NCBI GenBank assembly: GCA_048571215.1
Contig: CP182352.1
Span: forward strand, 1,216,001 to 1,280,000
Direction of reading: 5' to 3'
Origin: Halarcobacter sp.
GTDB lineage: Bacteria; Campylobacterota; Campylobacteria; Campylobacterales; Arcobacteraceae
DNA length: 64,000 bases
How positions within the stretch are numbered: the stretch's first letter is position 1; every line of letters begins with the position of its first letter. Position numbers and translations under genes: made by a program. A model generated the notes under the pieces. It worked only from the letters and a program-made list of their open reading frames with translations, made no database searches and was not told where the DNA came from. This document shows positions 1 to 64,000 of the stretch, piece after piece.

Positions 1-927
1 TAAATCTTCAATTTTTTGATCAATTTGAGCTTCTGAAACTCTAGATTTTTTCTCTTTAGGTGCAGTTTGGAAAAATTTTGTTGGTGGTAGTACAAAATCT
101 TTTGGTTTTTCTGTTTCCCCTATCTCTATATCATCTAATAATTTTTTATTTTCTTCAAGCTCTTCAACTATTACAGAGTGTGAGAAGTGTTCCTCTTGTA
201 TCTCAATCTCTATTTCATTATCCAAACTAATTGGTTTTTCTTTGGCTCTTGATTCTTTTTTATCTTCTTTTAAATGTTCATCCATTTGATTTAGATTGAT
301 TATATTTAAATCATCAACCTCAATATCAGCAACATTGTCATCCTCTTCAATAACAATCTCTGACACATCACCAAGCTCTTTTATACTAACTTTATCTTCA
401 TTTTGAGCTTTTCTTTCCCTTTTTCTATTTTCTATTTTTTTAAACTTTTGTGTTTCTTCTGCTTTTTTAAATTTTGGCAAGATTTTTTTTGTATCAAAGT
501 TAAAATTTACATCTTCAAATATAATTAAACTCGAAATAACAAAACCAATAATAACAAAAATCCAAAGACCAGCAAGACCTATAAATGGAAGCATTGAGGC
601 AACTATGAAGTTACCTATCTCTCCACTATATATCCCTTTTCCTACTACTAATGATTGGAAAATAAGTAGAGTAAAAACTAAAAGTATTGAAGCAATTGAC
701 TTTATAAGTAAATCATTTTTTTTCAACTCTTTTTTAAAGTTTAATATATATAAAACATATATAAAAAGCAGTAAATAAAAATATGAGATAAAGCCAAAAT
801 ACATGTGGGAATATTTTGCAAAGATTGAACCTATTTTCCCTACACTTATTTTATCGCTAACAAATGTTGAGTACTCAAAATATATTATGATAAAAAGAAA
901 AATTAGTGATGAAATTCGCTTAATTAT
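1..927 (-). CDS. ftsK: DNA translocase FtsK, N-terminal part (TM domain and linker), runs off the left edge; start codon uncertain
   Basis: Not in the ORF track. Manual translation gives hydrophobic segments (GKIGSIFAKYSHMYFGFISY), an acidic linker and LEENKKLLDDIEIGETEKPKDFVLPP...EAQIDQKIEDL, the stretch that precedes the FtsK motor domain in Campylobacterota. Confidence 0.8.
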   Translation of the reverse strand, partial: MIKRISSLIFLFIIIYFEYSTFVSDKISVGKIGSIFAKYSHMYFGFISYFYLLLFIYVLYILNFKKELKKNDLLIKSIASILLVFTLLIFQSLVVGKGIYSGEIGNFIVASMLPFIGLAGLWIFVIIGFVISSLIIFEDVNFNFDTKKILPKFKKAEETQKFKKIENRKRERKAQNEDKVSIKELGDVSEIVIEEDDNVADIEVDDLNIINLNQMDEHLKEDKKESRAKEKPISLDNEIEIEIQEEHFSHSVIVEELEENKKLLDDIEIGETEKPKDFVLPPTKFFQTAPKEKKSRVSEAQIDQKIEDL

Positions 928-930
928 GAC

Positions 931-1884
931 TTACCCTTTTTTTAAAAGATTTGAGATTTTACTTTGAAGTCTAAGCCATTGCTTATGTTCAAATAGTGGA
1001 AATCCTGCCCACTGTTTTTTTGGTTCTTTTATTGATTTTGTAACTCCACCACGAGCAGCTATTGTAGTAAATGGTGCTATTTCTAAATGACCTGCTGTTG
1101 CACTTTGACCACCCATAATAACGTATTGGTGAAGTGTTGTTGAACCAGAAAGTCCAACTTGACCTGTTAGAATACAGCCAGTTCCTAGTTTACAGTTATG
1201 GGCAATATGAATTAAGTTATCTAATCTACAACCATCTGATATAATTGTTGAGTTAAAAACTGCCCTATCTATAGAACAGTTTGAACCTATTTCTACATCA
1301 TTACCAATTATTACATTACCATTTTGATAGATTTTAATGTACTTACCATCCTTAGTATTTGCAAAGCCAAAACCATCTGAACCTATAACAACTCCTGAGT
1401 GTATTATAGTCTTACTTCCAATTTTACAATCCCTATAGATAGTAACATTTGGATATATTATTGTATTGTTTCCAATCTCAACATTATCACCAATAAAACT
1501 TCCAGCCATAATTGTACAGTTGTCACCAATTTTAGTATTGTTTCCTAAGTATACATTAGGCATGATTATACAATTATCTCCAATTTCTGGTTGTTTTTCA
1601 ATAACTTCAACTGTTTTAGGTGCAAAAAGTTTTGAGGCAAGTGCAAGTTTTATATATGGTTCTTCACAAACTAAAGCTATAGTATCTTTTGGTACAAGAT
1701 CTTTGAACTCATCTTTTACTAAAACAGCAGCTGCTTTTGTTTTACCTAAATCTTTTAGATATTTTTTATTTTCTAAAAATGTTAATTGATTTTGATTTGA
1801 TTCAAGTAATGTATTTAAACCACTTATCTTTATAGTCTCTTCACAATTTAAATCTAAAGATTTAGCAATCTCTTTTAAAGTCAA
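931..1884 (-). CDS. lpxD: UDP-3-O-acyl-glucosamine N-acyltransferase
   Basis: Hexapeptide repeats, IGSDGFGFA and DNLIHIAHN motifs; TTG start with AAGGAG RBS. Confidence 0.95.
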   Translation of the reverse strand: MTLKEIAKSLDLNCEETIKISGLNTLLESNQNQLTFLENKKYLKDLGKTKAAAVLVKDEFKDLVPKDTIALVCEEPYIKLALASKLFAPKTVEVIEKQPEIGDNCIIMPNVYLGNNTKIGDNCTIMAGSFIGDNVEIGNNTIIYPNVTIYRDCKIGSKTIIHSGVVIGSDGFGFANTKDGKYIKIYQNGNVIIGNDVEIGSNCSIDRAVFNSTIISDGCRLDNLIHIAHNCKLGTGCILTGQVGLSGSTTLHQYVIMGGQSATAGHLEIAPFTTIAARGGVTKSIKEPKKQWAGFPLFEHKQWLRLQSKISNLLKKG

Positions 1885-1906
1885 ATGACACTCCTTGGTA
1901 TTTTAA

Positions 1907-1929
1907 AAAGATAGGGAAAACCTATCTTT
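1907..1929 (-). terminator. Probable intrinsic terminator after ilvH
   Basis: AAAGATAGG-N5-CCTATCTTT inverted repeat ending in a T run on the minus strand. Confidence 0.5.
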
Positions 1930-2419
1930 CTATTGCAACAACTCCACTTTTTACAACTTCAATTGGTCTGAATTTTTGCATTACATTTGTAAAGTTTGCA
2001 ATTCTGTGTGGTTCATCTGTTGCTGATAATACGATTGCATCTTCAGTAACATTTTGAATATGGCCATTATATGCTCTAGCTAATACATCTATATCACTTA
2101 AAGGCTGATCTATAGGTATCTTAATCAAAACTGTCTCTTTTTCAATAACATTTTGGTGCTCATTTACTTTTAAAACAGGTATTAATTTATTTAATTGTTT
2201 TACAATTTGATCAATTACTCTTTTATCTCCAGTTGTAACTATTGTCATTCTAGAGTATTCACTACCTGTTATAGCAGCTACAGTTAAAGAATCGATATTA
2301 TAACCTCTTGCAGAGAATAGTCCAACAATTCTTGATAAAGCATTATGCTCATTTATGACTATAACAGAGATAACTTGTCTAGTGATTATTTGATCATAAT
2401 AGTGGTTAAAATTATTCAT
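1922..2419 (-). CDS. ilvH: Acetolactate synthase small (regulatory) subunit
   Basis: ACT domain NEHNALSRIVGLFSARGYNIDSL and QIVKQLNKLI; follows the large subunit. Confidence 0.95.
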   Translation of the reverse strand: MNNFNHYYDQIITRQVISVIVINEHNALSRIVGLFSARGYNIDSLTVAAITGSEYSRMTIVTTGDKRVIDQIVKQLNKLIPVLKVNEHQNVIEKETVLIKIPIDQPLSDIDVLARAYNGHIQNVTEDAIVLSATDEPHRIANFTNVMQKFRPIEVVKSGVVAIER

Positions 2420-4106
2420 TGCTATCTCCTAAAAGTGTCATTTCATTTAATGCATGTCCATTTGGTACCATAGGTAATACTATTTCATCTCTTGAAACTA
2501 TAACCTCTATCATGGCAACTTTTTTCTTTTCAACTGCATCTTTTAATGCCTCATCAAACTCTTTTTTTGTAGTAACTCTATAACCAAGACCTCCAAATGA
2601 TTCTGCAAGCATTTTAAAATCAGGTTGTGCAGTTAAATCTGTTTCTGCAAGTCTGTTTTCATAAAATAGTGTTTGCCATTGTCTTACCATTCCTAGGTAG
2701 TTATTATTTAGTACTATATTGATTACAGGCAGATTATTTTCAACACAAGTCATCAGTTCTTGGATGTTCATTAAAATAGAACCATCTCCTGTAAAGTTAA
2801 TAGATACCTTGTCTCTATTTCCTCTAGCAACTCCCATAGCCCCAGGAAGTCCAAATCCCATAGTTCCTAAACCACCAGAAGTGTTCCATTGTCTAGGATA
2901 TGTAAATGGGTAAAATTGAGCTGACCACATTTGATGTTGTCCAACATCTGTTGAGATAATAGCATCTTCTCCAAGTATCTCCCCTACTCTTTTAATAGCC
3001 CATTGAGGTTTTATCACTGTATCAGAATCATTAAATCTTAAAGGTTCTTTTTGTTTATATTCCCTTAAAAGTGAAACCCAATTAGTAAAGTCATTAAATT
3101 CAAGCTCTTTTGCTGCTTCAATCATACCCTCTACAGTTACTTTTAAATCCCCAACTATTGGATAATTTGTATGAACTAGTTTTGCAATAGAAGCTGGATC
3201 AATATCTACATGAATAACCTTTGCTTTTTTTGCAAATTCATCTAATCTTCCTGTAACCCTATCATCAAATCTAGCACCAAGTGAGATAATACAATCAGTA
3301 TCATGTGCCGCCATATTAGCTGCAAACTCCCCATGCATACCTAACATACCAATTAATAGGTTATCATCATGACTTAAAACACCTCTTGCCATAAGTGTTT
3401 CAACTACTGGTATATTTGTAAGTCTTGCAAACTCTCTAATCTCATATGCACAGTTAGCTAAAATAGCACCACCACCCACATAAAGTAGAGGTTTTTTAGA
3501 CTTGGCAATAGCATCCATAGCTTTTTTTAATTGTCTTTTATTGTAATTAACAGTTGGTTTATATGTTGGTAGATTTACCTCTTTTGGATATACAAAGTTT
3601 GCCAACTCTGCTGTTATATCTTTTGGAATATCTACATGTACAGGTCCTGGTCTTCCAGTACTTGCAATATGAAATGCCTCTTTAATTATTCTTGGTAAAT
3701 CTTTTATATGATTAACCAAATAGTTATGTTTTGTACATGGTCTACTAATACCAACAGCATCAATCTCTTGGAATCCATCTGTTCCAATAATAGTTGTTGG
3801 TACTTGCCCTGAAATCACAACTAATGGCACAGAATCCATATAAGCATCAGCTAAACCAGTTACTGCATTTGTAAATCCTGGACCACTTGTTACAATAGCC
3901 ACCCCTACTTTTCCAGTAGATTTTGCATAACCTTCTGCTGCATGAATAGCTGCTTGTTCATGTCTAGTCAGAATGTGTTGAAAAAAACTTTGTTTATATA
4001 TTTCATCATAGACATTCATAATAGCGCCACCAGGGTAACCAAATACTACATCTACCCCTTCCTCTTTTAATGATTCAATAACCATTTTTGCGCCAGTTAT
4101 TTTCAT
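2412..4106 (-). CDS. ilvI: Acetolactate synthase large subunit
   Basis: FGYPGGA, RHEQ, TSGPG motifs; TPP motif GDGS...NN. Confidence 0.95.
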   Translation of the reverse strand: MKITGAKMVIESLKEEGVDVVFGYPGGAIMNVYDEIYKQSFFQHILTRHEQAAIHAAEGYAKSTGKVGVAIVTSGPGFTNAVTGLADAYMDSVPLVVISGQVPTTIIGTDGFQEIDAVGISRPCTKHNYLVNHIKDLPRIIKEAFHIASTGRPGPVHVDIPKDITAELANFVYPKEVNLPTYKPTVNYNKRQLKKAMDAIAKSKKPLLYVGGGAILANCAYEIREFARLTNIPVVETLMARGVLSHDDNLLIGMLGMHGEFAANMAAHDTDCIISLGARFDDRVTGRLDEFAKKAKVIHVDIDPASIAKLVHTNYPIVGDLKVTVEGMIEAAKELEFNDFTNWVSLLREYKQKEPLRFNDSDTVIKPQWAIKRVGEILGEDAIISTDVGQHQMWSAQFYPFTYPRQWNTSGGLGTMGFGLPGAMGVARGNRDKVSINFTGDGSILMNIQELMTCVENNLPVINIVLNNNYLGMVRQWQTLFYENRLAETDLTAQPDFKMLAESFGGLGYRVTTKKEFDEALKDAVEKKKVAMIEVIVSRDEIVLPMVPNGHALNEMTLLGDSNE

Positions 4107-4249
4107 TGTCTCTCCCTATTATAAATTAGTCGATATTGTATAAAAAATATCATTAAGCAAAGGTTAGAGAATGGGGTTTGTATTTATAGTTTTATTTCTT
4201 ATTTATCTTCAATGAAGTAAAATATATAAAAAAATAATGGAGTTTACAA

Positions 4250-5071
4250 ATGGATATTAATGACGTAAGTAGTATTAATAGTAATTTACCTTCACTAAAT
4301 GATGTGTCTACAAATAATCCATTGGTTGGTAAATCTTCTACAATAGATTCTATTAAAAATGATTCAAAAGATTCTCTTAATCTTACTATTAGTGAATATA
4401 ATAAAAGAAGAGATGAATTATCAGCTTCACTTCAAGCCTTTACTCAAGGTATTGGTTTAACAACTGTTGCTCAAAGTGGACTTGATAATCAAATGGAGTT
4501 TTTAAAAAAAATTGAGACTAAACTTGCTGATATTAGAGATAATAATCAAGCAGTAGATGATAAAAATACTCTTAAAAATGATATAAATAAAGAGTTATTA
4601 AATTTTAGAGAAGAGGCTTATCAAACAAAGTATAAAAATGAAAAACTATTAGCCTTAGATGAATATGAAGATAATCCGACAATTACAATTGATACAAAAG
4701 AGGCAAATTACTCTTTAGATAAACCAGATACACCACAAGTAGCTACAAAAATCGCTCAAGCGTTAAGTTCTAGTGACTTAAATAATCCAGATTCTTTACT
4801 TAATGTAATTGATACGGTTGATTCTAGTGTAAAGCAAATGGAAAATATTAAAGATGATTTTAAAGATTTACAAGAAAAATTAAAAGAGAGTGCAAAGAGT
4901 TCAATTCAAGATCAAATATCTCTTTCAAATGAAAATAGAAAAAACAAAGATCTAAATTTTGGTAAAGAAAGTAATGATTTTACTAAAACAAATGTAATGT
5001 CAAATATGGGATACTTAGCCGCTTCACAAGCAAATATAGTACAAGAACAAAGTGTTAGATTACTCTCTTAA
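4250..5071 (+). CDS. Divergent flagellin-like protein (FlaC-like)
   Basis: Flagellin N-helix remnant (QGIGLTTVAQSGL...QTKYKNEKLL) and flagellin C-terminus (DLNFGKESNDFTKTNV...SQANIVQEQSVRLLS). Confidence 0.7.
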   Translation: MDINDVSSINSNLPSLNDVSTNNPLVGKSSTIDSIKNDSKDSLNLTISEYNKRRDELSASLQAFTQGIGLTTVAQSGLDNQMEFLKKIETKLADIRDNNQAVDDKNTLKNDINKELLNFREEAYQTKYKNEKLLALDEYEDNPTITIDTKEANYSLDKPDTPQVATKIAQALSSSDLNNPDSLLNVIDTVDSSVKQMENIKDDFKDLQEKLKESAKSSIQDQISLSNENRKNKDLNFGKESNDFTKTNVMSNMGYLAASQANIVQEQSVRLLS

Positions 5072-5971
5072 TAAACAGTAATCTATTGCTACACCTTCCC
5101 TTAAACCATCATCTAAAACTATAGATTCTTTTTTTTCTAGTACTTCAAAAATAGCTTTGTAAATATATATTCCAATCTCTATAAATTCGACTCTGCCCTT
5201 CCCTACAAGTTTAACGATTGTTTCTTTTGAAGAGTTTCTAAAAATATCTAAAGCATCCTCTAAATCCTTTAGATTAACAAGAGTTCCATTTACTACATCT
5301 TTGTCATAGTGAAAAAAGTCTTGACCTAATTTTATAGCTGCAATTGTTGTTGGGGTACCAGCAGTTGCCACAAAAGTAAAATCATCTAGGTTTATGTTTA
5401 GTTCATCTAAAAAGTTTTTTATATCTTTTTTGTGGTTTTCAAGTTCTTGTTTTAAACCTTCATATGAGAGGTATTTTTGAGTTAAAGTTACTATTCCAAA
5501 ATTGAAACTGTGGGAATGAAACTGTTCATCTATATTTACAATTATCTCAGTTGAACCACCACCAATATCAAGAAGTATAAATTTTGATGAAGGAATTTTT
5601 TCCCTTTTTAGAGCATATTTAACAGCTAAAAGGGTTAATCTAGCCTCCTCTTTTCCATCAATAATCTTAAAATTTGTCCCACTATTTTTTTTGAAAAAAT
5701 CTAAAACCTCTTGGTTGTTTGAGGCTAATCTCATTGCTGCTGTTGTAACACAAACAGCTTTATGGGGATCATAATTTAATTTTTCTGATGATTTTTTTAT
5801 GGCATCTAAAACTCTTTGTTGGGCATCTTTTGAGATAAGTCCAGTTTGATTTAAGCCATCTGCCATACCAACAACTTCATTGTATTCATCTATAATCTCA
5901 TGGTTTAGACAATCGTATATTAGGACTCTAAAAGAGTTAGAGCCTAAATCTATAGTAGTTATTTGAGTCAT
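5060..5971 (-). CDS. ppx: Ppx/GppA family exopolyphosphatase (short form)
   Basis: IDLGSNSFR, DIGGGSTE and GLREG motifs. Confidence 0.9.
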   Translation of the reverse strand: MTQITTIDLGSNSFRVLIYDCLNHEIIDEYNEVVGMADGLNQTGLISKDAQQRVLDAIKKSSEKLNYDPHKAVCVTTAAMRLASNNQEVLDFFKKNSGTNFKIIDGKEEARLTLLAVKYALKREKIPSSKFILLDIGGGSTEIIVNIDEQFHSHSFNFGIVTLTQKYLSYEGLKQELENHKKDIKNFLDELNINLDDFTFVATAGTPTTIAAIKLGQDFFHYDKDVVNGTLVNLKDLEDALDIFRNSSKETIVKLVGKGRVEFIEIGIYIYKAIFEVLEKKESIVLDDGLREGVAIDYCLLRE

Positions 5972-6529
5972 TTACGGGTGTTTGATTTTAAGTTTTGAGT
6001 TTAATAAATAAGCTATTATAATCATTAGTACTAAAACTGTCTCTTCATTCATAATATCAGTTAGCCAAACTAAATATACTACCCATAATAAAATAGCTCC
6101 AAGTGGTGTAGGAATACCGGTAAAGTATTTTTCAACTTCACCCTCTTGAGCATTTATATTAAATTGGATTAATCTTCTAAGTCCTGAAATCACATAAAAA
6201 ACAAATGCAAAAACTACCAATGGCGTGTTTATCATTAGCTCTTTTCCATCAATTACTGCAAAAAAGATAAACATAGTTGGAACTATAACAAAAGATAAAA
6301 AATCAGCAAAAGAGTCTAATTGAATACCAAACTCTGTTGATAAATTATATTTTCTTGCGATTTTTCCATCAACAATATCAAATGCACCTGCAAGCCAGGC
6401 AAACATAGCACTAGCAAAGAAGCTGTTATGTGTTAAAAAATATATGGCAAAGATACCTGCAGTTATATTAAAAAATGTTGCAAGATTTGCCAAATTGAAG
6501 TGACTGTTTTTATTAAACAAAAATGTCAT
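5972..6529 (-). CDS. pssA: CDP-alcohol phosphatidyltransferase (PssA-like)
   Basis: DxxDGxxAR...GxxLDSxxD motif and FTGIPTP. Confidence 0.8.
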   Translation of the reverse strand: MTFLFNKNSHFNLANLATFFNITAGIFAIYFLTHNSFFASAMFAWLAGAFDIVDGKIARKYNLSTEFGIQLDSFADFLSFVIVPTMFIFFAVIDGKELMINTPLVVFAFVFYVISGLRRLIQFNINAQEGEVEKYFTGIPTPLGAILLWVVYLVWLTDIMNEETVLVLMIIIAYLLNSKLKIKHP

Positions 6530-6544
6530 TATTACCCTTATTTA

Positions 6545-7642
6545 TTAAATTGTAAACTGGTTTCTACCGTTTTGTTTTGATTTGTAAAGATTTTCATCGG
6601 CAAGTTTATATAATCTATTACATGAGATATAACTGTTTGGTTCATATATAACTGCACCGATTGATATGGTTACAACTTTCGATATTTTACTATTTTTATG
6701 CTCAATATTTAATGATTCGATAACTTTATTTATATCTGAAAGACACTCTTTTAATATATCTTCATCAATATCGAATAATATAACACCAAACTCTTCTCCT
6801 CCAAGTCTAAAAACATATTCATACTCTTTATCAAAATAGCTTTTTAATTGAGCAGCAACAGCTTTTAGGGTTAAATCTCCCATATCATGACCATAGGTAT
6901 CATTATATTGTTTAAAAAAGTCTATGTCAAACATTACAAAAGCAGTTCTCCAGTTATTTGCATTTGAGATAAAAGGCATATTATCAAATATTTTATCAAA
7001 ATATTTTCTATTGTAAAGTTTAGTCATAGAATCAGTTATTGATTCTAAAGCATATTTTTTTGTTAAAATCTTTAGTTGGTTGTCTTTTTTTATTATTGAG
7101 TAGATAATCACTGAAATAAATATAAATGCAACAACTATTAAAAGAATCATATTATAAAAAAGATAATCTTTCATAGAGGAATAATCTTGTAAAAACTCTT
7201 TTCTTTTTTTATAGGCAATATCTTTTTCATACTCTTTTAAAAAGTCAATTTTTTTTATAACCTTTTGATAAGTTTGTAGTTTTACTTTATAGTTTAAAGA
7301 GTTTATTACATGCTTGTTAATATTGTTTATCACTTTTCTCTCACTATTGCTTTTATAAGCATTATTATAATATTCCCAGTCTTTTTTGATTTTATTAAAA
7401 AAAGAATCTCTTTTACAAACTTTGTATTTTCTCATACATTTAATTAGGTCTTGATAGTTTTCCTCTATACTATGAAGTTTAAGTACAGGGATATAATTAC
7501 CAAAATATATATAGTCAATTTGATTTTTCAATTTTTCAATTTGTGAATTAAACATAAAACTTGATGTAATTAGTGAGGAGATAATAATTACACTTAGTAC
7601 AGCCAGTTTAAAACTTACACTTTTATAGAACTCTCTTTTCAT
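6545..7642 (-). CDS. Membrane-bound diguanylate cyclase with periplasmic helical sensor
   Basis: Two TM segments, DIDFFKQYND and RLGGEEF; no RxxD I-site. Confidence 0.9.
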   Translation of the reverse strand: MKREFYKSVSFKLAVLSVIIISSLITSSFMFNSQIEKLKNQIDYIYFGNYIPVLKLHSIEENYQDLIKCMRKYKVCKRDSFFNKIKKDWEYYNNAYKSNSERKVINNINKHVINSLNYKVKLQTYQKVIKKIDFLKEYEKDIAYKKRKEFLQDYSSMKDYLFYNMILLIVVAFIFISVIIYSIIKKDNQLKILTKKYALESITDSMTKLYNRKYFDKIFDNMPFISNANNWRTAFVMFDIDFFKQYNDTYGHDMGDLTLKAVAAQLKSYFDKEYEYVFRLGGEEFGVILFDIDEDILKECLSDINKVIESLNIEHKNSKISKVVTISIGAVIYEPNSYISCNRLYKLADENLYKSKQNGRNQFTI

Positions 7643-7747
7643 AAGTGTGAGTATACCTAATTAGTATTTAAAATGGTTATAATTATAGCTTAACTTTGTC
7701 TTAAAGTTCTTTAGATATAATCGCGATTTACTAAGGAAGGATATATA

Positions 7748-9292
7748 TTGTTAAATTTTAAAGAAACATTTATAGGTAATAGTGCAAAAAATGATATTTT
7801 GTCAGGTATTGTTGTTGCAATTGCACTTGTACCTGAAGCTATTGCATTTTCTATTATTGCTGGAGTATCACCATTAGTTGGACTTTATACAGCATTTATT
7901 TTAGGATTTATTACTGCCTTAGTTGGTGGTAAAGCTGGTATGATTTCTGGAGCTACAGGTGCTATTGCTGTTGTTCTTGTAGGTTTGGTTGTTCAAGTTA
8001 AGGATTCTCTTTCTCCCCAGGTTATGGAACAGCTAACACAAAATGGCGAATTATCTAGTTATATTTTACAATATATTCTTTTAGCAACTATATTAGCTGG
8101 AATTATTCAAGTAACAATTGGAGCTTTTAGATTAGGAAAACTTATTAGGTTGGTCCCTCAACCTGCTATGTATGGTTTTGTAAATGGACTTGCAATTGTA
8201 ATAGCAATGGCACAGTTTCCTCTTTTTGAGGGTGAAAATTGGGTTATGTATGCTTTAATTATAGGAACTATGATAATAGTTAAGTTTTTTCCAAAAGTAT
8301 CAACGGCAATCCCCTCAGGTCTTGTTGCTATTATAGTGATATCTGTAATTGTAATCACCCTTGATCTAGATACAAAAAGAGTTGGAGATTTGGCTAATAT
8401 TAGTGGTAATCTTCCTAGCTTTGCAATACCAACAATTCACTTAACTTTTGAATCTATATTAATTGTATTACCATATGCTGTTTTAGTTGCTTTAGTTGGT
8501 CTTATTGAGTCTTTATTGACCCTTTCAGTTCTTGATGAAATGGGTGGTAAAAGAGGTAGTGGGAACCAAGAGTGTATAGCCCAAGGTACTGGTAATATTG
8601 TATGTGGATTTTTTGGAGGAATGGCTGGTTGTGCAATGATTGGACAGTCTATTATTAACTTTAGTAATGGTGGATGGGGAAGATTATCAGCTTTGACTGC
8701 TTCTATACTACTTATCTCTTTTGTAGTATCTTTATCTGGCTTTATTGCAATGATTCCTGTTGCTGTTTTAGTTGGTATTATGTTTATGGTAGCTATTGGA
8801 ACCTTTGAATGGGAGAGTGGTAATAGAATTAGATATATGCCAAATCATGATAAGTTTGTGTTGATTGCTGTTACTGTTATTACGATATTTGCAGACCTTG
8901 CAATTGCTGTTATTACGGGTATTATCATCTCTGCACTTGTATTTGCTTGGAAACATAGTAAAGTAAGAAGTAGAACACATAGAGAAGATGATAATACAAA
9001 AGTTTATGAGTTTGATGGACCGTTATTTTTTGGCTCAACTACATCATTTTTTGAATTATTTGATACTAAACATGACCCTGAAAATATTATTTTGGACTTT
9101 AAAGATGCAAGAGTTATGGATATTTCAGGAGTTGAAGCTATTGATACTATTACTAAAAGGTATGCAGACGAAGGGAAAAAACTTACAATTAGATATTTAA
9201 GTGAAGATTGTAAAAAAATTCTTAAGGATGCTGGTCCATTTTGTACTTATGAAGAGAATGAACCTAAATATAAGTTGGCTATAGACTACTAA
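7748..9292 (+). CDS. SulP family anion transporter with STAS domain
   Basis: ALVPEAIAFS, GCAMIGQS, GPLFFGS and a C-terminal STAS domain. Confidence 0.92.
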   Translation: MLNFKETFIGNSAKNDILSGIVVAIALVPEAIAFSIIAGVSPLVGLYTAFILGFITALVGGKAGMISGATGAIAVVLVGLVVQVKDSLSPQVMEQLTQNGELSSYILQYILLATILAGIIQVTIGAFRLGKLIRLVPQPAMYGFVNGLAIVIAMAQFPLFEGENWVMYALIIGTMIIVKFFPKVSTAIPSGLVAIIVISVIVITLDLDTKRVGDLANISGNLPSFAIPTIHLTFESILIVLPYAVLVALVGLIESLLTLSVLDEMGGKRGSGNQECIAQGTGNIVCGFFGGMAGCAMIGQSIINFSNGGWGRLSALTASILLISFVVSLSGFIAMIPVAVLVGIMFMVAIGTFEWESGNRIRYMPNHDKFVLIAVTVITIFADLAIAVITGIIISALVFAWKHSKVRSRTHREDDNTKVYEFDGPLFFGSTTSFFELFDTKHDPENIILDFKDARVMDISGVEAIDTITKRYADEGKKLTIRYLSEDCKKILKDAGPFCTYEENEPKYKLAIDY

Positions 9293-9333
9293 GAGAGGTT
9301 TATTACCACTATATTTACATTTGTTTTTCAGTG

Positions 9334-9342
9334 TGATATAAT
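9334..9342 (+). promoter_or_regulatory. Extended -10 promoter element
   Basis: TGATATAAT (TGnTATAAT) about 65 bp upstream of the 9406 ORF. Confidence 0.5.
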
Positions 9343-9405
9343 TAATAAAAAGTACCTATTTTAAATCTAAGATTTTAAATAGGTTTTTGTTTAAATCTCA
9401 AGGAG

Positions 9406-9660
9406 ATGAAAATGACAATAGACAATAATATAAATTCAATGATAGCTTCAGAGATGAAGATAAATGGCATGGCTTCAAATGTGGCACAAATAGGTTCACA
9501 AAGTCAAATAACTAATAAAAATGAGAATCCAGAAGTAACAAAAGATCTAATAGATTCTATTGTAGGTCAAATACCAGAAGTTATATCGTATCAAGCGAAT
9601 GCAAAAGGGATTGAAACACAACAAGAAGTTTCAGATATGTTACTTAATATAAAAGCATAA
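9406..9660 (+). CDS. Small flagellar basal-body rod C-terminal-domain protein
   Basis: MASNVAQ resembles the rod/hook ANNIAN motif; DL...SYQANAKGIETQQEVSDMLLNIKA resembles the Flg_bbr_C tail; AAGGAG RBS. Confidence 0.7.
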   Translation: MKMTIDNNINSMIASEMKINGMASNVAQIGSQSQITNKNENPEVTKDLIDSIVGQIPEVISYQANAKGIETQQEVSDMLLNIKA

Positions 9661-9667
9661 TAAGAAT

Positions 9668-10099
9668 ATGAGTAAGATTAATGTTGTTTGTCCACATTGC
9701 CAAAAGGTAAACTCTATTCCTAAAAAAGACAATTATGCAAAAGCAAATTGTGGAAATTGTAAAAATTCACTTTTGGATACAACTCCTATTGAATTGGATA
9801 ATAATAATTTTGACCATGTTATAGTGAATTCTGATATTCCAGTAATAGTTGATTTTTGGGCACCTTGGTGTGGACCATGTAAAATGATGGCACCTATTTT
9901 TAATGAAGTATCTCAAAAATATCCATTAAAAGCATTATTTGTTAAAGTAAATACAGAAAATGAACAAACACTTGGTGCAAAATATGGTATTCGGTCAATC
10001 CCTACACTTATAGTTTATAAAAGTGGCAAAGAGGTAAAAAGAGTTAGTGGAGCCTTAGACCCACTAAAACTTTCAAATTTGGTTAATGAGTTTTTATAG
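9668..10099 (+). CDS. trxC: Thioredoxin 2 with N-terminal zinc finger
   Basis: CPHC/CGNC zinc site plus WCGPC active site. Confidence 0.93.
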   Translation: MSKINVVCPHCQKVNSIPKKDNYAKANCGNCKNSLLDTTPIELDNNNFDHVIVNSDIPVIVDFWAPWCGPCKMMAPIFNEVSQKYPLKALFVKVNTENEQTLGAKYGIRSIPTLIVYKSGKEVKRVSGALDPLKLSNLVNEFL

Positions 10100-10100
10100 C

Positions 10101-10586
10101 TTAAAACCTATAAATAACTCTTAATGCTACAAAATCTAATCCAGCGTTCGATCCTGCTAAATCTGCATTTGAATAATGGTTGTATTTTAGTGTAGCCTCT
10201 AGTATATCACTAAATCTATATCCAAACCCTACACTCTCTTTAAATTGAAAATTCATTCCAAATCTTTTTTTATCTAATTGTTCCTTTGTAAAATGAGCGA
10301 TACCAGCTCCTGCTTCAAAATATAAGTTTTTTGTTAAATCATAGCTTGCCATGGGTTGAGCACTTATAATAAACATATCATCTTGTTTACCTTTTGCATA
10401 CTCTCCTAAAAGTTCAATACTAAGGTTTAGATTATCTAATATCTCATAGTCTATATCTTTGATTAAAGATATACCTGTAATATCAATATCATCCTTATGT
10501 CCATAAGATAAAGAAACTTTATCAAAAGCGTTTAGAGATTGAATCGAAAATATTAAGAAAAATAAAATAATAAAATTTTTTTTCAT
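10101..10586 (-). CDS. pagL: Lipid A 3-O-deacylase (PagL family outer-membrane barrel)
   Basis: Signal peptide, HYSNA...NAG catalytic motif, terminal YRF; start moved to MKKNF. Confidence 0.75.
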   Translation of the reverse strand: MKKNFIILFFLIFSIQSLNAFDKVSLSYGHKDDIDITGISLIKDIDYEILDNLNLSIELLGEYAKGKQDDMFIISAQPMASYDLTKNLYFEAGAGIAHFTKEQLDKKRFGMNFQFKESVGFGYRFSDILEATLKYNHYSNADLAGSNAGLDFVALRVIYRF

Positions 10587-10662
10587 AAAAAACACCTTTT
10601 TATTATTATAATATAAATTATTTAAAAGAAATAAATAAAATGAGTGTAATTAGATTAAAAAA

Positions 10663-11154
10663 TTATTTTTTGTTAAGAAAGTTAACAAGTTCTTCAATTT
10701 GGTTTTCATTGAAAACCTTTATTCCATTTTCAATTAAAAGTTTTGCAGTTAAACCTTGAGAGCTTACTTTTGTTTTGGAAAATGTTCCATCATATATTTC
10801 ACTATTGCTACATGAAGGAGAATTTGATTTTAATAAAGCAACAACAATTCCCTCACTTTTACATAAATCAAGGGTGTTTTTTGCTCCTAATAAAAAATTT
10901 ATAGTAACATCATCTCCTTTTTTTGTTTTTACAATAAAAGGTTTTTCTCTACTAATAATTTCAGCAGGTTCCCTTGGAATACTAAGTCCACCTGAAACTT
11001 CTGGACAAAAAGAGTAGATTTCATTTTCACTAAGAATATCCATAAATAGCTCTTTTTGTGAAAAAGTAAAGGTAGGAGTATATAAAATAGCTGAGTTTTC
11101 CCCATCATATCTTACATCCTCCCCTAAAAGACAAGACGAGATTAATATTTTCAT
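10663..11154 (-). CDS. DUF523 / TudS-like thiouracil desulfurase (Fe-S)
   Basis: SSCLLG, RYDG, CPEV and KSNSPSC; three conserved Cys. Confidence 0.85.
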   Translation of the reverse strand: MKILISSCLLGEDVRYDGENSAILYTPTFTFSQKELFMDILSENEIYSFCPEVSGGLSIPREPAEIISREKPFIVKTKKGDDVTINFLLGAKNTLDLCKSEGIVVALLKSNSPSCSNSEIYDGTFSKTKVSSQGLTAKLLIENGIKVFNENQIEELVNFLNKK

Positions 11155-11157
11155 ATT

Positions 11158-11916
11158 TTACACTCTCTCCAAATACTCTTTTGAAAAAAATGTAGAGGTT
11201 TGTATATTATTAAATGCTGCTTTCATTGAGATAAACATCTGAGGATTTTCCTCTTCCATTTGTGCTAAAAGTTTTTTTGTTGTTTCTCTTGCATGGGGCA
11301 TTTTAATATCAAATCTCATGGCAGGACACGCTTCATCACCAATAACACTAATCTCATTTGACTGGGCAAATGCTTTTAGTTGTCTTTCTCTACAAAAAAT
11401 AAGTGGTCTAATAACTTCAAGACCATTTTCTGCTTTATATACAGGGGGCATAGATCTTAAAGCACCATTATATAAAAAGTTCATAAAAAATGATTCCATA
11501 GCATCATCTAAATGATGTCCAAGTGCTAATTTATTATAGCCCTGCTCTTGTGCAGTTGAGTAAAGATACCCTCTTCTCATTCTTGAAAAAAATGAGCAAA
11601 AAGATGAGTTTTTTCTGATTTTTTCTCCAGCTAATTCATATATTTCTGTGTCTACTATTTCATGTTCTATTCCATATTTTTTACAATGGTCTGCTAAAAA
11701 TTGTACTTGCTCTCCCATACCATATGTGATAGTAACAGCTTTAAACTCAAAATTGTATGGTGCAACCCTTTTTAGATGGTTTAATGCATGAATTAAGGTT
11801 GTAGAATCTTTTCCACCAGAAAAGCCTACTAATACCCTATCTCCCTCTTTGATAAGTCCATACTCTGCATTTGTTTTACCAACTAATTTTGAAATTTTTT
11901 TACTTAATTCTACCAA
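11158..11916 (-). CDS. ttcA: tRNA 2-thiocytidine(32) synthetase
   Basis: PP-loop SGGKDS, CSFFSRMRRG, GHHLDD and IRPL. Confidence 0.88.
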   Translation of the reverse strand: MVELSKKISKLVGKTNAEYGLIKEGDRVLVGFSGGKDSTTLIHALNHLKRVAPYNFEFKAVTITYGMGEQVQFLADHCKKYGIEHEIVDTEIYELAGEKIRKNSSFCSFFSRMRRGYLYSTAQEQGYNKLALGHHLDDAMESFFMNFLYNGALRSMPPVYKAENGLEVIRPLIFCRERQLKAFAQSNEISVIGDEACPAMRFDIKMPHARETTKKLLAQMEEENPQMFISMKAAFNNIQTSTFFSKEYLERV

Positions 11917-12072
11917 AATGAAATATCCTCTAAAAATTTTCGCGGATTATACCATAAATTAGTATAAATGAATAGATTTACTTATGATAATTGTATTAAA
12001 ATATTTAAAAATTAATGCTAATTTTAGCTAATTAGAATATAATTTCAAACTAATTTACAATAAAGATAATTA

Positions 12073-12285
12073 ATGACTAAAAAAGAGATAGAGAGTTTCA
12101 AAATCAATATAGCAGAAAATATTTTACCACACACTAAAAATATGAATGATACTAGAATTAAAGAGGTTATCAATCATGTAATAAAAACAAATCCACAGTT
12201 ACCTGAAGGTTTTGGTAATATGTTATTTGAACAAATTAAAATAATGAAGAATTCTAGTAAATATTTACATCACCTTAATAATTAA
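12073..12285 (+). CDS. Small hypothetical protein
   Basis: 70-aa ORF with a TAATAT-type -10 upstream; no recognisable motif. Confidence 0.55.
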   Translation: MTKKEIESFKINIAENILPHTKNMNDTRIKEVINHVIKTNPQLPEGFGNMLFEQIKIMKNSSKYLHHLNN

Positions 12286-13209
12286 TTTATTTTTTTCATT
12301 ATTTACTAAAACTATACCCATTTGATTAAAAAAACTTTCAATATAAAATGAGAGATTTTTATAAATATTTAAATTTATAAATCCATTTGGGTAAACTTCT
12401 CTCATAGTATTTAATTCATACTTCATAACTTCCCAGATATCTTTAAAATATGAAACTTCCAAGATATAATTTGATTCATAATCTAGTTCCTCTAGGCTTA
12501 AACCTAAACCATCTAAATAACCTAAAAGATATGAGGCTTGTTTTAATAAATGTTCTATTTGTTTTATAGATACTTGAAGTAAATCCTCTCTTTGTTTATT
12601 TATCTTATATGCAAGTAGTTGAGTTCTTATATTTATATTTGTTGTTTCTAAACTTTTCATTAAAGATTGTGCAATAAGTTTTGGATATTTAGTATTCTTT
12701 GCACTATTAGATGAGATAACATTTGCAATATACTCACTCCAACATAATTGTGCTAGAGGATATATTATTGAATCAACACCTTGGTATTTAGAGGTTCTCA
12801 TAAATTTATAAAAAGAGTCTATTTTCTTATTATTATCATGAACATGTGCTAATTCGTGATGAAGTATATGAAAAGCCTCTTTATATTTACTATCATCTTC
12901 GTTTTTAAGTATATTTTTTATAAAGTCGTTTCTTATTACTAATACTAATTCATAATCATCTTGTTTTGGTATTGTAAGAACTAAAGCATAGGTATTGCTA
13001 TTTGTTTTATATCTATTTTTAAAGATACTTTTTTTATCAGTAGTAAGAACTTCAATATCTCTATCAAAATGTGAAGTTATGATTATTTTATTAAATCTTC
13101 TAAAATCCAAAAAAGAGAAATCTGATATTATTGATTGGATTTTTTCAACTATTTTAATTGATATTTTATCCGATAAACCGTTTATTTTAATCATCAAATT
13201 ATTTTTCAT
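12265..13209 (-). CDS. Hypothetical protein with HExxH zinc-metallopeptidase-like motif
   Basis: HHELAHVHD followed by WSEYIA. Confidence 0.6.
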   Translation of the reverse strand: MKNNLMIKINGLSDKISIKIVEKIQSIISDFSFLDFRRFNKIIITSHFDRDIEVLTTDKKSIFKNRYKTNSNTYALVLTIPKQDDYELVLVIRNDFIKNILKNEDDSKYKEAFHILHHELAHVHDNNKKIDSFYKFMRTSKYQGVDSIIYPLAQLCWSEYIANVISSNSAKNTKYPKLIAQSLMKSLETTNINIRTQLLAYKINKQREDLLQVSIKQIEHLLKQASYLLGYLDGLGLSLEELDYESNYILEVSYFKDIWEVMKYELNTMREVYPNGFINLNIYKNLSFYIESFFNQMGIVLVNNEKNKLIIKVM

Positions 13210-13343
13210 AATAGATCCTTATAAATAATTATAATTATTTATAAATATCAACTAATTAATTATAATATTTTATATAAAATATTTAAGCTAAATTATATTT
13301 TATTTTTATAATATTTGTTTATATTTAAAACAAAGGAGATATT

Positions 13344-14024
13344 ATGTTTACTAAATTAATTAGCATGATTTTTGCAATAGTTTTACTTGGAGGTTCTATT
13401 TATGCACAAGATATGAATCTTAAAAGTTCTGGGGTTACTATAGAGTTTGATGGCAAAAGTTATACTATAAAAAGAATGCATGATAAGGAGTGTAAAACAA
13501 TAAATGGTGCAGATCCAGATAATATTTGGTCTGGAAATTATGCAAATGAAAAATTACCTTCAAAATGTATAAAAAAGTTTGTTACAACAGTAGGTAAGAT
13601 AACTCCAATTCAAATAAATGATAATATAAAAACTATTGGAGAGCTTGAGGTTATAAAGTTTATTAAAGAGTCACAAACAGATAAAAACAAACTTCTAATA
13701 GATGCAAGGCTTCCTGCTTGGCACGCATTAATCTCTATTCCAACTGCTACGAACATACCTTTTACATATTTTAATAAAGTAAAATATCCTTTTAAATTTT
13801 ATGATGTTTTAGATTTGATTGGTGTGGATGAGATATCTGAGGATAAATATGATTTTTCCAATGCAAAAGATTTAGTTTTATTTTGTAATGGTGCTTGGTG
13901 TCCTCAATCAACTTTAGCTATTGAGAATTTGATAAAAATTGGATATCCACAAGATAAAATAAAATGGTATAGAGGTGGTATGTACTCTTGGAAGATGTTA
14001 AATCTTACAACAGTACCCAAATAA
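13344..14024 (+). CDS. Exported rhodanese-domain sulfurtransferase (CNGxWC type)
   Basis: Signal peptide, LIDAR, IPTATNIP, FCNGAWCPQS and YRGGM. Confidence 0.85.
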   Translation: MFTKLISMIFAIVLLGGSIYAQDMNLKSSGVTIEFDGKSYTIKRMHDKECKTINGADPDNIWSGNYANEKLPSKCIKKFVTTVGKITPIQINDNIKTIGELEVIKFIKESQTDKNKLLIDARLPAWHALISIPTATNIPFTYFNKVKYPFKFYDVLDLIGVDEISEDKYDFSNAKDLVLFCNGAWCPQSTLAIENLIKIGYPQDKIKWYRGGMYSWKMLNLTTVPK

Positions 14025-14044
14025 TAGATTACATTTGTAATCTA

Positions 14045-15202
14045 TTATTCAAATACCTCTTTTAGGTCGTTTACTATAGCTTTGTCTATTTTTGAATTTT
14101 CTACTAACTCATCTAAGATTTTAAAGGCTTCATTTTTATCAAATGCTTGCCTATATGTTTTATTTGAGCTTAGTGCACTATAGATATTTAAAATTATCAT
14201 TAATCTATCTTTGAAACTTAAATCTTTCCCTTTTAAGCAGTAAGGGTAACCTGTTCCATCTATAAACTCTTGAGTTTTACTTGCCCAAGTAGTTATGTCA
14301 TTGAAGCCCATTATATTTGATAAAATTCTTTTTGTATAATATGGGTAAGATTTTATTATTTCATACTCATCTTCTGATAGTTCTGAGTCTTTATTTAATA
14401 TCTGATAAGGTATAAAAAACTTCCCAAGATTAGTTAATGAAGCTGCTATTAAAAAAGTTAATCTATCTTTATGTTCAAAATCATAAAAATCAAGCATTTT
14501 TTCACTGTTTTTGATTAAAGATGAATTATTCTCAATTATATCTGTAAAGATTCTTGTTAAGTTTAATAGTTCTTCAAAACTTATAGGAGTTGAAAAGTCA
14601 TGTAAGTTTGTAAAAATATAAGTTAGTAACTCATGTTCATTTTGCAAGTCTAACCAAAAGCTTTGATTTTCACTAAACTCACAAAAACACTCAACAATAT
14701 CACTTGAGAATAAAATATTTTCATTCTCTTTTACATATTTTATTATATGGTTTCTATTATCTATCTCTTTTTTTGATAAATCAAATTTTTCATCTATTAT
14801 AGTAGCAAATGCTAGAAATTGTGAAATAAGAGGTATCTCATCAGCTTTTAGTCCATAGGGTCCACTTCCATTATAATACTCCAATTGGTACTTTATAATA
14901 TCTTTTTCATTACCTAAAAAAGGAAAATTATCCACAAGCTTTTGTCCTAACTCACAATAATCTTTATCTTTTTTTCTTGTTTTATAAAGGGCAATATTAT
15001 GAAGTAAGGAGTAGGAGCAAATATCACTTAATCCCTCGGGTTCATAGTTAAACTCTTTTGCTAGCTTTAAAGCAATAAATGCAACTTTTTTTGAATGAGC
15101 TTCAGTAGTTTTATAAATATCTGTTTCAACTGCATCTAAAGCTGATGAAGTTGATATTAAAAAATTATTTAAATTAAATAAAATCTCTTTTTTCTTATCC
15201 AT
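14045..15202 (-). CDS. Tandem HD-GYP domain protein, degenerate
   Basis: Two HD-GYP-like halves (GSGPYGL, GTGYPYCLKG) with metal ligands substituted. Confidence 0.8.
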   Translation of the reverse strand: MDKKKEILFNLNNFLISTSSALDAVETDIYKTTEAHSKKVAFIALKLAKEFNYEPEGLSDICSYSLLHNIALYKTRKKDKDYCELGQKLVDNFPFLGNEKDIIKYQLEYYNGSGPYGLKADEIPLISQFLAFATIIDEKFDLSKKEIDNRNHIIKYVKENENILFSSDIVECFCEFSENQSFWLDLQNEHELLTYIFTNLHDFSTPISFEELLNLTRIFTDIIENNSSLIKNSEKMLDFYDFEHKDRLTFLIAASLTNLGKFFIPYQILNKDSELSEDEYEIIKSYPYYTKRILSNIMGFNDITTWASKTQEFIDGTGYPYCLKGKDLSFKDRLMIILNIYSALSSNKTYRQAFDKNEAFKILDELVENSKIDKAIVNDLKEVFE

Positions 15203-15272
15203 ATCTATCCTAATGTTTTTTATATTTAATGCTACTATATAGTTGCTAAATTTAGTGTAAATAGGAATAATA

Positions 15273-15293
15273 TATATAAGAATTATTTATAAA
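15273..15293. promoter_or_regulatory. Candidate operator, copy B (matches the soxC upstream box)
   Basis: TATATAAGAATTATTTATAAA, 19/21 identical to 27749-27769. Confidence 0.45.
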
Positions 15294-15333
15294 CTTTATT
15301 GTATACTAAATAATTATTAAAATTGGAGTTTTA

Positions 15334-17283
15334 TTGAATTACGATTATATGCTTAAAATGAAAAAAATGGTTTTTTTAGCTTTTTCTTTATGCCTTATTA
15401 TTATATATTTTATATATCAAGATAATAAGAAGAATATAATTAACAATGAAGTAACAAATATTGAAGATGTTTTAATTCAAATTCAAGCAGTTAGAAAATA
15501 TGTAAGTAATGATCAAAAAGATGAGATTTATAAGTTACAACAAGAAGGTATAGTCTCTTATCATTATTTCACTTCTCCTTTATTATCTTCAACTTATAGT
15601 GCAAATAGGGTTAATGAATACTACAATCAAATAAGAATTGAAAAATCTCTTCCCCCAATTGATATAAGATTTGCTGCAACAAACCCAAGAAATCCTCAAA
15701 ACTTGGCAACAAAAGAGGAAAAAGAGATTTTAAAAAAGTTTAGAAATAATGAGTTAAAACGATATAAATCAATAAAAAAAACAAAAGATGGAGATATTTT
15801 ATATATAGCATTGCCTACAAGAAGATTAGAGTCTAAATGTATGAGATGCCATGATACCCCAGAAGTTGCCCCTAAACAACTTGTTGAACAATATGGTTCA
15901 AAAGCAGGTTTTGGTGAAAAGATTGGAAATATTAAGGCTATAATGTCTATAGAAAAGCCATTAAATAGTGCCTATAAACAAGCATACTTTCAAACCTTTA
16001 AAAGTGGTATTTATATCTTTATATCAGTATTGATTTTTCTCTATTTTTATTATCGTTATAATAAAAAACTTTATAAAAAAAATGAAGAGTTGGAACTGTT
16101 AAATAAAGACTTAGATGAAAAAGTAAAAGATAGAACAAGTGAATTAGAAAACTCAAAAAAACAACTATTAAATATTATAAATAGCAGTAAATTAGGATAT
16201 TGGGATTGGAATATAGTTACAAATCAATTTCATGTAAATGATATTTGGTTAAATATGATTGGTATTTCAAGTAAAGAATTTAATAATACAAAAGATGAGT
16301 GGATAGAAAGGATTCATCCAAAAGATTTGAAAAATATAATACCAAAAATAAAAAACAATTTTAAAGGAAATAATTCTTTTTCTATTGAATATAGAATGAA
16401 ACATAAAAATGGTGAATATATTTGGATTGAGTCTGTGGGAGGAGTTGTTCAAAGAGATTCTAATAATAAAGTTATACAAGTTTGTGGTATTCATAGAAAT
16501 ATTCATCAAAAGAAACTTAATGAATTAAAAGCTTATGAACAAGAAAAGTTAATATATAATCAAGCAAAAGTTACAGCTGTTGGGGAGATGCTTAAGAATA
16601 TTTCACACCAATGGAAACAACCTTTATCTGCTATTACTACAATTGCAAGTACTATTAAGTTATCTTATGAGTTTAGAAAAGAACTTACAGGAAAAGAGTT
16701 AATTGAATATGCTGATAAGATACTAAATAATGGAAACTATTTAGCTAAAACAATAAATGACTTTTCTTCATATTTTGATAATAAGAAAGAAAATAAAGAG
16801 GAAACAAGTCTAGCTAAAATCTTTGAAAGAATAATAGACTTAATCAAAGATTCTTATCAGTTTGATAATATTATTTGTTCTTGTAGTGTTAAGGATGATT
16901 TAGTTATTGAGATAAATGAAAATCTATTTATTCAAGCTTTATTAAATCTATTTAATAATACTCAAGATGCATTTAATATAAATGCAATTGACAAGGATTC
17001 TAGATATCTATTTATTAGTGCTTCAAAAGAGGAGTCTAATATTGTAGTTTCTTTAAAAGATAGTGCTGGTGGTATTGATAAAAATATTATTGATAAAATC
17101 TTTGAACCATACTTTACAACTAAACATCAAAGTGTTGGCACAGGTATTGGTTTGTATATGACTAATCAGATTATTAATAAACACTTGCATGGAACAATAA
17201 GTGTAAAAAATAGTAAATATGTTTATAATGGAAAAGAGTTGTTAGGTTGTGAATTTAAAATATATTTACCCTATGAATCTTAG
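15334..17283 (+). CDS. Sensor histidine kinase with periplasmic c-heme (DUF3365/Tll0287-like) domain and PAS domain
   Basis: TM, NPRNPQN...CMRCH, TM, PAS (GYWDW...IHPKD), H-box SHQWKQPL and HATPase (GTGIGLYM). Confidence 0.9.
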   Translation: MNYDYMLKMKKMVFLAFSLCLIIIYFIYQDNKKNIINNEVTNIEDVLIQIQAVRKYVSNDQKDEIYKLQQEGIVSYHYFTSPLLSSTYSANRVNEYYNQIRIEKSLPPIDIRFAATNPRNPQNLATKEEKEILKKFRNNELKRYKSIKKTKDGDILYIALPTRRLESKCMRCHDTPEVAPKQLVEQYGSKAGFGEKIGNIKAIMSIEKPLNSAYKQAYFQTFKSGIYIFISVLIFLYFYYRYNKKLYKKNEELELLNKDLDEKVKDRTSELENSKKQLLNIINSSKLGYWDWNIVTNQFHVNDIWLNMIGISSKEFNNTKDEWIERIHPKDLKNIIPKIKNNFKGNNSFSIEYRMKHKNGEYIWIESVGGVVQRDSNNKVIQVCGIHRNIHQKKLNELKAYEQEKLIYNQAKVTAVGEMLKNISHQWKQPLSAITTIASTIKLSYEFRKELTGKELIEYADKILNNGNYLAKTINDFSSYFDNKKENKEETSLAKIFERIIDLIKDSYQFDNIICSCSVKDDLVIEINENLFIQALLNLFNNTQDAFNINAIDKDSRYLFISASKEESNIVVSLKDSAGGIDKNIIDKIFEPYFTTKHQSVGTGIGLYMTNQIINKHLHGTISVKNSKYVYNGKELLGCEFKIYLPYES

Positions 17284-17296
17284 AATTTTTAGGTGA

Positions 17297-18082
17297 TTAT
17301 TCACCTAAAAATTCTGTCATAGCTTCTACAGCTGTAGTTGTCATATCTAAATCTAAATGTGGTGCACCTTCAACTTTAATTAGTTTTGCATCAAAGCCTT
17401 TATCTTCCATTATTTTAAAAAAGCTAGTTGTTACTTCTGGTTTTGAAATTTTATCTTTTGTACCATATATAAAAAGAAATCTTGTATTTTTATCTACTTG
17501 GTCAAGTACATCAACTAATGAAATTAAGCCTTCAGATTTGTTATCTTTGTGGATATCATATCTTCCTCCTGCTAAGGCTATATTTTGGATTAGACCGGGG
17601 CTAACACCAGTTAGTGTTGCACCCATCATAGCACCAGCACTATGACCTATATAGTTAACAGTAGTTGCTTTATATTTATTTTTAAAAGCTTCTACTAGTT
17701 TTGAAAGAAACTCAATATACTCTTTTTTTGCTGCAAGATTTTTAACACCTTCATGAGCTAATGCCTCAAAATTGTTTGTTGAAGAGTTTGAATAACCAGG
17801 AAGAGCAACTGCAATGGTTGTTAAATCTGTATTAAAATTCATTACCTCTGCAAAAGGTGCATATCTTCCCAAAGTATTTGTTCCTGCATCCCACGTTCCA
17901 TGAACAATTATTGTAATTTGGTCATTTGAATAACCATCATATGCTCTATATTCAATACACTCTCCCCCAGCGAAAATATAGTTATCACCTAATTGTTTAC
18001 ATTCACTTTGATTGATTTTTTTAGCCTCAAGTGAAAGTGACATAATACAAATTAAGATTATAAAAGAAACTTTTTTTAACAT
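17297..18082 (-). CDS. Exported alpha/beta hydrolase
   Basis: Signal peptide, GHSAG nucleophile elbow, GTKD and APH. Confidence 0.8.
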   Translation of the reverse strand: MLKKVSFIILICIMSLSLEAKKINQSECKQLGDNYIFAGGECIEYRAYDGYSNDQITIIVHGTWDAGTNTLGRYAPFAEVMNFNTDLTTIAVALPGYSNSSTNNFEALAHEGVKNLAAKKEYIEFLSKLVEAFKNKYKATTVNYIGHSAGAMMGATLTGVSPGLIQNIALAGGRYDIHKDNKSEGLISLVDVLDQVDKNTRFLFIYGTKDKISKPEVTTSFFKIMEDKGFDAKLIKVEGAPHLDLDMTTTAVEAMTEFLGE

Positions 18083-18151
18083 AGATACTCCTTTTTTATA
18101 TATTGTATATAAATACCCTTATCTTAATATTTATTTTTAATTATAAATTAT

Positions 18152-18589
18152 TTAATAAGCTATAACTCCAATATATCCTGCAACTTGCCTTTCTATAAGT
18201 TCCACAATTCCAGCTTGCACATAAGATACATCATCTATAAAATCATCTTTTGTCCAGTTCATAGTTTCCATTGTGTTTTTACATACAATAAACTCAACAT
18301 CATATTCCATAAGTGATTGGATTCTTGTTAGAGTAGCTTTATCATAATCTTTTTTTAAAGCTCTAACTCCATTTCCATAAGATACAACAACTATTTTCAA
18401 AGATTCAATTGGATACTCTTTTAAAATATTATAAAGGCTACTTAGATTGTGATTGACTTTTTTTATGTCAGAATCATAAAGTTGTACAACTATCTTTCTT
18501 GGGTTTTCAAAAGTTGGTTGAGGGTCACTAAATGTTGATTGGGCAAAAGCTATTACTGATGTTAGTAATAGTATAAGAAGTTTTTTCAT
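18152..18589 (-). CDS. Exported DsrE/DsrF-like protein
   Basis: Start at MKKLL with AAGGA RBS, signal peptide, VVVSYGNGV, FIVCKNTM and AGIVEL. Confidence 0.8.
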   Translation of the reverse strand: MKKLLILLLTSVIAFAQSTFSDPQPTFENPRKIVVQLYDSDIKKVNHNLSSLYNILKEYPIESLKIVVVSYGNGVRALKKDYDKATLTRIQSLMEYDVEFIVCKNTMETMNWTKDDFIDDVSYVQAGIVELIERQVAGYIGVIAY

Positions 18590-18599
18590 TAAAATCCTT

Positions 18600-19070
18600 T
18601 TATGAGGCAAATTTTTTATTTAGATGAATTTTACCTAAAACTTTTATAGGTGAATCTTTAAGAATTGTTCCACCTTTTATTATCTTACAATATAATCCTC
18701 TACAATCTTGTATTAATATTGGTAAATCATCACTAAATATTGCTAAATGATTACAAATAGTACACTTTTGGCTTATTTCAATAATAGTATCACCTATTTG
18801 TAAATTTGTACCTATATTAAAATCATGTGGATTAAAATCTAATAAAATATTCTCACCTAAACTTCCAAATTCTAAATCAATCCCCTCCTCTTTTGCTATA
18901 TTATAGGTATTTATTCCAACTATCATTACAGATTTCTCTTCATCTTTATCAGCAAATTTATCATTTTTTATACCATATTTTTCAATCAATTCTAGTTTTG
19001 TTACTATGGGTCTTGGAAAACCACTTTGCCCTTTTAAGGCGCTAAAAACCTCTATTACTTTCCCATTCAT
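18600..19070 (-). CDS. MOSC domain protein
   Basis: GSLGENI, CTICNHL and RGLYCKIIKGGTI. Confidence 0.85.
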   Translation of the reverse strand: MNGKVIEVFSALKGQSGFPRPIVTKLELIEKYGIKNDKFADKDEEKSVMIVGINTYNIAKEEGIDLEFGSLGENILLDFNPHDFNIGTNLQIGDTIIEISQKCTICNHLAIFSDDLPILIQDCRGLYCKIIKGGTILKDSPIKVLGKIHLNKKFAS

Positions 19071-19867
19071 TATAAGTTTTCCTTTAAAATCTCTAAGAAA
19101 TCATCTTTTACCCAAGCTCCTGGATAAACATTTAGCAACTCGCCATCTGGAGTTAAAACAAAAAATGTTGGAGTCATACCTTTAAATTTCTTTTTTAAAT
19201 CAAAAGGAAGTTCCACAAAATCTACATCAACTTTTACAAAGATATAATCATCATTTAAAGCTTCTTGTACTTCATCTAAACTCAATACCTCTTTTTGCAT
19301 CTTTTTACAATAGTAACAAGTTTGTGAAGTTGCATATACCATTATATGTTTTCCACTATCTTTAGCTTCTTTTAAAAGCTTTTTCTCATCATAGTTTTTA
19401 GTTAAAACCTTTGTTACATTTGGCGTATTTTTTAATCTATTTTTTTTATATCCCATGAAATATTCTGCTAATAAAGTAGCTTCATCTTCTGAGATTTTCA
19501 TAGGCTCTTTTTTTATATAATATTTTAGAGCATGTTTATCACAAATACTATTATTAATATCTGGATTTGCTAAGTAGTTTTTTAAATACTCTTCTATTTC
19601 TATTACTCTCATCTCTTGATCACTTGGATCCCCAATTTTTTTGTTACTGCTCATTATTGCCCAAGCTAACATATTTTCTGTGGGTATTGTAAGATTTAGT
19701 AAGGTATTATTTCTTTTAAAAAAATTCTCTTTTAATTTTTTAAAAGAGATATACTCTTTATGGCAAGATGAACATTTTTGTTCAAAAAGTTTTTTCCCCT
19801 CTTGAAAATCTGCATGAAGTGAAATTAAAAAAAATAATATTAGTAAGGGTATGGCTTTTTTCAACAT
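19070..19867 (-). CDS. Cytochrome c - thioredoxin (SoxW-like) fusion protein
   Basis: Signal peptide, N-terminal CSSCH heme motif, C-terminal thioredoxin fold with CYYC and TPT. Confidence 0.75.
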   Translation of the reverse strand: MLKKAIPLLILFFLISLHADFQEGKKLFEQKCSSCHKEYISFKKLKENFFKRNNTLLNLTIPTENMLAWAIMSSNKKIGDPSDQEMRVIEIEEYLKNYLANPDINNSICDKHALKYYIKKEPMKISEDEATLLAEYFMGYKKNRLKNTPNVTKVLTKNYDEKKLLKEAKDSGKHIMVYATSQTCYYCKKMQKEVLSLDEVQEALNDDYIFVKVDVDFVELPFDLKKKFKGMTPTFFVLTPDGELLNVYPGAWVKDDFLEILKENL

Positions 19868-19923
19868 CTAAATCCTTTTATTGTAGACTTAATAGATGCT
19901 TTCAATAAAAAATCTATTAAATC

Positions 19924-19955
19924 GAAGAGAGTAAAAGTTTAACTTTTACCTCTTC
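19924..19955 (-). terminator. Hairpin downstream of soxB
   Basis: GAAGAG(A)GTAAAAGTT-T-AACTTTTACCTCTTC inverted repeat. Confidence 0.55.
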
Positions 19956-19965
19956 ATAATTTAAA

Positions 19966-21729
19966 TTAAATTATTCCAGGATTACCTTTTATACCAACGA
20001 TATCTGGAGTATCTATTTTTAAGTTTGCTATATGTTTTACATTTTTTAAGTATGTTTCAACAGTTTCCCATACAGGTTCACCAGGTGATTTAGAACCAAC
20101 TGTAGACCAACCTGCTACTTTATATGCTTTATTTGCATCGATTTTTTTACCAGATTTTGTAAGTGTTATATCAGAGATTCTATTACCCATTTTTGCAGTT
20201 GGGTTTATTCTATAAGATATTCCACCTGTTCTAACCATATCTCCACCTTGTTGGTAAAATGGATCTTCATTAAACAAGTTATCAGCAACATCTTCTAGTA
20301 TAAGTTTAATATCTTTTCCTGATATATCTCTTGCATAAGTTTCTGGATATGTCATAGCTGTTTGTGTCATTAAGTCATCAAATGTGATAGCTTGACCAGG
20401 TATAACAGATGTTCCCCATCTAAATCCAGGAGATAAAGATATATCTGCACCTTTTACATCTATTAAAGCATCACAGATAATTTGATCCCAAGAACCATTA
20501 AAGTTACCTCTTCTAAACAACGTTTGTTCAGTTGTAGCAATCTCTCTTGTTAACTCTTTTAAATATGGAGCTCTTACATCTTCAATATATTTTTTCATCT
20601 CTTTATCTTCAGGAATCAAATCAGAAAAAATAGGAAGAAGAGTAAATTTAAAATCTTTTACTTTTCCATTTTTGATTTCTAGGTCAAGTACATTTAAAAA
20701 TTTACCATTAGAACCAGCATTACAAACATAAGTAACACCTTCATCATTTTTAACAGGTACCGCTTCTGGAACACCATCGTGGGTATGACCACCCATAATA
20801 AAGTCAATCCCTGTACAAACTTTTGCCATTTTTTTATCTGTATCATAACCATTATGAGATAACACAATAACAGCATCAGGTTTTTCAGATTCTCTAATCT
20901 CATCTACTAACTCTTGCATACCCTCATCATTGATAGAAAAAGTCCAATCTGGAATAAATCTTTGAGGATTTGCAATAGTTGTATAAGGAAATGCTTGACC
21001 AATAATAGCAACTCTTGCATCACCTATAGTTCTAATTGTATATGGTTTAAATACATGTCCTGTATCTTCATCATAAGCTTCTGCTCCTTCAAATAGAGCA
21101 GCTTCTTTTACTTTCACATTTTGTGCTAAGAACTCAGCTTCTAGAAGTTCAACATTATCTAATACCTCTTGAGCTTTATAAGTAAACTCCCAGTGACCTA
21201 CTGCAATGTCAACACCAAGCTTATTCATAGCTCCAACCATATCTTTACCTCTTGTATAAAGAGCAGTTGCACTACCTTGCCAAGTATCTCCACCATCTAA
21301 TAAAAGAGTATTTTCTTTACCATAACTATTTCTTAAAAAGTCAACAACAGTTTTAATTTGAGAAAAACCACCTGTTCTACCCATAGCTTTAGCATGTTTC
21401 TCAAAATTAACACAAGTATAAGCATACTCTAATCTTTTGTTTCCTTTTATTCCATAGTAGTCTAATAATTTTTCCCCTACTATATGAGGTGGCTTGCCAA
21501 AATTATCATAAAAACCCAAATTTACACTTGGTTCTCTAAAATATACTGGTAAAAGTTGTGCATGGGAATCAGTCATATGTAATAATCTTGCATTCCCAAA
21601 TGGTTTTAACTTATAATAATCTTCAAGTTTATTAGTATTTGTCATTCTTGTATGAGAATTAGCAAATACAGGAGCAGCACCAAGTACTGCCATCATATAA
21701 ACAAACTCTCTTCTACTTAATTTACTCAT
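19966..21729 (-). CDS. soxB: Thiosulfohydrolase SoxB
   Basis: Tat signal SRREF, HMTDSHAQL, DGGDTWQGS, GHWEFT and GGHTHD. Confidence 0.97.
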   Translation of the reverse strand: MSKLSRREFVYMMAVLGAAPVFANSHTRMTNTNKLEDYYKLKPFGNARLLHMTDSHAQLLPVYFREPSVNLGFYDNFGKPPHIVGEKLLDYYGIKGNKRLEYAYTCVNFEKHAKAMGRTGGFSQIKTVVDFLRNSYGKENTLLLDGGDTWQGSATALYTRGKDMVGAMNKLGVDIAVGHWEFTYKAQEVLDNVELLEAEFLAQNVKVKEAALFEGAEAYDEDTGHVFKPYTIRTIGDARVAIIGQAFPYTTIANPQRFIPDWTFSINDEGMQELVDEIRESEKPDAVIVLSHNGYDTDKKMAKVCTGIDFIMGGHTHDGVPEAVPVKNDEGVTYVCNAGSNGKFLNVLDLEIKNGKVKDFKFTLLPIFSDLIPEDKEMKKYIEDVRAPYLKELTREIATTEQTLFRRGNFNGSWDQIICDALIDVKGADISLSPGFRWGTSVIPGQAITFDDLMTQTAMTYPETYARDISGKDIKLILEDVADNLFNEDPFYQQGGDMVRTGGISYRINPTAKMGNRISDITLTKSGKKIDANKAYKVAGWSTVGSKSPGEPVWETVETYLKNVKHIANLKIDTPDIVGIKGNPGII

Positions 21730-21766
21730 ATTTTGCCTTCATTAAAATTTTTTGGATAATTCTAAA

Positions 21767-22417
21767 TTATTTACCCGAACCTACAACAGTAAATCCCAAT
21801 GAAGTCCATGCTTGCATACCACCTCTGTAGTATTTAATTTTATCAGCAGGATACCCCATTTTTAATAATGCAAACTTAGCATTTTTAACCATACCTGGAG
21901 TTTGACCACACCAGTAACCATTACAATATAATGCTATAGTTTTAGCTTTTGAGAAATCTAAAGTGCCATCATCTTTTTGGACAACACCCATTTCATCTTC
22001 CATCATCTCAATTGCAGTATCTTTTTCATTAAAGTTTGTATAAGGTACATTTATTGCTCCTGGTATTCTAAGTTTTGCATACCAACCTGGTTTTCTACTA
22101 TCTATAATTGCTATTGTATTATCAGTTTGAGCTTTTTTCATATACTCTATAAACTCTAATTCACCTAAGGTTTCTACACCTGGAGCTAAAATTATAGGTT
22201 GAGGAACGCCTCTATTTGTTGTATTATAAAGTGGTGAAATCTTATTTCCAGCTGTTTGATTTCTCATTAGTGTAAACTTTTCACCATTTAGATTCATATC
22301 AATAGATTTTACACCCTTTGATATTGGAACATATTTACTTGCATCTTCAGCAAATGCACCTACAGAACAAATACTTACAAAAGCTGTTACAATTAGTAAT
22401 TTCTTTAGAATAATCAT
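21767..22417 (-). CDS. Exported rhodanese (SoxL-like) inside the sox cluster
   Basis: Start at MIILKK with AAGGAG RBS, signal peptide, IDSR, YCNGYWCGQ and YRGGMQAW. Confidence 0.85.
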   Translation of the reverse strand: MIILKKLLIVTAFVSICSVGAFAEDASKYVPISKGVKSIDMNLNGEKFTLMRNQTAGNKISPLYNTTNRGVPQPIILAPGVETLGELEFIEYMKKAQTDNTIAIIDSRKPGWYAKLRIPGAINVPYTNFNEKDTAIEMMEDEMGVVQKDDGTLDFSKAKTIALYCNGYWCGQTPGMVKNAKFALLKMGYPADKIKYYRGGMQAWTSLGFTVVGSGK

Positions 22418-22459
22418 TTTCTTCTCCTTAATTCCATGCAAATTTAATATCTATTATAA

Positions 22460-22485
22460 AAAAGTCAAGAGAGTTCTTGACTTTT
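22460..22485 (-). terminator. Intrinsic terminator inside the sox cluster
   Basis: AAAAGTCAAGA-N4-TCTTGACTTTT, running into a T tract on the minus strand. Confidence 0.65.
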
Positions 22486-22493
22486 AATTTTAA

Positions 22494-22931
22494 TTAATAT
22501 TTATATCCATCTCCAGGGACAGATAATCTCCAAGTTTCTTTACCTTCAACAGATTGAGTTAATGCTGTGATTGCAAATCTACAAGCACGTTCTGCACCGA
22601 AATCTGTTGGTAGTTTAGTTTTTGAAGTTTTGCCTTTAAAATCTAAGGGATTAACCTCTTTTGCTCCAGTTTTAATTGCATCTTCTACAGAGCTTATTAA
22701 AGCTGAGTTATTTACTCCAAGTCTTCTATATTCTAAACCCTCTTTTTGTGCAATTACATTGTATTCTTTTGCTGTATTAATAACACTTTGAATACCACTT
22801 ACTTTTACACTACATACTTTGTTTAAATCAAGTTTTGTAGCAGTTTCTATACTTGGTTCAGATGAAGCTACGCAACCTGTAAACATACCTATTAAACCTG
22901 CTGTTGCTAAGATAGTTGTAAATTTTTTCAT
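22494..22931 (-). CDS. Uncharacterised lipoprotein immediately after soxA
   Basis: Start at MKKF with GGGAG RBS; lipobox FTGC; two further Cys. Confidence 0.8.
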   Translation of the reverse strand: MKKFTTILATAGLIGMFTGCVASSEPSIETATKLDLNKVCSVKVSGIQSVINTAKEYNVIAQKEGLEYRRLGVNNSALISSVEDAIKTGAKEVNPLDFKGKTSKTKLPTDFGAERACRFAITALTQSVEGKETWRLSVPGDGYKY

Positions 22932-22944
22932 AATCATCTTCTCC

Positions 22945-23880
22945 CTATTTTCTAAAATCTGGACCATCTATTTTCATACCATTATTCATATATGCCATAA
23001 AAAATAGAAGTTCTTTCATCTCTTTAGAAGTAGCTTTTGGTGGAACTTGACCTTGATCTTTTATACAACCACTCATTCTTCTTTCTAAAGTACCTAAACC
23101 ATTTGCTGGATTTTTTGCTCCCCATTTAAGTCTGTATACAGGAAAATGTGAAGTTTGACCTAAAAGTTGAGAAAGTGATTCATTTCTAACTCTTTGAGCT
23201 GCACCTTGAACATGACACTCAGCACAATTAAGTTTTAAATATCCTCTTTGAGTATAGTAATACTCTTTACCTCTTTCATATGCAGCAGCTGCATCAGCAC
23301 TTTGTATTTTTACATCAATAACTTTTTCTGCATCTCTTGCTTCACTTACAAGATATGCTTCTAGATAAGCTATTTTACCTTTAGATGTTCCCCATTTTTT
23401 TTCACCATTTGCTTCTAAACATTGATTTACAGCAAGTGTTAATGTAATAACCTCTTTTGTTTTTTCATCAAAATATGGATACATTGAACCTGCTTTTGCA
23501 GGATCAGGGAAACAATTAGCAAATGATTTACCATTTGCAAATTTTTTAGTATATAGCTCTTGACCAACATCAATCCATTCTTCTGTTGGAGGGAACTCTT
23601 TTATAGCATCATAAGATACTCTTCCATTTTTAGAAAATGCGTAGTTACCTTTTGAAAAATCTTGAAACTTTAATCCACTCATAATGTTGTTTTTTAATTC
23701 ATCATCAGTTGAATATGGGAAAAAAGTGTTTTTGTTTTTTAAAGGATCTTCAAATTTAGCCTCAAAGTATTTAACTAAAGCTATTCTATCTTTTTCAGCT
23801 TGTGCATTATAATTAGCTGCATTTAATGCACTTGCTAGTAATGCTGCTAATGCTGTTGTTTTAACAATTTTTAAAATCAT
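22945..23880 (-). CDS. soxA: SoxA c-type cytochrome (single intact heme motif)
   Basis: Start at MILK with AAGGAG RBS; CAECH, HFPVYRLKW and RMSGC; first heme site reduced to FANCF. Confidence 0.95.
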   Translation of the reverse strand: MILKIVKTTALAALLASALNAANYNAQAEKDRIALVKYFEAKFEDPLKNKNTFFPYSTDDELKNNIMSGLKFQDFSKGNYAFSKNGRVSYDAIKEFPPTEEWIDVGQELYTKKFANGKSFANCFPDPAKAGSMYPYFDEKTKEVITLTLAVNQCLEANGEKKWGTSKGKIAYLEAYLVSEARDAEKVIDVKIQSADAAAAYERGKEYYYTQRGYLKLNCAECHVQGAAQRVRNESLSQLLGQTSHFPVYRLKWGAKNPANGLGTLERRMSGCIKDQGQVPPKATSKEMKELLFFMAYMNNGMKIDGPDFRK

Positions 23881-23925
23881 ACATATCTCCTTAAGTTTTA
23901 TTAATTCCTCCAAAAAGGTAATTAA

Positions 23926-24228
23926 CTATCTAATTTTTGTTTTATCCGTTTGAGTTGTACCTTTTAAATCAACCCAAGATATTTCAATTTCGTCACCTTT
24001 TTTACCAGCAAATTTAAATTTTATATAAGGGTTTTTTGATAAAAATTGACTTGAAGTCATTTCCCACACAATTTTTCCATTAGATTTTGCAACCATATAA
24101 GTAATAAAGTTAGCTTCTTTTTTAGCTCTTTTTGCTTCTAGGTAACTTAACATTGGATGGTTTGCTAATGCTTTAACTGTAACAATACCTTTTTTTTCTT
24201 TTGCTTTTATTCTTGTTTTTTTAGCCAT
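23926..24228 (-). CDS. soxZ: Sulfur carrier SoxZ
   Basis: HPM, SKNPYIKF and WVD motifs; operon context. Confidence 0.95.
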   Translation of the reverse strand: MAKKTRIKAKEKKGIVTVKALANHPMLSYLEAKRAKKEANFITYMVAKSNGKIVWEMTSSQFLSKNPYIKFKFAGKKGDEIEISWVDLKGTTQTDKTKIR

Positions 24229-24293
24229 TGTAATTTCCTTTTTTATTCTATATATTTTTAAATTTTATAAATGTTGATATGTTGTTGAATAAA

Positions 24294-24746
24294 TCAACCA
24301 CCACATCCACCGATAGTTACTTTTACAGCTTTAGATGCAGAATATAATTTTCCACCCTCTTCAACTACTGCTGTAACATTACCAGTTTTAGCCATTTTAA
24401 TTCTTATAGAATAGTCAATAATCCCACCTTCTGGTACATCAAATACTGCAACTGCTGCTTCTGGATTTGCATCTTGAAAAATTGCAACTTTTGAACCTTT
24501 TAATTTTGAACTTACTGTAAGTGGAATAACTGCACCATTTTCAGCAATATCAGGAGCTTTTAATTTAACTTTACCCTCTGTTGTTTTTGAAGTTCCAAAT
24601 AACTCTTTCATTGCCGCATCAACCTTAGTTGCTTCCCATGCCTTTGGCTTAGTCTCTCTAAAGTTAACTGCACTTAATGTAGATGGTGCCATTGAAACTG
24701 CTAATGCACCTAAACCTAAACTTAAAAAATTTCTTCTATTTATCAT
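24294..24746 (-). CDS. soxY: Sulfur carrier SoxY
   Basis: Tat signal, PDIAENGAVIP and terminal VTIGGCGG. Confidence 0.98.
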   Translation of the reverse strand: MINRRNFLSLGLGALAVSMAPSTLSAVNFRETKPKAWEATKVDAAMKELFGTSKTTEGKVKLKAPDIAENGAVIPLTVSSKLKGSKVAIFQDANPEAAVAVFDVPEGGIIDYSIRIKMAKTGNVTAVVEEGGKLYSASKAVKVTIGGCGG

Positions 24747-24763
24747 GTATAATCCTTTCTATT

Positions 24764-25117
24764 TTATTCAACTGTTTTTAAATAAGCAACTAGTGCTTTG
24801 ATTTGAGCATCACTCAACCAACCATTTTTCCCAAATGGAGGCATTTGAGAAATTGGATTTGATGTGTATGGGTCATAAATTTTTGCATATAATGCTTCAT
24901 CTGGCCAATATTTTAATGCTGTAAGTTTTGGTCCCATACTACCTGGACCATCAATATTTTTACCATTAACATCATGACAAGCTAGACAATTTCCAAGATT
25001 TTTTGTATTAAAAATCTTTTCACCTTGTTTTACTAAATCCATATTGCCAGCTAGTGAGCTAGTCACAGTTAAACCACTGATTGCAGATGCAATTAGTAAC
25101 TTTTTGATTAATTTCAT
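24764..25117 (-). CDS. soxX: SoxX monoheme cytochrome c
   Basis: GNCLACH, GPxL and MPPFG. Confidence 0.95.
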   Translation of the reverse strand: MKLIKKLLIASAISGLTVTSSLAGNMDLVKQGEKIFNTKNLGNCLACHDVNGKNIDGPGSMGPKLTALKYWPDEALYAKIYDPYTSNPISQMPPFGKNGWLSDAQIKALVAYLKTVE

Positions 25118-25129
25118 AGCGTTTCTCCT

Positions 25130-26323
25130 TTATTTACTAGAATTGATGATGTAATCTACTACTTTTTTGAAATCCTCATCAGGTAAATTACTTGTTCCCT
25201 TTGGAGGCATAGCATTAATACCATTAATAGCATTATCATAAACTTCATCAATACCTTTATCTAAAACTTCTGCCCAAGCTTTTTTATCACCAATTACTGG
25301 TGCACCAATAGCTTTATTTGAGTGGCATGCTGAACAATAAGTAGCGTAATTTTCTTTTACAACTGGATCAACATCTGAAGCACACTCTTTATCTTTAGGC
25401 TCTTTCCAAGATCTTTCTGTAGATAGTGGTTGATTTATATTTGGAGCTAAATCAACTTTTATTTTCATCAATAAATCATCTACATCTTTTTTTAAACAGT
25501 TTTTCATACATCTTGTACCTTTTCCATATATTGTTGGATCAGATAAAAGTTTTTGCATGTTTTTAGGTCCTTGGTGAGGATCTTTTGTATCAACTTTTGG
25601 ATAAAAGCCATCTTCATTTGGCATTTTTATTTTACTAAAGTTTTCTTTATTTAAGATAGTATCATAATCCATCTCTTTTCCATTAAGTTTTATTCCATTT
25701 GAATAAAGTAAAAAAGCACTTAATGCATAAACTTCACTGTTAGTCAAAGTTTTTGGAGCTGTAAATGGCATTGAGTCTTGAATATACCAAAATAGTGTAC
25801 TTGCATATGGCCAGTAAGAACCAACTGTTTTTAATGCAACCGATGGATTTGGATGTTTGTCAGCTGGATTAAGTCTTTGGATTCCTAAATCAGATGTTTT
25901 TCCTCCAACTAATGTAGGATAACCTTTTCCCCCAGCTCCAAATTCACCATGGCACATTGCACATTGAGTATCATAAAGCTCTTCACCCCATTCAACTGAA
26001 CCTTCTGCAATCTTAAGATTTCCATCTTCATCAAGAATAGGTTTACCATTTTTCATATCATATTTAGGAAGACCTTCACCATCTGGTCTAACATCAACAT
26101 CCCAAACTTTTTTTTCTAAAGTAGTTACTGTTCTACCATTATTGTATTTTATATCTTGTGTATTTACATGATATGGACCATATTTACCATCTTTTATTGG
26201 ATATTTAACTGCACCATCTACTGACATATCATTTTTTGCATATAAAGAAGTAGCAAGAAGTGCAGATAAACCAAGAGTAAGAAGAGTATTCTTAAGCTTT
26301 ATTGTGTTTTCTAATTTGAACAT
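25130..26323 (-). CDS. soxD: SoxD diheme cytochrome c
   Basis: WDVDVRPDG, CAMCH, TVGSYWPYA, RCMKNC and a second heme CSACH. Confidence 0.93.
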   Translation of the reverse strand: MFKLENTIKLKNTLLTLGLSALLATSLYAKNDMSVDGAVKYPIKDGKYGPYHVNTQDIKYNNGRTVTTLEKKVWDVDVRPDGEGLPKYDMKNGKPILDEDGNLKIAEGSVEWGEELYDTQCAMCHGEFGAGGKGYPTLVGGKTSDLGIQRLNPADKHPNPSVALKTVGSYWPYASTLFWYIQDSMPFTAPKTLTNSEVYALSAFLLYSNGIKLNGKEMDYDTILNKENFSKIKMPNEDGFYPKVDTKDPHQGPKNMQKLLSDPTIYGKGTRCMKNCLKKDVDDLLMKIKVDLAPNINQPLSTERSWKEPKDKECASDVDPVVKENYATYCSACHSNKAIGAPVIGDKKAWAEVLDKGIDEVYDNAINGINAMPPKGTSNLPDEDFKKVVDYIINSSK

Positions 26324-27632
26324 TATTACACTCTCCTTTATTAGTTATTTCCCAAGTTACAATTGCATTTCTATGATAAACAGATTCAACACCTACAGCA
26401 GATGTTTCTTGATCAATTGTTGGTTGAATATTTCCAAAGTCATCTCTTGATCTACTAGCTAGTAATAGAGGTTTCCCTTCCCACTTAATAATATATGAGA
26501 ATCTTGTCCATGATTTTGGTAAAACAAGACCTTTTAAATCAGCTTCAGTCCAGTTGTCTCCACCATCAAAAGATATGTCAACTCCAGTGATTGTACCATG
26601 ACCAGACCATGCTATTCCTTGGATTTCTACCATATCACCTTTTTTTAAGTGTGTCCAAGGTTTTTCTGGACAAGGACTAGTAATAACTGAGTTTACTTCA
26701 TTTACCCAGAAGAATCTTATAGCTTTTCCACTAGGTTGAACCATAGTATATTTAGATGTTTCTTCTTTCGAGTGCCAAGGTTTACTAGAAATTTCAAGTC
26801 TTCTTAACCATTTTGTGTTTAAGTTTCCTTCCCAACCTGGAACAATAAGTCTTACTGGATAACCTTGTTCAGGTCTTAAGGCTTCACCATTTTGTCCCCA
26901 AACAACCATTACATCATCTAAAGCTTTTTCTACAGGAATAGATCTAGGATTTGATGCATTATCACTACCTTCAGCTAACATCCAAACGGCATCCTTTTTT
27001 AAACCTACATCTTCTAATATAGTTTTAAGCATAACTCCAGTCCATTGAGCAGCACTCATAAGCCCTTTCATAAACTGTAAAGAGTTAAATTGTGGACCCC
27101 TCCATTCAGGTGCTCCATTTGCTGGACATTCAATAAAATAGATTCTTGATTCACTTGGATATCTTTTTAAGTCTTCAAGAGTTAATACAATCTCTTTTTC
27201 AACTTGATCCCCATGAATCATAAGTCTCCACTCATTTGGATCAACATGTGCTGTTCCACCATGATCTCTAACAAAAAATAATCCATTTGGAGTTATAATA
27301 CCTTCTGATTCATGTATTGGACACATGGCAACAGATGCATAATAATCCCCAGATGAAAATAGTGAATGGGTTCTTCTTATATTGTTATGTTCATAAGGTG
27401 ATGGCAATCCATAAAGGTTTTTATCAACTGGATCTCCTAATTTTTGTCCCCAAGGGGCATCTTCGATGATAGCTGGATCATCGGCTCTTAATTTTACCGG
27501 AGACAATACATTTGCAGCTGCAATTGCCCCAGCAGAATAAATAGCAGTTTTTTTGAAAAAATTTCTTCGACTTAATTTCTCTTCGGAAACCAAGTCTAGC
27601 TCTTTTTCAGAGTTCTTACTCTTATTGGTCAT
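26292..27632 (-). CDS. soxC: Sulfane dehydrogenase molybdopterin subunit SoxC
   Basis: Tat signal, IITPNGLFF, ECPANG and GYPVRLIVPGWEGN. Confidence 0.96.
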   Translation of the reverse strand: MTNKSKNSEKELDLVSEEKLSRRNFFKKTAIYSAGAIAAANVLSPVKLRADDPAIIEDAPWGQKLGDPVDKNLYGLPSPYEHNNIRRTHSLFSSGDYYASVAMCPIHESEGIITPNGLFFVRDHGGTAHVDPNEWRLMIHGDQVEKEIVLTLEDLKRYPSESRIYFIECPANGAPEWRGPQFNSLQFMKGLMSAAQWTGVMLKTILEDVGLKKDAVWMLAEGSDNASNPRSIPVEKALDDVMVVWGQNGEALRPEQGYPVRLIVPGWEGNLNTKWLRRLEISSKPWHSKEETSKYTMVQPSGKAIRFFWVNEVNSVITSPCPEKPWTHLKKGDMVEIQGIAWSGHGTITGVDISFDGGDNWTEADLKGLVLPKSWTRFSYIIKWEGKPLLLASRSRDDFGNIQPTIDQETSAVGVESVYHRNAIVTWEITNKGECNNVQIRKHNKA

Positions 27633-27747
27633 TAATCCTCCTTTTTTTAATATTATCTATACTTAAGATCAAGTCAACTTATAATTGTTATAATTTAAAG
27701 CTATTATAATTAAGTTAACTTTTGCTTATAGATAATATAACACCCAA

Positions 27748-27770
27748 TTATATAAGAATTACTTATATAA
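27748..27770. promoter_or_regulatory. Candidate operator upstream of soxC, copy A
   Basis: Perfect palindrome TTATATAAG-N5-CTTATATAA. Confidence 0.5.
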
Positions 27771-27972
27771 CATTGTAATTATTATTACCATTTTTTCTAA
27801 TTATGTCAATTAGATTTTATTGATTTATTCAATAATAGTAAGAAAATGACATAACTTGATATGTTTTGCTACACTATTGCTATTAATCCCATAAAATGCT
27901 ACTTTATTGTTATTTTAATTTTACTTTTTTGTTCATTATGTTACTATCTTTTTCAATTTTTATGGAGAAATT

Positions 27973-29187
27973 ATGAGAAATTTTATAACTTATTCTAAAT
28001 CATTAAACATTATAAATAACTTTGAATTCAAAGCAAAAACTAAGGAAAAAGTATTTGTATCAAATAGTATTGATAGAATCGTAGCTGACGATATTATTGC
28101 GGTTGAAAATTCACCAATCTATCCAACATCATCAATGGATGGTTATGCAATAAGATTTGATGATCAAAAACTAAAAACTTTAGAGATAATAGATAAAAAT
28201 CCTGCTGGAAGTGTATCTAATTCAATAGTAGAAAAAGGTACAACTATCAAAACTTTTACTGGTTCTTTAATCCCAGAAGGTAGTGATACTTTAATTCCAA
28301 TTGAAAAAGTTGAAGTTATTGATAATAAAATTAAGATTCTTGAAGAGGTGCCTAAAGCTTATGCGATTAGAGAGGTAGGTGAAAACTACAAAGTAAATGA
28401 GATTTTAATTAAGAAAGGTCAACTTCTAAGTTTTGCTCATATTGGTGTAATGGCTTCTTTAAATATCTCACAAGTTAATGTATATACTAAAGCAACAGTA
28501 GCAATAGCAAGTACAGGAAGTGAGATTTTAGATTTGGGAGATATTCAAACTAATGAATCTCAAATTAGAAGTTCTAATCATATAACTATAGAAGCTTTAG
28601 CAAAAAAAGCGGGTGCAAATGTTCTTCAAATGGGTGTAGTAAAAGATGATATGGATTCAATCACAAATCTTTTAGAAAATGGCTTAGCAAAAGCTGATAT
28701 AGTTGTTACAACTGGTGGAGTATCTGTTGGAGATTATGATTTTGTACAAGATGTGGTAAAAAAAAGACTCAATGCAGAACTTTTATTTCATGGAGTTTTA
28801 ATAAAGCCAGGGATGCATATACTTGTAGCTAAAAAAGATGGAAAGATTATTTTATCTTTGCCAGGGTTTGCTTATTCTTCAACTGTATGTGCAATCTTGT
28901 ATCTATTACCTTTAATATATAAGTATAACAATAGTGATAAAAAACTACCAATAGTTGATGCAATTATTGATGAAGATCTAACTAATAAAACAAATAAACT
29001 CTCTTTTATAGCAGCTAATGTTAGATATAAAGAGGGAAAATATTTGGTTGATTTAGAAGATAAAAAGAAAGGTTCTAGTGCAATACTAACTAATCTTCTT
29101 GGAAATACAGCCCTAATAATTGCAGAAGCCTCAAAAGAGTATAAAAAAGGTGACACCCTTCAAATACTACTTTTAAACCAATTGTAG
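27973..29187 (+). CDS. moeA: Molybdopterin molybdotransferase
   Basis: SSMDGYA, STGSE, TTGGVSVGDYD, IKPG and LPG; divergent from the Mo-dependent soxC. Confidence 0.93.
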   Translation: MRNFITYSKSLNIINNFEFKAKTKEKVFVSNSIDRIVADDIIAVENSPIYPTSSMDGYAIRFDDQKLKTLEIIDKNPAGSVSNSIVEKGTTIKTFTGSLIPEGSDTLIPIEKVEVIDNKIKILEEVPKAYAIREVGENYKVNEILIKKGQLLSFAHIGVMASLNISQVNVYTKATVAIASTGSEILDLGDIQTNESQIRSSNHITIEALAKKAGANVLQMGVVKDDMDSITNLLENGLAKADIVVTTGGVSVGDYDFVQDVVKKRLNAELLFHGVLIKPGMHILVAKKDGKIILSLPGFAYSSTVCAILYLLPLIYKYNNSDKKLPIVDAIIDEDLTNKTNKLSFIAANVRYKEGKYLVDLEDKKKGSSAILTNLLGNTALIIAEASKEYKKGDTLQILLLNQL

Positions 29188-29195
29188 AAAATATT

Positions 29196-30095
29196 ATGAC
29201 TAGTAATATAAAGATATATTTTTTTTTAGCACTTTGTGTATTGTTTTGGTCTGGTAACTTTGTTATTGGTAGGTTTATAAGTGGTGGAGTTGAACCCTTA
29301 GAGTTGGCATTTTTTAGATGGTTATTTGTTTGTATCTTTTTATTGCCTAGTTTATTGTTTTTAGACTTAAAAAAAATATTTAATTATTTAAAAACTAATC
29401 TACTTTTTTTTATTCTTATCTCTTTTCTTGGTATAACACTATTTAATACTATTGTATATATAGCTTTACAAAGTACAAAAGCTACTAATGCTTTGCTTAT
29501 TAATTCTATTGTTCCAATTTTGATACTAATATTATCTTTTTTGATACTAAAAACAAAAATTACAAAAATACAAGTTGGTGGGATAGTATTATCAACTATT
29601 GGTGTAGTGTTTTTAGTATTAAAAGGAGATTTCTTTAAAATATTTGAAATCGAATTTAATAAAGGTGATTTATGGATTTTGCTTAGTTCAACAGTTTGGG
29701 CTTTATATTCTGTTGTTCTAAAATTTAAACCTAAAGGAATTAAACACTTGGAGTTATTTGTAATAATAGTTTATTTAGGTTTTTTATTACTTCTTCCTTG
29801 GTATTTATCTCAAGGGTTTACTTTAGAAAAAGAGATTATGATATTTAAACAAAACTGGTATTTTTTCATTTATGTATCATTTTTTGCATCATTATTATCT
29901 TTTTATTTTTGGCATATGGGTATTGAAAATATTGGAGCAGAAAGAACTGGACAGTTTACTCATCTAATGCCTATTTTTGGAGCAATATTAGCATATATAT
30001 TTTTAGATGAAAGGTTAGAATATTATCATATTATAGGTGCATTACTTATAGGTTTTGGTATATATTTATCTTTATTTTTAAAAAAAGTTGATTGA
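29196..30095 (+). CDS. DMT (EamA) family transporter
   Basis: About 10 TM segments; FWSGNF and LAFFRW. Confidence 0.88.
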   Translation: MTSNIKIYFFLALCVLFWSGNFVIGRFISGGVEPLELAFFRWLFVCIFLLPSLLFLDLKKIFNYLKTNLLFFILISFLGITLFNTIVYIALQSTKATNALLINSIVPILILILSFLILKTKITKIQVGGIVLSTIGVVFLVLKGDFFKIFEIEFNKGDLWILLSSTVWALYSVVLKFKPKGIKHLELFVIIVYLGFLLLLPWYLSQGFTLEKEIMIFKQNWYFFIYVSFFASLLSFYFWHMGIENIGAERTGQFTHLMPIFGAILAYIFLDERLEYYHIIGALLIGFGIYLSLFLKKVD

Positions 30096-30118
30096 TAAAT
30101 CTATTTTATTACTCTTAT

Positions 30119-30150
30119 AAAACTATCTTTATTATTTAAAAGATAGTTTT
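30119..30150. terminator. Bidirectional terminator between convergent genes
   Basis: AAAACTATCTTT-N8-AAAGATAGTTTT. Confidence 0.55.
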
Positions 30151-31321
30151 ATTTTCCACAACAAGAACTTTCGCTTGAACAACAACTTTGTTTTTTATTT
30201 AAAAATGGTTTTAATAGATAATAAAAGATTAAAGCTATTAGAACAATTGATGAAACTCTATTTAATATAGAAACTTCTTCTACTTTAGATGATAGTGATA
30301 AAATTTCTAAGTTTGCAAAAGTCATATCAAAAAGAAATCCAAAGACAAGTGAAAGTATAGCAATAGTAGATACATAAATTATTAAAGAGGTTCTTCCTAA
30401 CATTTTATACACTATACTCATGGTAACAGCACTTGTTGCAGGACCTGCAGTTAAAAATATAAAAGCAGCCCCTGCACTCATACCTTGTAACATAAATGCT
30501 GCTGCTATTGGCAATGAAGCTGTTGCACAAGTATATAAAGGAATTGCAAAAATTAATATCACAAAATATGTTAAATATTGATTTTCAAAAAGAAGCGTTG
30601 AGTACTCTTTGGGAACAAAGCTTGTAAATAATGCACCTAAGATTAGTCCTATAGCTAAAGCTTTGACCATATCTGAAAAAAGTGTTACATAAGCGTATGT
30701 GAATACAGCTTTGATAGAAAAAGATTTTTTTTCATTTGAAGAGCAACAAGAACTTGAAGCAGTTGAACTACAACAACTACTCTCTTTCTCTTCAATAGGT
30801 TTTGTGGTAAAAAACTGTGGTTTTACCTCTTCTTTTTTTTCACTAGAAGAGCAACAACTAGATGTAGAACTACAGCAACTTTTCTCTTGCACTATATCTT
30901 CATTGTTTTTATTTTCTACAAAGTTTTGAATAAGTCCCACAATAATAGCAATAATGACGGAACTAACTATTCTAAAAATTGTAAAAATCAAGCCAAAAAA
31001 TGAAAAGGTTGCAAGAATTGAATCAACACCTGTAATTGGTGTAGAGATTAAAAAACTTTGTACAGCACCTTTACTTGCACCCTCTTTTCTTAAGCCTTGT
31101 GCTATTGGTATAACAGAACAAGAACAAACAGGAAGTGGTATCCCAAATATAGTTGCTTTTATAACTGAACCTGTAGAATCCTTCCCCAGATTTTTTGATA
31201 CAAAATCATCGGGGATTAGTTGTTTTAATATTCCTGCAAAAAAAAGCCCAACAATAATATATATTGACATGGCATCTGTTAGTAGAAAAAAGTTTTTTAT
31301 AAATTCATTTAAATATTCCAT
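30149..31321 (-). CDS. ArsP/DUF318-type metal permease (SO_0444-like) with Cys-Cys-rich linker
   Basis: PLPVCSCSVIP, PLYTCATAS and AGPAT; six CC pairs. Confidence 0.85.
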   Translation of the reverse strand: MEYLNEFIKNFFLLTDAMSIYIIVGLFFAGILKQLIPDDFVSKNLGKDSTGSVIKATIFGIPLPVCSCSVIPIAQGLRKEGASKGAVQSFLISTPITGVDSILATFSFFGLIFTIFRIVSSVIIAIIVGLIQNFVENKNNEDIVQEKSCCSSTSSCCSSSEKKEEVKPQFFTTKPIEEKESSCCSSTASSSCCSSNEKKSFSIKAVFTYAYVTLFSDMVKALAIGLILGALFTSFVPKEYSTLLFENQYLTYFVILIFAIPLYTCATASLPIAAAFMLQGMSAGAAFIFLTAGPATSAVTMSIVYKMLGRTSLIIYVSTIAILSLVFGFLFDMTFANLEILSLSSKVEEVSILNRVSSIVLIALIFYYLLKPFLNKKQSCCSSESSCCGK

Positions 31322-31324
31322 AAT

Positions 31325-32683
31325 TTACTCTTCTAGGTATTTTTTATTATCTATTCTTTTTTTGGCTTTAATTCCTAGTTCAATAAACTCTTCACTTCGT
31401 CTAAGTAAATTTCCTTTACCAGTGGATAGTTTATTTAAAGCATCATCATATGCCTTTTGACTTCTTGCAATATTTGTACCTATTGCCTCTATATCAGTTA
31501 CAAAGCCTGCAAACTTATCATATAAATCTGCTGCTTTTTTAGAGATAAGTAAGGCATTTTCATTTTGGTGTTCATATCTCCAAATATTTTCTATGGTTCT
31601 AAGTGTTGCAAAAAGTGTTGATGGAGATACCAGCATAATATTGCTTTCAAAAGCTGTTTTAAATAGATGATTGTCTTTTGATGCTGCAAGCATAAAAGCA
31701 CCCTCTATAGGGATAAACATAATTACGAAATCTAAAGTTTTTACTTCATCTATATTTTCGTAACTTTTTTGGCTAAGTTGCTTGATATGTGTGTAGATTG
31801 ATTTTATTAACTCTTTTTGGGCTTGCTCTTTTTCTAAAACCTCTTCACTTTCATTATATCTAATATATGCAGTTAGTGATACTTTTGAATCTATAACTAT
31901 ATCTTTATCTTGTGGAAGATGTACAATAACATCAGGTCTTAGTCTTTTCCCTTGTTCATCGGTATAAGAACCTTGTGTTGAGTACTCTATACCCTCTCTT
32001 AGACCTGTTTGTTCAAGTATTTTTGAAAGAATCAATTCTCCCCAATCCCCTTGGGTTTTATTTTCCCCTTTTAAAGCTTTTGTCAGGTTTATAGCATCTT
32101 GAGAAATTTGTTGGTTTAAAGATTTTAGATTTTTAATTTCAGTTAATAAAGAAACTCTTTGTTTTGTCTCTTCATTATAAATATCATCCACCCTTTTCCC
32201 AAAATTTGAAAGTTGATCTTTAAAAGGTGTTAAAAGTTGTGTTAGATTATTTGTAGATTTTTTAGCATTTTCTTCAAATAGTTTATTTGCAAGGTTTTCA
32301 AACTCCCCTTTTAATCTCTCTTTTGAGTTTTCAAGGAGTTCAATTTTTTCTTTTAAGTTTTCCTCTTTTATTGAAAATTCATTTTCTAATTGTTCTTGTT
32401 TTGAAAGTGCCCTATTCTTTTCATATGATAAGCTATCTTCAAATCTTGATTCTAAGATATCAATTTTCTCTTTATAGTAATTCTCTTGATTTTCCAACTC
32501 TTGTTGGGTTTTAGAGATTATTTCTTTGTAGTTTTCTATTATAGATTGGTAAGAGTTTGCACTAAGAGAAAACTTCTCTTCTAATAGTGCTATTTTTTGA
32601 CGTAAAATAAGCCATAGGATTAATCCCCCTATTATTACGCCAATAATAAAAGCAATAATTGCTATTAACTCAGAATTAGGCAT
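31325..32683 (-). CDS. rmuC: DNA recombination protein RmuC
   Basis: N-terminal TM and coiled coil; QGDWGE, RPDVIVHLP, IDSKVS and DFVIMFIP. Confidence 0.93.
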   Translation of the reverse strand: MPNSELIAIIAFIIGVIIGGLILWLILRQKIALLEEKFSLSANSYQSIIENYKEIISKTQQELENQENYYKEKIDILESRFEDSLSYEKNRALSKQEQLENEFSIKEENLKEKIELLENSKERLKGEFENLANKLFEENAKKSTNNLTQLLTPFKDQLSNFGKRVDDIYNEETKQRVSLLTEIKNLKSLNQQISQDAINLTKALKGENKTQGDWGELILSKILEQTGLREGIEYSTQGSYTDEQGKRLRPDVIVHLPQDKDIVIDSKVSLTAYIRYNESEEVLEKEQAQKELIKSIYTHIKQLSQKSYENIDEVKTLDFVIMFIPIEGAFMLAASKDNHLFKTAFESNIMLVSPSTLFATLRTIENIWRYEHQNENALLISKKAADLYDKFAGFVTDIEAIGTNIARSQKAYDDALNKLSTGKGNLLRRSEEFIELGIKAKKRIDNKKYLEE

Positions 32684-33932
32684 CTACTTCACTACTAAAT
32701 ATACTATCTTTCATCGCTTCATCACTATTTGAATGTACATCATATCCAAGCTCTTTAAATCTTTCAACTAAAGGTGGATGTGAATAATAAAAGAAAATAT
32801 AAACAGGATGTGATAATGGAAATGATTTATTCTCATTTGCAAGTTTTAATAAAGCATTTACCAAATCTTGTTTTGATTGCATATTTGAGCCAAACTCATC
32901 TGCTGCATATTCATTGTGTCTTGAGATTAAAGAGATAAGTGGCATTAGGAAAAATGATAAAATAGGTGAAAATATCAAGAAAAATGTAATAATCGCATAT
33001 GGTTCATTGTTTAGATGTAAACCTAAAAATATCTCATCACTAAGGTTTCCAAATATTGCAAAAAATACAAACATAACAATACCCATGATACCTATGTTTT
33101 TTAAGATATCTCCATTTTTAAAGTGACCCAATTCGTGTCCAAGTACCGCAAGAAGTTCATTGTGAGTTAGTTTTTCGATTAGGGTATCAAATAAAACTAC
33201 CCTTTTTGTACTTCCCAGACCTCCAAAATAGGCATTTAGTCTATTGTCTCTTTTACTTGCATCAACAGAAAATACCCCAGAGCTTTTAAATCCAACTTGT
33301 GAAAGTAGATTGTTTATTTTCTCTTCTAACTCTTTATCTTTTAAAGGTTCAAATTTATCATACATCTTATCTCTAATAACTGGATAAAGCATATTTATCA
33401 ATATAATAACAGCAAAGATAAAGACAAATCCCCAAATCCACCAAGCATCAAAGCTTGTAATAATCCATGAAACTATACCAATAACAGCTGAACCAAAAAC
33501 TAAAAACAAGATTCCAGTTTTTATTGTATCTTTAATATAAAGCGCTGGTGTCATATTTGAAAACCCATACTTTTTATCAAGCTTAAAAGTTGAATAAAGT
33601 TCAAAAGGAAGCCCCAAAATCCAATTTATAACAATAAATGCATCAACATAAACTATGGCTTTTAACCAAGATGATTCTATAGTTATCAATGAATCTAAAC
33701 TTGATAAACCAAAAGCTATCCAGAAAAAGAAGATAACAAAGTTATAAAAATTACTAACAATTGCAATTTTTTCCTTTTCTACTGAGTAATTTGCAGCTTC
33801 AATATATTTTGATGTATCTAATATAATAGCTTGTAAACCTCTTGCTTTTTGTACATATCCTATTTGCATAAAAGAGGTATAAATACTAACAGCAAAATAG
33901 AGGCAATATCCTATAACAAAAATTTCTAACAA
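32676..33932 (-). CDS. M48 family (Ste24-like) membrane metallopeptidase
   Basis: NAYFGG, HELGH, EYAAD and SHPPLVER. Confidence 0.93.
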   Translation of the reverse strand: MLEIFVIGYCLYFAVSIYTSFMQIGYVQKARGLQAIILDTSKYIEAANYSVEKEKIAIVSNFYNFVIFFFWIAFGLSSLDSLITIESSWLKAIVYVDAFIVINWILGLPFELYSTFKLDKKYGFSNMTPALYIKDTIKTGILFLVFGSAVIGIVSWIITSFDAWWIWGFVFIFAVIILINMLYPVIRDKMYDKFEPLKDKELEEKINNLLSQVGFKSSGVFSVDASKRDNRLNAYFGGLGSTKRVVLFDTLIEKLTHNELLAVLGHELGHFKNGDILKNIGIMGIVMFVFFAIFGNLSDEIFLGLHLNNEPYAIITFFLIFSPILSFFLMPLISLISRHNEYAADEFGSNMQSKQDLVNALLKLANENKSFPLSHPVYIFFYYSHPPLVERFKELGYDVHSNSDEAMKDSIFSSEVDA

Positions 33933-33933
33933 T

Positions 33934-34416
33934 TTATTTATCCTTTAAATTTTTTATAAATCTATTTAACTTAGATAAAACATCTTTTTTCGATGTTATA
34001 TATAAGATTTCGTAATTTTCACTAAAAGAGTCTTTAGTCCAGTTTAAACTCCCAAATAAAGCTGTTTTTTTATCAAAAATTGCTAACTTTGTATGGAGTT
34101 TAGCATCATCAATAATGTAGCAATTTATGCCATTTTTTTTAAGAAGCTTATATTCACTACTTTTATCTTTTATTTTTTTACTATCAAAAAAAACATTTAT
34201 TAATACACCATTTTCATGTGCTTTTATAAGAAGTTTTGCCAAACTTTTTTTTGAAAAATTGTACATGGCAACATCAATTTGAGTTTTTGATTCTTTTATT
34301 AAAAGCTCAATATCTTTTATAGCCTTTTTAGACTCATTTGGAAACAGATATATTTTATCATCACAATTAAGTGAAGATAATAATAGTAAGATTATAAATA
34401 GAAGTTTTAATTTCAT
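33934..34416 (-). CDS. Exported single-HKD phospholipase D family nuclease (Nuc-like)
   Basis: HTKLAIFD, GSLNWT and NYE; signal peptide from MKLKLL. Confidence 0.85.
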   Translation of the reverse strand: MKLKLLFIILLLLSSLNCDDKIYLFPNESKKAIKDIELLIKESKTQIDVAMYNFSKKSLAKLLIKAHENGVLINVFFDSKKIKDKSSEYKLLKKNGINCYIIDDAKLHTKLAIFDKKTALFGSLNWTKDSFSENYEILYITSKKDVLSKLNRFIKNLKDK

Positions 34417-34417
34417 T

Positions 34418-34786
34418 TTAATCTTCACCAAATAGTTGTATCAACTCTTGTGGAATTCTTGTAGGTTTCATATTTTTTAAATAAACAACTAAAATATTTG
34501 CTTTGAAGATAAGCTCTTCATCTCTTTTTATCTCTTGTTCAATTAAAAGAGAAGTATTTTTTCTTTTTATAAGTTTAGCACTAACTTCTAATTCATCCCC
34601 AAAAACAGCAGGTTTGATATAATCAGCTTCAACTTTTTTTACAACAAAAAATTCATCTTTATTGTGTGGACTTAAACCCTTTTGAAAAAAAAGCTCAGAT
34701 CTTGCTCTTTCACAATAGTTTAAATAAATAGAGTGGTAAACAACCCCACCACAATCTGTATCTTCATAATACACGCGAATCTTCAT
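34418..34786 (-). CDS. YbgC/FadM family acyl-CoA thioesterase
   Basis: RVYYEDTDCGGVVYH and ERAR. Confidence 0.9.
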   Translation of the reverse strand: MKIRVYYEDTDCGGVVYHSIYLNYCERARSELFFQKGLSPHNKDEFFVVKKVEADYIKPAVFGDELEVSAKLIKRKNTSLLIEQEIKRDEELIFKANILVVYLKNMKPTRIPQELIQLFGED

Positions 34787-34960
34787 CTCTATAAGTCCCT
34801 TTACATCAAATGTTGAATTATATCAGGATTTATATTTTAGTTTTATTTCATGTTCATGTAGTTATTATTTGCTATTTATTCTTAAAATATATGAAACATG
34901 GATTTATAAAGATACTGATATAATTACAATGATTATGTATATTTTCTATTTAGGTACTGA

Positions 34961-35962
34961 ATGAAACTTAACACACTTAACAAATTTTTTAAATATTCAG
35001 GAATATATTTATATTTATTTATCTTGATAGTTATTCTTTTAATTGTAAATAAAATTACGTCTGAAGATGAACTATATAATAAAATTCTTAATTCAAGCTC
35101 TTATGTACAAAGCTCCTCTTATAACAAAAATAGTTTAATTTACATAACTGATACAATTAAAGTTAAAGGAAATATTACAGATGAAGATAATATTTATAAT
35201 CTTAATGATGCTGTACTATTAAGAAAAAAAGTAGAAATGTATTCTTGGGTTAGAAAGTTTATAAACAAGCATACAAGATATGAAAAAAATTGGGAAACTC
35301 AATTTAGTGAAAAACCATCTTTATTAACTGACAATTATAATAATCCCTGGCCAAGAAAAAAACTTGGAGTTTTTTATTATTACCCAGATTCTATTTATTT
35401 AAGCAATATTAAAATACCTACAATTAAATTTAAAGCTGATAAATATATAAATGTTCAACTTAAAAATTCTCAATTAAATAAGAACGATGGTTTGTATTAT
35501 TTGTACTTTGGAAAATCCAATTTAAATACCCCTCAAGTAGGAGATATAAGAATACGATATGAATTATATAAAGCAAATCAAAAAACCACTATTTTTTTTA
35601 CTTATTCTGATGATAATATAAATTTTCAAGATGAAATTGTAAAATCAATCTATAATAAAAACCTATTTCTGACATTCTTCAAAGGAGATAAAAAAGATGT
35701 TCTCAATTCATTTTTAGATAATGAATTAAAATGGAAATCTTTGTTACAACTATTGTTAAGTTATTCTCTATTTATTCCAGTTTTTAAGATGCTAATAGTT
35801 ATATTTAATATGAATTTGAAAAAAGAAATATCATCTACATTACTAAAAAACCTCATAGTTTTTTTAATTATAATTCCAAGCTCTATATTAGTTACTTATT
35901 TAATTGTAAAAATTATAAGCATTTTACTTATTAATATATACCTAAAAAAGATACTGTTATAA
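34961..35962 (+). CDS. TMEM43 (LUMA)-like membrane protein
   Basis: LRKKVEMYSW and PQVGDIRIRY resemble TMEM43-family motifs; N-terminal TM and C-terminal TMs. Confidence 0.65.
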   Translation: MKLNTLNKFFKYSGIYLYLFILIVILLIVNKITSEDELYNKILNSSSYVQSSSYNKNSLIYITDTIKVKGNITDEDNIYNLNDAVLLRKKVEMYSWVRKFINKHTRYEKNWETQFSEKPSLLTDNYNNPWPRKKLGVFYYYPDSIYLSNIKIPTIKFKADKYINVQLKNSQLNKNDGLYYLYFGKSNLNTPQVGDIRIRYELYKANQKTTIFFTYSDDNINFQDEIVKSIYNKNLFLTFFKGDKKDVLNSFLDNELKWKSLLQLLLSYSLFIPVFKMLIVIFNMNLKKEISSTLLKNLIVFLIIIPSSILVTYLIVKIISILLINIYLKKILL

Positions 35963-35995
35963 TTCCTTATATTATAAATATCGAAAAGTTTAAAA

Positions 35996-36475
35996 ATGTC
36001 AAACTATCAAAACTATACACTTACTTATATTGGTTTAAGTCGTGTTTTATATGTCATATACTATTTTTTAATCATGTGTTCTGTTGGAGGAGTTTTTGTA
36101 CTTTTAATGGAAAACTGGTTTGCAAAAATTTTAGGATTTTTAATTACATTATTTTTGTTATTAACTGTACTTAATGCTATTTTCTTTAAATCCATAGAAA
36201 TTCATGAAAAAAGAGTTATTTTTAACTGGTATTTTTTTAACAGTGAAATTATTGATAATGAAGATTTATTTGTAATGTTAAAACAAGGCATGGGATGGGG
36301 AGGCTTATTTGCAATTAAAAATAAACAAAAACCTATTATGAGTTGGTTATTTATGAATATATCAATATTTCCATTGGACTATGAAAACTTAGATGATATT
36401 AGAAAAATGTTTATTGACAAAAACTTAGATGTTGGGAAAATCGATGATTGTTGGCCATATAAAATCTTTGCCTAA
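35996..36475 (+). CDS. Hypothetical membrane protein
   Basis: 159-aa ORF with two N-terminal TM segments. Confidence 0.65.
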   Translation: MSNYQNYTLTYIGLSRVLYVIYYFLIMCSVGGVFVLLMENWFAKILGFLITLFLLLTVLNAIFFKSIEIHEKRVIFNWYFFNSEIIDNEDLFVMLKQGMGWGGLFAIKNKQKPIMSWLFMNISIFPLDYENLDDIRKMFIDKNLDVGKIDDCWPYKIFA

Positions 36476-36488
36476 AATCGTGCCCAAA

Positions 36489-36511
36489 TAATTTACAATA
36501 TTTGTAAATTA
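36489..36511. terminator. Inverted repeat after the 35996 ORF
   Basis: TAATTTACAA-TAT-TTGTAAATTA (10-bp perfect arms). Confidence 0.35.
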
Positions 36512-36673
36512 CTTAATTAGCTGGAATAACAAATTACCAAAAAACAACTTTTACGGAAAATTATAGTATAAATCTATTCTCATAATATACTCTTACTTTC
36601 AATTTCTTATCCTTGTTATTTAAAAAGATATTATATCTAATCAAACAAGTTTAAAAATAAAATTTATAAATAG

Positions 36674-37693
36674 TTATTTTACTTGATTCTCTTCTTCAAA
36701 ATCCTCTTTTGATAAGACTACTTTGTTTCTACCCTCTTTTTTTGCCTCATAAAGAGCTAAATCTGCTCTGTGTAATATTGCTTCAAGGTTTGAATCATCA
36801 GCACGCAACATTGTAACACCAATACTTACTGTAAATTTTACTATCTCTTTATTGTTTGCTTCAACTTGAAGGTTTTCAATCTCTTCTCTTATATTTTCAG
36901 CAGCTTTCAATGCACCTCTTTGGGAAGTATTTGGTAATACTGCTGCAAATTCTTCTCCACCAAGTCTTCCGAAAATATCTGATTTTCTTAAGGTATTTGA
37001 ACATTTATGTGCCATTGCTTTTATAACTTCATCACCAGTGGCATGTCCATAGATATCATTTATTAGTTTAAACCTATCAATATCAATCATAAGGATTGCA
37101 AGTTTTTTATTTTCTCTTCTTGCATATCTTATCATTGGTGAAGATGATTCATAAAAACTTCTTCTATTGTTTACCCCTGTAAGGGAGTCTGTTGTTGCTA
37201 AAATTTCTAGTTTTACATTTATATTATTTAGTTCTTTAGTTCTTTTTTCTACTGCACTTTCTAAAACTTTTTGATACTCTTCTAATCTTCTATCTTGTGC
37301 ATTTATTTTTATAGCTTCTAATATAATCAACTCAAAATCCACTCTATCAAATCTTCTTGGAATAATTTGATATATTGAAGCATTGTTTATAATTTGTGCT
37401 AATGATTCTATTGTTAGATTATCTTCAAATAAAATATTTTTTGTGTTTGGAGAGTTTTTATATAGTTCTATAATAAATTTTTCATTAGACATTTTTGTAT
37501 TATTATTACCTAATATAGTTATTAGCACTTCATTTCCAGAGATAATATAATTATAGCAACCTATTAAAGCTTGTTCTACATTAACATAACTTTCAACTAT
37601 ATAATCTGCATCAACAATTCTAGAAATTTTATTGTATAATGAATCTAGAATCTCTATATCATTATCAATGCATGCTATAATAAATTTGCCCAT
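36674..37693 (-). CDS. Diguanylate cyclase with atypical receiver-like N-terminus
   Basis: IACIDND receiver-like start; RKSD I-site and RLGGEEF. Confidence 0.9.
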   Translation of the reverse strand: MGKFIIACIDNDIEILDSLYNKISRIVDADYIVESYVNVEQALIGCYNYIISGNEVLITILGNNNTKMSNEKFIIELYKNSPNTKNILFEDNLTIESLAQIINNASIYQIIPRRFDRVDFELIILEAIKINAQDRRLEEYQKVLESAVEKRTKELNNINVKLEILATTDSLTGVNNRRSFYESSSPMIRYARRENKKLAILMIDIDRFKLINDIYGHATGDEVIKAMAHKCSNTLRKSDIFGRLGGEEFAAVLPNTSQRGALKAAENIREEIENLQVEANNKEIVKFTVSIGVTMLRADDSNLEAILHRADLALYEAKKEGRNKVVLSKEDFEEENQVK

Positions 37694-37911
37694 ATATAAA
37701 ACTCCATACTAATATTAGTTTAAAAAAAACATAATTTTATCTAAAACAAATATAAATCTAAGTTATAAATATATATCAAGAAATAGTATAAAAATTATTT
37801 AAATTAGAAAAATATTATAATATTTAAAATTAAGCTATATATCAATAAACTTTGAATTTATTAGTAAGTTATATATGTAATAAAGAATTTGTAAATTTCT
37901 ATATAAAAGTA

Positions 37912-38112
37912 TTAGTATTTTTTTAGTTTCTCAATTAGTTCTGGCATTTTTTCAGCTATTTGAGTATATTTATATTCAAAACTTTCTATAACTATATCAT
38001 ACAACTTATGATTTTTATATTTTTCATGCCATTTTTCCTCTTTATTTTCATAAAAATTAAAATATTCAAATCTTAACTTGTAAGCTTCTTTTATTAATTG
38101 TTTGCTATTCAA
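37912..38112 (-). CDS. Small hypothetical protein
   Basis: 66-aa ORF with TTG start, AAGG upstream and protein-like composition. Confidence 0.55.
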   Translation of the reverse strand: MNSKQLIKEAYKLRFEYFNFYENKEEKWHEKYKNHKLYDIVIESFEYKYTQIAEKMPELIEKLKKY

Positions 38113-38330
38113 AAAAAACCTTTTTTGCTTGTAGTTATATCAATTTTAGTATTAAAAGCTAGTTATTATTTTGAATAATTACTTTAATAATCTTATAAAG
38201 TTCTAATATTTGTCATGTTAAAGCAGCAAATATTTGCAATAGTAAAAAGTTTTAGAATAGATTTTAAAATAGATAAAATTAGAAAGAGAGGAGCAGTTTT
38301 AGAATCAATCTAATAAGCTCCTTGATCAAA

Positions 38331-40874
38331 TTAGTTTTTACAATTAATCTCTCTTATTTCATCAAGTTTATTAAAAACTATATTTATATTTTTTTCTATA
38401 TTTTCTGTAGTATTTAATACTTCTTGATTTTTTGCATTTTTAGAGTAAAGGTCAATTGTATCTTGAACCAATTCATGTACATTTTTATGAGCCGCTTTTA
38501 ACTCTTGCCACTCTTTTGATTTTGCAAAAGCTTTATCTTCATGGGAATCAATCCATTTACCTAGATTACATTCATGATGAGTATCTACAGTTGTACTAAA
38601 TCCCTCTTTACATTGTATAAAGTTTGTATTTTTAAAATTAATATGATCTGATTTAAGTTTATTAACATCTATAATCATATTTGTATCACAAACTCTTTTT
38701 TGTGCACTTTTATCATATGTTGTTTGCTCTAAAATATTTTGCAGTTGTATAGCTAAATTTGAAGTATCTGATGCCATTTCACTAATATTTGAAGCTAATA
38801 TTGCATTTTGTTGGGTAGCTTGGTCCAAACTATTTACTGTATCAGAGATTTGAGTCATTGCACTCTCTTGCTCTTTTGATGCCTTTGTAACATCTTGTAT
38901 TAACTCTATTGTCATATCGATATTTTTATTTAAATCATCATATCCATCAATCATCTTAGTAGATACATCTTTACCCTCAGTAGCTTTACTTGTAGCACTT
39001 TCAACTAATGACTTAATCTCATTTGCTGCTTCTGCACTTCTATTTGCAAGGTTTCTAACCTCTTGTGCAACTACTGCAAACCCTTTACCAGCTTCTCCTG
39101 CTGTTGCTGCTTCAACTGCTGCATTTAGTGAAAGAATATTTGTTTGAAATGCAATTTGGTCAATTACTGTAATTGCTTCTGATATAGCTGAAACCTCTTG
39201 GCTAAGTTTATCCATTGATTGAGAAGTTTTAGAAGCTAATTCTTTTCCTAACTCATTTGATTTTGTAAGATTTTGTGCATATTGAGACATTTTAGTTGCT
39301 GTTTCGCTACTTTGTATAATAGTTGCAGATATCTCCTCTATAGCAGCAGCAGTCTCTTCTAATGATGCAGCTTGTGTAGTTGAAGAGTTGTTTAACTCTT
39401 TTGAAGCATCTGAAAGCTCTTTTGCACTTTGTGTTAATTCTTTGTTTGAGTTATCCATTAGACAAATTATCTCATTTATTGATGATTTTGTTACATTTAC
39501 ACCTGAGAATAATGAAGCAATCATTCCACCTAAACCATCAATTACAGGAATCTCTTTGTCGTATTTAGCATTTGACATTGCAATTAATACTTCACTTAAT
39601 TTATTTAGGTTTGATTGTAATCTGTCTAACATATTGTTTATTTCATCAACTAAAAGATTTACTTGTTCTGAATTAGCTTTACTTTTTATTCTATCATTTA
39701 ATAAACCTTGATTAACTCTTTCAATAACTTTTCTTGTTTCATTAATAACAGCTGTATCTTGTTTTAGTCCTTCATCTATTGAATCTAAGTATTTATTAAA
39801 GCTTTGTACAACATCTCCTATCTCATCATTTGAATAAACTTCTATTCTTGTTGTTTCTGCCGATTTATCATCTCTTATATTATCAATAGATTTTTTTAGA
39901 TTAAATATTGGTTTTAAAATTGTATTTTTTAGATTAAATAGTGTTATAGCCATACTTAAAATTAGTGCTATAATTAAAATAATCAATGCAATCCAAATAA
40001 TATATGTACTATGTTCCAAGGAATCATTAACAGCAGAGATAGGTCTAGCGGTTAAAGCTATACCAAGTTTTTTATCATTGAAATCTTTTATATCTACATA
40101 TGTATAAAAATAGTGATTTGTAATAAGATGTTTATTTTTTAACAATTTTTTAAAATCTATTGTTTTAGCATCTTCTAAAAACTTTTTATTGATAAATTTT
40201 TGAGAAATTACATAGTTTTTTAACATCTGTTTTTTATCAAATTGTTTTACTAAATTTGCACTATCCATTAAAAGAAGAAAGCCATCATTAATTTTATCAA
40301 ATGATTTTGCAACAGAGTTAATACCCTGCATAAACTCTAAAGAACCTATATGCTTGTTATTTGAATCAAAAATTGGAACAACAGATCTTATACTTAAACC
40401 TGCTTTACCAACTTCAAAAGTATTAACAGCTTCTTTTGTACTATTCACCTTTACAACACTTGCTCTAAATGAACTTAAATCGTCTCCATTTTTTTCAGGT
40501 TTCCATGATCTTAAAAAAGAATGGGAATCTTTTGTATGAATATGTACCTTGATATTTTTAAAAGGGGTAAATTTTTTCATATTTTCAGATAATGTTGCAA
40601 GTGCTTTAATAGCAAGTTCTCTGTTATTGGTAGATAAAGCTTCTTTTATCATATTATCATTTGCAATTGAGATTGCATTTGATATTCCCACATCAAGTTT
40701 CCCTTGAATTTTTATTTTACTGAAGTGATTAAGTTCAGTCTGCAAATCTGTTAATAGTTCTTCTTTTAAATTATTTTTTTGAATATTTAAAACAAAATAA
40801 CCAATAATTAACATTACTATTGTTACTACAACTGTAATTAGTGTAAATTTTTTTGCAATACCAAGATTTTTCAT
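38331..40874 (-). CDS. Methyl-accepting chemotaxis protein (Cache sensor, HAMP, signalling domain, C-terminal CZB)
   Basis: Start at MKNLG with AGGAG RBS; QTNILSLNAAVEAA...GKGFAVVAQEVR; DHINFK...HECNLGKW...H...H. Confidence 0.93.
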   Translation of the reverse strand: MKNLGIAKKFTLITVVVTIVMLIIGYFVLNIQKNNLKEELLTDLQTELNHFSKIKIQGKLDVGISNAISIANDNMIKEALSTNNRELAIKALATLSENMKKFTPFKNIKVHIHTKDSHSFLRSWKPEKNGDDLSSFRASVVKVNSTKEAVNTFEVGKAGLSIRSVVPIFDSNNKHIGSLEFMQGINSVAKSFDKINDGFLLLMDSANLVKQFDKKQMLKNYVISQKFINKKFLEDAKTIDFKKLLKNKHLITNHYFYTYVDIKDFNDKKLGIALTARPISAVNDSLEHSTYIIWIALIILIIALILSMAITLFNLKNTILKPIFNLKKSIDNIRDDKSAETTRIEVYSNDEIGDVVQSFNKYLDSIDEGLKQDTAVINETRKVIERVNQGLLNDRIKSKANSEQVNLLVDEINNMLDRLQSNLNKLSEVLIAMSNAKYDKEIPVIDGLGGMIASLFSGVNVTKSSINEIICLMDNSNKELTQSAKELSDASKELNNSSTTQAASLEETAAAIEEISATIIQSSETATKMSQYAQNLTKSNELGKELASKTSQSMDKLSQEVSAISEAITVIDQIAFQTNILSLNAAVEAATAGEAGKGFAVVAQEVRNLANRSAEAANEIKSLVESATSKATEGKDVSTKMIDGYDDLNKNIDMTIELIQDVTKASKEQESAMTQISDTVNSLDQATQQNAILASNISEMASDTSNLAIQLQNILEQTTYDKSAQKRVCDTNMIIDVNKLKSDHINFKNTNFIQCKEGFSTTVDTHHECNLGKWIDSHEDKAFAKSKEWQELKAAHKNVHELVQDTIDLYSKNAKNQEVLNTTENIEKNINIVFNKLDEIREINCKN

Positions 40875-41057
40875 AAACACTCCTATGTTATCTCATATAT
40901 ATCATCCAATAATATTATAGCTAAATAATATTAATCAAATAAGAAAAAGTTATCTAATAATCTTATTATAAAAATAAATAATTATTATAAATAACATATT
41001 ATGATTATTTATATCTAAAATGGTATGAAAATAATTTTTTATAGGATATGAGATACC

Positions 41058-42077
41058 CTATCCCATTGGATAAAGTATCTCTTTTTGTATTTTCTCAATT
41101 TCTGATAAAAGTTCATCATCTATTTTAAAATCAAATGCTGCTAGTGATTCATCTAGTTGAGATAGTTTTCTTGCTCCAATTATAGTAGAAGCAACAAAAT
41201 CAAAGTGTTTTGAATATGCTACAGCTAAAGTTACAGGAGATATTCCATACTCTTTTGCAAGTTCCATATATTTTGCTGTGGCTTCTTTAGTTTTTTCATT
41301 TACAAACCTATATGCTTGAGCTTGTACTCTTGGACTTTTATGTTTTGCATATGCTGTAAATCTACAACCTTCAGGATATAAGCCACTATTGTATTTCCCA
41401 GATAATACACCACCAGCAATTGGTGAGTAAGGTAGTAAAGAGATATTCTCTTCTTTACAAACTTTTGCTAATTCATCATGAAATCTTGGATTTAGCAATG
41501 AAAAGTTGTTTTGAATAGATTCAAATCTATTTAGATTTTTATGTTTTGAAATCTCATTTGCTTTCGTAAGACCATATGCACTATCATTTGATGTTCCTAT
41601 ATATCTAACTTTTCCTTCCTTTACCAACTCATCAAAAGCTTTTAAGCTCTCCTCTACTGGTACAATAGTATCTGGCCAATGCATTTGATACAAATCAATA
41701 TATTCTGTTTGAAGTTTTTTCAAACTTCCCTCAATAGCTCTTTTAATATGAAAAGAGTCAATTGCAGTAAGACCATGTCTTACAGGGGGAACAAACCAGC
41801 CTGAGGCTGCACCTGCTACTTTTGTTGCTAAAATTATTGAGTCTCGAGGTTTTGTTTTTAACCATTCACCTACTATATCTTCTGTTATTCCTATTGTTTG
41901 GGCTTTTGGAGGTACAGGATAAATCTCTGCTGTATCAAAAAAGTTTATACCCTCGTCATAAGCTTTATCCATAATTTTAAAGGCTTCTTCTTTTGTAGTT
42001 GTACTACCAAAAGTCATAGTTCCTAAACAAATTGATGTAACTCTAAGTCCGCTTTTACCTATATATCTATATTCCAT
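41058..42077 (-). CDS. Aldo/keto reductase (Tas-like)
   Basis: CLGTMTFG, FFDTAEIYPVP, DLYQMHWP and YSPIAGG. Confidence 0.9.
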   Translation of the reverse strand: MEYRYIGKSGLRVTSICLGTMTFGSTTTKEEAFKIMDKAYDEGINFFDTAEIYPVPPKAQTIGITEDIVGEWLKTKPRDSIILATKVAGAASGWFVPPVRHGLTAIDSFHIKRAIEGSLKKLQTEYIDLYQMHWPDTIVPVEESLKAFDELVKEGKVRYIGTSNDSAYGLTKANEISKHKNLNRFESIQNNFSLLNPRFHDELAKVCKEENISLLPYSPIAGGVLSGKYNSGLYPEGCRFTAYAKHKSPRVQAQAYRFVNEKTKEATAKYMELAKEYGISPVTLAVAYSKHFDFVASTIIGARKLSQLDESLAAFDFKIDDELLSEIEKIQKEILYPMG

Positions 42078-42144
42078 TTTATCTCTCCATCAAAAAGTGT
42101 TTAATTTTACTATAAAATTATTAAGGAAAAATAATCTAAATAGT

Positions 42145-43122
42145 TTACTCCATAATACAAATCTCTTTTTTAAGCATATGAATTATAGTTTGTCTTGCAA
42201 CTAAAAATACTACAATAATTGTAATTGACATAAAAATATAAGAAAGAACAGCATAAAAACTCTCACTAGTTAATTGATACATCAATATTGTAGCTATTGT
42301 TATTGCAGCCATAGGGAAAGTAAATGCCCACCAAGATATAAAAAACTTGATATTTATATAGTTTTTATACATTACAAATACTAATATAGTAAAAAACAAT
42401 GCCAAACTATATAAGATATGTGCAAAAAAATCTAAATTTGAAGTTAATTTAATATAAGCCACAAATCCAATTGCTGGTGGTGCAATAAGTATAAATAAAG
42501 TTGGCATAAATTTTGGTGCAAATTGTTTATGAAAAATGATTCTATTTAAAATAATAGCAAAAAGAACAATCCAAAAGAAAATTCCAATTGAAAAGAAAAA
42601 ATATAAAACAGAATCTGAAACAAAACCTTTTCCTGCAATAGGAACAATAATATTACCAACAATAGGGATAAACCAAGCTGGATTTGAGTGGTGAACTTCT
42701 AAATTGTTATTTATCCAATATTTAATTGTATAAAAAGTAAAAAAGAAGTGTAATAAAACACCTACAATAAAAAGTATATATGATAATTCACTTAGAGAGT
42801 GTCTAAAAAAAATAGATAATAAAAGAAGTGAAATAGATATTGCCGCAAAGAAATTTACTCTTATTGGATGGGTCATCTCTTTTTTTACCTCTTCCTTATG
42901 AGAAATGATTTTTTTTACATAAAAAAATGAAATCACAAAAAACAATCCTAAAGAGATATAACCAAAAATGTCAACAATCAAAGTTGGGAAATATAAAACT
43001 TCATGCATTTTATGAAAAACAATAGATAAACCTGTAAACCCCATAACAATCGCAAACATCATAATAGGAAAAAATTGCAACCTATCAGAGGGTATTGATT
43101 TAATATGTTCAGTTTGACTCAT
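42145..43122 (-). CDS. SLAC1/TehA family anion channel
   Basis: FAIVMG, HPIRVNFF, PAWFIP and WWAFTFP. Confidence 0.9.
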   Translation of the reverse strand: MSQTEHIKSIPSDRLQFFPIMMFAIVMGFTGLSIVFHKMHEVLYFPTLIVDIFGYISLGLFFVISFFYVKKIISHKEEVKKEMTHPIRVNFFAAISISLLLLSIFFRHSLSELSYILFIVGVLLHFFFTFYTIKYWINNNLEVHHSNPAWFIPIVGNIIVPIAGKGFVSDSVLYFFFSIGIFFWIVLFAIILNRIIFHKQFAPKFMPTLFILIAPPAIGFVAYIKLTSNLDFFAHILYSLALFFTILVFVMYKNYINIKFFISWWAFTFPMAAITIATILMYQLTSESFYAVLSYIFMSITIIVVFLVARQTIIHMLKKEICIME

Positions 43123-43177
43123 ATATAAAATCCTTTAAAGAAATCTTTACTTATAATGGTTTGAAAGAAGGAGAATT

Positions 43178-43381
43178 ATGGCTAAAAAACCACAAATCGA
43201 TTTAAAACCAATGAACTTGTCTTATCAAGATAGAGATCAAACAATAAAACTGTTAACTTTTAAAAAATCAAATATGACACTGGACATTGCCATATATGAA
43301 AATGAAAAGTTTATAAAAAACAGCAATATGGTGTTCGCGCATCTTCCCAAAAGTATTAAATCAAAGATCAAACCATTATAA
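43178..43381 (+). CDS. Small hypothetical protein
   Basis: Strong AAGGAG RBS and TATAAT upstream; ends FAHLPKSIKSKIKPL. Confidence 0.75.
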   Translation: MAKKPQIDLKPMNLSYQDRDQTIKLLTFKKSNMTLDIAIYENEKFIKNSNMVFAHLPKSIKSKIKPL

Positions 43382-43416
43382 TTTTGAATTATATATAGTT
43401 TAAGTTGAAATTATGA

Positions 43417-43977
43417 TTAAATAAACTTATGATTTGAGTATAAGTCTAGATTATAATTAAAAGCATCTAGGTAATCGATTTTAAAAAGAAAATCATTATA
43501 ATCTTTATTCATAAGCAAAGAGTGAAGCATTCTTATGGTACCTCCATGGGTACAGATTAATATTTTTTTGTTTTTAGGAAGTGAGCTTAGAAATTCTTTT
43601 ATTCTTTGTTCAAAAGACTCTAAAGACTCTTCACAAATATATGAATACCAAGTATTTATATTTTCTAAATACTCTTGTTTATAATCATCATTTTGCTCTA
43701 CTTCCTCAAAAGATTTTCCCTCTATATTTTTTTTGAATTTCATCTCTCTTAATCTATTATCACAAATATATTCATCACTTATATGTTTTACAGTATCTAC
43801 ACAACGCTTCAAATCTGAAGTATAAATTAAATCGAAGTTCTGTTTAGAAAGCAACTCTTCAATCTTTGAATGTTCAAACAACTGCATATCCAAACCAATA
43901 TCACTATCATAACCTATATATCTCTTTTGATAATTTTCAGCTACAGCTGCGTGTCTTAATAGAGTAATTTTAGACAT
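43417..43977 (-). CDS. cobC: Histidine phosphatase (alpha-ribazole/adenosylcobamide-phosphate phosphatase)
   Basis: LLRHA, SDLKRC and THGG; directly after cobS. Confidence 0.8.
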   Translation of the reverse strand: MSKITLLRHAAVAENYQKRYIGYDSDIGLDMQLFEHSKIEELLSKQNFDLIYTSDLKRCVDTVKHISDEYICDNRLREMKFKKNIEGKSFEEVEQNDDYKQEYLENINTWYSYICEESLESFEQRIKEFLSSLPKNKKILICTHGGTIRMLHSLLMNKDYNDFLFKIDYLDAFNYNLDLYSNHKFI

Positions 43978-44713
43978 AAAAACAAACTCCTAAAGCTAAA
44001 ACTATCTCAATAGTTTCTAAAATAAATCCTAAGACATCTCCATTTAAAAAACCTAAAGCTTTTTTCAAAAAAGTTGTAATAAACAAAGCAAATAAAAATG
44101 ATAAAGGGATAAAAATAAGAAAACTAAAATTGGTAAGTAAAAAAACCAAAAAACCAAAAAGTATAATAGAAATTAAAAAACTCTTTGGCTTAAAACTATC
44201 TGCCATCATTGTTACAAATGGGGATTTAAACTTAGAAAAATAGATTGTAAACTGAACACTTAACCTACTTATTATCAATATAGCTACAAGTTCTAATAAA
44301 TAGTTATGATATAAAAGATAAGAAAATCCAGCTATTTTTAAAACTACAAAGATAATTGAGTATAAAACTCCTATTGCACCAACTGTTGGCTCTTTTATGA
44401 TCTTATAGGCATCTTTGCCACTATGTTTTGCATATATTGCATCTACCACATCAAGTATTGCCTCTGTATGTATAAAACCATAAAGGATAAAATAAACACA
44501 AGTAGCAATAATAGCAGCCAATATTGGGATTGAATCAAGTAGTGAGTAAAGAAGTATTGTAAAACTTCCTAAAACTAAACCAACAAGTGGCAAGAAAAAA
44601 ACTGTATAGTTTAAAACCTCTTTTCTTGATACCTCATCATCTTTTTTAAAACTTACAGGAAGGATAGAAAAGTAACTAAATACAAATTTTAGCCCAAGAA
44701 TTATATTATTCAT
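43970..44713 (-). CDS. cobS: Adenosylcobinamide-GDP ribazoletransferase
   Basis: GFIHTEAILDVVD, IIKEPTVGA and GFLNGDVLG; multi-TM. Confidence 0.9.
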   Translation of the reverse strand: MNNIILGLKFVFSYFSILPVSFKKDDEVSRKEVLNYTVFFLPLVGLVLGSFTILLYSLLDSIPILAAIIATCVYFILYGFIHTEAILDVVDAIYAKHSGKDAYKIIKEPTVGAIGVLYSIIFVVLKIAGFSYLLYHNYLLELVAILIISRLSVQFTIYFSKFKSPFVTMMADSFKPKSFLISIILFGFLVFLLTNFSFLIFIPLSFLFALFITTFLKKALGFLNGDVLGFILETIEIVLALGVCFYV

Positions 44714-46103
44714 AAATACTCTTTTTTATAGTTTCTATATCAATTCTCTTTTTTAATTGTGAGATAAAACTATTTATAGTTTTTTGTTTATACTCTTCAA
44801 AATCAAAACCTTGATAGTTTTTATTAATGGCTTTAAAAAGTTTATTTCGTAAACTATCATTACCAAAAATTGCATGGGCAAAAGTTCCTTTGATATTTTT
44901 GTTTTCAAAGTATAAAGGGTATTTTGAAGAGTTACCGTGATGTATCTCAAAGCCATTTACTTTACAATCAAAGATTTCATACTCTTTTTTCTCTAAAATT
45001 TTCTTTTTTTCAAAGACTATCATATCATCTATAAAAGCAAACCCCTCTTCTGCTGTAGGAGTTTCATTTTCTAGGGCATACTTATCATCTAAAGAGTTAA
45101 AAAGCATCTCATAACCACCACAAATACCAAAAATCTCTTTTTTGAACTCTTTAATATTTTTAAAAAGTCCTGTTTTTTTAAGCCATAGTAAATCTTTGAT
45201 TACAAGTTTAGACCCTGGTAAAATAACCATATCATATTTGTCTAAAGGGATATTTGACTCAATAAACTCTAGGTTTATATTATCATCTGATACAAGTGGT
45301 TCAAAATCGTTGAAATTACTCATATATGGATATGAGATTACTCCCACATTTATGATTGCTTTTTCTTTGTTTTGAATATAGTTTTTTAAGCTTTGTGAAT
45401 CTTCAAAGCCAAAATTAAAGGGTGTATATGGAAGCACACCTAAAACTGGAATTTTAAACTCCTCTTGGATAATCCTAACACCCTCATCAAAAAGTGTTAA
45501 ATCCCCACGAAACTTGTTTACAATTACACCTATTACATTTTCTCTTAACTTTTTAGGTAGTAGATTATATACTCCATAAATAGAAGCAAAAACTCCACCT
45601 TTTTCTATATCTGCAATAAGTATGATTTTTGTATTGTATTCATCTGCTATAAAGATATTTGAAAGGTCTTTATCCATAAGATTAAGCTCAACAGGGCTTC
45701 CAGCTCCTTCACAAACAACAACATCATACTTTGAATCAAGATAATCAAAACATCTTTTAACAGCTGGTTTAAGTAGATCTAAATCCCTATAATATTCCCT
45801 GACATCTTTATTTGTTACAACCTTACCTTCAACTATAAGAGAAGCTGCACTACCACGACCCGATTTTAATAATACTGGGTTTAGGTGATATGAGGTTTTT
45901 ACTCCTAAAATCCCAGCTTGAAAATACTGTGCAACTGCAATCTCACTTTTATCATCACACACAAAGGCATTGTTTGAAACATTTTGTGCTTTAAAAGGAG
46001 CCACACTTAAGCCCATATCTTGGATTATTTTTGCTATTACAAAAGTAAGGGTTGATTTTCCTGCATCTGAGCTAGTTCCAAATATTGAGATATTATTATT
46101 CAT
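44706..46103 (-). CDS. cobQ: Cobyric acid synthase
   Basis: GTSSDAGKS, PFKAQN, EGAGSPVELNL and GICGGY. Confidence 0.95.
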   Translation of the reverse strand: MNNNISIFGTSSDAGKSTLTFVIAKIIQDMGLSVAPFKAQNVSNNAFVCDDKSEIAVAQYFQAGILGVKTSYHLNPVLLKSGRGSAASLIVEGKVVTNKDVREYYRDLDLLKPAVKRCFDYLDSKYDVVVCEGAGSPVELNLMDKDLSNIFIADEYNTKIILIADIEKGGVFASIYGVYNLLPKKLRENVIGVIVNKFRGDLTLFDEGVRIIQEEFKIPVLGVLPYTPFNFGFEDSQSLKNYIQNKEKAIINVGVISYPYMSNFNDFEPLVSDDNINLEFIESNIPLDKYDMVILPGSKLVIKDLLWLKKTGLFKNIKEFKKEIFGICGGYEMLFNSLDDKYALENETPTAEEGFAFIDDMIVFEKKKILEKKEYEIFDCKVNGFEIHHGNSSKYPLYFENKNIKGTFAHAIFGNDSLRNKLFKAINKNYQGFDFEEYKQKTINSFISQLKKRIDIETIKKSIYE

Positions 46104-46119
46104 TTACTATACTTCCTAT

Positions 46120-46818
46120 TTAATTTATAATTGATTTGATATTTTTTTGAATAATAGTTCTACCATTTAAAGCGATTTTCTCAAACTCTTTACTTTGGGG
46201 TTCTATTTTTTCTAACTCTAAAATATATTTTTTCTCATCAAGTTTATTTAAAGAAGTATTTAAAATCTCTAAATCATCAAATGTTATAAATCTTGAAAAA
46301 ATGAGTTTTTCAATAATACTTTTATCAAAAGATATAGCCATAGCAATATCAAAAATATCTCTTGTAAGATTGTCTTGTTTTCTGTATTTTATTTTTTTGG
46401 CGATTATATCTTCTACTGACTCATAAAAAAGTTCATAATCAATATCCAATTCTGCATCTTTTATAGGTTTATTTATAATTGCTTCATTGAGTAAGAAATC
46501 AACTTTTATATCATCTTTTGTTTTAAGTTGTATATGATGATTCATCCCATCAAATCTATACTCATTGTTATCAAATATTTTTGTCTCATCAATGTACCAT
46601 TTTGGATTTAAAAAATCAAAAAGTTGAGATTCTGTTATAAATATATCTATATCAAAAGATTTTCTATGATTAAAATGAAACATAGCCAAGGCTGTTCCTC
46701 CACCAAATACCCACCAGTTTTTTATAACTGATTGCTTTTCAATAGGAGCTAATAATTCATAATAAACACTATTTAATGTATTTATTTGCTGTTCAAAATT
46801 ATTTAAGTAGCCATTCAT
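46120..46818 (-). CDS. AbiEii/AbiGii-family nucleotidyltransferase toxin
   Basis: FGGGTAL, HRKSFDIDIF, IAKK and RDIFD. Confidence 0.88.
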   Translation of the reverse strand: MNGYLNNFEQQINTLNSVYYELLAPIEKQSVIKNWWVFGGGTALAMFHFNHRKSFDIDIFITESQLFDFLNPKWYIDETKIFDNNEYRFDGMNHHIQLKTKDDIKVDFLLNEAIINKPIKDAELDIDYELFYESVEDIIAKKIKYRKQDNLTRDIFDIAMAISFDKSIIEKLIFSRFITFDDLEILNTSLNKLDEKKYILELEKIEPQSKEFEKIALNGRTIIQKNIKSIIN

Positions 46819-47365
46819 ATTGTGAACTTACCTTTGTATTGTATTGATTTATATAATACTCATAAAGTTTTTTTAGATTTGATTTTTCAATATCATAAAC
46901 TTCACAATACTTAATAACATCCTCATAACTTACTTCATTAAAAAGTGTGATAATAGCATATTGATATTTTATATCTGTAGTTGCTGTTGAAAAAATTGTA
47001 TATAAATCATCTAAATCATAATGAAGTCGCTTATCGCTTATTGAGTTATTTATTGTTGATAAAATCCATTTTGCAGTAGATATTTTTTTCTCTTCTTTAA
47101 AAAGTTCATGATAAGGCTTTATAAAATCATACTCTTCTTTATCCAAAAACAGGTCATATTCAACTTGTTTCATTAGTATAAATTCAGGTTTTAACCCAAA
47201 AAATTTAGCAAACTTTTTTGCCGTATGTATTGTAAAACCTCTTTTCTTTTGATAAAGTTCACTGATTGTTTTTTTGCCTATTTGTAAAACTTCACAAAGC
47301 TTATCTTGAGTTATTTTATTTGGTTCTATATATTTTTCTTTTAAAAAATCTATTGGTGCTAACAT
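46799..47365 (-). CDS. HigA-like XRE-HTH antitoxin with extra C-terminal domain
   Basis: PIDFLKEKYIEPNKITQDKLCEVLQI...AKKFAKFFG...MKQVEYDL matches the HigA/VapI pattern; about 100 extra residues; overlaps the toxin gene by 20 bp. Confidence 0.8.
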   Translation of the reverse strand: MLAPIDFLKEKYIEPNKITQDKLCEVLQIGKKTISELYQKKRGFTIHTAKKFAKFFGLKPEFILMKQVEYDLFLDKEEYDFIKPYHELFKEEKKISTAKWILSTINNSISDKRLHYDLDDLYTIFSTATTDIKYQYAIITLFNEVSYEDVIKYCEVYDIEKSNLKKLYEYYINQYNTKVSSQYEWLLK

Positions 47366-47367
47366 AT

Positions 47368-47429
47368 TATTATCCTAATATGATAAGTTTTATTTAAATA
47401 ATATTATCGTAATATGATAATATTGTCAA
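47368..47429 (-). promoter_or_regulatory. TA promoter with two palindromic operators
   Basis: TTGACA-N17-TAATAT on the minus strand; TATTATC(C/G)TAATATGATAA at 47368-47386 and 47402-47420. Confidence 0.75.
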
Positions 47430-47446
47430 TGCTAATTTTGCTATTT

Positions 47447-47938
47447 CTACTTCAATCTATTTGTAAGTCCAAATTTAACTTCATACACCTCATTACAGAT
47501 TTTGGCTAATTTTTGCCCTATTATTCCAGTTAAATCTACAAATCTTCTACTATCCTTGTCAAAAGGGATTACCCCTGTGGTTACTTCATTAAGTACAAAA
47601 ACTATATTACAATCAATTTGTTCTAATTGTTCCAATTGTTTTAAAAGTTCCTCTTCTTTTTTTTCTATATTATTAAATATCCACATAGAGATACAATCAA
47701 TCAAATAGGTTTCATTCTCTTTTATCACTTTAGTTAAATCTTTTGACTCTTCTATAGTTTCGAAGTTATCTTCCCTGCTCTTTTTGTGTTTATCCACTCT
47801 TTTATGCATCTCTTTATCATCATAAGAGTTATCATAGGTTGCTATATAAAAAGGCTTGTTTGATGCAAGGCTTAAGGCTTTTACCTCCGCAAGGTTTGAT
47901 TTACCACTTTTTTGTCCACCAAAATATAAGACTTTCAT
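47447..47938 (-). CDS. cobU: Adenosylcobinamide kinase / guanylyltransferase
   Basis: GGQKSGKS, YIAT, HxxxR, IDC and NEV. Confidence 0.92.
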   Translation of the reverse strand: MKVLYFGGQKSGKSNLAEVKALSLASNKPFYIATYDNSYDDKEMHKRVDKHKKSREDNFETIEESKDLTKVIKENETYLIDCISMWIFNNIEKKEEELLKQLEQLEQIDCNIVFVLNEVTTGVIPFDKDSRRFVDLTGIIGQKLAKICNEVYEVKFGLTNRLK

Positions 47939-47940
47939 AT

Positions 47941-48999
47941 TTATCCCAAAAAGCTTTCTATTTTTTCTGTTATGGTTTTTTTATCTTGTCCATTTAAAAA
48001 CCCATAAGCTAAAGCAGCCCCTGCTCCAACCCCCTCTTTTGCTTCTCCACTATCATAAAGTTTTAGTGCAGGATGGCTTGATAAAGCAAAATCAAAATCA
48101 GCATAATAAGCATTTAGTTTAAAATCAAGCATCTCCAAAAGAGCTTTGATATCACTATTTTTATCATCATATACCCACTTTGTAGTACATAAAGATAAGT
48201 TAGAAGTTTCAAACTCTGCTTCCATAGTTTTTAATACGGCATTTACTATTAGAAGGATACAAGCCATTTGAGTTCCACCTGCTAAGATCACTTTTAGTTT
48301 ATTGTTTAAGCCTAAAATAACTCCAGCATAAAATACAAGCATATTATCTGCAACTTTACTAAGTACTGAAAATAGATCATCCTCTTTTGAAATATTTTCC
48401 AAGGCTTTGTTGATAGTTGTATCTCTAATACTATTTGGAACCTCTTTAAATGAACTACTAAACATCTCTTTACACTTATATCCCAATGCCAAAGCAGTTG
48501 CAGTTGCTGTTGTTGTTCCACTTGGAACTGATTCTGCTAAGATTAGATAATCATCTTTTAACTCATAAGCTTGTCCAAATGCTAATCCTTTTTGAAACAC
48601 ATCCATTGCGTCTATGTTTGCACCCTCAACAATTGATTTTGATGGTTCTATTTGCATATTGTGTATTTTGAAGTATTCTAGTTTTGGTTTTACTTCTATA
48701 CCTAAATCAAGGAGTTCTATATTTGAAAAAGGGTTTAGAAGATGAACTGCTCTTGTTATAAGTGCAGGAGTAGGAACACCTTTTGGTGTTTTTGCAACAT
48801 CCTCTAAACTTCTTACCTCTCCACTACATAAAAACTCACTATCTAGTGTGGGGGTTAGATATATTTGACCTGGAATTCCAGCTTGTGTAATCCCTTCTAT
48901 ATTGGCAGTTGCAGTATTGCTCATAGCTAAAATATATGTTGCTTTTTTACCTCGCAAACTTTCAACAAAATCTATATTTCCAATTATACTTTTTATCAT
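47941..48999 (-). CDS. cobT: Lower-ligand phosphoribosyltransferase, archaeal/cyanobacterial-type CobT
   Basis: GITQAG, TPALITRA, ESVPSGTTTA, AGGTQM and KEGVGAG. Confidence 0.85.
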   Translation of the reverse strand: MIKSIIGNIDFVESLRGKKATYILAMSNTATANIEGITQAGIPGQIYLTPTLDSEFLCSGEVRSLEDVAKTPKGVPTPALITRAVHLLNPFSNIELLDLGIEVKPKLEYFKIHNMQIEPSKSIVEGANIDAMDVFQKGLAFGQAYELKDDYLILAESVPSGTTTATATALALGYKCKEMFSSSFKEVPNSIRDTTINKALENISKEDDLFSVLSKVADNMLVFYAGVILGLNNKLKVILAGGTQMACILLIVNAVLKTMEAEFETSNLSLCTTKWVYDDKNSDIKALLEMLDFKLNAYYADFDFALSSHPALKLYDSGEAKEGVGAGAALAYGFLNGQDKKTITEKIESFLG

Positions 49000-49032
49000 T
49001 TTCTTTCCTATAAAATTTTTATATCTTTTTTA

Positions 49033-49887
49033 TTAAACTGTTTTATCTATTATTTGGAATTTCTTTAAATACTCGCTGTAATCTTTTTTAGTATTTTTAT
49101 ATATTCTTTGTAAAGAGTAATACAAACAAGAATATAAAAGATAATCCTTTATTCTTTTCTTTTCTATACTCTTGTTTGTATATTTGTTATAAGTATTAAG
49201 TATATATTCAAAATAGCAGATATTGAATCTCATATTTTCAAAACACCAACTTATAACAACAACTGCAATATCAAAGAGTATATTACCAAAACAAGACTGT
49301 GTAAAGTCATATACACCACTAAGTTTTCCATCTATAAACTTTACATTATCAGGGAAAAGATCACCATGAATTAAAGCTTCGCTTTTAGTATCTATATCTT
49401 TTACTTTTAAATACTTTTGTGTTATTTGCTTTTTTAGGCTACTGTTTGATAAAGAAAAAAGCATCGTTTCAAAGTTTTGTTTTGAGTAAACATCTTTTTT
49501 AGTAATTTTAATATCTTTTATAGAATGCAAACTTACTAAAAAAAGTGTTATTTGTTTTAGATGATTTTTTGTAATACTTTGTATAACATCCCCTTCAATA
49601 TATGAAAGAAGTGTTATTGGTCTATTGTTGTAAAGGTTTATTTTTTTTGATAGTACATTTGGAACATTTAAATTTTTTATTGAATTTAAAATCTCTATTT
49701 GATTTTCTACATCTTTTATTGATGCATCTTCATATAGCTTAAATATATATTTTTTTGTATTAGAAATTCCAATATATGTTGTATCACTAATACCTGATGA
49801 GGTTCCCACAATAGAATTAAAGCTTACATTTTCATCTACAATTAAGTTATTAATTTCATTTAATGTGAGTCTAGTTAATACACCCAA
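49033..49887 (-). CDS. APH-fold kinase resembling type II homoserine kinase, first gene of the cobT-cobU operon
   Basis: GISDTTY, IHGDLFPDNV, GVYDF and FDIA...SW. Confidence 0.8.
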   Translation of the reverse strand: MGVLTRLTLNEINNLIVDENVSFNSIVGTSSGISDTTYIGISNTKKYIFKLYEDASIKDVENQIEILNSIKNLNVPNVLSKKINLYNNRPITLLSYIEGDVIQSITKNHLKQITLFLVSLHSIKDIKITKKDVYSKQNFETMLFSLSNSSLKKQITQKYLKVKDIDTKSEALIHGDLFPDNVKFIDGKLSGVYDFTQSCFGNILFDIAVVVISWCFENMRFNICYFEYILNTYNKYTNKSIEKKRIKDYLLYSCLYYSLQRIYKNTKKDYSEYLKKFQIIDKTV

Positions 49888-50012
49888 GAATTAAAACCTT
49901 CTTTTTTAGTATTATTATATCGAAACAAGCTATATAGAAGTGTTAAAAGCAACTACTATGTGAAGATTTATTATAATTTGCAATTCAAAATAAAATAAAG
50001 GTTTATAAGAGA

Positions 50013-50762
50013 ATGCAAATAGCTATTTTATCTGATATAGATTCAAATGTTTATGCACTGCAAGAGCTAATAAAAGATATCAAAAGTAGAAATATTGAAG
50101 TGGTTTTAAACCTTGGAGATATGTTTTATGGTCCAATTGCACCAAGAGCTACTTATGATTTGATAAGAGAGAGTAAGTTTATAAATATCTGTGGAGATCA
50201 AGATAGAAAAATATTAGAGGCAAGTTTAGACCAACTAGAAAAAAATCCTACTTTGAAATATGTATACGAAGACTTGGGTGAAGAGGTTTTATACTGGATT
50301 CAAGATTTACAGTTTGAAAAGATAATTGGTGGTACATATTATATGATTCATGGAACTTATTTTGATGATACCCAATATCTATTAGAGGATGTTTCATCTG
50401 GTGAAGTTAAACTAAGAAGTGATGAAGAGATTATAAGATTAACAGACAATATTGAAACACCTTTTATTTTTTGTGGACATTCTCACCTACCAAGAGTTCA
50501 TAAACTAAATACCGGACAAATAGTAATAAACCCAGGTTCTGTAGGACTACAAGCATATGAAGATGAACTTCCAACTAAACATAAAATGGAAAACCATACG
50601 CCTGATGCTTCGTATACAATTCTTACAGTTGAAGATAATCAATACAGTATTGAGCAAGTAAGAGTTGCCTATGATTTTGAAAAAGCTGCAAAAAAAGCAG
50701 AAGAAAATGGAAGAGTTGATTGGGCTTATGCACTAAGAACGGGTAGTTTAAAAAATAAATGA
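50013..50762 (+). CDS. Calcineurin-like metallophosphoesterase with altered motifs
   Basis: SDIDSN, LGD, GDQD, HG, GHSH and NPGSVG; its stop overlaps the cobD start (ATGA). Confidence 0.8.
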   Translation: MQIAILSDIDSNVYALQELIKDIKSRNIEVVLNLGDMFYGPIAPRATYDLIRESKFINICGDQDRKILEASLDQLEKNPTLKYVYEDLGEEVLYWIQDLQFEKIIGGTYYMIHGTYFDDTQYLLEDVSSGEVKLRSDEEIIRLTDNIETPFIFCGHSHLPRVHKLNTGQIVINPGSVGLQAYEDELPTKHKMENHTPDASYTILTVEDNQYSIEQVRVAYDFEKAAKKAEENGRVDWAYALRTGSLKNK

Positions 50763-51769
50763 AAAAATTTGAACATGGGGGAGATATAAACTCTTTTGCA
50801 AAAGAATTAGAGTGTAAGTTAGAAGAGATAATTGATTTGTCTTCAAATATAAACTTCTTAAAACCAAAACTTGATATTGATTTTAATAAACTCTCAATAT
50901 CATCATACCCAAATTATGAAAAGTTATATAAAACAATAGCAAAGCATTATAAAGTAAAAAAATCAAACCTAGAGCTTTTTAATGGTGCTAGCAGCGCTAT
51001 TTTCTCTTTATTTGATGCTTTGGGTCTAAAAGAGTGTTTTATCTATTCTCCTGCTTATTTAGAGTATAAAAAAGCAGCAAGAGTTTTTAACTATAAAATA
51101 AATTTAATTGATAGATTTGAAAATAAAAATCAAAAAATCAAAAAAGCTTCACTTATAGTATTTATAAACCCATCAACTCCTGATGGGAAATACTATAACT
51201 TGGAAGAGTTGTTGAAATTATGGATAAAAAAAGAGTGTACTATTTTAGTTGATGAAAGCTTTTTGGAGTTTACAAATAAAAAATCAATAACAAAATATAT
51301 AAATGAATATGACAAACTATATATTCTAAAATCTATGACAAAATTCTACTCTTGTGCTGGGGTTAGAGTTGGTACAATAATCTCTTCAAAAAACAATATC
51401 AAAAAACTAAGAGAAAAAGAGCCTTTATGGAAACTTTCTACTTATGATATGAATTATATACTTGAAGTTCTAAAAGATAAAAAATTTGTAAATAAAACTA
51501 TCGAAAAAAACAATAAAAATAAAGCCTATTTGCAAGAGGTTTTATCTTCATATAGCTTCATAGAAAAAGTATATAAAAGTGATGCAAATTTTTTACTTTT
51601 GAAGTTAAAAAATATTGATAGTAAAACTTTACAAAATCATCTAAAAAAATATAAAATCATGGTAAGAGATTGTTCAAATTTTGATTTTTTAGATTCTTCT
51701 TTTGTAAGAGTTGCTGTTAAAAACAAAGCCTCAATCAGAGCTTTAAAATATGCTTTGGATAGGATTTAA
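50759..51769 (+). CDS. cobD: L-threonine(serine)-O-phosphate decarboxylase
   Basis: HGG start, DLSSNIN, NPSTPDG, VDESF and PLP lysine in SMTKFY. Confidence 0.88.
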   Translation: MKKFEHGGDINSFAKELECKLEEIIDLSSNINFLKPKLDIDFNKLSISSYPNYEKLYKTIAKHYKVKKSNLELFNGASSAIFSLFDALGLKECFIYSPAYLEYKKAARVFNYKINLIDRFENKNQKIKKASLIVFINPSTPDGKYYNLEELLKLWIKKECTILVDESFLEFTNKKSITKYINEYDKLYILKSMTKFYSCAGVRVGTIISSKNNIKKLREKEPLWKLSTYDMNYILEVLKDKKFVNKTIEKNNKNKAYLQEVLSSYSFIEKVYKSDANFLLLKLKNIDSKTLQNHLKKYKIMVRDCSNFDFLDSSFVRVAVKNKASIRALKYALDRI

Positions 51770-51771
51770 AA

Positions 51772-52659
51772 TTGTATTTTTCTCTTGCATTAATTGCTTA
51801 TATTATAGACTATTTTTTTGCAGAATTTGAGAAAATAAAGTATCTAAAACATCCTATAATTTATATGGGAGATTTTATTAAATGGTTTGAAAACAGATTC
51901 TACTTGGATAATGTTTTTAGAGGGTTTATACTTACACTAAGTTTACTTTGTATAGTGTTTACTATTACTTTTGCTTTAACATATGTGGATAATATATTTT
52001 TTCAAGGTTTTCTTTGTTCTTTTGCTATTTCATCAAATATGCTTTATAAAAGTGTACAAAATGTAATACAATCAGATAATCCAAAATATGCAATCTCTAT
52101 GCTAGTAAGTCGTGATACAAAAGATATGAATGACAGCGATATAAATAAAGCTTGTATAGAAACTTATGCTGAAAATTTAAGTGATGGTGTTATCGCTCCA
52201 CTTTTTTATATACTTTGTTTTGGTCTTATTGGAGCTTTTATTTATAAAGCAATAAATACTTTAGATTCTATGGTTGGATATAGAAATAAAAGGTATGAAA
52301 AGTTTGGAAAATTTTCTGCAAAACTTGATGATGTAGCAAATTATATTCCAGCTAGAATAACAGCACTTTTAATTGCCCTACTTTTCTTTTCAAAAAAAGC
52401 TTTTTTACAGTTTCAAAAATATGGTAAAAAACATGAAAGTTTAAATGCCGGATTACCAATATCAGCTATGGCTCTAAGTTTAAATATAAAACTTGGGGGT
52501 CCAACTTCATATTTTGGGAAAATTAAAGATAAACCTTACTTTGGTGATGGAAAAGTGAATATTGAAAAAAGAGATGTAAAAAAAGCCTTAGATATAAAAC
52601 CAAGGCTCGATATATTTATTTTGTTAGTTTTATTTTTGTTTACTATTTTTTCTTATTAG
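51772..52659 (+). CDS. cbiB: Adenosylcobinamide-phosphate synthase
   Basis: HPI, VSRDT, AENLSDGVIAP and NTLDSMVGY. Confidence 0.95.
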   Translation: MYFSLALIAYIIDYFFAEFEKIKYLKHPIIYMGDFIKWFENRFYLDNVFRGFILTLSLLCIVFTITFALTYVDNIFFQGFLCSFAISSNMLYKSVQNVIQSDNPKYAISMLVSRDTKDMNDSDINKACIETYAENLSDGVIAPLFYILCFGLIGAFIYKAINTLDSMVGYRNKRYEKFGKFSAKLDDVANYIPARITALLIALLFFSKKAFLQFQKYGKKHESLNAGLPISAMALSLNIKLGGPTSYFGKIKDKPYFGDGKVNIEKRDVKKALDIKPRLDIFILLVLFLFTIFSY

Positions 52660-53592
52660 TAAATAAACAAATACAGGAGCACCAATAAATGAGGTTACAA
52701 CCCCAATAGGCAAGGTTGAAGCAGTATTTAGATTTCTAGCTATTAAATCAGAAACTACAAGAAATACACCTCCATAAAAAAACACAGGAAAAATTAATTT
52801 CTCTGCACTTTTTTTATATATGATTCTCATTGTATGAGGGATAATAAGTCCTATAAAGCCAATAGGACCTACAAAACTAATACTGATACCAACAGCAATG
52901 GAAACAAAGATAAGCAGTGTTAGGTTGGTTTTATTGACATTTAGACCTTTTAAAAATGCCATATCATTTGAAATCAATAGTAATTTTATATTTTGTTTAT
53001 TTTTTAAAACTATAAATAAAAAGATAAGCGCAGTTATAAAAACAACTATAGGGGTATTAAACCCTACAATATCTAAACTTCCAAGGGTAAATCTTATAAT
53101 TGAATAATTCTCTTGTAAATTACTTAGATAAAAAACCAACATCAAAGCTGAAGAATAAAAAAATGACAAGGCGATACCTATAAGTAAAATAGAGTTTGTA
53201 GAGTTTAAAATTTGGTTTTTATTTATAATCCTTGAGATAAGGTATAAAATCATTATAGTAAAAAAAGAGCCTAAAATACCAGAGATATATAAAGCAACTG
53301 TGGGCAAAAAGACTATTGAAACAGCCGTAAAAAGTGTTGTACCGCTGGCAATTCCAAGAGTATAAGGGGTTATCAAAATATTTTTAAAAATAGTTTGAAA
53401 GATTAAGCCACTAAGACTTAAAATACCACCAACAAAAAATGCTAAAATTATTCTAGGAACCCTTAAATCCCAAAATATCATATGTGAGGTTGTAGAACTA
53501 TCAAAGATATCTGAAACTTCTATTGAGTTCTCTCCTATAAAAGGTGAAAGTACTATTATAGATAAAAATAAAAGATATAGTAAATACTTCAT
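52630..53592 (-). CDS. btuC: FecCD/BtuC-type ABC permease
   Basis: LRVPR, PYTLGIASG and GPIGFIGLIIPH; cob context. Confidence 0.85.
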   Translation of the reverse strand: MKYLLYLLFLSIIVLSPFIGENSIEVSDIFDSSTTSHMIFWDLRVPRIILAFFVGGILSLSGLIFQTIFKNILITPYTLGIASGTTLFTAVSIVFLPTVALYISGILGSFFTIMILYLISRIINKNQILNSTNSILLIGIALSFFYSSALMLVFYLSNLQENYSIIRFTLGSLDIVGFNTPIVVFITALIFLFIVLKNKQNIKLLLISNDMAFLKGLNVNKTNLTLLIFVSIAVGISISFVGPIGFIGLIIPHTMRIIYKKSAEKLIFPVFFYGGVFLVVSDLIARNLNTASTLPIGVVTSFIGAPVFVYLLIRKNSKQK

Positions 53593-54287
53593 AGGTTTAC
53601 CACCAAGTGACCATTTATTATTTGTAATGAATTATTGTATCTTTTAGTCAGGTTTTCTTTTTCAAAAAACTCTTCACACTCTCCAAAAAACTCGATTTTT
53701 CCATCTTGTAGATATAAGATTTTATATTTTAGATGATATGCAAGATCAAGGTTGTGTGTTATGATGATTTTTTGTTGTAGAAGGTTTGATTTAAAAAGTT
53801 CATAAACCTCTTTTACCCTTGATATATCCATATTTGCAGTTAATTCATCAAAGATGCTTATCTTTGCATTGTGTATCATACTAGAAGCTAATAACAATAG
53901 TTGTTTTTCACCACTACTTAATTGGATACAGCTTCTATTTTTTAAATGTTTTATTTTTGTATGTTCTATAACTGCATCAATTTTTTTATAATCTATTGAT
54001 TCAATAAATGAAAGCTCTAAAAATTCATATACAGTAAGGTATTCATCAAAAACTTCTAGTTTTGGTGGAATATAGTTTATATATTTTACCCTTTGTTGAT
54101 TATTTAACTCTGAGATGTTTTGATTAAATAAAAAAACTTCTTTATTTGATAAAAGGTTTGATAAAACCTTTGCAAGTGTTGATTTACCAGCTCCATTTGA
54201 TCCTAAGATTATTAGGTTTTCATCCTCTTTTAAATGGAAGCTTATATTTTTTAAAATCAAATTAGAGTAATTAGTTATTTTTAACAT
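53589..54287 (-). CDS. btuD: ABC ATPase of the corrinoid importer
   Basis: GSNGAGKST, LSSGEKQ, FDE and ITH. Confidence 0.82.
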   Translation of the reverse strand: MLKITNYSNLILKNISFHLKEDENLIILGSNGAGKSTLAKVLSNLLSNKEVFLFNQNISELNNQQRVKYINYIPPKLEVFDEYLTVYEFLELSFIESIDYKKIDAVIEHTKIKHLKNRSCIQLSSGEKQLLLLASSMIHNAKISIFDELTANMDISRVKEVYELFKSNLLQQKIIITHNLDLAYHLKYKILYLQDGKIEFFGECEEFFEKENLTKRYNNSLQIINGHLVVNL

Positions 54288-55101
54288 CTATTAGTATCTT
54301 TTTAAAATCGTTTATAAAGTTTACCACTCTATTGCTTGGAATTCCCGCATATTCTTTGTCTATGATATATATATCCTTGTTTTTACTTGCATTAATTGGC
54401 AGTTTATACCAGATATTTTTTAATTGTTCTTTTGAGATGTTTTCTTTGTTTATATATGGGGCTAATAAAACTATAACATCGGGATTCATATGTATAATTT
54501 TTTCTACATTTACAACAGGTTGTGCAAAATTATTTGCCATATATGCATTTGTATTACCTGAGGTTTTGATAATATCATTAAAATATAGGTTATTGCCTGC
54601 AATATAAATAGTTGAATTCAAATCAAGTTTGGGACTAATTACAACCATAAATTTTTTATTGTTTATTATATTTTTTAGTTGTTTTAAGGAATTGTCTATT
54701 TGATTTATTAATTCTGTTGCTTTTTTTTCTTTCTTTAGGATATCTCCAATTTTTTTAATAGTTGTTTTTATAGAGTTTAGATTATCTGTTTTAAAACTGT
54801 AAAATTTTAGATTTAGTTTTTTTAAATTTTTTAGTATCTCTTCATCATAGTTTTGAGCTAAAACAATTGTTGGTTTGGCTAGAAGTATCTTTTCTAAAGA
54901 GATTGTAGAATATCCCCCTACTTTAGGTATAGTTTTTGATTCTTCAGGAAAATTACTATACATGGTATTTGCAACAATCTCTTTACCACTTCCCAAGGCA
55001 AAAACTATCTCATTTAATGAAGGGGAAAGAGTTACTATTCTTTCCCCTGCATAAAGGTTAAAACTAAAAAAAGATATAAGTATTACTAAAATTTTTTTCA
55101 T
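54271..55101 (-). CDS. btuF: Periplasmic corrinoid-binding protein
   Basis: RIVTLSPSLNE, LEKIL..KP and NPDVI. Confidence 0.85.
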   Translation of the reverse strand: MKKILVILISFFSFNLYAGERIVTLSPSLNEIVFALGSGKEIVANTMYSNFPEESKTIPKVGGYSTISLEKILLAKPTIVLAQNYDEEILKNLKKLNLKFYSFKTDNLNSIKTTIKKIGDILKKEKKATELINQIDNSLKQLKNIINNKKFMVVISPKLDLNSTIYIAGNNLYFNDIIKTSGNTNAYMANNFAQPVVNVEKIIHMNPDVIVLLAPYINKENISKEQLKNIWYKLPINASKNKDIYIIDKEYAGIPSNRVVNFINDFKKILIDVKNN

Positions 55102-57002
55102 TAGAATTTAATCTTTACTCCCGCGTAATATGTTCTTTCGAAGTTTACTGGATATATTGCATCATCTTTTATCCAAAGTCCATTTGTTTCATCAAATATA
55201 TTTTGAATTTTTGCAAAAAGTTCTATATTCTTATAGTTATAAGTTAAACTTAAATCTGTAGAGTTATAAGCTTCTTGTTTTTGTGTAAAGTTATTTGCAA
55301 AATCATTCTCTGCATAAGCACTACTTCTATAAGTGTGTGATAACAATGCCTCTAGTTTTTTATAAGTATATCCAAGATTCACTGTAAGATTATGTTTTGA
55401 TACCCCTGGTAAATCTTTGCCGTTATATGTTCCATTACCATCATCTTCATTATCTATCTTAGAGATGATATATGAATAGTTTAATGAAGTGTATAGATTG
55501 TCATTTAAAAGATATTTATCGTATAGTTCAATACCATATTTATGAGATTTATCAATATTTGTATTATATGAAGTTAAGTAATCGCCTGTATTATAATAAT
55601 AAATCTCATTTTTTAAATTACTTCTAAAAAGAGTTACTTTTAATTTGTTAGATTTTTGAATATTTGTATATCCAATATTATAATTATCTACTTTTGCAGG
55701 TTTTATAAAACCATTAAATGAACCATATGTAAAAAATCTATCGATATCTGGTGCTTGAAAAGATTTGTTATAGTTTGCAAAAATAGAGTTTGATTCATCA
55801 AATCTGTAGTTTAAACCTATATCGTAAGCATTTAAAGATAATTCATCATCTAGTCCTGTCCCACTTGTAGGAGCATATTTATATTCTACTTTCTCTTTTC
55901 TAGCACCTGCTGATAAAGTAGTTTTATTATTTAGATAGTATTCTATTGAAGTGAAAATAGCTTTGTTGTCTTTTGATGTTGTATCATATGAACCAAGTCT
56001 ATCTCCTATAAAAGAATCAACTCCAATTACCGCACTGTAATTATCTTTTTTAATATTTAATTTTGAGTTTATTGAACGATATTCATAATCTGATTGATAT
56101 CCTGACGAGTATCTACTTAATTTATCTTCATCAGAAAAATTAAAATTAAAGGAGTAGTTTTTGTTTATATTATATGTAAATCCAGCATCAGTTACATATG
56201 AATTAAAATATTGCTCCGTAAAAGATGAAGCTTGTGTTGGATTTTGATTGTATTGATCAAGTGTTAAAGAACCACCATATTTTATATTCATATTAGAATA
56301 ACTTCTTGCTGCTCTAATTTCTAGATTATTTGTTGGAAAGTATGTTATATCAAATTTCTTATTTCTATTATAATTGTTGTTTTTTTCTGTGTTATTTAGT
56401 TGTCTATCTCCATCACTTGATGTATAATCAATATAACCATTTATGATGAAGTTTTCATAGTTATAACCTAAACTAAGAGTTGTATTTTTTGTTCCATTAT
56501 TTCCAAAATATGTTTTTATGTAGTTGTCATTTTTTCCATTTGTTGTGATATTTATTGCACCTGCATTCGCACCATCACCATATTGTACAGAACCACTACC
56601 TTTAAGTATCTCTATTTTTTCAATAGAATCGATTGGAATTGCTGATAATAATTGTGTTTGCATATCAATATTATTTAGTTTTCTTCCATTTACTGTTATT
56701 ACTACATTTTGATATCCATCTCCAAGACCATAACCTCTTAAATCTATTTTTTGAGAAAAAGTATTACCATATGAAGGAGCAATATTTAAAGACGTTTGCG
56801 AATTTAGAAAGTCATATAAGTCTTTTGATTTAGCACTTTGTATCTCTTTTTTGGTATAAATCTCTGTTGCGTATGTTGTATTTTTTTCATCAGTTTTGAT
56901 TAAAGATGAAGTAATTGTTACAGATGATAGTTCATAAGAGTATAGATTTGTTGCTAAAAGAAGTGAAGCAACTACACTTGGGTATATTGTTTTATTTTCC
57001 AT
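55101..57002 (-). CDS. btuB: TonB-dependent receptor, probable corrinoid receptor
   Basis: Plug motifs (DLRG, IEKIEILKGSGSVQYG), terminal F; heads the btuFDC operon beside cob genes. Confidence 0.8.
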   Translation of the reverse strand: MENKTIYPSVVASLLLATNLYSYELSSVTITSSLIKTDEKNTTYATEIYTKKEIQSAKSKDLYDFLNSQTSLNIAPSYGNTFSQKIDLRGYGLGDGYQNVVITVNGRKLNNIDMQTQLLSAIPIDSIEKIEILKGSGSVQYGDGANAGAINITTNGKNDNYIKTYFGNNGTKNTTLSLGYNYENFIINGYIDYTSSDGDRQLNNTEKNNNYNRNKKFDITYFPTNNLEIRAARSYSNMNIKYGGSLTLDQYNQNPTQASSFTEQYFNSYVTDAGFTYNINKNYSFNFNFSDEDKLSRYSSGYQSDYEYRSINSKLNIKKDNYSAVIGVDSFIGDRLGSYDTTSKDNKAIFTSIEYYLNNKTTLSAGARKEKVEYKYAPTSGTGLDDELSLNAYDIGLNYRFDESNSIFANYNKSFQAPDIDRFFTYGSFNGFIKPAKVDNYNIGYTNIQKSNKLKVTLFRSNLKNEIYYYNTGDYLTSYNTNIDKSHKYGIELYDKYLLNDNLYTSLNYSYIISKIDNEDDGNGTYNGKDLPGVSKHNLTVNLGYTYKKLEALLSHTYRSSAYAENDFANNFTQKQEAYNSTDLSLTYNYKNIELFAKIQNIFDETNGLWIKDDAIYPVNFERTYYAGVKIKF

Positions 57003-57018
57003 TTATTAATTTCCTTGT

Positions 57019-57204
57019 TTATATATTATTTGTTGAATAAAGCTTGATTGGTTTTAATTGTCTTGCATGAAGTGTTTTCATGATTTTTGGCAATAACTGA
57101 CTAATAATAGATAATATACTATTATTTATGGAGTTGATTTTTCTATTTACTGTTGCTATTAAAACACCAAAAAATGAGAAGTAGTTTTTTCTACATTTGA
57201 TCAT
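57019..57204 (-). CDS. Upstream small ORF (61 aa) in the btuB leader
   Basis: AAAGGAGGT Shine-Dalgarno 8 nt before ATG; TATAAT at 57241-57236; ends just before the btuB RBS. Confidence 0.5.
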   Translation of the reverse strand: MIKCRKNYFSFFGVLIATVNRKINSINNSILSIISQLLPKIMKTLHARQLKPIKLYSTNNI

Positions 57205-57274
57205 AACTGTTTACCTCCTTTACAAAATTTTTTGTATTATAGTAAAAAAGGTATAAATTTATAGAAAGTAGATT

Positions 57275-57985
57275 TTAATTATGTGAGTTAATGCTTGTTT
57301 TATTTGGGTTTGTTAAATGCTTATAACCCGTATATGATGTATAGATTCCAAATATTATAACTAATATTGAAGCTATTGTTACAAACAAATTTCTAAGGGC
57401 AATTTGTTTAAATATTCCAATAAAAAAACCTAATGAAAACAATGCAGGTAGAGTACTAAGTCCAAAAATAAGCATTACAAAAGCTCCCCAAAGTGGATTA
57501 CCTGTACTAGCTGCTGTTATTGCAAAAACATATACAAAACCACATGGTAAAAGACCATTTAACATTCCTAGAAGATAAAAGCTTGTAAGGGTATCTGAAC
57601 CAATTAATGACCTAAATGTCTTTTGATAAATTTTAGATTTTGATACAGAGTGTTCAATAGTTGTCAAAAATTTTAATTTTCCACTTAATGATAGTCCAAC
57701 TAGAATCATTAGTATTCCAGTGATTAAAAGTAAAACTCCATTAGCAGTATTATTAAAAGTTACTACACTTCCCGCAAAACCAAAAATAAATCCTAGAATT
57801 ACATAGGTTGTGATTCTTCCTATAGAATAAAGTATATGGGAAATAGATTGTTTAGATTTAGACCAAGTGGTGTTTATTTTAGTACTTGAATAAGCAACAA
57901 CTATACCTCCACACATCCCTATACAGTGACCAAATGAACCTAAAAAAGCTATTGTTATAATTGTGAGAATACTTATGTTTTCCAT
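57275..57985 (-). CDS. DsbD_2/UreH-like (TauE-related) membrane protein
   Basis: GHCIGMCGG and NGLLPCGFVY. Confidence 0.85.
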   Translation of the reverse strand: MENISILTIITIAFLGSFGHCIGMCGGIVVAYSSTKINTTWSKSKQSISHILYSIGRITTYVILGFIFGFAGSVVTFNNTANGVLLLITGILMILVGLSLSGKLKFLTTIEHSVSKSKIYQKTFRSLIGSDTLTSFYLLGMLNGLLPCGFVYVFAITAASTGNPLWGAFVMLIFGLSTLPALFSLGFFIGIFKQIALRNLFVTIASILVIIFGIYTSYTGYKHLTNPNKTSINSHN

Positions 57986-58088
57986 TATTTACCTAATATT
58001 TATTTGCAATATTAATTTGTTAAGTAGTTTTAACAATAAAATCTAGTAATCATATATGAATTAACTTGATATTCTTATAAAATAAAAA

Positions 58089-58112
58089 AGCTCCACTTAA
58101 ATAAGTGAAGCT
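58089..58112 (-). terminator. Intrinsic terminator ending the ect-ask transcript
   Basis: AGCT(C)CACTTA-AA-TAAGTG(A)AGCT hairpin followed by T6 on the minus strand. Confidence 0.6.
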
Positions 58113-58207
58113 ATATTAATAATATATAAATTTTAAAATTGAAAATTAAAGAATTTAGTAGTAGGAGTTTTTAATTTTCTTTGTAGGGAAAGTATATGTA
58201 TAAAATG

Positions 58208-58432
58208 TTAATTATCTGTTAAGTTTAAATTATTTGGTAAAATTATAGTGAAATTTGCACCTTGATATTTATTTTCTTCGTAATTAAACTCTTTGTTATT
58301 AACATTAATTTTACCATTCATATGTCTTTCAATTATTACTTTTGTCATATAAAGTCCTATACCCGTACCTTTTTTACCTTTTGTTATAAAATAAGGTTCA
58401 AAAATTTTATCTTTAATTTTTTCATTTAATGC
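58208..58432 (-). pseudogene. C-terminal remnant of a sensor histidine kinase (HATPase_c)
   Basis: Manual translation: [44 protein letters not shown]...GANFTIILP...stop; preceded by an in-frame stop at the ask end. Confidence 0.85.
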
Positions 58433-59796
58433 TTAACTAATAGTTCTTTATATAATGTTTTTAGTGCAATATCTGCAATATTTTGTGTTACACCTATATG
58501 AAAAGAGATTTTTGATGGACTTATATCAAACATTTCAAAAAAGATATTATTCTCTTTTAGTGCATTTATTGCATCAGCTATAGCAAAAGTATTTTCTTTT
58601 AATCCAATACCAACTAAAGTGATAACAGATAGATTATATGTTACATTAATATTATCTGTATTAAGCCTTTTCTCAATTTGTCTTCTAAGATTGTTTATAT
58701 TACCTTTTAAGTCTTCTTGATCTACTAAAATAGCTATATCATCTTTATCTGTTGGATAATGATAAGTATTTATACCAACCTCACTAAATATTTTTAAAAG
58801 TTCTGCTGTAAAACCTATCTCATCAGCTAACATATCTTTTTGTAAATGAATTGATGCCATATTATCAAGTTTTGCTATTCCTACTAAATCTTCCATAGGA
58901 ACTCTTTCACTTAGAATAATAGTACCATCATGTCCTGGATTATTTGTATTTTTGATATTAATAGGTATTTTCCCTTTTTTACAATTTAACATAGCATTAA
59001 AGTGAAATACATTAAAACCTTTTGAACTTAAAAGTCTTAACTCTTTAAAGGTTAGTCTAGGAATTACATTTGCATCAGATATCACTCTTGGATCTACTTC
59101 ATATACCCCATTTGTATCTGTCCAATTTTCATATACGTCTGCATCAAGAGCATAAGCTAATTCACCACCTGTCAGGTCTGAACCACCCCTACTCATAACA
59201 GCAATATCTTTATTTTTTGTTACTCCATAAAATCCTGGTACCAAATATATCTCATCTTTTTCAAAGGTTAAATTGTTTTTTATATTTTTGTAGGTTTCAT
59301 ATTTTACTTTTCCATCACAATAATCTTCACTTAAAGTAAATCCAAAGTCCTCAGGTAACATAAGTTTTATATTCAAACCTTGTGATTTAAAATATTCTGT
59401 TATTAGTTTTGCATTATAGTGTTCACCTCTTGAAAGAAAATATGCCTCTTTCTTCTCATCTACTGTAAATGTTTTTTCTAAATCTTTTTTTAGAGAATCT
59501 ACAATATCTTTTTTATTTATATTTAATTCATCACATAATTTTTCATATTTTTTAATAATTACTTCAAATGAATTTTCAGGTTCTATATCTATTTTTTGTT
59601 CTAAAAAATGTTTTCCCTTTGTAGCTAAGTTTAATAGATGATCTGTAATCTTTTCATTATACTTTTCATCTCTACCTGGTGCAGATACTACAATAACTCT
59701 TCTATCTTTATCTGCTTTAACAATATTTAATACTTTTGTTATTTGAAGGGGATCTTTTACTGAACTTCCCCCAAATTTACATACTTTTATTCCCAT
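58426..59796 (-). CDS. ask: Aspartate kinase associated with the ect genes
   Basis: KFGGSS, VVSAPG, SRGE, SRGGSD and DPR; two ACT-like domains. Confidence 0.93.
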
Positions 59797-59837
59797 GTTT
59801 TATTTACCCTATTTTTTATTTATTGCTGTGAAGTTTT

Positions 59838-59948
59838 CTAAACACAAAAACTCTTCTGTATTTTAGATATGCCAAAAGATTCTACAGGTTTATTTTCTAC
59901 TGATTTAAATACAAAAAATGCGTTTATTCTTTGACTGATACAAGCCAT
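59838..59948 (-). CDS. Candidate 36-aa small ORF upstream of ask
   Basis: AAGGAG-N9-ATG; MACISQRINAFFVFKSVENKPVESFGISKIQKSFCV; below the ORF-track cutoff. Confidence 0.4.
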   Translation of the reverse strand: MACISQRINAFFVFKSVENKPVESFGISKIQKSFCV

Positions 59949-59975
59949 TCCTGTTTGCTCCTTCATTTTTTGTAT

Positions 59976-60620
59976 TTAATTTGGTATAACCTTGTATCCC
60001 CTATGTCTTACTGTTTCTATAAAGTTTTCATTAAACTCTTTTTTTAGATTGTTTCTTATATTATTTATATTTACTTCAATAACATTATCTGATACCATCT
60101 CTGGTTCCTCCCATATTGCATGTAAAAGTTCATCTTTTGAGATTGGAGGACGGTGCTTGTTTTTAATCAAATAACTTAAAATAGCAAATGATTTACCTTT
60201 TAAATATACTTTTGATTGATCATCATTAAATGATTTTTCTTCAGTATTAATACTATATCTATCTTTAAAGGGTATCTCTTTTTTAAAATTTTCTCTATGT
60301 GTAGATTCTATTTTTGCTAATATAAATTCATTGCTTACAGGCTCTTTTAGAATACTAAGAGCGCCAAGTTTGAGTAGTTCTAACTCAAACTCTTTACTGC
60401 TATTGTCTGTTATAATTATTACAGCAGTAACTTGGCTGTTTACCCCTTTTAGTATATCTTTACATGCAAAGAAGTTGTTCTCTTTTATAAGAATCAGATT
60501 ATAGTATCTAACTTCACTATGATAAGCTGCATCTTCTAAATCTTCTGCAATATCAGTTATATAGATATCTTCCATATAAGTAGTTAAGTTTTCATCTATA
60601 TTATAAGAAAGTAATCTCAT
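59976..60620 (-). CDS. Atypical OmpR-family regulator, HsrA(HP1043)/CosR-like
   Basis: TDIAEDLEDAAYHSEVRYYNLILIK (Lys at the phospho-Asp position); IWEEPEMVSDNVIEVNI...IETVRHRGY. Confidence 0.8.
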   Translation of the reverse strand: MRLLSYNIDENLTTYMEDIYITDIAEDLEDAAYHSEVRYYNLILIKENNFFACKDILKGVNSQVTAVIIITDNSSKEFELELLKLGALSILKEPVSNEFILAKIESTHRENFKKEIPFKDRYSINTEEKSFNDDQSKVYLKGKSFAILSYLIKNKHRPPISKDELLHAIWEEPEMVSDNVIEVNINNIRNNLKKEFNENFIETVRHRGYKVIPN

Positions 60621-60621
60621 T

Positions 60622-60924
60622 TTATATAGCTACCTTGTTTATTATTTTTTCCTCATTTAAGATGATTAATTCATTTTCTTCAAAAATAAGTTTATCAACA
60701 TATATTGTTTCAATATCTTTATCATCTTCAAAAAACTTATCAATTGCAGTTTTAGCAGTTTCGAAACAGGAGTCTGAACTAAACTCAAGTATTAATGAGT
60801 TATCGTTTAATATAATCTTTTGATTAGTGACTTTAAACTTATCAAATGAGTATATATATTTGATAAATTGATACTTCTTTGCTCTACTGACATTTAGATA
60901 GTTTTTGATATAAATAAATTTCAT
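60622..60924 (-). CDS. Hypothetical protein inside the ect operon
   Basis: 100 aa, with 2-bp and 1-bp gaps to its neighbours. Confidence 0.7.
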   Translation of the reverse strand: MKFIYIKNYLNVSRAKKYQFIKYIYSFDKFKVTNQKIILNDNSLILEFSSDSCFETAKTAIDKFFEDDKDIETIYVDKLIFEENELIILNEEKIINKVAI

Positions 60925-60926
60925 TT

Positions 60927-61322
60927 TTAGTCCTCTAAAGGATATACTCCATTTTCATCATGGTTCTCAGTACCTTTAATTGGTGGGTTAAATACACAAA
61001 TCATTCTCATATCTTCTGTACCACCATATAAGTTATGATCATCATGTTCATTCAGTGCATACATAATTCCATCATGAAGCTCATGAACCTCACCAGTTTT
61101 TAGGTCTTCTATCTTACCATTACCACCTACGCAGTAAACTGCTTCTAAATGGTTTTGATAATGTATATGTGTTTTAGTATTAGCTCTAATAATAGTTTCA
61201 TGGAATGAAAAACCCATTCCGTCACCTTTTAAAAGCATTCTTCTACTAACCCATTGACCATCTTCTGCATGTACTTCTTTTTCTGTTCCTATAATATCTT
61301 TATTAATATCTACTACTATCAT
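60927..61322 (-). CDS. ectC: L-ectoine synthase
   Basis: WVSRR.LLK.DGMGFSFHET, HYQNHLEAVYC and CVFNPP. Confidence 0.97.
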   Translation of the reverse strand: MIVVDINKDIIGTEKEVHAEDGQWVSRRMLLKGDGMGFSFHETIIRANTKTHIHYQNHLEAVYCVGGNGKIEDLKTGEVHELHDGIMYALNEHDDHNLYGGTEDMRMICVFNPPIKGTENHDENGVYPLED

Positions 61323-61324
61323 AA

Positions 61325-62605
61325 TTAAAATTCTCCTGTTAATTTTTCTTTTTTGTCTGCCACTAATTTTGCAATTGCTGAATCAAGTCTATTTAGTCCC
61401 TCTTTTAAGGTTTCTTCATCAATAATCAATGGAGGTAAAAATTTTACAATTTGATCTTCACTACCACAAGTTTCTACTATTAGTTTTTCTTCAAAAGCAT
61501 AACTTGATATTTCACCAGCAACAGAGTTGTCACCTTTGATTTCAAATCCATATGCCATTCCTCTACCACGAACTTCAACATCAAAAGTATCTTTATATTT
61601 ATCAGCAATTTTTTCTAAAGTCTCTTTTAAAATTTTCTCTTTATATTTAACAGCATTTGATAAATCATCATTTTGCCAATATTGTTCAATAGCAACTTTT
61701 GCAGCAACAAATGCTAAGTTATTTCCTCTAAATGTACCTGTATGTTCACCTGGTTTCCATTGGTCTAAGTCTGGTTTTAATAATACAATTGCCATTGGTA
61801 ATCCACCACCAATAGATTTTGAAATAGTTACAATATCAGGATTGATTCCAGCAAATTCAAATGAAAAGAATTCACCAGTTCTTCCATTACCAACTTGAAT
61901 ATCATCAATAATTAATAAAATATCATATTCTCTACAAATTGATTCAAGCTCTTGTAACCACTCTTTACTAGCTACATTAATCCCACCTTCACCTTGTATA
62001 GTCTCAACTATAACAGCGGCAGGAACATCAAGTCCACTACTACTATCTTCTAAAAATTTTCTAAAAATAGTCATTGTATTCATATCACCAAAATATCCAT
62101 CAAATGGCATAAATGATACATTTGATCTACTAATATAACTCTCATCTCTATAATCATTATTACCAGTAACTGATGATGAACCTTGAGTTAAACCATGAAA
62201 ACCGTTTGTAAAAGAAACAACATTACTTCGTCCTTTTACTAATCTTGCTAGTTTAAGTGCAGTCTCTACTGCATTTGTTCCTGTAGGTCCAGTAAATTGT
62301 ATTTTGTAATCTAAATTTCTAGGTACTAATATTGTGTCATTAAATGTTTGTAAAAACTCTTTTTTTGCACTTGTAGCCATATCAAGTCCATGAACAACAC
62401 CATTTTTTTGAATATATTCAATCAATGCTTTACTAATATGTTCATTATTATGTCCATAATTTAATGTTCCTGCACCTGCAAAAAAGTCAACATAATCTTC
62501 CCCTTGCTCATTTGTTAAAATAGCACCCTTTGAGGTTTCAAATATAGTTGGGAAACTTCTAATGTAACCTCTAACTTCTGACTCTAGATTTTCAAATATT
62601 CTCAT
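61325..62605 (-). CDS. ectB: Diaminobutyrate-2-oxoglutarate transaminase
   Basis: ESEVRGY.RSFP, DFFAGAGTLNYGHN and PGEHTGTFRGN. Confidence 0.97.
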   Translation of the reverse strand: MRIFENLESEVRGYIRSFPTIFETSKGAILTNEQGEDYVDFFAGAGTLNYGHNNEHISKALIEYIQKNGVVHGLDMATSAKKEFLQTFNDTILVPRNLDYKIQFTGPTGTNAVETALKLARLVKGRSNVVSFTNGFHGLTQGSSSVTGNNDYRDESYISRSNVSFMPFDGYFGDMNTMTIFRKFLEDSSSGLDVPAAVIVETIQGEGGINVASKEWLQELESICREYDILLIIDDIQVGNGRTGEFFSFEFAGINPDIVTISKSIGGGLPMAIVLLKPDLDQWKPGEHTGTFRGNNLAFVAAKVAIEQYWQNDDLSNAVKYKEKILKETLEKIADKYKDTFDVEVRGRGMAYGFEIKGDNSVAGEISSYAFEEKLIVETCGSEDQIVKFLPPLIIDEETLKEGLNRLDSAIAKLVADKKEKLTGEF

Positions 62606-63106
62606 TTATTTTTCCTTTAATTTAAATGGTCCTATTTCATATAGAACCTCTTCTTCGTGTGAATTGTTAAAATCTTCTTTCTCAAAAAAACTTTTATTAA
62701 TTATCTTGGTTTTTAATTCTTCAGTTAGTTTTTCAAAAACTCTAATTGATGAATTATTACTAGGTGATACAGTTGTATTTATAAACTGTAAATCCAAATT
62801 CTCTTTTCTTTTTATAATATTCATTAAAAGTCTTTTAGCAAGATTATTACCTCTGTATCTTTCATCAACGGCTACTTGCCAAATAAATAGTGTATTTGGT
62901 TTTTGTGGTAATCTATATCCTGAAACAAAACCAATTATCTCATCGCCACTTTGTGCGACTGAGCAGGTATTTTCAAAATGGGTTGATTGTAGTAGATACA
63001 AATACTCTGAGTTTAAATCTAAAACTTTACTATTTTCAACAAGTTTGTAAATTTTTTTACCATCATCCTTCTTAGGATTACGTATTAAAATATCAATTTT
63101 TGACAA
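62606..63106 (-). CDS. ectA: Diaminobutyrate acetyltransferase
   Basis: LDLNSEYLY, FIWQVAV, TTVSPSN and HEEE; TTG start with AAGGAG RBS. Confidence 0.95.
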   Translation of the reverse strand: MSKIDILIRNPKKDDGKKIYKLVENSKVLDLNSEYLYLLQSTHFENTCSVAQSGDEIIGFVSGYRLPQKPNTLFIWQVAVDERYRGNNLAKRLLMNIIKRKENLDLQFINTTVSPSNNSSIRVFEKLTEELKTKIINKSFFEKEDFNNSHEEEVLYEIGPFKLKEK

Positions 63107-63131
63107 CTTGATGCTCCTTTTCTTTATTTAT

Positions 63132-63194
63132 TATGTAATGTATTTACATATAATATGTTAATTTATTACATAAAAGATGTAATAATATAACATA
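63132..63194. promoter_or_regulatory. Three tandem palindromic operator boxes TATGTAA-N5-TTACATA
   Basis: Boxes start at 63132, 63154 and 63176, an exact 22-bp period, with 0, 1 and 2 mismatches to consensus. Confidence 0.7.
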
Positions 63195-63289
63195 GAAAAC
63201 TAATATAAAGCTTAAATAATATTAGTAATTAAAGAAAAGTTATGTAAAAATGAGTATAATTACAACACAATTACAAAAAAAGGAATAAT

Positions 63290-63628
63290 TTGGCACTTTT
63301 AGATAATAATAAAGATGTTTTACCTCTTAGCAGTATTGCAGAATTACTAACAGCAAAGGTAAGAACTTTAAAAATGTATGAAGATAAAGGTTTATTGCCA
63401 TATAAAAAAGAAGCAAAAAAACTATACTCAATAAATGATGTAAAAGTAATCTCATTTGTTCACTATTTAGCAAGTGTAAAAAAAATAAATGCTGTAGGAA
63501 TCAAATATATAATAGAGATGTTAGAAAATAATATGGATGAAAAAAATAAAAGTGAATTTTTGGATTTAGTTGAATCAAAAATGGAAAAACTTTCAGGAAT
63601 CGATGTAAAAGATGTGGAGATAATTTAG
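63290..63628 (+). CDS. MerR-family (HspR/GlnR-like) transcription regulator
   Basis: LSSIAELL...RTLKMYEDKGLL...KLYSINDV...GIKYI MerR HTH; TATAAT at 63255-63260. Confidence 0.85.
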   Translation: MALLDNNKDVLPLSSIAELLTAKVRTLKMYEDKGLLPYKKEAKKLYSINDVKVISFVHYLASVKKINAVGIKYIIEMLENNMDEKNKSEFLDLVESKMEKLSGIDVKDVEII

Positions 63629-64000
63629 TGAAACTTCTTATGTTTGATATGGATGGTACCCTTATAAATAGTGGGACATCTATAAGCAATACAATAAATC
63701 ATGTAAGAGAGAACCTAGGTTTTGAGAAATTAGAAAAAAACTATATATTAGAAAAAGTTAATGACCCAAATATAAACGCTTCACAATTTTTTTATGGTAC
63801 AGCAGATTTCACAAAAGAACAAAAAATCCTTTTTGAGGAACATTACAATAATAGTTGTCTAAATAATTTAGAGCTTTATGATGGGGTTGAAAAACTAATA
63901 GATGATTTAAAATCAGATTTTATATTGACCGTTGCAACCAATGCTAATTCATATTTTGCAAAAAAAATGTTAGACCATTTAGGTATTGGGAAACATTTTA
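63628..64000 (+). CDS. HAD-family hydrolase (phosphoglycolate phosphatase-like), runs off the right edge
   Basis: GTG start overlapping the MerR stop; MKLLMFDMDGTLINSG motif I, LYDGV and VATN motif II. Confidence 0.85.
   Translation, partial: MKLLMFDMDGTLINSGTSISNTINHVRENLGFEKLEKNYILEKVNDPNINASQFFYGTADFTKEQKILFEEHYNNSCLNNLELYDGVEKLIDDLKSDFILTVATNANSYFAKKMLDHLGIGKHF

Follow-up and report, generated by a model that had tools for sequence, protein, structure and literature searches.

An APH-fold kinase of Campylobacterota as a candidate L-threonine kinase for the cobamide linker branch

PduX and BluE are GHMP-type kinases. Passages of three published reports describe threonine phosphate, the product of PduX or BluE, as the substrate of CobD (PMC7242693, PMC8123684, PMC6249242). 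According to part of a further report, most cobamide producers verified by experiment lack pduX (PMC6461909), and therefore the source of threonine phosphate constitutes a gap in B12 synthesis. Titles cited in PMC9986279 describe the CobD protein of Methanosarcina mazei (MM2060) as a bifunctional threonine kinase and decarboxylase, which places both activities in one chain. In addition, a 2016 article by Keller, known here by its title as cited in PMC6461909, attributes control of norcobamide synthesis to a CobD enzyme of the 6OUX type.

Here we describe a gene of Halarcobacter sp. whose product is a candidate L-threonine kinase for the same branch. It lies in a 64-kb stretch of DNA that was analysed as a whole (hereafter the window), at positions 49033 to 49887 on the minus strand, and encodes 284 amino acids. 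The open reading frame (ORF) is uninterrupted and begins with a TTG codon that has an AG-rich stretch approximately 9 nucleotides upstream; this start is supported by the homologues, which open with MG[VI] at the same position. The protein exceeds the Pfam cut-off for the APH/choline kinase superfamily (PF01636; 68.9 bits versus 23.2, E-value 7e-19), and it carries the motif HGDLFPDN at residues 174 to 181 followed by D194-F195. A previous reading of this DNA from its sequence alone had claimed an intact APH-type kinase gene on the strength of these two motifs, which is borne out. Residues K50, H174, D176, N181 and D194 are each conserved in 99 to 100% of the 163 sequences of the kinase clade defined below. 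No GHMP domain was matched in the protein by Pfam profiles, and its APH fold thus sets it apart from PduX and BluE, which have the GHMP fold. What the protein has in common with these two enzymes, as portrayed in passages of PMC7242693 and PMC6249242, is the proposed reaction, the place in the pathway and the linkage to cobD. The profile of APH(3') aminoglycoside phosphotransferases (NF033068) gives a score of 25.7 against a cut-off of 205, which does not place the protein in that family. Its closest named homologues are from Halarcobacter, and members of the kinase family carry only the names ‘phosphotransferase’ or ‘homoserine kinase type II’ in their source records. One RNA run contained short contigs that match portions of the locus, including one that spans the end of the kinase gene and the start of cobT, which by themselves demonstrate neither a transcript nor expression.

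The families that match the protein best are those of type II homoserine kinases (type II ThrB), for which it scores 124 versus a cut-off of 271 and 78 versus 256 (PRK05231 and TIGR00938); genuine type II ThrB proteins such as P0129 and P0139 pass the family cut-offs. A structural model of the kinase (pLDDT 93.8) was compared with solved structures by using Foldseek and VIA-align. The closest is the type II ThrB 2PPQ (TM 0.82, Z 29.9, rmsd 2.4 over 275 residues), followed at Z values between 21 and 24.5 by N-acetylhexosamine, choline, ethanolamine and aminopropanol kinases, the last three of which fall between 21 and 22.5. The kinase and type II ThrB share the APH fold, the HxDLFxDN and DF motifs, a W-C pair, a C-lobe arginine and a similar N-terminus, but proteins of the kinase clade are shorter (median 268 versus 314 amino acids).

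Phylogenetic analysis also separates the two groups. A FastTree phylogeny was built from 253 sequences, comprising the 146 library matches after removal of duplicates and of proteins shorter than 240 amino acids, together with locus proteins of at least 230 amino acids. The kinase clade forms one group of 163 of these sequences with a support of 0.89. The same split is recovered with an SH-aLRT value of 100 in a quick 72-row IQ-TREE analysis that was run without bootstrap or outgroup and in which the long row P0128 switches sides. Five positions that are 90 to 100% conserved in type II ThrB (N35, N37, T50, Y196 and R256) are changed in the clade. For example, the ATP-binding position occupied by threonine in 97% of type II ThrB proteins is K50 in 99% of clade members, aspartate replaces the asparagine at position 35, and both the tyrosine after the DF motif and the arginine at 256 are absent. 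Other type II ThrB positions are kept (F178, D180, W214, C215 and R261), and of the C-lobe arginine pair of type II ThrB, R261 is found in 96% of the 163 clade sequences. Judging from the fold, the changed and the kept positions are predicted to line the acceptor pocket, and the loss of arginine 256 and of the tyrosine could mean that the substrate lacks a carboxylate. According to these sequence comparisons, the kinase family is not part of the type II homoserine kinases but a lineage sister to them.

Within the window, the kinase gene is the first of a same-strand run on the minus strand. After a gap of 33 nucleotides it is followed by cobT of the archaeal/cyanobacterial type (47941 to 48999; TIGR00303, over cut-off), the cobinamide kinase/guanylyltransferase gene cobU (47447 to 47938; PF02283), the cobyric acid synthase gene cobQ/cbiP (44706 to 46103; TIGR00313, over cut-off), the cobamide synthase gene cobS (43970 to 44713; PF02654) and a gene for a CobC-like histidine phosphatase (43417 to 43977; PF00300, with TIGR03162 as best match, under cut-off). 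The claim that the kinase heads a cobT-cobU-cobQ-cobS-cobC operon is therefore correct as to its leading position, but cobU and cobQ are split by two further genes on the same strand that resemble those of toxin-antitoxin systems. One encodes a HigA-like helix-turn-helix protein (46799 to 47365; profile match) that is absent between cobU and cobQ in the relatives L059, L060 and L085, and the other an AbiEii-like nucleotidyltransferase (46120 to 46818; PF08843). This pair (46120 to 47365) has a GC content of approximately 24% versus 28.5% for the genome, and different inserts are found in the same operon of other relatives.

On the plus strand, cobD and cbiB do run divergently from the kinase gene, as the sequence-only reading had stated, but its picture of a shared divergent promoter facing cobD needs two amendments. 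No promoter was identified in the 125-nucleotide gap between the divergent genes (49888 to 50012), which holds 6 sigma-70-like sites versus 9.8 expected by chance, and the first divergent gene is one for a calcineurin-like metallophosphoesterase of 249 amino acids (50013 to 50762; profile match). It is followed by cobD (50759 to 51769), which encodes an L-threonine-O-phosphate decarboxylase with the HGG start and the PLP lysine motif (TIGR01140 is the best match, at 228 bits under a cut-off of 291), and by the adenosylcobinamide-phosphate synthase gene cbiB (51772 to 52659; TIGR00380, over cut-off). The metallophosphoesterase gene overlaps the start of cobD and also precedes cobD in the genus genomes L039, L052, L053, L059, L085 and L098; its product is possibly a cobamide-related phosphatase. 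Beyond cbiB, on the minus strand, lie btuB-F-D-C-like corrinoid uptake genes (52630 to 57002) for a TonB receptor, a binding protein, an ATPase and a FecCD permease, and btu genes stay adjacent to cob genes in many relatives. A cobalamin riboswitch was sought throughout the 64-kb window, where no Rfam match was obtained.

The genome that contains the window (G000) is a single contig of 3.61 Mb and is 100% complete. Searches of it by tblastn with the proteins of relatives did not find cbiA, cbiC, cbiD, cbiET, cbiG, cbiK or bluB, and profile searches found neither CbiD nor CbiZ. Because ring-building genes are missing, the organism only salvages corrinoids, and the locus is a salvage-and-completion unit. 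The genome encodes two B12-binding domains, one in glutamate mutase and one in an ORF of 1165 amino acids whose size suggests MetH. A GHMP-type thrB resides elsewhere in the genome (277 bits versus a cut-off of 168), as it does, over cut-off, in all 39 other carriers tested among the approximately 82 found. The kinase as a sole or redundant thrB was rejected on these grounds, and a separate homoserine kinase gene, which the previous reading had proposed as a check, is present. The GHMP domain PF00288 is carried in G000 by the thrB and ispE products only. With no third GHMP kinase, and given that PduX and BluE have this domain, both are taken as absent.

To compare the distribution of the kinase with that of the pathway, carriers among 151 genomes of the same taxonomic family were identified by an alignment scan and cbiB by a CbiB profile, and the two lists were crossed by hand. 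A query of the genome contigs with a single protein gave no kinase matches, whereas the alignment query did. Among these genomes, 63 carry the kinase and 104 carry cbiB; 61 have both, 2 the kinase only, 43 cbiB only and 45 neither. The two carriers that lack cbiB are metagenome-assembled genomes (MAGs) of 330 to 370 contigs, one of which has the kinase directly before cobT-cobU. Among 301 genomes of the phylum, the kinase was found in 26 and cbiB over cut-off in 28, with 25 having both, 1 the kinase only, 3 cbiB only and 272 neither. The kinase of one double positive (G413) is not a member of the clade, and two families account for 214 of the double negatives. In the sole carrier of this set that lacks cbiB (G160), cobD adjoins the kinase near a contig end. 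Since the genomes are related, the counts in both sets are not independent trials.

The gene neighbourhood was compared as well. A cob or btu gene lies within 3 kb of the kinase in 71 of the 84 loci of distinct clade sequences, whereas this holds for 0 of 32 loci from outside the clade; in the other 13 clade loci, some of them on short contigs, no cob gene is found within that distance. Outside the taxonomic family, cob genes surround the kinase in 17 of 19 loci and in many different gene orders. The linkage of homologues to cob genes that the earlier account had put forward as a check is thus tight across Campylobacterota. In 82 loci, the next gene downstream is most commonly cobD (23), followed by cobT (19), with bluB in 11; bluB is the commonest upstream gene (24), and cobD resides no more than four genes away in 56. 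No transporter other than btu recurs beside the kinase in the loci of relatives. A tie to ring synthesis was considered and rejected, in that the kinase occurs in 32 of 46 genomes with cbiD and also in 29 of the 58 cbiB genomes without it, and G000 itself lacks the ring genes.

The kinase is also found joined to CobD. In a Spirochaetia MAG, a single ORF of 634 amino acids (L112/P0205) encodes an APH kinase domain and, immediately after it, a CobD domain in which the HGG start and the PLP lysine are retained. Full-length fusions of 637 (P0099) and 658 (P0214) amino acids come from separate assemblies, and P0206 is a partial near-copy. In each full-length fusion the APH domain extends from residue 1 to approximately 296 and the CobD domain begins at approximately 300 in the same frame. 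The three are 74 to 84% identical to each other, and their halves are 29 to 32% and 45 to 47% identical to the window proteins. The fused kinase domain groups inside the kinase clade in both the FastTree and the quick IQ-TREE analyses. A profile search for longer forms of the kinase returned one weak, unrelated match, and a metagenome scan for fusions recovered the L112 sequence again and nothing else. An assembly artefact is unlikely because P0099 and P0214 lie on other contigs than L112 and differ from it to this extent, and the fusions probably stem from one evolutionary event. Like MM2060, these proteins hold both parts in one chain, but the kinase part of MM2060 is presumably not a separate APH domain. 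Through linkage, co-occurrence and fusion, the family therefore exhibits the association with cobD and cbiB that is expected of a PduX- or BluE-like kinase.

The association is not universal. Among the 104 cbiB genomes of the taxonomic family, the 43 that lack the kinase include 14 with cbiD, and at the bluB-cbiL position where relatives have the kinase, G071, G105 and G132 lack it while keeping the ring genes. Degenerate CobD enzymes do not explain these cases, since the CobD motifs are intact in the 19 loci that were fetched. Of 31 such genomes tested, 27 show the usual pair of GHMP matches and no more, three others add a third match in frames of 342 to 456 amino acids, and one has a single match. 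With CobD motifs kept and mostly two GHMP matches, these organisms must obtain the CobD substrate by another route, be it a promiscuous activity of ThrB or of CobD, the use of serine phosphate or a different source. The kinase thus appears to be helpful rather than indispensable, because cobD and cbiB are retained in many relatives that lack it.

Several additional observations concern other genes of the pathway. In loci L040 to L048 and L054 to L058, a second, kinase-less layout of the cob operon resides beside htrA and ilvD and comprises cobT, marC, cobU, cobS, cobD, a transglutaminase-like gene, cobQ, cbiB and a gene that we call c8. The latter encodes a cysteine-rich protein of 141 amino acids in G000 (C1:3543063-3543482; L079:9064-9489), with a weak match to PF04071 (E-value 0.047) and approximately nine invariant cysteines. 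It is present in 136 of the 151 genomes, often inside cob operons, and several loci have it immediately ahead of the kinase or behind cbiB. Its confidently predicted model (pLDDT 90.9) resembles no PDB entry (best Z 3.0), and it is a candidate for a metal-binding cobamide function. As a stand-in for the kinase, c8 was rejected because kinase carriers are among the 136 genomes. A second CobD-like gene of G000 (C1:3540972-3541913; L079:6973-7917), which lacks the HGG start and has arginine in place of the PLP lysine, sits where other relatives keep a cob operon and is probably a decayed or repurposed copy. Corrinoid adenosyltransferases of PF02572 were found in 0 of the 151 genomes and those of PF01923 in 2, both weak matches in frames of 684 to 685 amino acids, despite cbiB in 104 genomes, cbiD in 46 and glutamate mutase in some, including G000. 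This is a second gap in the pathway, for which the kinase was rejected as a general answer, given that G071 and G132, in which glutamate mutase is encoded next to the cob cluster, lack the kinase. At L004:876-2184, a gene for a PnuC-type transporter precedes one for a second APH-fold kinase whose best related family is ThiK (under cut-off), which is the usual thiamine salvage pattern.

The simplest reading of the locus is that the kinase makes threonine phosphate for CobD, because it descends from, or is sister to, a hydroxy-amino-acid kinase, follows cobD and cbiB among genomes, occurs in the apparent absence of PduX and is in some cases fused to CobD. We infer kinase activity, threonine as the substrate and flux to CobD on these grounds, and assign this reading a probability of approximately 0.6. 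That the protein belongs to the late cobamide pathway in some role is highly probable. According to this proposal, a monofunctional, ATP- and Mg-dependent small-molecule kinase of the APH fold would have been recruited to the late cobamide pathway of free-living Campylobacterota, where it would phosphorylate the side-chain hydroxyl of L-threonine. CobD would then decarboxylate L-threonine-O-phosphate to (R)-1-aminopropan-2-ol phosphate, which CbiB would join to the cobyric acid made by CobQ from imported corrinoid, and CobU, CobT, CobS and CobC would complete the cobamide for MetH and glutamate mutase. Accounting for the family as a non-orthologous replacement of PduX, as the sequence-only reading did, agrees with the separate GHMP thrB, the linkage to cob genes and the CobD fusion; its serine branch does not fare as well (see below).

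An unlikely alternative is that the enzyme phosphorylates external (R)-1-aminopropan-2-ol or ethanolamine and supplies CbiB in parallel to CobD. APH-fold kinases of choline, ethanolamine and aminopropanol are known (4R77, 2QG7 and 6EF6; Z 21 to 22.4), and with arginine 256 lost, the aspartate that replaces asparagine 35 could bind an amine. The mycobacterial aminopropanol kinase 6EF6 shares with our protein the APH fold and, under this alternative, a small hydroxy-amine substrate, but the two are only 13% identical, and 6EF6 serves microcompartment catabolism whereas the kinase resides in a cob cluster. In structure, 6EF6 (Z 21.0) ranks level with the choline and ethanolamine kinases. 2PPQ is much closer, and 6EF6 is not among the 58 sequence matches of the profile. 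Fusion to CobD fits consecutive steps better than a bypass. In addition, no Tdh or Kbl is found over cut-off in G000, so that free aminopropanol has no evident internal source, and btu is the only recurring transporter.

Less probable again is a kinase acting on the lower ligand or elsewhere in the late pathway, such as an alpha-ribazole kinase that works with BluB and CobT. The frequency of bluB upstream (24/82) and of cobT downstream (19/82) would suit such a function, and sugar kinases have the same fold (4OCJ, Z 24.5). However, G000 has the kinase but no bluB, G071, G105 and G132 have bluB-cobT but no kinase, and the fusion partner is CobD rather than CobT or BluB.

Very doubtful is the proposal that the enzyme is a serine kinase, or a threonine/serine kinase that favours serine, leading to an ethanolamine-linked norcobamide. 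Its sequence is compatible with serine, and norcobamides do occur in Campylobacterota, as stated in part of PMC6389850. The comparison with Sulfurospirillum multivorans, a member of the same phylum whose CobD (SMUL_1544; 6OUX) performs the same downstream step as the window CobD, points the other way. Genome G216 encodes a CobD of 392 amino acids that is letter-for-letter 6OUX from residue 2, and the kinase family was not detected in it even at an E-value of 0.01. This enzyme, which we take to prefer serine phosphate, represents a distant CobD type with 23% identity to the nearest CobD of the reference set, and the window CobD is nearer to that of Salmonella (90 bits, including the HGG start) than to 6OUX (66 bits, without its N-terminus). 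The known serine route therefore does without the kinase family, and the serine/norcobamide branch proposed earlier finds no support here. Serine phosphate is, furthermore, an intermediate of serine synthesis, and a dedicated serine kinase would add little.

Least probable is that the protein is still a homoserine kinase, either as a redundant second ThrB or as a source of O-phosphohomoserine that CobD turns into a 3-aminopropanol linker: its best families, its best structure and some source labels point to homoserine, but its scores are far below both cut-offs, it sits on a separate branch with five conserved positions changed, it resides in the cob clusters of genomes equipped with a GHMP thrB, and a redundant thrB would not track cbiB. 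We likewise consider it improbable that the kinase and CobD together build a non-standard linker, namely 3-aminopropanol from phosphohomoserine or ethanolamine from phosphoserine via a Salmonella-type CobD. If this were true, the same salvaged ring would give rise to cobamides of different chemistry in marine and vent Campylobacterota, depending on whether they carry the kinase.

Returning to the threonine kinase reading, the family is dedicated to cob loci, is distinct from type II ThrB by family membership and from PduX by fold, and probably works like PduX. Searches of titles and abstract openings in the full-text literature, a scope that leaves most subscription papers outside it, the original papers on PduX, BluE and norcobamides among them, returned no APH-fold kinase in cobamide synthesis, and an earlier mention may exist in other literature. 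The clade seems largely confined to Campylobacterota, and for this reason the gap in threonine phosphate supply would be closed for one phylum only. For that phylum, the family offers a soluble, single-domain candidate of a different fold. The fusions to CobD found in nature are amenable to assay as single proteins, and the cobamides of closely related organisms that possess or lack the kinase can be compared. The assignment would correct the label ‘homoserine kinase type II’ now attached to some of its members, and the enzyme could serve in engineered B12 pathways.
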